Shown here one piece after another: positions 1 to 20,000 of a stretch of DNA of 20,000 nt. The notes under the pieces are model-generated. The model was not told where the DNA came from. It made no database searches and worked only from the letters and a program-made list of their open reading frames with translations. Position numbers and translations under genes: made by a program. Source of the stretch: an uncultured virus (IMG/VR IMGVR_UViG_3300025502_001355) (lineage: Duplodnaviria; Heunggongvirae; Uroviricota; Caudoviricetes); the IMG/VR virus record IMGVR_UViG_3300025502_001355; one strand, 5' to 3'. Positions within the stretch are counted from its first letter, which is position 1, and every line of letters begins with the position of its first letter.

Positions 1-1
1 A

Positions 2-304
2 ATTACTGACGCAGAACGGCAGTATATTGATAGCGTAGACGTTTATGTTGATCCTAACAAGTTTGCTAATACAGACCCTAGTGAAGTTTATATCAAAGCA
101 ACTCCGCCACATGTAAGCAACTACAGTGCCAGTGTGACAATGCCGTTATCCAAGTGGATGGAAGCACTAGGGCGAGACGGAACAGGACTCAGAGGGAATG
201 TAGGATTTAACCTTACACCTGCAGGATGGTGGAGTGACGATTACAAAGCATACGTCAATCCTAATGGCAGCTTAGACGAGTTAATTACCAGTTACCAAAA
301 ATGA
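2..304 (+). CDS. 3' end of hypothetical phage protein (partial, runs off the window start)
   Basis: Frame 2 is open from base 2 (ITDAERQYIDSVDVYVDP...LDELITSYQK) to TGA at 302-304, which overlaps the next ATG (ATGA), as expected for translational coupling. Confidence 0.75.
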   Translation: MTDAERQYIDSVDVYVDPNKFANTDPSEVYIKATPPHVSNYSASVTMPLSKWMEALGRDGTGLRGNVGFNLTPAGWWSDDYKAYVNPNGSLDELITSYQK

Positions 305-2148
305 TAATACTCGAAGGCGGAAATATATTTAAAGGTGCAGACAAGCAACCTTTAACACAACGTATCAAACGTGAGGATATTCCTGCCACTGTAGCCTGGC
401 TTGAAAAAGTTTCCGGACTACCATTCCCCACAAACACTTGGTTGGGAAGTACAGGCAAAAAAGACACATCAGGTGACCTTGACTTACAGGTAGATGCCAA
501 CACCACAGACAAAGACACACTGGTACAAATACTATTAGCCGCAGGTGTTGCTAAAACAGACATCAAAAAGTCCGGTGATAGTGTACACGTTAAAGCACCT
601 ATAGCAGGCAACTCTGCTAACGGATTTGCACAAGCAGATTTGATGTTTACAGATGACCCAGCCTGGCAATCCTTTGCTATGGCAGGCAGTGGTGAAGGCA
701 GTGTACTACCAGGTATGGCAAGACACATTATACTAAGCAGTATTGTTGCTGAACTACAGCCTAATCTAAAGTGGAGTTATAAAAACGGATTGGTTTTTAG
801 AGATACCAACCAACCTTATGAGAACGGCAAGAGTCCGGCTACACTAAGCAAGGTAACTGGCATTCCTGTAGCAAAACTCAGCTCAGCAGATGATATAGTT
901 GCCGCTATTAAAGGGTCAAGCAATTACGAACAACTGATTGGCAGAGCAAGAGAAACATTAGAAAAGTCAGATATACAGTTACCAGAGTCTGCACCACTGC
1001 CGGGCACAGGTGCTTGGTTCAACAGCATGGCAGAAAGTAGCAAGTTTGGTTTTGTAAAAAGCCTAACAGAAAACACAAAAGGTCGTACTCCGCATCCAGA
1101 GGATGCTATATTCTCAGGCAGTGCCGCGGCAAAACAACAGTTAGCAGGACTTAATGCACTAGTAGCAAATCCTAACAATTTAACTATCAAGTGGGACGGG
1201 TTCCCTGCACTTATATTTGGTAGAGATCCTGCAGACGGTAAACTTGCAGTAATGGACAAGTATATGTGGAACAAAGGCGTACTAGCCAAGAATGTAGATG
1301 AGTGGAAGCAGTACGACAGCACCAAAGCATCGGGCGGGTTGCGTGGTGACTTATACGACAAACTAGCACAGATTTGGCCAGGGTTGGATGCGGCTACGAA
1401 GAGTCCTGGGTTTTATTGGGGAGACTTGCTATATTCTGGTAAGTTAGACCCGCAGGGTGGATCATACAATTTTAAACCAAATACCGTTGAGTATCGTATA
1501 CCGGTTAACAGTAATCTAGGAAAAATAGTAGGTAATAGTATAGGTGGTATAGTAGTACATCAAAAGTTCTCAGAGCTAGGTGGTGCCAGTACTCAATGGG
1601 ACGGTAAAGGCCTTGAAAATGTTCCAGGTGGTGTAGCAGTGTTAACACCAAGTGCAGGACTACGCTTCGAGTTAAAACAGCCTGTACAGTTAGCTAAACG
1701 TGCCACTGCCACAATACAACAGCATGGTACAGCAGTAGATGCATTGTTGGCACAAATACCTGCAAGTACAATACAGCAGATACAACGTTACTTTAATCAA
1801 TTTGTAACAGGGCAAACAAAACAACCACTTTACACATGGTTGGAAAGTAACACCAGTGCCAAACAATATCAAAATTTAGTAGGTGATGATTATAGTGGGT
1901 TATTATTTGCTAAAGATGCACAAGGTAAGACCGTTGCTAGTCCAGGATACAACGGAATTAATACCATATTCAGTGCTATATTGCAGTACAAACAAAATCT
2001 ACATGATCAGTTAGATTCACAAATCCAAGGATTTGGACAATTTGTAAACAATAAACCTGCAGGCGAAGGTTTTGTTTTCCCCACCCCACAAGGACTAGTT
2101 AAAGTAGTCGATCGCGCCGGCTTCAGCGCCGCAAATTTTGCCAAGTAA
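301..2148 (+). CDS. Two-domain protein: N-terminal Pol-beta-superfamily nucleotidyltransferase plus C-terminal ATP-dependent ligase-like (KxDG) domain
   Basis: 615 aa. N-terminal LGSTGKKDTSGDLDL (G49-S50, D59-x-D61) with a third Asp in QADLMF. C-terminal TIKWDG (ligase motif I, K297), WGDLLY (III-like), EGFV (IV), VKVV (V). The HPED...FKPNT...DRAGFSAANF pattern is recognised from T4-like phage proteins. Confidence 0.7.
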   Translation: MIILEGGNIFKGADKQPLTQRIKREDIPATVAWLEKVSGLPFPTNTWLGSTGKKDTSGDLDLQVDANTTDKDTLVQILLAAGVAKTDIKKSGDSVHVKAPIAGNSANGFAQADLMFTDDPAWQSFAMAGSGEGSVLPGMARHIILSSIVAELQPNLKWSYKNGLVFRDTNQPYENGKSPATLSKVTGIPVAKLSSADDIVAAIKGSSNYEQLIGRARETLEKSDIQLPESAPLPGTGAWFNSMAESSKFGFVKSLTENTKGRTPHPEDAIFSGSAAAKQQLAGLNALVANPNNLTIKWDGFPALIFGRDPADGKLAVMDKYMWNKGVLAKNVDEWKQYDSTKASGGLRGDLYDKLAQIWPGLDAATKSPGFYWGDLLYSGKLDPQGGSYNFKPNTVEYRIPVNSNLGKIVGNSIGGIVVHQKFSELGGASTQWDGKGLENVPGGVAVLTPSAGLRFELKQPVQLAKRATATIQQHGTAVDALLAQIPASTIQQIQRYFNQFVTGQTKQPLYTWLESNTSAKQYQNLVGDDYSGLLFAKDAQGKTVASPGYNGINTIFSAILQYKQNLHDQLDSQIQGFGQFVNNKPAGEGFVFPTPQGLVKVVDRAGFSAANFAK

Positions 2149-2170
2149 CTCTTAATTTTTTTTAAATCTG

Positions 2171-2178
2171 TATAAATA
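2171..2178 (+). promoter_or_regulatory. T4-type late promoter TATAAATA
   Basis: Exact TATAAATA in the intergenic gap, followed by AGGAG (2207-2211) and ATG at 2219. Confidence 0.85.
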
Positions 2179-2218
2179 TTAGCATGCGATATTTCGCACT
2201 AATATTAGGAGAATTAAA

Positions 2219-2650
2219 ATGGCAGGATTAACAAAAGTACACGGTGATAGTCAAGTTGTAGTTAACGTTGGCGATTCGCTAGTTCAAAACGCAAACTCAG
2301 TAATCATCAACACTGGTATTGCATCACCAATTGACGCATACAACATTCAGTTTGTGGCTGGTAACATCGCAGGCGAATTACGTCGCGGTACAAACGGAAC
2401 AGCAGGTGCTGTTGAAACAGTATTGAACGCAATTAGTAACAACGCAACCGTGGTAGCATATCAGGTTGACCTTGGCGCTACAGTCGCTAACTCACAAGTT
2501 AGTGTTGTTCTAGAGCGTAGTTCATGGGAAAGCGCACTCGCAATGCAGACTGCATTACGTGCGGACTTGGCAGCAAACATTGGTGCTAACGGTCCTATGA
2601 CCACAACCACAATGGATGTTCGTAAAGTTGGTATTAGACTAGCTAGTTAA
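2219..2650 (+). CDS. Putative virion structural protein, paralog 1 of 3
   Basis: 143 aa, Ala/Val/Asn/Thr-rich. Has a late promoter, strong RBS and downstream terminator. N-terminus MAGLTK and internal motifs are shared with the next two genes. Confidence 0.7.
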   Translation: MAGLTKVHGDSQVVVNVGDSLVQNANSVIINTGIASPIDAYNIQFVAGNIAGELRRGTNGTAGAVETVLNAISNNATVVAYQVDLGATVANSQVSVVLERSSWESALAMQTALRADLAANIGANGPMTTTTMDVRKVGIRLAS

Positions 2651-2674
2651 TTAACTTAACTAACAGCAGTAAAC

Positions 2675-2703
2675 AAAAAGCAGACTTCGGTCTGCTTTTT
2701 TTT
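2675..2703 (+). terminator. Rho-independent terminator with cUUCGg tetraloop
   Basis: AAAAA-GCAGAC-TTCG-GTCTGC-TTTTTTTT. The flanking A and T tracts make it potentially bidirectional. Confidence 0.93.
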
Positions 2704-2711
2704 GGCTTATT

Positions 2712-2719
2712 AATAAATA
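2712..2719 (+). promoter_or_regulatory. Late promoter variant AATAAATA
   Basis: One mismatch from TATAAATA, immediately after the terminator and upstream of AGGAG/ATG 2748. Confidence 0.7.
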
Positions 2720-2747
2720 CTTGCATATACTATTTAGGAGATTTAAA

Positions 2748-3092
2748 ATGGCAGGTTTAACAAGAGCAAATCCTACAGCAACTACGCTAGGATATGAAGT
2801 AATCGGTAAAGAAGCACAGTTTTTTACAATTGACTATATTAACGCAATTAATGGTTCAGCTGGACCAGAAGGCGCACAACAAGCAGTTTTAGAAACAATC
2901 ATGGGTACAGCTACAATTCTTGCCGCTGGTACATTGGGTAACTCAAACACAGAACAGACTTTCATGACCGAAGGTGGTGCCGCAGTTGTAGTTGGTACAT
3001 TACAAGCGGCAATCAGAGCATTAGGTACTGTTGACGGTGTTAACTTAGCTTCAGCAACTGTAACAGCAAAAGACTTTTACATCGCTTTGTAA
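2748..3092 (+). CDS. Putative virion structural protein, paralog 2 of 3
   Basis: Start re-called at ATG 2748 (AGGAG at 2736-2740), MAGLTRANP...LQAAIRALGTVDGVNLASATVT. 114 aa. Confidence 0.7.
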   Translation: MAGLTRANPTATTLGYEVIGKEAQFFTIDYINAINGSAGPEGAQQAVLETIMGTATILAAGTLGNSNTEQTFMTEGGAAVVVGTLQAAIRALGTVDGVNLASATVTAKDFYIAL

Positions 3093-3115
3093 TAATAGTA
3101 ATTAAGAGTAACAAG

Positions 3116-3139
3116 AAAGGTGCTCCGGCACCTTTTTTT
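3116..3139 (+). terminator. Rho-independent terminator with cUCCGg (UNCG) loop
   Basis: AAAGGTGC-TCCG-GCACCTTT followed by further Ts (run of 7 T). Confidence 0.9.
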
Positions 3140-3142
3140 GTG

Positions 3143-3150
3143 GCTAAATA
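3143..3150 (+). promoter_or_regulatory. Late promoter variant GCTAAATA
   Basis: TAAATA core directly after the terminator, before GGAG (3156-3159) and ATG 3169. The same GCTAAATA variant occurs at 4997 and 14908. Confidence 0.65.
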
Positions 3151-3168
3151 TTGGTGGAGATATACACT

Positions 3169-3516
3169 ATGGCAGGAATATCAAGAAGTTCGGGCTACGA
3201 ATTTGCAGGATCAACAGACACACTATACCGTTTTGGCGGAAGTGTACGTTTCTTTAAGATTGACACGGGCGTTGATCTACGGTTCGAAGACGATGGGTCT
3301 GATGAAGCGTATGAAGCAATACTGCAAGCCATTCCGGGTTTACTAGCAGTTAGTTCAGTTGGTGCAACCGGAACCGTGCATGTATGTGTTGAAGCACACA
3401 GTTGCTTGGATGCTGTGCCTTTGCAACAACAAATACAGGCCATCGGAACATCGAAAGGTGCGGTAAACCTTGGAACAACTACAGTAACTGAAGGAACAAG
3501 TTTTACTGTATCCTAG
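3169..3516 (+). CDS. Putative virion structural protein, paralog 3 of 3
   Basis: Start re-called at ATG 3169 (GGAG upstream), MAGISRSSG...LQQQIQAIGTSKGAVNLGTTTVT. 115 aa, aligns with the preceding gene. Confidence 0.7.
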   Translation: MAGISRSSGYEFAGSTDTLYRFGGSVRFFKIDTGVDLRFEDDGSDEAYEAILQAIPGLLAVSSVGATGTVHVCVEAHSCLDAVPLQQQIQAIGTSKGAVNLGTTTVTEGTSFTVS

Positions 3517-3521
3517 ACTGT

Positions 3522-3529
3522 TATAAATA
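3522..3529 (+). promoter_or_regulatory. T4-type late promoter TATAAATA
   Basis: Exact match, 5 nt before ATG 3535. Confidence 0.8.
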
Positions 3530-3534
3530 TCTGT

Positions 3535-3960
3535 ATGCAGTACTATACGGGATTTACACTAGTCGACATAACTAATACCGGAGTAACACGTAGTCGTACC
3601 GGCAACGATCACGTGCGTAACCAACAGCGTAACTGGGAAACACTGATCCAAGTTCTCAGTCTGAGAACCCAACCACTTGAGATCAACGGTCCGATTGACA
3701 GTAGTTATGAACTGTCAGGCGATAGTATCTTTGGAGAAATGTATAGGGGATTGCACACTGTTTGGTATTTTAGTTTTGGCGTGGAAGCACACAGCGTTTT
3801 TACTAAAGGAAAAGACACTGTTGGGCGGTTGTACGATGACTTTGCAGAAGTACCAATCATACAAGGACTAGATGAAACAGCAAGGTTTATGTTGCCTATA
3901 TTTTACCCACATGGTGCTATTAAAAACATACACTTTATTGATCAACGTATAACACTATAA
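3535..3960 (+). CDS. Hypothetical late phage protein
   Basis: 141 aa ORF filling the gap between two late promoters. TLVDITNTG / NQQRNWETLIQVLSLRTQP looks like a conserved phage family, function unknown. Confidence 0.7.
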   Translation: MQYYTGFTLVDITNTGVTRSRTGNDHVRNQQRNWETLIQVLSLRTQPLEINGPIDSSYELSGDSIFGEMYRGLHTVWYFSFGVEAHSVFTKGKDTVGRLYDDFAEVPIIQGLDETARFMLPIFYPHGAIKNIHFIDQRITL

Positions 3961-3963
3961 ATA
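3956..3963 (+). promoter_or_regulatory. T4-type late promoter TATAAATA
   Basis: Exact match overlapping the stop codon of the previous gene. Confidence 0.75.
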
Positions 3964-4057
3964 GTATATTAACGGCATTCATTGGCACACTCTCACGGCA
4001 AGTAACAGAACCCTGTAGTATTGTAGAGCACGATCAAATTTGAAAATGGAAACAGAA

Positions 4058-4333
4058 ATGGCAGAGAGTGAAAGAAAAGACCTTGAAGCGCACGTTGATT
4101 TATGCGCTGAAAGGTACAAAACGTTGCACAAAAAACTAGACAATGTTGAAGCAAGACTCAATGGTGTCGAAGAGCATATTATATATGTACGGGCAAAATT
4201 GTCCGAATTCAAATCCCTGGGTCAATTAGCAAGCAATGAATCCAATAAAACACTGATTGGTGTAATGACTGCTGTGGGTGCGGCACTGCTCGCAGGTTTA
4301 ATTGCCACTGTTGTTCAACTAACCATAAAATAA
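4058..4333 (+). CDS. Small coiled-coil protein with C-terminal transmembrane helix (holin-like topology)
   Basis: Heptad-like LHKKLDNVEARLNGVEEHI followed by hydrophobic LIGVMTAVGAALLAGLIATVVQL. The start could alternatively be ATG 4046. Confidence 0.55.
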   Translation: MAESERKDLEAHVDLCAERYKTLHKKLDNVEARLNGVEEHIIYVRAKLSEFKSLGQLASNESNKTLIGVMTAVGAALLAGLIATVVQLTIK

Positions 4334-4335
4334 TA

Positions 4336-4557
4336 ATGAAGATAATAGAACTAGTAAATAAAGTTAGCCTGCCTATTACAAATGAAGAATCAGATGTACT
4401 AGGTCAATTTCAGGAAAAGCCTGTAATTAGAAAAGCTGAACTGAACGAACGAGAACAAGAATTAGCAAACTCACTTGTTAATAAAGACATATTACTAAGA
4501 CAAACAAATGAAGAAGGCAAGATTATCTACAAAGCAAGAAAAGGCATTATTAACTGA
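4336..4557 (+). CDS. Hypothetical protein (MKIIEL N-terminus, possible head-associated protein)
   Basis: 73 aa ORF tightly packed in the late operon. Confidence 0.7.
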   Translation: MKIIELVNKVSLPITNEESDVLGQFQEKPVIRKAELNEREQELANSLVNKDILLRQTNEEGKIIYKARKGIIN

Positions 4558-5041
4558 CATAGTACTCAACATGGGAGTTGCGTACATCAAACGATTCACA
4601 AACAAAGAGCTTAATAAATTTAAAAACAAACCTGTAGTTATTCCGGTTGGTAATTACAGGTTTTTTATTGGTCCGTACGAAGTCAAAGGTATACACAAAG
4701 ACTGTTGGGAAGTAACCAGAGACGGGCAGTATATACACAACTTCTTATCAAAACTAAACGCAATGCTGTATTGTATCGGTTGCACACGAGATCAATATCA
4801 GCAATCTTGTGAAATTAAAAAATGGGACAGCAGATTGGGTAATTTAACCACTGATTTGGTATATTATGCAAGACACATTAAGATAGAGCAGGGTCGGGGA
4901 GACATTGATAAGAAAGAAATGTTTACCAACAGATACATTGACGCCAAACTACAGCAGGAACATGCCATAATCAATTTACAGAAAACAATTAACTCGGCTA
5001 AATACAATAACTTTAGGAATATGAACAATGAAACTATCTGA
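4508..5041 (+). CDS. Hypothetical protein
   Basis: 177 aa ORF overlapping both neighbours in the operon. The true start is uncertain. Confidence 0.65.
   Translation: MKKARLSTKQEKALLTDIVLNMGVAYIKRFTNKELNKFKNKPVVIPVGNYRFFIGPYEVKGIHKDCWEVTRDGQYIHNFLSKLNAMLYCIGCTRDQYQQSCEIKKWDSRLGNLTTDLVYYARHIKIEQGRGDIDKKEMFTNRYIDAKLQQEHAIINLQKTINSAKYNNFRNMNNETI
4997..5004 (+). promoter_or_regulatory. Late promoter variant GCTAAATA
   Basis: Lies inside the 3' end of the previous ORF, ahead of AGGA and ATG 5028. Confidence 0.6.
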
Positions 5042-5711
5042 AATGAACACTAAACCGTCAGCAACTAAGATTAATAAAGTTATGGAAAGCCGTTTTGGCA
5101 AAAAGATTAACTACAGCAAACTAGACTTTAGTAAGGCATACGGTCTTGCTAATGCTCTGACAGAAAGCCTTGACAAGATTAAAAACAGTCATGGTATACA
5201 CAAAGCAGAAACAAATCCAAAATACATGCACTTGTTGATGGTACGTGAAGGAATTCACAAATGGATGGTTGAGAACAAACAACAACTAATTCAAGAAAGT
5301 GAAATGGGTCGTAGCCAGGCTATACTAGCCGCTAAAGATATGGTTGACAGCGTACAAGACATGCTTGAAGATGTTAGCGAAATGGCTAACGAGCAGATGC
5401 CAGCACTACTTGACACAATACGTGATCAAATTGGCATGACTGAAGCAGAAAACTTCAAAGGCAGTGTTGGCGGTATACTAGAAACTCTTCAAGCCGCAAT
5501 CAGTTCATCACGTGAACAGATGGATATGGCAGCTCGTGCATTGGCAGGTGAGCAAACAGACCAACCAATGGACATGGCAATGGGCAGTCCAGAAGCAGAC
5601 ATGGCTCCTCCAGTTGATGCCGGCGAAGTTGATGTTGAAGTTGGTGATGAGTTTGATGCTACAGAACCAGCTGTGGGTGCAGATGAAGTTGGTCGCGAAA
5701 AGCGAGACTAG
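5028..5711 (+). CDS. Helical acidic protein, possible prohead core/scaffold-type protein
   Basis: 227 aa, MKLSEM start, Met/Glu/Ala-rich helical middle, very acidic Pro-containing tail, late promoter upstream. Function is inferred. Confidence 0.5.
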   Translation: MKLSEMNTKPSATKINKVMESRFGKKINYSKLDFSKAYGLANALTESLDKIKNSHGIHKAETNPKYMHLLMVREGIHKWMVENKQQLIQESEMGRSQAILAAKDMVDSVQDMLEDVSEMANEQMPALLDTIRDQIGMTEAENFKGSVGGILETLQAAISSSREQMDMAARALAGEQTDQPMDMAMGSPEADMAPPVDAGEVDVEVGDEFDATEPAVGADEVGREKRD

Positions 5712-5714
5712 TAA

Positions 5715-6176
5715 ATGAAAGTCAATGATATTGTTGTTGAGAACGTCATCGACGACATGCTTGAAGATGATGCAACGGATCACGAAAACGGTGCATTATT
5801 AACTATCTTATCTTATCTACAAAACAGAGCGGCTGACACCCACAAACAGCCACGCATACGTGCTGATAGCTTAATTAATCTTGTGCAGGCCGCTGGTTTC
5901 CCACAGTTTAATTATCAAACGCTACTAAACATTTCGAAGAACAACGAAAATGCTAAAAGCCTAATTAAAGATGTCAAGGACGTAACAGTTAAAAGTAAAG
6001 ACAACAAGGTTACATTGGGGCAAGGTGGCGAACTAGTAAAGTACGTGTATATTAACCCAGTAAATGATGAAGATTTGGATCTTGATACAGAACAAGATAC
6101 TGCTCCTAAAACAGCGCCTGAGAAGAAAGTTGATTCGATGGCCAAACGTGCCGCAAAAGCTCGACCTAATCTATAA
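5715..6176 (+). CDS. Hypothetical protein (MKVNDIVVE N-terminus)
   Basis: 153 aa, acidic linker and basic C-terminus VDSMAKRAAKAR. Last gene of the late block. Confidence 0.7.
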   Translation: MKVNDIVVENVIDDMLEDDATDHENGALLTILSYLQNRAADTHKQPRIRADSLINLVQAAGFPQFNYQTLLNISKNNENAKSLIKDVKDVTVKSKDNKVTLGQGGELVKYVYINPVNDEDLDLDTEQDTAPKTAPEKKVDSMAKRAAKARPNL

Positions 6177-6194
6177 TACTGTACTTAAATAAAT

Positions 6195-6227
6195 TTGACA
6201 TGTATGCACATGATAGTGTAGTATAAT
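6195..6227 (+). promoter_or_regulatory. sigma70-type promoter
   Basis: TTGACA at 6195-6200, TAGTAT at 6219-6224 (18 nt spacer), with an overlapping TATAAT at 6222-6227. Confidence 0.6.
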
Positions 6228-6244
6228 ACTCTTGACTGTATATT

Positions 6245-7957
6245 ATGAAAATATTATTCTACCATTCTGAAGATAAACTATTCCATGACGTTGTACATCC
6301 TAATGACAGCGTTTTTGTGAAATCAACTAGTCTTTACCTTAAGACATATATAGAAATTAAAAAACCACAAATAGCCAAGAAGTTGGAATGGGCGATCCCA
6401 CAACAAGTTAAGTTATCTGACGATGAGCTAGTAAGTCTGATCCAACAAGAAAAACCAGATATGTTCTGCACTACTCATTATATCTGGAACTACATAGCAA
6501 TACTAGCACAGTTAGACAGAATCCGACCTCGAGTAGATTCTAGCATACTGTTTGTTACAGGGGGCCCTAGTGTAGATGTTAATATAAATCCAAATTACTT
6601 CTTAGAACATAAATTTGTTGATTATGCATTTTATGGGCCAGGCGAGAAAGCATTTGCTGAGTTCATTGAGAGGATGGTGCTTAACAAACCTTTAGTAAAA
6701 GAAGAACTTACAAACATGGCGTGGCCTGATTCTAATAGGGGTGCAATTGTAGCCGAATACGAATATGTTCCGCAATCTAAAATAAGTCCATACTTACATA
6801 ATGCAGAAATGTTCAAAGCCATGGTTGACGACATGTACGAGAAAAAACTGCAACCAATTATTTCGTACGAACTGACTAGGGGATGTCCTTACGCATGTAC
6901 TTTTTGTGATTGGAATAGCGGTTACGGAAACAAAACAACACGCAGGAAAGACAGTTACAAAGATGAAATTGATTTATTCCAAGCAGTTGGAGTAAAAAGT
7001 TTATTCATGGCAGACGCAAACCTGGGTCAGTACCAAGAGGATGTTGATCTAATAGAGTATATGGCAGATAAGAATCTAAACGAAAATGCAAGTTTTAGAT
7101 TAGATTACACAGTAAGCAAATTACGAAAAGATAACAACATAAAAATATTCCATACTATGGCAAAAGCAAATCTGTGTAGACATTTCGTAATAAGTGTACA
7201 AGATAATAATCCAACAATACTTGAGAACATAGATAGACCCGACGTCGGGTGGGATGTACACACTAGTCATATAAGAGAACTTAGAGAGTTATACCCGCAC
7301 CTACCATCAGCAGTACAGTTAATACAAGGACTACCCGGACAGACAGTTGATTCCTGGAGACAAACCTTGTCTGACATGGCCAACGAACATGTAATACCAT
7401 TTGTATATGTAAGCGAACTGCTATCTGCAAGTCCGGCAGCCAGAAGTAACGAGTATATTAATAAATGGAAGTTTGAGTACAGTAACTCCCTAAGATGGGA
7501 CTTCCACGGACAAAGTGAATTCAGTAGTCCTTTTACGCAAAGTTGTGTGTCATTCACTCAACACGACTTTATAGAGATGACAATGCTAAGTTTAATACAT
7601 GCAACTATAAATTTTTACAAAGTGTACAAAGTAGGAAAGTTAATGGACTATATTAGCTTTGACGCAGATAAGATAGTAGACTTATTCTTAGTAAGTGATC
7701 TTTATCAGATTCTAAGAGACAATTTGGCTGAAAACTGGTTAATACACAACAAGTTCTATTTTACAACTGAACTGGATCGTACACCCACAGCGAAGCCGAT
7801 CACTGCATGTTCTATGGCAGTGTCAGACATGACTTCGAAGTTGAACACTAACGGACAGTTTCTTAAATGGACATTACAACATATTTCAGCATCGTCCAGC
7901 AGTAAGCGCAATGATTATGCAAAACAAATCTATAGAAGGATGCACCATGAGCATTAA
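6245..7957 (+). CDS. B12-binding-domain radical SAM protein
   Basis: 570 aa. RGCPYACTFCDW (CxxxCxxC). N-terminal PDMFCTTHYIWN, VTGGPSV and YGPGEKAF are typical of cobalamin-binding class B radical SAM enzymes; also ADANLG, ISVQ and LIQGLPGQT. Confidence 0.88.
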   Translation: MKILFYHSEDKLFHDVVHPNDSVFVKSTSLYLKTYIEIKKPQIAKKLEWAIPQQVKLSDDELVSLIQQEKPDMFCTTHYIWNYIAILAQLDRIRPRVDSSILFVTGGPSVDVNINPNYFLEHKFVDYAFYGPGEKAFAEFIERMVLNKPLVKEELTNMAWPDSNRGAIVAEYEYVPQSKISPYLHNAEMFKAMVDDMYEKKLQPIISYELTRGCPYACTFCDWNSGYGNKTTRRKDSYKDEIDLFQAVGVKSLFMADANLGQYQEDVDLIEYMADKNLNENASFRLDYTVSKLRKDNNIKIFHTMAKANLCRHFVISVQDNNPTILENIDRPDVGWDVHTSHIRELRELYPHLPSAVQLIQGLPGQTVDSWRQTLSDMANEHVIPFVYVSELLSASPAARSNEYINKWKFEYSNSLRWDFHGQSEFSSPFTQSCVSFTQHDFIEMTMLSLIHATINFYKVYKVGKLMDYISFDADKIVDLFLVSDLYQILRDNLAENWLIHNKFYFTTELDRTPTAKPITACSMAVSDMTSKLNTNGQFLKWTLQHISASSSSKRNDYAKQIYRRMHHEH

Positions 7958-8567
7958 AGACAAAACCCTTTATGTATTTGGTGATAGTTGGCCTGCAGGT
8001 GTGGACCTACATGACGTAGTGAAACAAGGATTTCCGTATCTTGTTGCACAGGAAAATAATTATCTATTAGACAATCTAAGTCAAGCAGCCACATCTCTTG
8101 AACAAGCAACTTGGCAGTTTGTTAAAGCAGTTGAGCGTAAATCGATCAGAAAAGGAGACATAGTACTATTTTGTATTACTAATCCTGACAGGAGTTGGTA
8201 TTGGGAAAACGGATACCCAATGGAACTACACCCGGCCAACTCAAATCATGCGATTGGGTCGAAATACTACAAATATATTTACAGTCAAGATTTAGCTCAC
8301 GCTAACGCCATTAAGGATCTACTAATGGTATATGGATTGTGTAAAACTCTAGGCGTAACATGTCTGTTTGTTTACAATTGGACCGTACCGTTGCAAAGCA
8401 TCCCTGCAATGACAGGAATAAAACTACTACCTACTGAACTATTTTATAACAAGTCACTTCATGAAATAAGTGGAGCAAACATTCCTCAAGGAGATCATCC
8501 AGATCACCAGGGTCATCAACGAATAGCAGATGAACTATCTGCATGGATCGAAACACATGATAACTAA
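7947..8567 (+). CDS. SGNH/GDSL hydrolase-fold protein
   Basis: LYVFGDSW (block I) and GDHPDHQGH (block V-like HP..GH). Start re-called at ATG 7947, overlapping the upstream gene's end. Confidence 0.78.
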   Translation: MSIKDKTLYVFGDSWPAGVDLHDVVKQGFPYLVAQENNYLLDNLSQAATSLEQATWQFVKAVERKSIRKGDIVLFCITNPDRSWYWENGYPMELHPANSNHAIGSKYYKYIYSQDLAHANAIKDLLMVYGLCKTLGVTCLFVYNWTVPLQSIPAMTGIKLLPTELFYNKSLHEISGANIPQGDHPDHQGHQRIADELSAWIETHDN

Positions 8568-9255
8568 ACGATATGAATACAAACCCATTGACAGAGTTAA
8601 TGTTGGTGGTAAAAGATACTATGCAACACCCACAGGCAATAAGTTGCCCAGCGTAACCACAATACTAGATCGCACCAAGCCTGAAGAACAAAAGCAAGCT
8701 CTACGTAATTGGAAGAAGCGTGTAGGCGAAAAGAAAGCACAGGAAATTGTAACTGAAGCCGCAAGCCGCGGAACACGTATGCATGCTTATCTTGAACGTT
8801 TTGTAAAAGAAGACGACTTGGGTGCGTTTCCTACTAACCCGTATGCACAGACTGCATGGTTTATGGCCGCACAAGTCGTGTTGAAAGGAATGGATAGTGA
8901 GAATGAATACTGGGGTTGTGAAGTACCAGTTTACTACGATGGATTATATGCAGGCACAACTGACTGTGTTGGTGTGTGGAACGGTAGGCCTGCTATAATT
9001 GACTTTAAACAAACCAACAAACCTAAGAAACGTGAGTGGATCGGCGATTATTTCTTGCAGTTAACAGCGTATGCACAAGCACACAACGAAATGCACGGTA
9101 CAGATATTAACACAGGTGTTATTTTAATGTGCGCAAAGCCCGAGTCTAAAGATGATACTCCGCAATATCAGGAGTTTATATTAGAAGCAGACGAATTTGA
9201 TCACTGGAGCGAGCAGTGGATGAAGAGAGTTGAGCTATACTACGAAACCGCATAA
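8557..9255 (+). CDS. PD-(D/E)xK exonuclease (phage Cas4/RecB-like family)
   Basis: LPSVTTIL, RGTRMH, CEVPV, YAGTTDCVG, IIDFKQT and QLTAYA motifs. Start re-called at ATG 8557. Confidence 0.88.
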   Translation: MITKRYEYKPIDRVNVGGKRYYATPTGNKLPSVTTILDRTKPEEQKQALRNWKKRVGEKKAQEIVTEAASRGTRMHAYLERFVKEDDLGAFPTNPYAQTAWFMAAQVVLKGMDSENEYWGCEVPVYYDGLYAGTTDCVGVWNGRPAIIDFKQTNKPKKREWIGDYFLQLTAYAQAHNEMHGTDINTGVILMCAKPESKDDTPQYQEFILEADEFDHWSEQWMKRVELYYETA

Positions 9256-9258
9256 ATA
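9251..9258 (+). promoter_or_regulatory. Late promoter variant CATAAATA
   Basis: Overlaps the exonuclease stop codon; GAGGA RBS and ATG 9281 follow. Confidence 0.7.
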
Positions 9259-9280
9259 CAAAATAATGAGGATTTAATAG

Positions 9281-10651
9281 ATGGCTGTTACCCAAATAAG
9301 TAGAATTCAACATAGACGAGGTCTTAATCAAGACCTACCACAACTTGCTGGCGCAGAGCTCGGCTGGAGTGTAGACACACGTAAATTATATATCGGTAAC
9401 GGTACCGTAGCAGAAGGTGCACCAGCTACTGGTATTACAGAAGTGTTAACACAATACACTGACTTAGCGGCATTGATTGGTTCGTATACTTTTAAGGGAA
9501 ATGTTACAGAGTATACTGTCGAAACTGGCAGTAGTATCCTTAATCCAACAGTACGCAGTTTCCAACAGAAATTTGATGACTTTGTTAATATTAGAGACTT
9601 TGGCGCAGTAGGTGACGGTGTTGCGGATGATACGGCATCGATCCGTCGTGCAATCGAACAGATATATAAAGAATCAGAAAATAATTTCGATACTCGCACA
9701 CGAAGAACAATTTATATTCCTGCAGGAACATACTTAACCAGTAATGTTATTAGCATTCCGCCTAACACAAGTTTACAAGGTGACGGACCGTCTAGCAGTA
9801 CAATTAAGTTAACTTATGGTAATTTAACTGTAGCAAATTTGTCAGACAGCGCATTCCAAAGTGGAGCAACAATTGGGACAGGCAGTGCAGTACTACCTGA
9901 TCAAATCGATATAAGCGGATTAACGTTCCAAAACGTATCTGCAGACGTTCAGTATCCTTTGCTAAACATCGATAGTGCTAGTAATGTTAGAATAACAAAC
10001 ACAGCTTTTCAGTCTAATATCAAAGCAGGAACTTATTACCCTAACGTAATTGAAATATTAAGTACCAGCACCAGTACACAAAATATTACGTTAGACAAAG
10101 TCAAAATATTAGGTGGTGGTAACGGTATTGTAAACATGGGATCTACTACAAAGTTTGTTAACATACTTAATTCTGAGTTTGATGGTATCAGCAATACTGC
10201 AATAGTATTGAACAGTGTTGATAGTGTTAGTAGTATTAACAACTACTTCGGAACTGTTGGCACAAGAAAAACTACTGCAGGCGCAACTAGTTTTGTTTCC
10301 TTTGGTGAAGTACATACTAACGGAAGCGCACTGACTACTGGTATGCAACTAGGTAATCTAAGATACGGAGTAGCACGTAGTGCGTCAATTAGTACTGCTT
10401 CGCCGGTTATTGCAACATTCGTTGCTAACACAGCAGGCGAAATAAAGTATCAAATCAGTAACAGTTCAGCAAAACGTTTTGGTACATACCAATTCAGTAC
10501 AGATGGAACAAGTTCAGAGTTTCATGATCAACATGTGGAAAATGGAGTTGGTGTTAAAGCAAACTTATTCGCCAATGCCACTAGTTTAACCGTCACATTA
10601 GAATCAGGCACAGGCACATTTAAATACGCAATCAATCAATTTATTAGTTAA
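9281..10651 (+). CDS. Tail fibre/spike protein with Mtd-N-like N-terminus and pectate-lyase-like beta-helix
   Basis: 456 aa. RIQHRRG...LAGAELGWSVDTRKLYIGNG at the N-terminus, VNIRDFGAVGDGVADDTASIRRAI...IYIPAGTY beta-helix cap, and Ser/Thr/Asn-rich repeats. Confidence 0.82.
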   Translation: MAVTQISRIQHRRGLNQDLPQLAGAELGWSVDTRKLYIGNGTVAEGAPATGITEVLTQYTDLAALIGSYTFKGNVTEYTVETGSSILNPTVRSFQQKFDDFVNIRDFGAVGDGVADDTASIRRAIEQIYKESENNFDTRTRRTIYIPAGTYLTSNVISIPPNTSLQGDGPSSSTIKLTYGNLTVANLSDSAFQSGATIGTGSAVLPDQIDISGLTFQNVSADVQYPLLNIDSASNVRITNTAFQSNIKAGTYYPNVIEILSTSTSTQNITLDKVKILGGGNGIVNMGSTTKFVNILNSEFDGISNTAIVLNSVDSVSSINNYFGTVGTRKTTAGATSFVSFGEVHTNGSALTTGMQLGNLRYGVARSASISTASPVIATFVANTAGEIKYQISNSSAKRFGTYQFSTDGTSSEFHDQHVENGVGVKANLFANATSLTVTLESGTGTFKYAINQFIS

Positions 10652-10654
10652 AAG

Positions 10655-11101
10655 ATGTTCAAGTTACGCACTAGTGCTTCTAGATTGAAGTGCTGGAAAA
10701 ATTTTAGATTCAAGATCAACCAACTTCCTTTTGAAGAAGCATTACAAGAAACAATAGATTTCTGGCAGCCCTGTCCTTGGACTGCCTTTTATTTAGATTT
10801 AGACAATCCCGAAAGTTGGCCAAATGCCTGGGATTTAATTATAGATAACTACTATTGTGATCTTGCTAAAGTCCTGGGAATAGTGTATACTTTATATCAT
10901 AGCAAGCACGGAACGAATTTAGAACTTGAAGTACATGTGTATGTTGATTCAAACACAGGGTATCAATATTGTGTAGCCTATTTGAATCAAGGAAAATATG
11001 TACTTAATTTGATTGACAATCAGGTATTAAATAAAACTGATATTGCAGAAACATTAACATTGAAACGTTGCTATGACGCAACAGAACTAACGTTAGAATA
11101 A
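10655..11101 (+). CDS. Hypothetical protein
   Basis: 148 aa ORF between the tail fibre and nrdA, with weak transglutaminase-like (BTLCP) resemblance (see findings). Confidence 0.7.
   Translation: MFKLRTSASRLKCWKNFRFKINQLPFEEALQETIDFWQPCPWTAFYLDLDNPESWPNAWDLIIDNYYCDLAKVLGIVYTLYHSKHGTNLELEVHVYVDSNTGYQYCVAYLNQGKYVLNLIDNQVLNKTDIAETLTLKRCYDATELTLE
10863..10891 (+). promoter_or_regulatory. Candidate sigma70 promoter for the nrd operon, internal to the upstream ORF
   Basis: TTGCTA (10863-10868), 17 nt spacer, TATACT (10886-10891). Confidence 0.35.
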
Positions 11102-11117
11102 TAATGATGGGGCACGA

Positions 11118-13421
11118 ATGACAAAGATTCAAGTAATCAAGAGAGATGGAATCAAAGAAGAACTAGACATAGAAAAAATGCACAAGGTTGTTATGTGGGC
11201 AACTGAAGGTATTACAGGTGTAAGTGCCAGTGAAGTAGAACTAAAAAGCCACATCCAATTTTATACTGGGATCAAAACAGTAGACATACAAGAAACACTT
11301 ATTAAAAGTGCCGCTGATTTGATTTCAGAAGAAGCTCCAAACTATCAGTATGTTGCTGGCAGACTAATTAACTATCATCTACGTAAACAAGTATATGGGG
11401 ACTATGCACCTTGGCCATTGTTAAAACTGGTAGAACACAATGTCGAAAGTGGTTTTTACGATCGCGGCCTATTAGAAGCATACGATACAGATGAGTGGGA
11501 GAAATTAGATAGTTATATTAAACATGATCGTGATGAAACATTCACCTATGTTGCTATGGAACAATGGCGTGGCAAGTATCTTGTACAAAATCGTGTTACT
11601 GGTGAGATGTTTGAGACTCCACAAATGGCTTACATGTTAATAGCCGCGACACTATTCCAAGACTACCCTAAAGATATTAGACTCAAATGGGTACGTGATT
11701 ACTATGACGCAATCAGTAATTTTGATGTAAGTTTGCCTACACCGGTTATGGCAGGTGTGCGCACACCACAAAAACAGTTCAGCAGTTGTGTGCTGATTGA
11801 AACAGACGACAGTTTAGACAGTATCAATGCAACAGCCGCAAGTATTGTTAAGTACGTGTCACAAAAAGCAGGCATTGGCATTGGTGCAGGACGTATACGT
11901 GCATTAGGTGCACCTATACGCAAAGGAGATGCTTTTCACACAGGCGTAACTCCTTTTTACAAGTTATTCCAATCTGCTACACGTAGTTGTAGTCAGGGAG
12001 GTGTAAGAAATGGTGCCGCAACACTTTACTATCCAATATGGCACTATGAAATCGAAGACCTCTTGGTCCTTAAAAACAACAAAGGCACAGAGGATAATCG
12101 TGTGCGTCAAATGGACTATGGCGTACAATTTAATAAGTTAATGTATGAAAGACTAATCACAAATGGAGACATCACTGTGTTTAGTCCGCATGATGTACCA
12201 GAGATGTATGAAGCGTTCTTCAATGATCAAGACAAATTCAAAGAGCTATACGAGAGAGCAGAACGCAATACTAAACTGAGGAAGAAGACCTACAAGGCAG
12301 CAGATCTGTTTAGTAGGTTTATGCAGGAACGCAAAGACACTGGAAGAATTTATTTACAGAACGTGGATCATGCTAATACGCACTCACCGTTCGATGAAAA
12401 GATCGCGCCTGTGAAGATGAGTAACCTTTGCGCAGAAATAGATTTACCAACTGTACCATTGAAAGATGTCAATGACGAGGATGGTAGGATCGCCCTGTGT
12501 ACTTTATCAGCGATCAATTGGGGCAATGTAAAAAGCCCACATGACTTTGAGAAAATGTGCAAGTTGGCAGTACGCGGCCTAGATGCACTGTTGAGTTACC
12601 AAGGTTATCCAATTAAAGCCGCACGTAAAGCAACAGAAGAGTTTAGACCGTTAGGTATAGGCATCATTAACTTTGCTTATTTCTTGGCTAAGAATGATGT
12701 AAGTTACAGTGACCCAGCGGCGTTGCCACTGGTAGATGAGTACGCAGAAGCCTGGTCTTACTATTTGATCAAGGCTTCTGCAGACTTAGCGGAAGAACAA
12801 GGTGCATGCACCAGATGGAACGATTTAAAATCTGCGCAAGGTCGTTTACCCATTGATACGTATAAGCAGGATGTTGACGAGTTGGTCAAGCATCAAGAGC
12901 GTATGCCATGGAATGATCTGCGAGAACAAATAAAACGGACTGGTCAGCGTAATGCAACACTAATGGCATTGATGCCTGCAGAAACAAGTGCGCAGATCAG
13001 TAATGCTACTAATGGTATAGAGCCACCGCGAAGTTTTGTAAGCGTTAAGGGGTCAAAGCACGGCCAATTAAAGCAGGTTGTGCCTGAATATAGGCGGTTA
13101 AAGAACCGTTATGAACTACTGTGGGATCAGACTACCCCGGAGGGATATATTAAACTGTGTGGCGTACTTCAAAAGTACATTGATCAAGGTATTAGTGTAA
13201 ACACATCTTACAATCCTCAGCACTACGAGGACGAAAAGATTCCAATGTCATCAATGTTACAACACTTGTTGATGTGTTACAAGTATGGATTAAAGCAGTT
13301 GTACTACTTTAATACATATGATGGACAAGGTGAATACATAGTAGAAGCACTAGGTGAAGCAAAACAGCAAGAGCTTGAAGACTACGAAGATCAAGATGAT
13401 TGCGAAAGTTGTGTAATTTAA
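11118..13421 (+). CDS. nrdA: Ribonucleotide reductase class Ia alpha subunit with ATP cone
   Basis: 767 aa. VIKRDG ATP cone, [35 protein letters not shown] (N-C-E active site), ALCTL, LYYFNT tyrosine dyad and C-terminal CESC. Confidence 0.98.
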
Positions 13422-13431
13422 GAGAGAAAAC

Positions 13432-14559
13432 ATGAGCGTATTCAATATTAAAAATAATAAAGATCATACCAAGTCACTTGCGTTCCTAGACGAAGCAGGT
13501 ACTCCGGCAATACAGAGATTCGACACACTAAAGTATCGTCAATTTGACAAGTTGACAGACAAGCAGTTAGGTTTCTTTTGGAGACCTGAAGAAGTTGATG
13601 TATTGCGTGATGCAAAAGACTTTAAGGAACTTACTGAGTATGAAAAGCATATCTTCACCAGTAATCTTAAAAGACAGATACTACTGGACAGTGTACAAGG
13701 ACGCTCACCTAATCTAGCATTTTTGCCTATCGCTACCATCCCAGAGTTGGAAACTTGGATAGAAACTTGGGCATTTAATGAAACAATACACAGTCGTAGT
13801 TATACACATATTATTCGTAATGTGTACAGCGATCCGAGTACAGTGTTTGATGGACTACACGATATCAAAGAGATTGCAGATTGTGCCAAAGACATTAGTC
13901 ACTACTATGATGACTTGATTAAAGCTGTGCAGTATTATAATCTACTTGGCGTAGGCAAGCACAAGGTTAACGGCAAGGAAGTTATAGTTGATCGTTACGA
14001 GTTAAAACGTAAACTATGGTTATGCTTAAACAATGTTAATGCGTTAGAAGGTATACGTTTTTATGTTTCGTTTGCATGCAGTTGGGCATTTGCTGAACTT
14101 AAAAAGATGGAAGGCAATGCTAAGATTATTAAACTGATTGCACGTGATGAAAATGTTCACTTGGGCAGTACACAAACACTACTTAAAATATTACCGTCAG
14201 ACGACAAGGACTTTGCAAAGATCCGCGAAGAAACTAAAGAGGAATGTGAAACAATGTTCCTTAATGCCGCCAAGCAGGAAAGAGATTGGGCACAATACTT
14301 GTTCAAAGACGGTAGTATGATTGGACTAAACACAGTATTATTGTGTCAGTACATTGATTGGTTGACCTGCAAGCGTATGACAGCAGTTGGGCTTAGTTGT
14401 GGTATTAAAACAGGTAGCAATCCGTTGCCGTGGACACAAAAGTGGATTGCTGGGGCAGAAGTGCAGGTGGCACCACAGCAAACTCAAATATCATCATATA
14501 TAATTGGTGGAACCAAACAAGACGTGGACTCAAACACGTTCAGTGGCTTTACTCTTTAA
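13432..14559 (+). CDS. nrdB: Ribonucleotide reductase class Ia beta subunit (tail has Gln at the Glu350/Glu352-equivalent positions)
   Basis: 375 aa. [23 protein letters not shown] (radical Tyr), [17 protein letters not shown], and tail [11 protein letters not shown] with Tyr356. Confidence 0.97.
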
Positions 14560-15690
14560 ATGTGGAGTAACCCAGTTACAATTGACAATGAGATTATGTC
14601 TATGGCAAAAGCTCTCGATTGTAATTGGGTAGGAGCAGTTAAAGTTAACGCACAGTCTGCATACGAGTATAATAACTGCCATAACAATGTTAGAATACAC
14701 TCTAGTATATACGGCGGCAAGAAAGTAATTGGCTATTATTTTATAAAGGGGTTCAATGTTGTGCAGGCCATAAGACACAGTGTATGGCAAGATAACACGT
14801 TAGTAGACGTAACACCATATAAAGATAACAGAGAACACATTATTTTTGCGTTAAGTTCAGACCAATCCAACGATTACTCGATACCTAACTGTTACTCTCA
14901 GTCTCTTGCTAAATATTTAAAACAGGAGAGTGACCGAATGTATTATGTATATCAAATAGTGGATCCGAGAAATAACCAACCATTTTATATCGGCAAAGGT
15001 ACAGGTGACAGAGCAACAACACATTTACGGACTGTGTCCGACACTAGAAATGTTTACAAAGAAAATAAAATCGCGAGTATAAGAAAGTCCGGAGCAGAGC
15101 CAGTAATTGAATACATTGCTGAAAACATATTAGACGAGGAATTAGCGTATGATATCGAGGCCACTGCAATTAAAAAGTATGGTAGAAAAGGATATGACAA
15201 GAATGGCATATTAACCAATATATGTCCTGATGCCCGCCCACCTAATCAGAAAGGTAGAACATACGAAGAAATATACGGGGTTAACAAAGCAAAGCAACAA
15301 CGAGAATTAAGATCACGCCTTCAGAAAGAGAGAGGTGGATATGGCCCTAAGCAACACAGCATCGAAACACGAAAACGATTTAGTGAATTAAATTCTGGTG
15401 CCGGAAACCCAATGTACGGTAAAACACAAAAAGAAAGTACCAAGGCATTAATTAGCAAAAAAGCAAAGTTGCGAATCGGTAAAAAAAATAAAAATAGCCA
15501 CACTTACAGACTAACATCTCCAACAGGGGATGAGCACATATTATACGGCGGTGAATCTACTGATTTCTGTAAAACACATAATTTAAGTTGGAGTACTCTT
15601 AAAATGCAAATTGAAAAGAAATGGGGTATTCCAAAAAAAGGCAAAACTAAAGGTTGGAAGTTAGAAGACTTAACAGCTACTAGAACATAA
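14560..15690 (+). CDS. Fusion ORF: N-terminal papain/transglutaminase-like Cys-His-Asp domain (aa 1-126) plus GIY-YIG homing endonuclease with NUMOD3 motifs
   Basis: ATG directly abuts the nrdB TAA. N-terminal NNC40HNNV...GY...AIRH73SVW...LVD83VTP. From M127: YYVYQIVDP...FYIGKG..DR..H...E.A..IE...LTN, then HSIETRKRFS and GNPMYGKTQKESTKALIS. Confidence 0.75.
   Translation: MWSNPVTIDNEIMSMAKALDCNWVGAVKVNAQSAYEYNNCHNNVRIHSSIYGGKKVIGYYFIKGFNVVQAIRHSVWQDNTLVDVTPYKDNREHIIFALSSDQSNDYSIPNCYSQSLAKYLKQESDRMYYVYQIVDPRNNQPFYIGKGTGDRATTHLRTVSDTRNVYKENKIASIRKSGAEPVIEYIAENILDEELAYDIEATAIKKYGRKGYDKNGILTNICPDARPPNQKGRTYEEIYGVNKAKQQRELRSRLQKERGGYGPKQHSIETRKRFSELNSGAGNPMYGKTQKESTKALISKKAKLRIGKKNKNSHTYRLTSPTGDEHILYGGESTDFCKTHNLSWSTLKMQIEKKWGIPKKGKTKGWKLEDLTATRT
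14891..14934 (+). promoter_or_regulatory. RBS-sequestering hairpin with a late promoter in the loop
   Basis: GTTACTCTC (14891-14899) pairs with GAGAGTGAC (14926-14934), 9 bp with one G-U. Alternatively TCTCTTG (14902-14908) pairs with CAGGAGA (14923-14929). GCTAAATA lies between the arms. Confidence 0.65.
14938..15690 (+). mobile_element. Free-standing GIY-YIG homing endonuclease with its own internal start
   Basis: Own late promoter (GCTAAATA, 14908-14915), AGGAG (14924-14928) and ATG 14938. GIY-YIG and NUMOD3 motifs. Located next to nrdB, a classical homing endonuclease neighbourhood in T4-like phages. Confidence 0.8.
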
Positions 15691-15765
15691 ATGAAAATAG
15701 ACAGAGGAATATACGTAGGTGGCTACAGCTTGGTACCAGATCAACTAATTAGGACTAATCGGGGT

Positions 15766-15793
15766 TTGACAAATAATTTTTAACAAGTATAAT
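15766..15793 (+). promoter_or_regulatory. sigma70-type promoter for glutaredoxin
   Basis: TTGACA (15766-15771), 16 nt spacer, TATAAT (15788-15793); ATG 7 nt downstream. Confidence 0.75.
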
Positions 15794-15800
15794 TAAGCGT

Positions 15801-16046
15801 ATGATTACAATATATTCAAAAAACAATTGTCCTTTTTGCACAAAGGCCAAAGCACTACTAGAGATCAAAGGTATAAAGTACACCGAAGTAAACATTGAAC
15901 AAGATGCAGATGCAAGGAAACGCATCGTTGACGCTGGCTTGCGTACAGTACCTCAGATTTATATCAATGAACAACTGCTACCTGGAGGATACAATGGGTT
16001 AGCAGATCAAACAACTGAATTTTTCGATAAGCTCAAGGAGAGTTAA
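15801..16046 (+). CDS. Glutaredoxin (NrdC/GrxC-like)
   Basis: 81 aa. IYSKNNCPFC, RTVPQIYI and GGY motifs; adjacent to nrdAB. Confidence 0.95.
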   Translation: MITIYSKNNCPFCTKAKALLEIKGIKYTEVNIEQDADARKRIVDAGLRTVPQIYINEQLLPGGYNGLADQTTEFFDKLKES

Positions 16047-16047
16047 C

Positions 16048-16344
16048 ATGTTATTAGAAAATAGTAAATGGGAAGGACAGATCTGCGCACTAAAACTAAT
16101 CACTGGGGAAGAGATAGTTGCAAAGATTACCAGCGAAACAGCAGATCACTACAACGTCGAGAAGGCATGCAATGTAGTACCTGGTCAGCAAGGTGTTGGA
16201 TTAATTCAAGCACTGTTCACAGCAGATCCACATACCAGTGCGTCTATTCAAAAAAATCATGTTGTTATGATTGCTGAATGCATTGATCAAATCAAAACAC
16301 ACTATATCAAGACCACAACTGGGTTGGAAATTGTTAGGCCTTAA
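16048..16344 (+). CDS. Hypothetical phage protein (possible Sm-like small beta-barrel)
   Basis: 98 aa, AGGAG RBS. LKLITGEEIVAK...Y...TTGL pattern recalled from T4-like phage small proteins. Confidence 0.7.
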   Translation: MLLENSKWEGQICALKLITGEEIVAKITSETADHYNVEKACNVVPGQQGVGLIQALFTADPHTSASIQKNHVVMIAECIDQIKTHYIKTTTGLEIVRP

Positions 16345-16650
16345 CTAGCCGCCGGCAAACACAGTAGGTGATCCGCTTATCATAGCACCGGCGTCGGCAC
16401 TATCACCTATTCTACCTACTCCAATACCATTGAGGAAAACACTACCTGAACCAGCATTTAAAAATGCCACGTGAGGTACGCATGAATCTCCACTGGGTAT
16501 TAGGTGAGATACTGTCGGAGCACCAACTACTATAATGTCAATACCGTTAGCATGAACAGTGCCGTCGTTGTTTGGCGAAGCAATGGTTGTTGTGGTATCA
16601 CATCCATGTCCGGTTGTTAGTGTGTCACCTACTCTACATATTGCTGGCAT
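16345..16650 (-). CDS. PAAR-domain baseplate spike tip protein (T4 gp5.4-like)
   Basis: 101 aa. MPAICRVGD...GHGC, TVHANG, H...C.PH, GSGSVFLNGIGVGRIGD, SGSPTVFAG. Own late promoter on the minus strand. Confidence 0.9.
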   Translation of the reverse strand: MPAICRVGDTLTTGHGCDTTTTIASPNNDGTVHANGIDIIVVGAPTVSHLIPSGDSCVPHVAFLNAGSGSVFLNGIGVGRIGDSADAGAMISGSPTVFAGG

Positions 16651-16656
16651 AATATG

Positions 16657-16664
16657 TATTTATA
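16657..16664 (-). promoter_or_regulatory. T4-type late promoter TATAAATA (minus strand)
   Basis: The + strand reads TATTTATA at 16657-16664, 6 nt upstream of the PAAR ATG. Confidence 0.85.
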
Positions 16665-16673
16665 CCAAAAAAT

Positions 16674-16702
16674 TTGATTATACCCCACTATTATAGTATA
16701 AT
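16674..16702 (+). promoter_or_regulatory. sigma70-type promoter, divergent from the PAAR promoter
   Basis: TTGATT (16674-16679), 17 nt spacer, TATAAT (16697-16702). Confidence 0.6.
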
Positions 16703-16766
16703 AGCAGTTGTTAACTTACATCCGACTCGCTTTTAAATACTGGATGCGGTAAGATAGGAGAAAAAC

Positions 16767-17393
16767 ATGAAGCAAGATCTAACCAAATGGTCAAGATTAG
16801 TAACATTTTTTCTAGGAACGTGGCTGGTAGTATATGCAATTATTGCAGTCACTAGTAATGTTAAAGCGCCAGCAAACCAAGCAGTGGGCGCAGAAACTAT
16901 CGAAATTATTAACACAGCAGTAAAGCAATCGCCTGTTGACATGAGACAGGTTAGGCGAGAATTGGATTGCCTTGCTAGGAACATATACTGGGAAGCTCGT
17001 AGTGAGCCAGTTGAAGGTATGATTGCTGTGGCACAGGTCACTCTTAACCGAGTGGCACACAACAGTTTCCCTGATGATATATGTGATGTGGTATATCAAG
17101 GCCCAACCAAAGCATCCTGGAAAGACAAGAGTGTATATTATCCTGTAAAACATCGTTGCCAATTCAGTTGGTACTGTGATGGTAAATCAGATCGCATTTC
17201 GTCAGTTAATCAAACTATCTTTGACCGTTGCTATGAAGTAGCCAGACAGGTATTAATTGAAGGCAAAAGATTACCTGGCTTAAAACAAGCAGTATTCTAT
17301 CATGCAGATTATGTTAGCCCTGTCTGGCGTTATCCTAAATTGGCTAAAATAGGCACACACATATTTTACGGTGATAGAAACAGCCAAAACTAA
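16767..17393 (+). CDS. SleB-like cell wall hydrolase (Hydrolase_2 family) with N-terminal membrane anchor
   Basis: CLARNIYWEARSE (catalytic Glu), AVAQVTLNRV, ICDVVYQ, CQFSWYCDG, FYHADYVSP and IGTHIFY. Hydrophobic residues ~11-28, AGGAG RBS. Confidence 0.92.
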   Translation: MKQDLTKWSRLVTFFLGTWLVVYAIIAVTSNVKAPANQAVGAETIEIINTAVKQSPVDMRQVRRELDCLARNIYWEARSEPVEGMIAVAQVTLNRVAHNSFPDDICDVVYQGPTKASWKDKSVYYPVKHRCQFSWYCDGKSDRISSVNQTIFDRCYEVARQVLIEGKRLPGLKQAVFYHADYVSPVWRYPKLAKIGTHIFYGDRNSQN

Positions 17394-17412
17394 ACTGCTA
17401 ACATAGTAGCCA

Positions 17413-17420
17413 AATAAATA
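17413..17420 (+). promoter_or_regulatory. Late promoter variant AATAAATA
   Basis: Intergenic, followed by GGAGG (17426-17430) and ATG 17437. Confidence 0.6.
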
Positions 17421-17436
17421 CTATTGGAGGTTTAGT

Positions 17437-17868
17437 ATGTCAAAGATTTTATTTTTTCTATTGTTTATTCCCACATTGTTATTCTCAGCTGATCTTCATC
17501 AGATGAACGAAAATGATCTGGCACTAGATATTACGAACTCAGACACAGTACAAAATGGTCGAGAGTGGTACGACAGACGTTGTTCCTTCTGTCATGGTGG
17601 CCAAGGCAAAGGTGGCAAAGGTCCTTGCTTAACATGTGGCAAGTTTACATACAGTTCAAATACCAACATGGGTATATTCACAACCATTAGTGTGGGCATT
17701 ACCAATCAGAGTTTAGGCGGCACAATGGGTGCATTTGGTACAACCATTGACGGTATGGATATAGTTGCTATTGTAACTTACTTACGGTCAGAAGAAAGAC
17801 GCAGAATTGAGTCTGGTGAAATTAAAGATCCATACATTGTGCAAGAACAGATGGTCTTCCCGGAATAA
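17437..17868 (+). CDS. Secreted monoheme c-type cytochrome
   Basis: Signal peptide MSKILFFLLFIPTLLFSA, G..WY...C49SFC52H53 heme-binding motif, GP.L, candidate axial Met97 (TMGAF), and C-terminal helix DIVAIVTYLRS. Confidence 0.87.
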   Translation: MSKILFFLLFIPTLLFSADLHQMNENDLALDITNSDTVQNGREWYDRRCSFCHGGQGKGGKGPCLTCGKFTYSSNTNMGIFTTISVGITNQSLGGTMGAFGTTIDGMDIVAIVTYLRSEERRRIESGEIKDPYIVQEQMVFPE

Positions 17869-17879
17869 AGGATAGTAGA

Positions 17880-18107
17880 ATGAGCAAGCCTATTGCAGAT
17901 GATTTTGAAGTAATCGAAGCGCAACAAGAGCAAGACATAGATGCAGAAGACTATGGCTTTGTATTTGATTCAGACGGCAACTTGAAGTATGCCTTTGTCC
18001 CAGAAGCAATTTTTGACAATAATCCGCCGAAAATTATCAAACAAATTATGAAACTGTTGGATGTTACTGACCTTGAACAGTTTAATAACGACATTACCCT
18101 GCACTAA
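17880..18107 (+). CDS. Small acidic hypothetical protein
   Basis: 75 aa with AAGGA upstream; DYGFVFDSDGNLK motif. Confidence 0.7.
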   Translation: MSKPIADDFEVIEAQQEQDIDAEDYGFVFDSDGNLKYAFVPEAIFDNNPPKIIKQIMKLLDVTDLEQFNNDITLH

Positions 18108-18198
18108 AACCACAACAAAGTGACACCAAACAGCCCAATCCTGGGCTGAAACCACTCTAAAAACACTCCAAAAAGTCTTTGTATACAATGACGTATAG

Positions 18199-18250
18199 TT
18201 TTGGTTGACGGCTTGTCCAAAAACATCTATAATACGTAGTATATTAACTA
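18199..18250 (+). promoter_or_regulatory. Early sigma70 promoter, copy 1 of a 52 bp repeat
   Basis: TTGACG (18205-18210), 17 nt spacer, TATAAT (18228-18233). 48/52 identical to 18436-18487. Confidence 0.88.
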
Positions 18251-18269
18251 GTAACAGCAAGGGGCTAAT

Positions 18270-18413
18270 ATGTATAAAGTAGATTTTTACAGCTTTGGTT
18301 ATTCAAAACAGTTTGACACCTTAGAGCAAGCGGTTGAGAACGCTACAAAATCTGGCTTTTCGTGTACTGTTTGGTTAGGTGATGCATTACTCCGTTGTTT
18401 CAAAACAATCTAA
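18270..18413 (+). CDS. Small early hypothetical protein (47 aa, not in the ORF track)
   Basis: MYKVDFYSFGYSKQFDTLEQAVENATKSGFSCTVWLGDALLRCFKTI, with AAGGGG RBS, directly behind promoter copy 1. Confidence 0.7.
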   Translation: MYKVDFYSFGYSKQFDTLEQAVENATKSGFSCTVWLGDALLRCFKTI

Positions 18414-18435
18414 GTTGTTGATTACAAAGGATTTT

Positions 18436-18487
18436 TTTTGGTTGACGGTTTGTCCAAAAACATCTATAATACTACGTATATTAACTA
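18436..18487 (+). promoter_or_regulatory. Early sigma70 promoter, copy 2 of a 52 bp repeat
   Basis: TTGACG (18442-18447), 17 nt spacer, TATAAT (18465-18470); followed by TAAGGAG. Confidence 0.88.
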
Positions 18488-18501
18488 ATAAGGAGCTAAA
18501 G

Positions 18502-18732
18502 ATGCAGTTAACAGTTAAAGAGTTTGTAAATTACTGCAACGACTTTTACGGTATGGGTGGCTTATACGACATGGCCTTTACTAAAAAAGAAATAGCCCAT
18601 GCAGTAGACATTTACTTTAGTCGCATGTCAGACCAAGTAAATTGGGGCGGTGGTGATACTGTAGACCGTGAACGTGTTTACGAGATTATGCGTGAAATTT
18701 ATACTTTTGAATACAAAGTGGAGGTAGCGTAA
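18502..18732 (+). CDS. Early hypothetical protein (76 aa)
   Basis: Start re-called at ATG 18502 after AAGGAG. MQLTVKEFVNYCNDFYG...WGGGDTVDRERV. Confidence 0.8.
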   Translation: MQLTVKEFVNYCNDFYGMGGLYDMAFTKKEIAHAVDIYFSRMSDQVNWGGGDTVDRERVYEIMREIYTFEYKVEVA

Positions 18733-18905
18733 TGACCAATAAAGAAATGGTACACTTTATTAATTCAATTGAGTACGATCTTATTTGTGCTGGTACAGAA
18801 CAAGATAAGATGGACTTGCGTAAGAAATTAACTTTTAAACGTGAACAACTTGAACGTGAAATTCAATTAGAACAGCATCACTTCGATACACAACTGTCTT
18901 ACTAA
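18732..18905 (+). CDS. Small early hypothetical protein (57 aa, not in the ORF track)
   Basis: TAATG overlap with the upstream stop, GGAGG RBS. MTNKEMVHFINSIEYDLIC...FDTQLSY. Confidence 0.72.
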   Translation: MTNKEMVHFINSIEYDLICAGTEQDKMDLRKKLTFKREQLEREIQLEQHHFDTQLSY

Positions 18906-18914
18906 GAGGGCAAG

Positions 18915-19229
18915 ATGTACAAGTTTATAATTTATCAGATGGAACGTGATAGTGACTTGTATCACAACAAGAGTTTTTATGGAAGAGATAGCCTGTTCTT
19001 CAACAAGGATCATGCAAGGCAGGCAATGGCTAAACGACAATATAAAAGGGTGGCATGTATACACGCTCATAATTTAAACGAAGTGCGGCACAAGGCCACC
19101 ACTTCAGGCTACTTGCTCGATCATGTAGCCAAATTAGAAATTGGCTACATGATAGAAAGTGAAACATATGGCAATCAGTACATTGTTGCTAATGCCGGGT
19201 TTGACAGTTTGAACGAAATTATTTTATAA
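18915..19229 (+). CDS. Early hypothetical protein
   Basis: 104 aa, GAGG RBS, packed in the operon. Confidence 0.72.
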   Translation: MYKFIIYQMERDSDLYHNKSFYGRDSLFFNKDHARQAMAKRQYKRVACIHAHNLNEVRHKATTSGYLLDHVAKLEIGYMIESETYGNQYIVANAGFDSLNEIIL

Positions 19230-19244
19230 ACAAGGAGAACCAGT

Positions 19245-19463
19245 ATGTCCAAAATTGCAGGAAGGTCAGACAAAGCAATCGAAGTATGCGGCGGCGATCA
19301 GTATTTACTGATACTGATGGCATCACAAAGGACTCGCGAGATTGCACAAGGTGCCGAGCCTAGAGTTACGGAAATCCAAGACGAAAAGGCAGCCAGTACT
19401 GCTATTAGAGAGATCGAACAAGGTTTGTATACAGTGGATGAATATAATCAAGATTCTAAATAA
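19245..19463 (+). CDS. rpoZ: RNA polymerase omega subunit homolog
   Basis: 72 aa. AIEVCGGDQYLLILMASQRTREIAQGAEPRV...EKAASTAIREIEQG aligns with RpoZ ([24 protein letters not shown].V...DK...ALREIEEG). AAGGAG RBS. Confidence 0.85.
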   Translation: MSKIAGRSDKAIEVCGGDQYLLILMASQRTREIAQGAEPRVTEIQDEKAASTAIREIEQGLYTVDEYNQDSK

Positions 19464-19476
19464 CAGGAGAAACATT

Positions 19477-19656
19477 ATGGCTAATTATGCTATGGCACCA
19501 AGAAAACGTTGGTATGTTGCAGAAGATGGTAAGGTAATTACACAACCATTTCCTAATAATCAGTATCAATGTGAACTTATAATAACGCAGTTAAACAATG
19601 GGTTAGAAGAAACTGCACTTCGCAATCTAACTGTCGAATCGGAGGTAATTGAATAA
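19477..19656 (+). CDS. Small hypothetical protein (59 aa)
   Basis: Start re-called at ATG 19477 after CAGGAG; MANYAMAPRKRWYVAEDG. Confidence 0.7.
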   Translation: MANYAMAPRKRWYVAEDGKVITQPFPNNQYQCELIITQLNNGLEETALRNLTVESEVIE

Positions 19657-19853
19657 TGACTGACGTTTTAGAGTTTATATATGAGTTAAAGAAAATCAAA
19701 CACTCTATTCACCCCAACATGACTTTGCAGGAACAGGCAATGATCAAAGAAGATATTGATAGACTCATTGATACATACAACTCAGTAGCTGATGATTATA
19801 ATGCCTGGGGCAATCAAGAAGCACTCAAAATGACTTACAGGGAAACAACATGA
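19656..19853 (+). CDS. Small hypothetical protein (65 aa)
   Basis: TAATG overlap, GGAGG upstream. Confidence 0.72.
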   Translation: MTDVLEFIYELKKIKHSIHPNMTLQEQAMIKEDIDRLIDTYNSVADDYNAWGNQEALKMTYRETT

Positions 19854-19921
19854 GCTTTAAAGAAATACTAAAAGCCGCAGAGCAAAGTACTCAAGACAGC
19901 TTGTATCAAATATATCTTTAA
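19850..19921 (+). CDS. Possible 23 aa microprotein
   Basis: ATGA overlap, AGGG upstream, MSFKEILKAAEQSTQDSLYQIYL; exactly fills the gap to the next RBS. Confidence 0.35.
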   Translation: MSFKEILKAAEQSTQDSLYQIYL

Positions 19922-19935
19922 AAGGAGAAAACAAC

Positions 19936-20000
19936 ATGAACAAAGATATGAACTTTGAAAACATGAACATCGAAGAAACAAAGAAAGAAGCAGAGCAAGG
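19936..20000 (+). CDS. 5' end of hypothetical protein (partial)
   Basis: AAGGAG RBS, then MNKDMNFENMNIEETKKEAEQ running off the window. Confidence 0.65.
   Translation, partial: MNKDMNFENMNIEETKKEAEQ

Follow-up and report, generated by a model that had tools for sequence, protein, structure and literature searches.

How can a phage keep a ribonucleotide reductase (RNR) gene whose product has lost a glutamate that the enzyme is thought to need? The question is raised by a stretch of DNA of 20,000 nucleotides from an uncultured virus of the Caudoviricetes (IMG/VR record IMGVR_UViG_3300025502_001355; hereafter the window), in which nrdB, the gene for the beta subunit of class Ia RNR, encodes glutamine at positions 350 and 352. 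In E. coli, E350 of NrdB is called 'conserved and essential' (PMC9248007, in the part of the article available), and it bonds with K154 and S647 of the alpha subunit, radical transfer being disrupted when it is substituted (PMC11482829, likewise in part). A literature search on E350Q itself returned only unrelated papers among the matches listed. Work by Ravichandran in 2017 on E350 is said to have found E. coli NrdB E350Q inactive. The RNR genes and the codons concerned are the following.

11118..13421, + strand: nrdA, class Ia RNR alpha subunit, 767 aa, partner of the recoded tail (Pfam ATP-cone, Ribonuc_red_lgN and lgC)
13432..14559, + strand: nrdB, class Ia RNR beta subunit, 375 aa, with Q350/Q352 tail (PF00268, E 6.2e-40; E. 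coli NrdB, E 2.1e-140)
14454..14559, + strand: replacement nrdB 3′ end, donor tract of the cassette described below (mismatch pattern against the related loci L117 and L002)
14479..14481, + strand: CAA, Gln350; Glu in cassette-free relatives (sequence, alignment)
14485..14487, + strand: CAA, Gln352 (sequence, alignment)
14497..14499, + strand: TAT, Tyr356, the radical-relay tyrosine, retained (sequence, alignment)

A phmmer comparison with PDB chains aligned residues 26-375 with E. coli NrdB (E 2.1e-140) and set the E. coli tail PQEVEVSSY against PQQTQISSY in the window, where the codons read CAG (Q349) CAA (Q350) ACT CAA (Q352) ATA TCA TCA TAT (Y356). The ferritin-like R2 domain, Tyr356 and the C-terminal alpha-binding tail of class Ia NrdB are all present; at the position of Glu350, which also belongs to that class, the window encodes Gln, and the assignment as NrdB rests on overall homology. 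The two CAA codons had been pointed out in an initial annotation made from the sequence alone, which also allowed for their being assembly errors. The alignment confirms the codons, and assembly error is excluded, contigs independently assembled from four other sequencing runs differing by 0 letters at codons 350 and 352. Among the best 120 NrdB homologues listed (83-100% identity), 117 read PQETEISSY, one PQEVELSSY and two PQQTQISSY, both of the latter being 100% identical to the window NrdB and found on 20 and 15 contigs. Since identical homologues occur on that many contigs and the four independent runs agree, the Gln tail is due neither to chance nor to assembly error.

The nrdB stop codon (TAA, 14557-14559) is abutted by the next ATG, at 14560. 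That ATG opens an ORF (14560-15690) in which a 126-aa domain with the residues Cys40, His73 and Asp83 is fused in frame to a GIY-YIG/NUMOD3 endonuclease, an arrangement that had been proposed at the outset and that the translation and profile matches bear out. The features on this side of nrdB are as follows.

14560..14937, + strand: N-terminal Cys40/His73/Asp83 domain of an undescribed family, candidate Gln-directed amidohydrolase (no family match; triad; AF2 model)
14938..15189, + strand: GIY-YIG nuclease domain, aa 127-210 (phrog_5356, PF22945; TIGR01453 below cut-off)
15349..15456, + strand: NUMOD3 DNA-binding motif, aa 264-299 (PF07460, E 1e-07)
15691..15795, + strand: right end of the variable segment, here without a relic of the former nrdB end (identical to L117 again from ~15796)
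15801..16046, + strand: glutaredoxin gene (grx), which directly follows nrdB in many cassette-free relatives, the empty site (PF00462, E 1.7e-20)

The GIY-YIG part starts at M127 and matches phrog_5356 (E 1.4e-16, residues 127-208) and PF22945 (27.5 bits, cut-off 27), with the group I intron endonuclease family TIGR01453 scoring 24.3 bits, below its cut-off of 56. Three hallmarks of GIY-YIG homing endonucleases were found, namely a catalytic domain, a separate DNA-binding module, and presence/absence polymorphism at one site with co-conversion of flanking DNA. A group I intron or an intein was considered and rejected: the window has no match to Rfam families at their gathering scores (nor any tRNA gene), and the nrdB TAA precedes the ORF.

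The element is mobile, inserting exactly before codon 350 and displacing the old E-tail. Phage L117, nearly isogenic with the window, matches it exactly on both flanks but has an E-tail and lacks the cassette. Aligned with L117, the window differs at 0-1 positions per 100 nt across 13400-14299 and nowhere from 14356 to 14453, and then shows 27 mismatches from 14454 to the nrdB stop, including the Ser codons TCA TCA versus AGC AGT. From L002 the window differs by 10-20% to the left of ~14440, while the 4.4 kb to the right are identical; the mosaic boundary lies at ~14440-14454, about 25 nt upstream of codon 350. A displaced old nrdB C-terminus was seen in 54 of the 125 distinct loci, and the 10 distinct full-length E-tail relics all start at codon 350 with Glu, beside the new Gln copy, with which they have 16-25 of 26 residues alike. 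In relatives the cassette ORF ends in ...TIFKGFSL or ...KGFSL, and in a variant co-occurring in the same lake it reads into such a relic at 15682; the ORF of the window ends in ...LTATRT. The empty-site twin and the relics from codon 350 therefore mark the element as a homing cassette that supplies nrdB with a new, recoded tail, and homing-type mobility, as first claimed for the nuclease element, has the L117 twin, the L002 boundary and the relics behind it. We considered whether the relic E-tail stays joined to the final ORF of the cassette so as to dock it on NrdA, and dropped the idea, the relic being in frame in 29 loci, behind a stop in 25 and missing from 71.

The replacement tails differ from native ones in a narrow way. 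At the first position of codon 350 there is a G in 126/126 distinct E-type and a C in 83/83 Q-type segments, the two sets being defined by that very base, and at codon 352 a G in 0.94 of the E-type and a C in 0.96 of the Q-type segments. These two first positions are the only sites that separate the sets. Wobble sites vary freely, and the changes in the stretch are all from Glu to Gln, two or three per allele; in a second clade ETEVESY has become QTQVQSY, that is, Glu350, Glu352 and Glu354 are all replaced by Gln. Two loci (L369 and L370) have Ala at 352, which is not repairable to Glu. Across clades spanning 46 to 100% identity, tblastn matches the Q-tail genes as single, full-length stretches free of stops, and 21/21 aligned Q-tails keep Tyr356 and the distal alpha-binding tail. 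The partner subunit appears unchanged. That is, NrdA of the window aligns with E. coli NrdA (4-738 to 5-739), the equivalents of K154 and S647 (K153 and S646, by offset) are both kept, and over the overlapping part, the last 573 aa, it is identical to NrdA of the E-tail phage L117. By this comparison, NrdA does not appear to have co-adapted to the Q-tail. The nearest record (G001) carries one nrdB and one cassette ORF on a 44.6-kb fragment; the genome may have a second nrdB elsewhere.

A check proposed beforehand was whether the Cys-His-Asp domain accompanies Q-tails and is missing beside cassette-free E-tails, and the outcome was as predicted. On viral contigs with the Q-tail DNA pattern, the domain was present in 15/15 loci. 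The pattern was found in 68 stretches of metagenome contigs, 64 with the domain, two being NrdB loci that are cut short and two not NrdB, so that counting real Q-tail nrdB genes with enough downstream DNA gives 15/15 and 64/64. Cassette-free E-tail loci had no domain within 2.5 kb in 79/79 cases, nor in 75/75 cases in the second clade (i.e. 0/79 and 0/75 with the domain). Among loci carrying the N-terminal domain at 55-100% identity, one ten-residue sequence (not shown) occurred in 19/19. When 201 distinct NrdB bodies were sorted, 104 had an E-tail and no domain, 76 a Q-tail and the domain, eight an E-tail and the domain, and none a Q-tail without the domain, with 13 undetermined. The NrdB tree implies at least 17 changes between E and Q; its well-supported branches provide five independent contrasts, 5/5 in the same direction (p 0.06). 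E350 is found in 8 of the 84 distinct domain-bearing NrdB bodies, and one locus (L107) has a fully native ETEVESY tail with domain and nuclease present. Therefore the domain also occurs with alleles other than Q350, and Q350 is not always needed for immunity.

The domain itself matches nothing in Pfam, PHROG or NCBIfam, and 95 relatives were found among 1.84 billion representatives. It is under purifying selection, and the Cys/His/Asp triad is invariant in 79/79 and in 87/87 sequences. In an AF2 model (pLDDT 93) the Cys starts a helix (40-51), the His lies in a strand at 67-78 and the Asp in a strand at 80-83. The model thus shows a trait of the papain/transglutaminase-like superfamily, namely an ordered, invariant Cys/His/Asp with the Cys at a helix N-terminus and the His and Asp on adjacent strands, and the predicted arrangement is that of Gln deamidases and peptidases of this fold (protein-glutaminase, Cif, OspI and NTAQ1; PeiW and PeiP). 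A wide structural search ranked PeiW, TglA, PeiP and NATs first, and the nearest fold matches included the peptidases PeiW, PeiP and staphopain along with transglutaminase-like proteins, all with scores below the tool's noise level; Foldseek found nothing, and sequence and profile searches linked the domain to no known deamidase. A predicted complex of the domain with the 40-aa NrdB tail scored 0.23 against a mark of 0.32, without controls, and counts neither way. In a model of P0142, a natural protein made of the domain plus a relic tail, the tail blocks had a pLDDT of 52-73, which is uninformative on docking in cis. The domain also has bacterial relatives, some of them fused to a SEC-C motif, whose make-up is not that of partners of phage nrdB. 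Among deposited phage genomes there was no DNA match to the locus and no cultured carrier of the cassette, and tblastn with the domain gave one weak match, in an unannotated record.

Fusion of domain and nuclease, as the initial annotation had it, holds for the window but not as a general rule, since the domain has a gene of its own, downstream of that for the nuclease, in 39 of the 99 distinct loci. The nuclease has ten distant relatives that sit elsewhere without the domain. Five distinct Q-tail loci (L026, L038, L044, L101 and L105) keep the domain without a detectable GIY-YIG gene, and the nuclease without the domain occurs in no Q-tail locus. Among the domain loci that were fetched, nrdB lies upstream in 76/80, the other four having little or no upstream DNA. 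Judged by these arrangements, the Cys-His-Asp domain does not belong to the nuclease proper.

The best reading, to which we give a probability of about 0.5, is that a homing cassette with a recoded tail carries a Cys-His-Asp protein that would deamidate Gln to Glu. The cassette comprises the last 26 nrdB codons with Glu350 and Glu352 (and Glu354 in another clade) as Gln, the nuclease, and the Cys-His-Asp protein of ~120 aa, fused or as a separate gene, with the GIY-YIG/NUMOD3 part as the homing endonuclease. The nuclease would have as its target the conserved coding sequence for PQETE, within which the insertion point lies. Insertion leaves nrdB complete, and the left junction of the cassette would thereby recreate the nuclease site if the Glu codons did not carry G-to-C changes at their first positions; the relics at codon 350 fit such protection of the rebuilt junction. 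The Cys-His-Asp protein would then repair the Gln after translation. That is, the Cys would attack the side-chain amide, ammonia would be released and the thioester hydrolysed to give Glu, Gln being the sole substitution that such an amide hydrolysis could convert to Glu. RNR would thereby depend on the cassette, and this would favour keeping the enzyme even after decay of the nuclease. Whether the whole amounts to an edit-to-activate selfish element, in which immunity to the nuclease is gained through non-degenerate bases of Glu codons and paid for by the element's own Gln deamidase, on which RNR depends, is a more tentative matter that we put at slightly under even odds. In favour of deamidation we counted the co-occurrence, the mobility, the insertion at codon 350, the allele-defining changes, the unchanged NrdA, the essential E350 and a domain that outlasts the nuclease; against it we counted the five supported contrasts, the fold matches below noise, the missing sequence link to deamidases, the E350 loci with the domain, and Ala352.

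Two further points belong here. The many synonymous differences from L117, as in the Ser codons, could alone give immunity, which speaks against the G-to-C changes as its basis. A selective deamidase must also spare the native Q345 and Q349, a point against deamidation.

Linkage and common descent alone would give the same co-occurrence, because Q-tail, nuclease and domain lie within ~1.3 kb and travel together. The G-to-C changes might then be tolerated immunity mutations, with Gln350 working well enough, and the Cys-His-Asp protein a passenger or a helper of the nuclease, e.g. in regulation or in anti-host or anti-defence functions, that does not act on NrdB. With just five supported independent contrasts, E350 alleles with the domain in 8/84 bodies, Ala352 in L369 and L370, and bacterial relatives of the domain, some with SEC-C, that by their make-up are not partners of phage nrdB, such an account has points in its favour. 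Yet the E. coli enzyme requires E350 (PMC9248007 and PMC11482829, as far as available), NrdA is the same in E-tail and Q-tail phages, every change in the stretch is from Glu to Gln despite free wobble variation, the domain is kept in five nuclease-less loci and never the reverse, and nrdB is upstream of the domain in all the loci fetched but four, which have little or no DNA there; we consider linkage alone unlikely. If Gln350 did not work, the cassette might simply have inactivated the recoded nrdB, the phage living on host RNR. Many phages can use host nucleotide metabolism, and in E. coli replacing E350 disrupts radical transfer (PMC11482829, in part). A dead gene would decay, however, and the Q-tail genes are full-length and stop-free across clades down to 46% identity, with Tyr356 and the alpha-binding tail kept, which leaves this account very little chance.

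Other activities of the domain were weighed against deamidation. Transglutaminases use the same triad and thioester chemistry, and transglutaminase-like proteins are among the best fold matches; the domain might couple Gln350 to an amine, e.g. to the alpha lysine that pairs with E350 (K154 in E. coli, PMC11482829, in part; kept here), tethering beta to alpha, or to another amine. A permanent cross-link would, however, remove the carboxylate that the enzyme requires, E350 revertants would lose the link and yet persist, and the data ask for nothing beyond hydrolysis, so that we regard coupling as quite improbable. A papain-like triad and peptidases as nearest fold matches (PeiW, PeiP, staphopain) would also suit a protease directed against E-tail NrdB from the host or from rival phages, the Gln tail being the immune allele at the protein level too. 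Such a protease needs an active Q350 NrdB, it would destroy the phage's own enzyme in the eight domain-bearing loci with E350, and its benefit to the phage is not evident; we hold it to be highly improbable.

The proposed homing cassette with Gln-to-Glu editing has parallels among known systems. Fungal mitochondrial mORFs (Allomyces atp6; Glomus atp6, atp9, cox2 and nad3) share the architecture of the nrdB cassette, i.e. a foreign in-frame C-terminal piece, a GIY-YIG or LAGLIDADG ORF, and then the displaced native C-terminus (PMC3630166, in the part available). The window has the foreign piece (27 mismatches after ~1000 near-identical bases); the downstream native C-terminus is absent from the window itself and present in relatives (54/125 loci, 10 of them full-length). 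The ends inserted in fungi share 94-100% protein identity with a close relative, most of the DNA changes being synonymous (PMC3630166, same part), whereas the phage cassette turns essential Glu into Gln and always adds the Cys-His-Asp protein. In T4-like phages, GIY-YIG and HNH nucleases sit by or within RNR genes and spread by double-strand-break repair with flanking co-conversion (PMC2790892 and PMC2988022, both in part). Examples of these homing endonucleases include the free-standing seg genes, mobE between nrdA and nrdB, and I-TevIII in the nrdB intron. We know of no T4-like homing endonuclease with a recoded target-gene end or an extra enzyme domain. Like inteins and group I introns with homing endonucleases, the cassette occupies an essential gene where it is most conserved, and would repair its own damage; inteins do so at the protein level and introns at the RNA level, whereas the cassette, without splicing, would edit a side chain in trans. 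In chemoreceptor maturation by CheD (and CheB), a functional Glu is encoded as Gln and made by a dedicated deamidase, as proposed here, and the same is true of Pup maturation by Dop. Unlike the cassette, these systems serve cellular regulation and are tied neither to a mobile element nor to nuclease immunity, and no sequence or clear fold relation was found between CheD and the Cys-His-Asp domain. A search for earlier descriptions of an nrdB homing endonuclease with a deamidase, or of Gln deamidation in RNR, found none in a literature from which subscription journals were largely absent.

Even if deamidation is wrong, Gln at a supposedly essential radical-transfer position in dozens of phage lineages is a puzzle, and an undescribed, strictly nrdB-linked Cys-His-Asp protein is a second one. 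If the enzyme does restore Glu, the cassette would represent a new principle for mobile elements, that of targeting an immutable sequence and repairing the protein rather than DNA or RNA, and would add a third route, beside introns and inteins, by which a nuclease can lodge where an essential gene is most conserved. It would be an addiction module acting by protein editing, with RNR catalytically dependent on the parasite, and this would explain how a homing nuclease persists after fixation. The Cys-His-Asp proteins would form a new small family of site-specific protein deamidases, and RNR enzymologists would have a naturally occurring E350Q/E352Q beta subunit whose alpha partner is unchanged and in which an essential catalytic residue would exist, naturally, solely after post-translational editing.

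The nrdA and nrdB genes of the window lie head to tail with a 376-aa ORF and a glutaredoxin gene (grx), and nrdB ends in VAPQ-Q350-T-Q352-ISS-Y356, both Gln being encoded by CAA (14479-14481 and 14485-14487). The region is organized as follows:

6245-7957, B12-binding radical SAM protein
9281-10651, tail-fibre-like protein with an Mtd_N domain and a pectate-lyase-like domain
11118-13421, + strand, nrdA
13432-14559, + strand, nrdB
14560-15690, + strand, 376-aa ORF: N-terminal 126 aa, then GIY-YIG, plus NUMOD3
15801-16046, + strand, glutaredoxin gene, last of the four head-to-tail genes
16345-16650, - strand, PAAR-motif protein (weak match)
16767-17393, cell-wall hydrolase (Hydrolase_2)
17437-17868, c-type cytochrome (Cytochrome_CBB3), an unusual cargo for a phage

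The tail aligns without gaps to that of E. coli NrdB, VAPQEVEVSSY (E 2.1e-140), and the TAA of nrdB directly abuts the ATG of the 376-aa ORF, in which a GIY-YIG domain begins at M127 (phrog_5356, E 1.4e-16; PF22945 at its cut-off) and a NUMOD3 motif was detected. The initial annotation had described this Gln-substituted tail and the abutting domain-nuclease ORF correctly. The 110-nt spacer before grx holds a short frame (MKIDRGIYVGG..., window 15691-15795) whose ATG follows right after the stop of the ORF; no remnant of an nrdB end was recognisable in this frame.

Neither assembly error nor chance accounts for the CAA codons: contigs of four runs not flagged as a possible source cover them with 0 differences. 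The stretch is present in 24 public salt-lake metagenome runs. Among the best 120 NrdB homologues listed (83-100% identity), 117 end in PQETEISSY and one in PQEVELSSY, PQQTQISSY being restricted to the two 100%-identical proteins, which occur on 20 and 15 contigs. A second variant of the cassette (replacement nrdB tail, nuclease and N-terminal domain), with differences clustered at 14908-15559 (window 14878-15682 examined), was seen in the same lake runs, indicating that two cassette lineages share one habitat. Its loose end at 15682 continues into a ...TIFKGFSL relic of a displaced nrdB end, as in the related locus L003.

The pairing of the Gln tail with the N-terminal domain is strict. In all 19 viral loci carrying a 55-100% identical domain, [10 protein letters not shown] lies upstream. 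A broader scan, queried with aligned stand-alone members, returned 149 relatives; among the best 80 loci, nrdB was upstream in 76, and the other four had little or no upstream DNA. Pooling gave 114 loci with 64 distinct tail/ORF combinations, of which the 60 with a visible tail comprised 53 Q350 and 7 E350. Conversely, DNA-pattern matches to the Q-tail identified 15 viral stretches, all with the domain, and 68 metagenome matches, namely 64 with the domain, two NrdB loci cut short and two that were not NrdB. The domain was absent within 2.5 kb on either side of 79/79 E-tail relatives of the window NrdB, and likewise from 75/75 E-tail relatives in a second clade (~52% identity), where QTQVQSY replaces the native ETEVESY next to the cassette. 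In a tree of 201 distinct NrdB bodies, built with the tail excluded and with absence requiring at least 1200 nt downstream, the domain was present for 76 Q350 bodies, absent for 0 and undetermined for 2; the E350 bodies numbered 8, 104 and 11, respectively. At least 17 E/Q changes are required on this tree, although well-supported branches offer only five contrasts, all in the same direction (p 0.06). The co-occurrence proposed in the initial annotation is thus borne out for Q-tails and for cassette-free E-tails.

The domain itself is a real, undescribed family. Its 126 aa have no match in Pfam, PHROG or NCBIfam, and it was not found in the deposited phage genomes searched; a search of 1.84 billion representatives yielded 95 relatives at E <= 0.001; in about 15 the domain is joined to a GIY-YIG domain, and many others consist of it alone (115-148 aa). 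Relatives at greater distance (P0169, P0180, P0202, P0204 and others; ~190-225 aa, 27-33% identity) carry a C-terminal SEC-C metal-binding motif, which suggests, from sequence, a bacterial origin for them. Cys40, His73 and Asp83 are the sole invariant columns in an alignment of 79 sequences and are kept in 87/87 distinct near-full-length domains of the fetched loci. In an AF2 model (pLDDT 93.0), Cys40 starts helix 40-51, and strands 67-78 and 80-83 hold His73 and Asp83, respectively, a predicted placement that is of the papain/transglutaminase type. All parts of the ORF are under purifying selection (dN/dS: domain, 0.12-0.31; GIY-YIG part, 0.07-0.14; C-terminal part, 0.06-0.21). At one locus (L199:1118-1324 and the next ORF), adjacent to a Q-tail nrdB, one frame encodes profile positions 1-61 of the domain and another positions 61-126, reflecting either a sequencing error or a pseudogene that arose by frameshift.

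Among 99 distinct domain ORFs, the domain is fused ahead of the nuclease, as in the window, in 47, and is a separate gene behind a GIY-YIG ORF in 39; in five the nuclease ORF lies behind the domain, some of these resembling frameshifted fusions, and in eight no nuclease was detectable. Three of these eight are cut by contig ends and five are real (L026, L038, L044, L101 and L105), all with a Q-tail. All 38 nuclease relatives of at least 35% identity have the domain, and a scripted call assigned a Q-tail to 32 of them; one of the other six, L378, has [14 protein letters not shown]. Another ten, less similar nuclease relatives are located elsewhere, with neither the domain nor an NrdB tail.

A cassette-free relative, L117, is nearly identical to the window at the base level over 11700-14453 and again between ~15796 and 17056, where the locus ends; its NrdA is identical over 573 overlapping residues. 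L117 has an E-tail and, at the cassette position between nrdB and grx, an 81-aa ORF (L117:2874-3119, MKFDASKLVPY...) that looks membrane-associated. In other relatives grx directly follows nrdB, which makes the nrdB-grx junction a hot spot of small-gene variation in general. Mismatches with L117 become dense from 14454, 25 nt short of codon 350; among them are those in Ser codons (TCA TCA versus AGC AGT). L002, on a 221-kb contig, shows the reverse, with 10-20 mismatches per 100 nt left of ~14440 and none in the following 4.4 kb, placing a recombination boundary at the start of the tail. Furthermore, 54 of 125 distinct loci retain, behind the cassette, a remnant of the former nrdB end. In ten distinct loci all 26 remnant codons are kept; every one of these relics starts exactly at codon 350, after unrelated sequence, and has Glu350, against Gln350 in the nrdB copy in use; the pair agrees at 16-25 of 26 residues. 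A mobile homing cassette therefore enters in front of codon 350, bringing a replacement tail. The same layout of inserted C-terminus, endonuclease ORF and displaced native C-terminus is described for fungal mitochondrial mORFs (PMC3630166).

The E. coli E350Q variant is itself inactive. K154 and S647 equivalents, as placed by the gap-free offset between the ranges aligned with E. coli NrdA, are kept in the window NrdA, and the same NrdA serves the E-tail NrdB of L117, so alpha (NrdA) has not adapted to Gln. E350 of E. coli beta (NrdB) is 'conserved and essential' (PMC9248007) and bonds alpha K154, S647 and bridging waters, its substitution disrupting radical transfer (PMC11482829, citing Ravichandran et al. 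2017). We propose that the nuclease would recognise a conserved stretch spanning the insertion point. As the cassette rebuilds the whole of nrdB, the left junction would recreate the site; changing G to C in the first base of the Glu codons, a non-degenerate position, would prevent this. The Cys-His-Asp protein would then restore Glu by hydrolysing the side-chain amides of these Gln residues, Gln being the sole substitution that could be reversed in this way.

When distinct segments covering codons 341-359 were compared (126 of E-type, 83 of Q-type), the alleles were separated only at the first base of codon 350 and that of codon 352 (G versus C), wobble positions being free to vary in both sets. 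Many synonymous differences in the window tail could nevertheless confer immunity alone, and co-occurrence by descent, with no functional tie, is expected because physical linkage makes the three parts move as one. In line with simple linkage, the domain also accompanies alleles other than Q350: 8/84 distinct domain-bearing bodies have E350, six reading ETQ[VI]Q.Y, and L107 has a fully native tail with both domain and nuclease. These same bodies speak against a protease aimed at E-tails, which is disfavoured; they would also fit reversion at the costliest position. Two loci with a fused domain-nuclease ORF, L369 and L370, have the tail PQQTAITSY, so position 352 need not be Glu or Gln, a further point for linkage. 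Hydrolysis of Gln to Glu, for its part, would explain the exclusively Glu-to-Gln changes in the stretch, the unchanged alpha and the retention of the domain where the nuclease is gone.

No prior description of such a system was found in targeted searches of mostly open-access literature, and we found no described counterpart to a homing cassette that pairs a recoded essential residue with a putative dedicated enzyme. The initial interpretation, in which recoding gives immunity and the fused domain restores the residue, is partly supported, its genomic predictions (Q-tail pairing and cassette-free E-tails without the domain) having held; that the putative deamidase restores Glu from the tail Gln we put at a probability of about one half.

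What the first reader, a model, noticed from the sequence alone, without database searches (positions are those of the whole stretch)
14479..14499. NrdB lacks the conserved Glu350 although all other class Ia residues are intact
Seen: the metal ligands (LLDS, ETIH, ALEG, DENVH), radical Tyr (SRSY), W48-type WRPEE and Tyr356 are all present and the gene shows no decay, yet both acidic residues of the PQExE motif are Gln. Established (recalled): E350 substitutions in E. coli beta essentially abolish turnover. Inference: two parallel E-to-Q changes in an otherwise conserved gene point to selection rather than drift. Explanations include post-translational repair, a compensated alpha/beta interface, or a beta that is inert or inhibitory with host alpha.
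Basis: partly seen in the sequence, partly recalled or inferred. Interest (0 to 1): 0.75.

Follow-up and report, generated by a model that had tools for sequence, protein, structure and literature searches.

The report
Mobile cassette recodes essential NrdB glutamate
In this uncultured phage the small subunit of ribonucleotide reductase has glutamine where an essential glutamate belongs because a mobile DNA-cutting element replaced the end of the gene, and that element always brings an unknown cysteine enzyme that may turn the glutamines back into glutamates.

Summary
NrdB (13432-14559) reads PQ-Q350-T-Q352-ISSY356 where E. coli has PQ-E-V-E-VSSY. Contigs of 3 of 4 further runs carry the same letters.

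It is not a private oddity. The ORF that starts right after the nrdB stop (14560-15690) is an unknown 126-aa domain fused to a GIY-YIG homing endonuclease.
- In IMG/VR, 72 contigs carry the Gln tail. 71 have this ORF's homolog behind nrdB and 1 is too short to tell.
- By distinct contexts, the N-domain lies behind 46 of 46 Gln alleles and 0 of 129 Glu alleles.
- In relatives a remnant of the original tail, starting exactly at codon E350, lies behind the endonuclease.

So the cassette inserted at codon 349/350 and brought a recoded tail.

My reading, inferred rather than shown:
- The G-to-C changes keep the carrier allele from being cut.
- The invariant Cys-His-Asp N-domain repairs the protein, Gln to Glu. 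Fold evidence is weak (Z up to 3.6).
- A second clade has Glu350 beside intact cassettes.

The scan had noted this system before on three other genomes. I found no paper on it.

The parts
11118..13421 (+). nrdA, class Ia RNR large subunit, with ATP-cone; contact residues for beta-E350 kept
   Evidence: Pfam PF02867, PF00317 and PF03477. Aligns to E. coli and N. gonorrhoeae NrdA. K153, S646 and K647, the equivalents of E. coli K154, S647 and K648, are present.
13432..14559 (+). nrdB, class Ia RNR small subunit, intact except Gln at 350 and 352
   Evidence: Pfam PF00268. E-value 2e-140 to E. coli NrdB chains. Metal ligands, Y122, W48 and Y356 present.
14455..14559 (+). Exchanged 3' end of nrdB (recombination tract)
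   Evidence: Against L163 there are 0 differences from 14455 to 18100 but 5-20 per 100 nt upstream; the last differences are at 14451 and 14454. Against L081, 30 of 109 nt differ in 14451-14559, compared with 5.9% overall. The 27-nt window from 14478 has 14 differences, the highest in nrdA-nrdB.
14479..14487 (+). Codons Q350-T351-Q352 (CAA ACT CAA); Glu-type relatives have GAR ACN GAR
   Evidence: The first bases of codons 350 and 352 are the only positions of 105 that fully separate the 42 Gln-type from the 132 Glu-type sequences. The Gln set was partly chosen by these letters.
14497..14499 (+). Y356 codon (radical-transfer tyrosine), kept
   Evidence: Y356 is kept in 43 of 43 distinct Gln-type NrdBs.
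14560..14937 (+). N-terminal domain of the cassette ORF (aa 1-126): unknown family with invariant C40 (14677-14679), H73 (14776-14778) and D83 (14806-14808)
   Evidence: Alignments A2 and A3: 43 distinct sequences, with C40, Y60, H73, D83 and P86 invariant. AlphaFold2 pLDDT 90.9, with C40 at the start of helix 40-51, H73 in strand 67-77 and D83 in strand 81-83. No Pfam, NCBIfam or PDB sequence match.
14938..15690 (+). GIY-YIG nuclease part with NUMOD3 and a C-terminal DNA-binding region (aa 127-376 plus stop)
   Evidence: Pfam PF22945 at 27.5 bits (cut-off 27) and PF07460 at 32.2 bits (cut-off 20.4). Related to annotated Seg-like and intron endonucleases of deposited phages from residues 112-128 onward only.
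15691..15800 (+). Spacer behind the cassette; resembles the sequence that follows the nrdB stop in L082 and L083; no tail remnant here
15801..16046 (+). Glutaredoxin gene, which directly follows nrdB in most cassette-free relatives
   Evidence: Pfam PF00462. Gap table of loci. Homology with L001 stops at 14562 and resumes at 15801.

Best explanation
The Gln codons belong to a mobile cassette. A free-standing GIY-YIG homing endonuclease entered nrdB between codons 349 and 350 and brought its own copy of the tail (codons 350-375), so that nrdB stays whole. In that copy the Glu codons next to the insertion point are changed at their first base (GAR to CAR).

Step 1, shown by comparison: the Gln tail and the cassette travel together, and the cassette moves between phages.

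Step 2, inferred, about 0.7: the G-to-C changes stop the left junction from recreating the endonuclease's target, so the carrier is not cut. They sit at non-wobble bases that Glu-type phages cannot vary.

Step 3, inferred, about 0.45: the Cys-His-Asp domain that always comes with the Gln tail is a thiol amidase that deamidates Gln350 (and Gln352) of NrdB to Glu after translation. That would restore the residue that positions the beta tail in NrdA. The stated confidence is for the whole chain.
For: Linkage:
- 72 IMG/VR contigs hold [10 protein letters not shown]. 71 have a homolog of the window's ORF (35-100% identity) behind nrdB and 1 has only 41 nt left.
- By distinct contexts, the N-domain follows 46 of 46 Gln alleles and 0 of 129 Glu alleles. 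The nuclease follows 44 of 46 and 1 of 129.
- The three discordant loci sort with the N-domain. L199 and L202 have Gln and the N-domain only. L064 has Glu and the nuclease only.
- P0281, on 29 contigs, is an N-domain ORF that ends in a piece of NrdB tail.

Insertion site: in L168, L222, L197, L193, L183 and L177 an ETE tail remnant starts exactly at codon 350 behind the cassette. L187, L181 and L194 hold altered remnants at the same place.

Mobility:
- Cassette dS is far below nrdB dS, for example 0 against 0.72 for the window and L163.
- The nrdB tree needs at least 11 changes of state, 6 of them forced by well-supported branches.
- The recombination boundary lies at 14451-14455.

Second clade:
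- The native tail is ETEVESY in 120 of 120 sampled hits. The 68 with enough downstream sequence have no cassette.
- Cassette alleles read QTQVQSY, which is three E-to-Q changes.

Enzyme candidate:
- C40, H73 and D83 are invariant in 43 of 43 sequences.
- dN/dS is 0.10-0.35.
- In the model the Cys opens a helix and the His and Asp sit on neighbouring strands.
- The best weak structural matches over residues 30-126 are Cys-His-Asp enzymes: PeiW at Z 3.6, TglA at 3.6, PeiP at 3.1, arylamine N-acetyltransferases at 2.8 and LapG at 2.5.

Need for Glu: passages in PMC11482829, PMC8463856 and PMC9248007 call E350 essential and show it bonded to alpha K154 and S647.
Against: - No activity is shown for either protein.
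- Fold likeness is below any safe level: no Z of 5 or more among 48,161 chains and no Foldseek match at E 0.001 or better. No sequence family matches.
- In the second clade, 15 of 50 distinct cassette-bearing contexts have Glu at 350 (13 with Gln352, 2 with Glu throughout), all with an intact N-domain. Some also have a full-length nuclease (L389, L430, L428). So neither immunity nor the N-domain strictly requires Gln350. Reversion at just the essential site suggests that Gln350 has a cost even with the N-domain present.
- The linkage could be mere co-transfer within one cassette.
- Gln is also the most conservative change reachable at a non-wobble base, so E-to-Q alone does not prove repair.
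- The Gln set was chosen by the Gln letters themselves.
Confidence: 0.45

Rival explanations
1. Immunity only. The cassette recodes the tail to escape its own endonuclease. Gln350 NrdB works well enough in these phage enzymes without any repair. The N-domain has another role in the element, such as a homing helper or a regulator.
For: - The cassette linkage, insertion site and mobility evidence fit this reading as well.
- Glu350 occurs beside intact N-domains in 15 of 50 contexts of the second clade.
- There is no significant fold or family match to a deamidase.
- Gln-type nrdB genes keep all other key residues in 43 of 43 distinct sequences.
Against: - E350 is described as essential in E. coli. 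From memory only, the abstract of Ravichandran et al. 2017 reports E350A, E350D and E350Q as inactive; that paper was not held.
- The NrdA contact residues are unchanged.
- The N-domain persists under purifying selection where the nuclease is gone (L199, L202, P0281).
- No Gln350 allele was seen without the N-domain: 0 of 46.
Confidence: 0.3
2. Crippled subunit carried by drive. Gln350 NrdB is inactive or poor. The phage lives on host nucleotides or the host RNR. The cassette spreads because homing outweighs the cost.
For: - E350 is reported as essential.
- Reversion to Glu at 350 alone, with Gln352 and Gln354 kept, in 13 of 50 contexts suggests a cost.
- The cassette is clearly mobile.
Against: - The Gln lineage was found in all 24 runs listed, dated 2017 and 2018.
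- nrdA, nrdB and grx are intact, and Y356 and the metal ligands are kept in 43 of 43 Gln-type genes.
- Five large Gln-type contigs hold no second nrdB and no NrdD, but they are only 32-63% complete.
- This reading does not explain why the N-domain is kept.
Confidence: 0.15
3. Protein-level warfare. The N-domain is a thiol peptidase or modifier that attacks Glu-type NrdB tails of the host or of rival phages. The Gln tail is the carrier's protein-level immunity.
For: - Cys-His-Asp arrangement, with the nearest weak structural matches being isopeptidases and proteases.
- Strict linkage of the N-domain with recoded tails.
Against: - It requires Gln350 NrdB to be active by itself, against what is reported for E. 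coli.
- Two contexts with an all-Glu tail carry an intact N-domain.
- No evidence of any kind bears on a target.
Confidence: 0.07
4. Sequencing or assembly artefact, or neutral drift in one lineage.
For: Only contigs, not raw reads, could be laid.
Against: - The same letters stand in contigs of 3 further runs.
- The same protein lies on 20 plus 15 contigs.
- The same recoding occurs in 72 IMG/VR contigs whose nrdB is 52-100% identical.
Confidence: 0.01

Closest known systems
Free-standing homing endonucleases of T4-like phages that target ribonucleotide reductase genes (mobE, hef, seg genes)
   Same: An endonuclease gene sits beside nrdB and varies in presence among relatives. Flanking sequence is co-converted. 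The target lies in codons for functionally critical residues (passages of PMC2988022; PMC2790892 seen as listing and abstract only).
   Different: Here the element sits inside the reading frame and supplies a replacement tail. The carrier allele differs by amino-acid changes at a residue held to be essential. A third module, the Cys-His-Asp domain, always comes along. None of this is in the passages I read.
Mobile endonuclease ORFs (mORFs) with C-terminal replacement in fungal mitochondria (Allomyces atp6; Glomus atp6, atp9, cox2, nad3)
   Same: An inserted C-terminal copy lies in frame, followed by the endonuclease ORF and then the displaced native C-terminus. [quoted passage not shown] Relatives of the window show exactly this layout.
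   Different: Those are organelle genes and mostly LAGLIDADG enzymes. In the cases described there, the inserted copies match the relative's protein sequence at 94-100%. Here the copy carries fixed Glu-to-Gln changes, plus an extra enzyme-like domain. In the window itself the native remnant is gone.
Chemoreceptor maturation by the deamidase CheD
   Same: Glutamines encoded in the gene are turned into glutamates on the protein by a dedicated enzyme. CheD also deamidates a Gln engineered in place of a Glu (passages of PMC3513319).
   Different: No sequence or fold relation to CheD was found or tested. The phage case would restore an essential residue of a recoded enzyme and would be part of a selfish element. 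The activity is hypothetical.
E. coli class Ia NrdB (beta2) and its residue E350
   Same: About 60% identical over residues 26-375, with an ungapped alignment of the tail. All cofactor and pathway residues are shared.
   Different: Position 350 is Gln, and so is 352. In E. coli, E350 bonds to alpha K154 and S647 and to bridging waters, and its substitution disrupts radical transfer (passage of PMC11482829).
Transglutaminase-like Cys-His-Asp (iso)peptidases PeiW and PeiP, arylamine N-acetyltransferases, LapG
   Same: Same order of Cys, His and Asp, with the Cys at a helix start. These are the best, though weak, structural matches over residues 30-126 (Z 2.5-3.6, rmsd 2.7-7.0 A, 64-92 residues aligned).
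   Different: Z is far below a safe level, there is no sequence relation and Foldseek finds nothing. Membership is not established.

Membership tests
Class Ia ribonucleotide reductase small subunit (NrdB, PF00268) | Profile match to the family and close similarity to solved class Ia beta subunits | tested here: met
   PF00268 at 137.8 bits (cut-off 33.6). E-value 2e-140 to E. coli NrdB chains.
Class Ia ribonucleotide reductase small subunit (NrdB, PF00268) | Di-iron ligands (D84, E115, H118, E204, E238, H241), radical Y122, and pathway residues W48 and Y356 | tested here: met
   All present in the alignment to E. coli and in 43 of 43 distinct Gln-type relatives.
Class Ia ribonucleotide reductase small subunit (NrdB, PF00268) | Glu at position 350 of the C-terminal tail, called essential for turnover | tested here: not met
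   CAA, Gln, at 14479-14481. The gene is a member by descent; this one functional residue is missing in the DNA.
Free-standing GIY-YIG homing endonuclease | GIY-YIG catalytic module and NUMOD3 DNA-binding repeats | tested here: met
   PF22945 at 27.5 bits (cut-off 27, marginal) and PF07460 at 32.2 bits (cut-off 20.4). The motif YYVY...PFYIGKG is read. Hits to annotated Seg-like endonucleases.
Free-standing GIY-YIG homing endonuclease | Present or absent among close relatives at one site, and less diverged than its flanks | tested here: met
   Absent in L001 and L081 at the same place. Cassette dS is 0 against nrdB dS 0.72 for the window and L163, with further pairs alike.
Free-standing GIY-YIG homing endonuclease | Cuts the endonuclease-free allele and spares its own | not testable with these tools
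   Inferred from the insertion point at codon 349/350 and the two fixed G-to-C differences.
Endonuclease cassette with C-terminal replacement (mORF type) | In-frame replacement tail, endonuclease ORF, and displaced native tail downstream | tested here: met
   Met in relatives: remnants start at E350 in L168, L222, L197, L193, L183 and L177, and shorter remnants occur in others. In the window the first two parts are present and the remnant is absent.
Papain-like / transglutaminase-like thiol hydrolases, including protein-glutamine deamidases | Invariant Cys, His and Asp in that order; Cys at the start of a helix; His and Asp on neighbouring strands | tested here: met
   C40, H73 and D83 invariant in 43 of 43 sequences. 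Secondary structure of the model, pLDDT 90.9.
Papain-like / transglutaminase-like thiol hydrolases, including protein-glutamine deamidases | Significant likeness of fold or sequence to known members | tested here: inconclusive
   VIA-align best Z 3.6 (PeiW, TglA), with no Z of 5 or more. Foldseek against the PDB gives nothing at E 0.001 or better. No Pfam, NCBIfam or PDB sequence match.
Papain-like / transglutaminase-like thiol hydrolases, including protein-glutamine deamidases | Deamidation of Gln350 and Gln352 of NrdB | not testable with these tools
This needs mass spectrometry.
Group I intron with an internal endonuclease gene | Intron RNA fold, and a 3' exon that would restore Glu350 on splicing | tested here: not met
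   No Rfam match at E 1 or better in L162 (same sequence as the window here) or in L168. No tail remnant lies behind the ORF in the window.

The most novel reading that the evidence does not exclude
A selfish element that edits an essential enzyme at the DNA level and un-edits it at the protein level. The homing cassette recodes the essential Glu350 (with Glu352, and Glu354 in a second clade) of NrdB to Gln, which protects its carrier from cleavage. It also supplies a new Cys-His-Asp protein-glutamine deamidase that restores the glutamates after translation. The phage's nucleotide supply then depends on keeping the parasite, so loss of the element leaves a dead enzyme.
Probability: 0.4. Interest if true: 0.95.

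Novelty: new variant of a known kind. Interest (0 to 1): 0.82.

Why it matters
Homing endonucleases are thought to pick targets that the host cannot change. This case shows how a carrier may still differ from the target at such positions: by recoding an essential catalytic-tail residue.

If the linked Cys-His-Asp protein really converts Gln back to Glu, three things would follow:
- It would be the first homing element known to carry its own protein-repair enzyme, which is an addiction device.
- It would be a new family of site-specific protein deamidases.
- It would be a natural test of what E350 does in class Ia ribonucleotide reductase.

If the protein does not do this, then these phage enzymes work with Gln at a position where E. 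coli tolerates no change, which is of interest to the radical-transfer field.

There is also a practical point. Annotators would call these nrdB genes normal, and an activity prediction would be wrong without the neighbouring gene.

Tried and rejected
- Megablast of nrdB against deposited phages found nothing. No deposited phage has the N-domain; all 44 matching records begin at residue 112 or later.
- The window's own assembly is not held, so I used record G001.
- Intron idea: no Rfam match.
- Compensating NrdA changes: none at the K154, S647 and K648 equivalents. The hairpin and loop-2 variants are alike in the Gln and Glu sets; loop 2 was covered in only 4 Gln loci.
- Second nrdB or an NrdD in 5 large Gln-type contigs: none, but the records are 32-63% complete.
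- Species genomes of bacteria and archaea: 0 hits to the Gln-tail pattern.
- N-domain against Pfam, PHROGs (only phrog_37148, function unknown, in 11 of 43), NCBIfam and PDB sequences: no named family.
- Protein Atlas: the nearest clusters are unnamed. YunG-like clusters score 0.85-0.90 with few shared features, so they are a lead only. My 'YunG' paper search returned only surnames.
- Foldseek against the PDB: nothing at E 0.001 or better. BFVD gave one fused relative and some unnamed small phage proteins.
- Complex prediction for the N-domain with the NrdB tail was not available.
- Alignment A2 could not seed a locus search. P0281 gave one weak locus.
- Breakpoint mapping in other pairs was uninformative, because their background divergence is too high.
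- dN/dS of nrdB (0.02-0.08) cannot separate the time before the cassette arrived from the time after, because the cassette is younger than its flanks.
- Ravichandran et al. 2017 on E350 mutants is not held, and a search for E350Q, E350A or E350D found no RNR paper.
- Run X23 has no contig over 14419-14495.
- The sampled loci held no close donor for the window's tail: 74-79% identity to all of them.

Full report
**What is in the window**

nrdA (11118-13421) and nrdB (13432-14559) are followed without a gap by an ORF of 376 codons (14560-15690), and then by a glutaredoxin gene (15801-16046). Pfam finds a GIY-YIG module and NUMOD3 in the second two-thirds of that ORF. It finds nothing in residues 1-126.

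**The observation**

HMMER aligns the NrdB tail to E. coli NrdB without gaps. E. coli VQVAPQ-E350-V-E352-VSSY356 corresponds to [13 protein letters not shown], encoded by CAA ACT CAA at 14479-14487. All cofactor and pathway residues are present.

- Among the best 120 relatives listed (of 8000 scored), 118 have Glu at both places. The exceptions are the window's own protein (on 20 contigs) and P0003 (on 15 contigs).
- P0004 differs from the window's NrdB at five residues, and all five lie in the last 26.
- Among the query plus 150 cluster representatives, position 350 is E in 121 and Q in 3. Position 352 is E in 95 and Q in 10. So Glu352 varies in nature and Glu350 hardly does.
- Contigs of three further runs (X20, X22, X24) span the site and the junction to the next ORF with no difference. 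X23 does not cover it. These are contigs from one habitat label, 2017-2018.

**The tail is a foreign patch**

- Against the nearest relative with DNA (L081, 94% identical over nrdA-nrdB), 30 of 109 bases differ in 14451-14559. The 27-base window from 14478 holds 14 differences, the most anywhere in 3.4 kb.
- Homology with L001 ends at 14562 and resumes at 15801.
- In most relatives the glutaredoxin gene abuts nrdB.
- Against L163, a 221-kb contig, the window shows no difference from 14455 to 18100 but 5-20 per 100 bases upstream.

Two comparisons therefore place a recombination boundary about 25 bases upstream of codon 350.

**The Gln tail belongs to a cassette**

- All 11 IMG/VR loci found with the downstream ORF (66-100% identity) have PQQTQ, although nrdB is only about 70% identical to the window's in 9 of them.
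- Conversely, a pattern scan for [10 protein letters not shown] found 72 contigs. 71 have a homolog of the ORF behind nrdB and one has only 41 bases left.
- By distinct contexts: Gln alleles have the N-domain in 46 of 46 and the nuclease in 44 of 46. Glu alleles have the N-domain in 0 of 129 and the nuclease in 1 of 129.
- An arbitrary 120 hits to a pattern that allows E or Q at both sites gave EE in 114, EQ in 5, QQ in 1 (with the cassette) and QE in 0.

**Where the cassette went in**

In L168, L222, L197, L193, L183 and L177 a second copy of the tail lies behind the endonuclease. It starts exactly at codon 350 as ETEISSY or ETEITSY. L187, L181 and L194 hold altered copies, and L164, L169 and others keep only the last codons. 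In L193, L183, L177 and L181 the cassette ORF runs in frame into that remnant. The window keeps no remnant.

The element therefore sits between codons 349 and 350 and carries a replacement tail. This is the layout described for endonuclease ORFs in fungal mitochondria (passages of PMC3630166). No intron model fits.

**It moves**

The cassette is much less diverged than nrdB in many pairs. Examples are dS 0 against 0.72, 0.18 against 1.04, and dN 0.043 against 0.243. Both of its parts are under purifying selection. On an nrdB tree built without the tail, the Gln state needs at least 11 changes.

**Why Gln**

Across 105 aligned bases, only the first bases of codons 350 and 352 separate the two allele classes. 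The caveat is that part of the Gln set was chosen by those same letters.

The usual logic of homing endonucleases, which target codons for critical residues and tolerate wobble change (passages of PMC2988022), makes self-immunity the natural reading. Without the changes, the left junction would rebuild the target. This is inference; no cleavage was tested.

**The extra domain**

Three points tie the Gln tail to the first 126 residues rather than to the nuclease.

1. The discordant loci sort with the N-domain. L199 and L202 have Gln tails and a stand-alone N-domain ORF but no nuclease. L220, L245 and L211 carry it as a separate gene. L064 has a related nuclease without the N-domain and keeps Glu. 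P0281, on 29 contigs, is an N-domain ORF ending in a piece of NrdB tail.
2. C40, H73 and D83 are invariant in 43 distinct sequences. In a confident model (pLDDT 90.9) the Cys opens a helix, and the His and Asp lie on neighbouring strands.
3. The best structural matches over residues 30-126 are Cys-His-Asp enzymes (PeiW, TglA, PeiP, N-acetyltransferases, LapG). They reach only Z 2.5-3.6, and Foldseek and all sequence libraries are silent.

I took that lead and tested it as far as co-occurrence and fold allow. Gln is the one residue that an amidase can turn into Glu, as CheD does on chemoreceptors (passages of PMC3513319).

**A second clade, for and against**

I found 80 loci with a stand-alone N-domain protein. 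Their nrdB is about 52% identical to the window's, and the gene order is nrdB, then a GIY-YIG ORF, then the N-domain ORF. The native tail of this clade is ETEVESY in 120 of 120 sampled hits, and none of the 68 with enough downstream sequence has a cassette.

Among 50 distinct cassette contexts:
- 28 read Q-Q-Q at positions 350, 352 and 354;
- 7 read Q-Q with Ser or Thr at 354;
- 13 read Glu at 350 with Gln at 352;
- 2 read Glu throughout.
All 50 have the Cys, His and Asp motifs.

Three parallel Glu-to-Gln changes strengthen the case that Gln is chosen for a reason. The 15 contexts with Glu350 show that neither the nuclease nor the N-domain strictly needs Gln350. Reversion at only the essential site hints that Gln350 costs something.

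**No compensation in NrdA**

The partners of E350 named in PMC11482829 (K154, S647, a water network to loop 2 and the hairpin) are unchanged. Five large Gln-type contigs hold one nrdB each and no NrdD, but they are incomplete.

**Verdict**

- Shown by comparison: the feature is the footprint of a mobile endonuclease cassette that replaced the nrdB tail.
- Inferred, about 0.7: the changes give immunity to self-cleavage.
- Hypothesis, about 0.45: the linked Cys-His-Asp domain restores Glu on the protein.

Earlier notes of this scan describe the same system on three other genomes. They are not independent proof. Searches of the paper library for homing endonucleases with nrdB, and for deamidase or deamidation with homing endonuclease, found no description of it. 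For these I saw listings and abstracts only.

Noticed in passing
L193, L183, L177, L181 (behind the cassette): The cassette ORF reads in frame into the remnant NrdB tail (E350 to the end). The endonuclease protein would then end in the peptide that binds NrdA.
   Followed up: partly
L252, L276, L279, L282, L342 (IMG/VR): Tails with Glu350 but Gln352 (ETQ). No endonuclease homolog was found by tblastn, and no N-domain by HMM, within 630 nt downstream in four of them; the fifth is too short. They may be scars of a lost cassette or natural variants.
   Followed up: partly
window 14652-15197, run X20: A second strain in the same run carries a diverged copy of the cassette: contigs with 26 of 247 and 14 of 221 differences, beside identical ones.
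   Followed up: no
nrdB-glutaredoxin junction in relatives (e.g. L007, L014, L018, L023, L038, L046, L082, L100): Inserts of 250-2100 nt of other kinds sit between nrdB and grx in many Glu-type loci, and my nuclease profile matched none of them. L100 has a gap of exactly 1241 nt, like the window. The junction looks like a hot spot for insertions.
   Followed up: no
Yersinia phage fHe-Yen9-04 (LT960551.1, about 223358-225522): nrdB is annotated in two pieces (g298, g300) with a GIY-YIG-like ORF (g299) between them.
   Followed up: no
P0239 (719 aa, cluster representative): A long NrdB relative reads LPQQEQILNY: Gln at 350 with Glu shifted to 351. Its relative P0258 reads LPQEEKILNY.
   Followed up: no
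window 9281-10651 (+): The ORF has a Mtd_N (major tropism determinant N-terminal) domain and a pectate-lyase-like domain, so it is probably a receptor-binding protein. I did not look for a diversity-generating retroelement.
   Followed up: no
window 6245-7957 (+): A 570-aa protein with B12-binding and radical SAM domains in a phage context.
   Followed up: no
BFVD hits to the N-domain model: Small unnamed proteins of cultured phages resemble the model weakly: Vibrio phage phi50-12 A0A5P8PRB8 (134 aa, probability 1.00, TM 0.50), Erwinia phage vB_EamP-S6 Gp040 and Vibrio phage JA-1. They could give a culturable entry to the fold.
   Followed up: no
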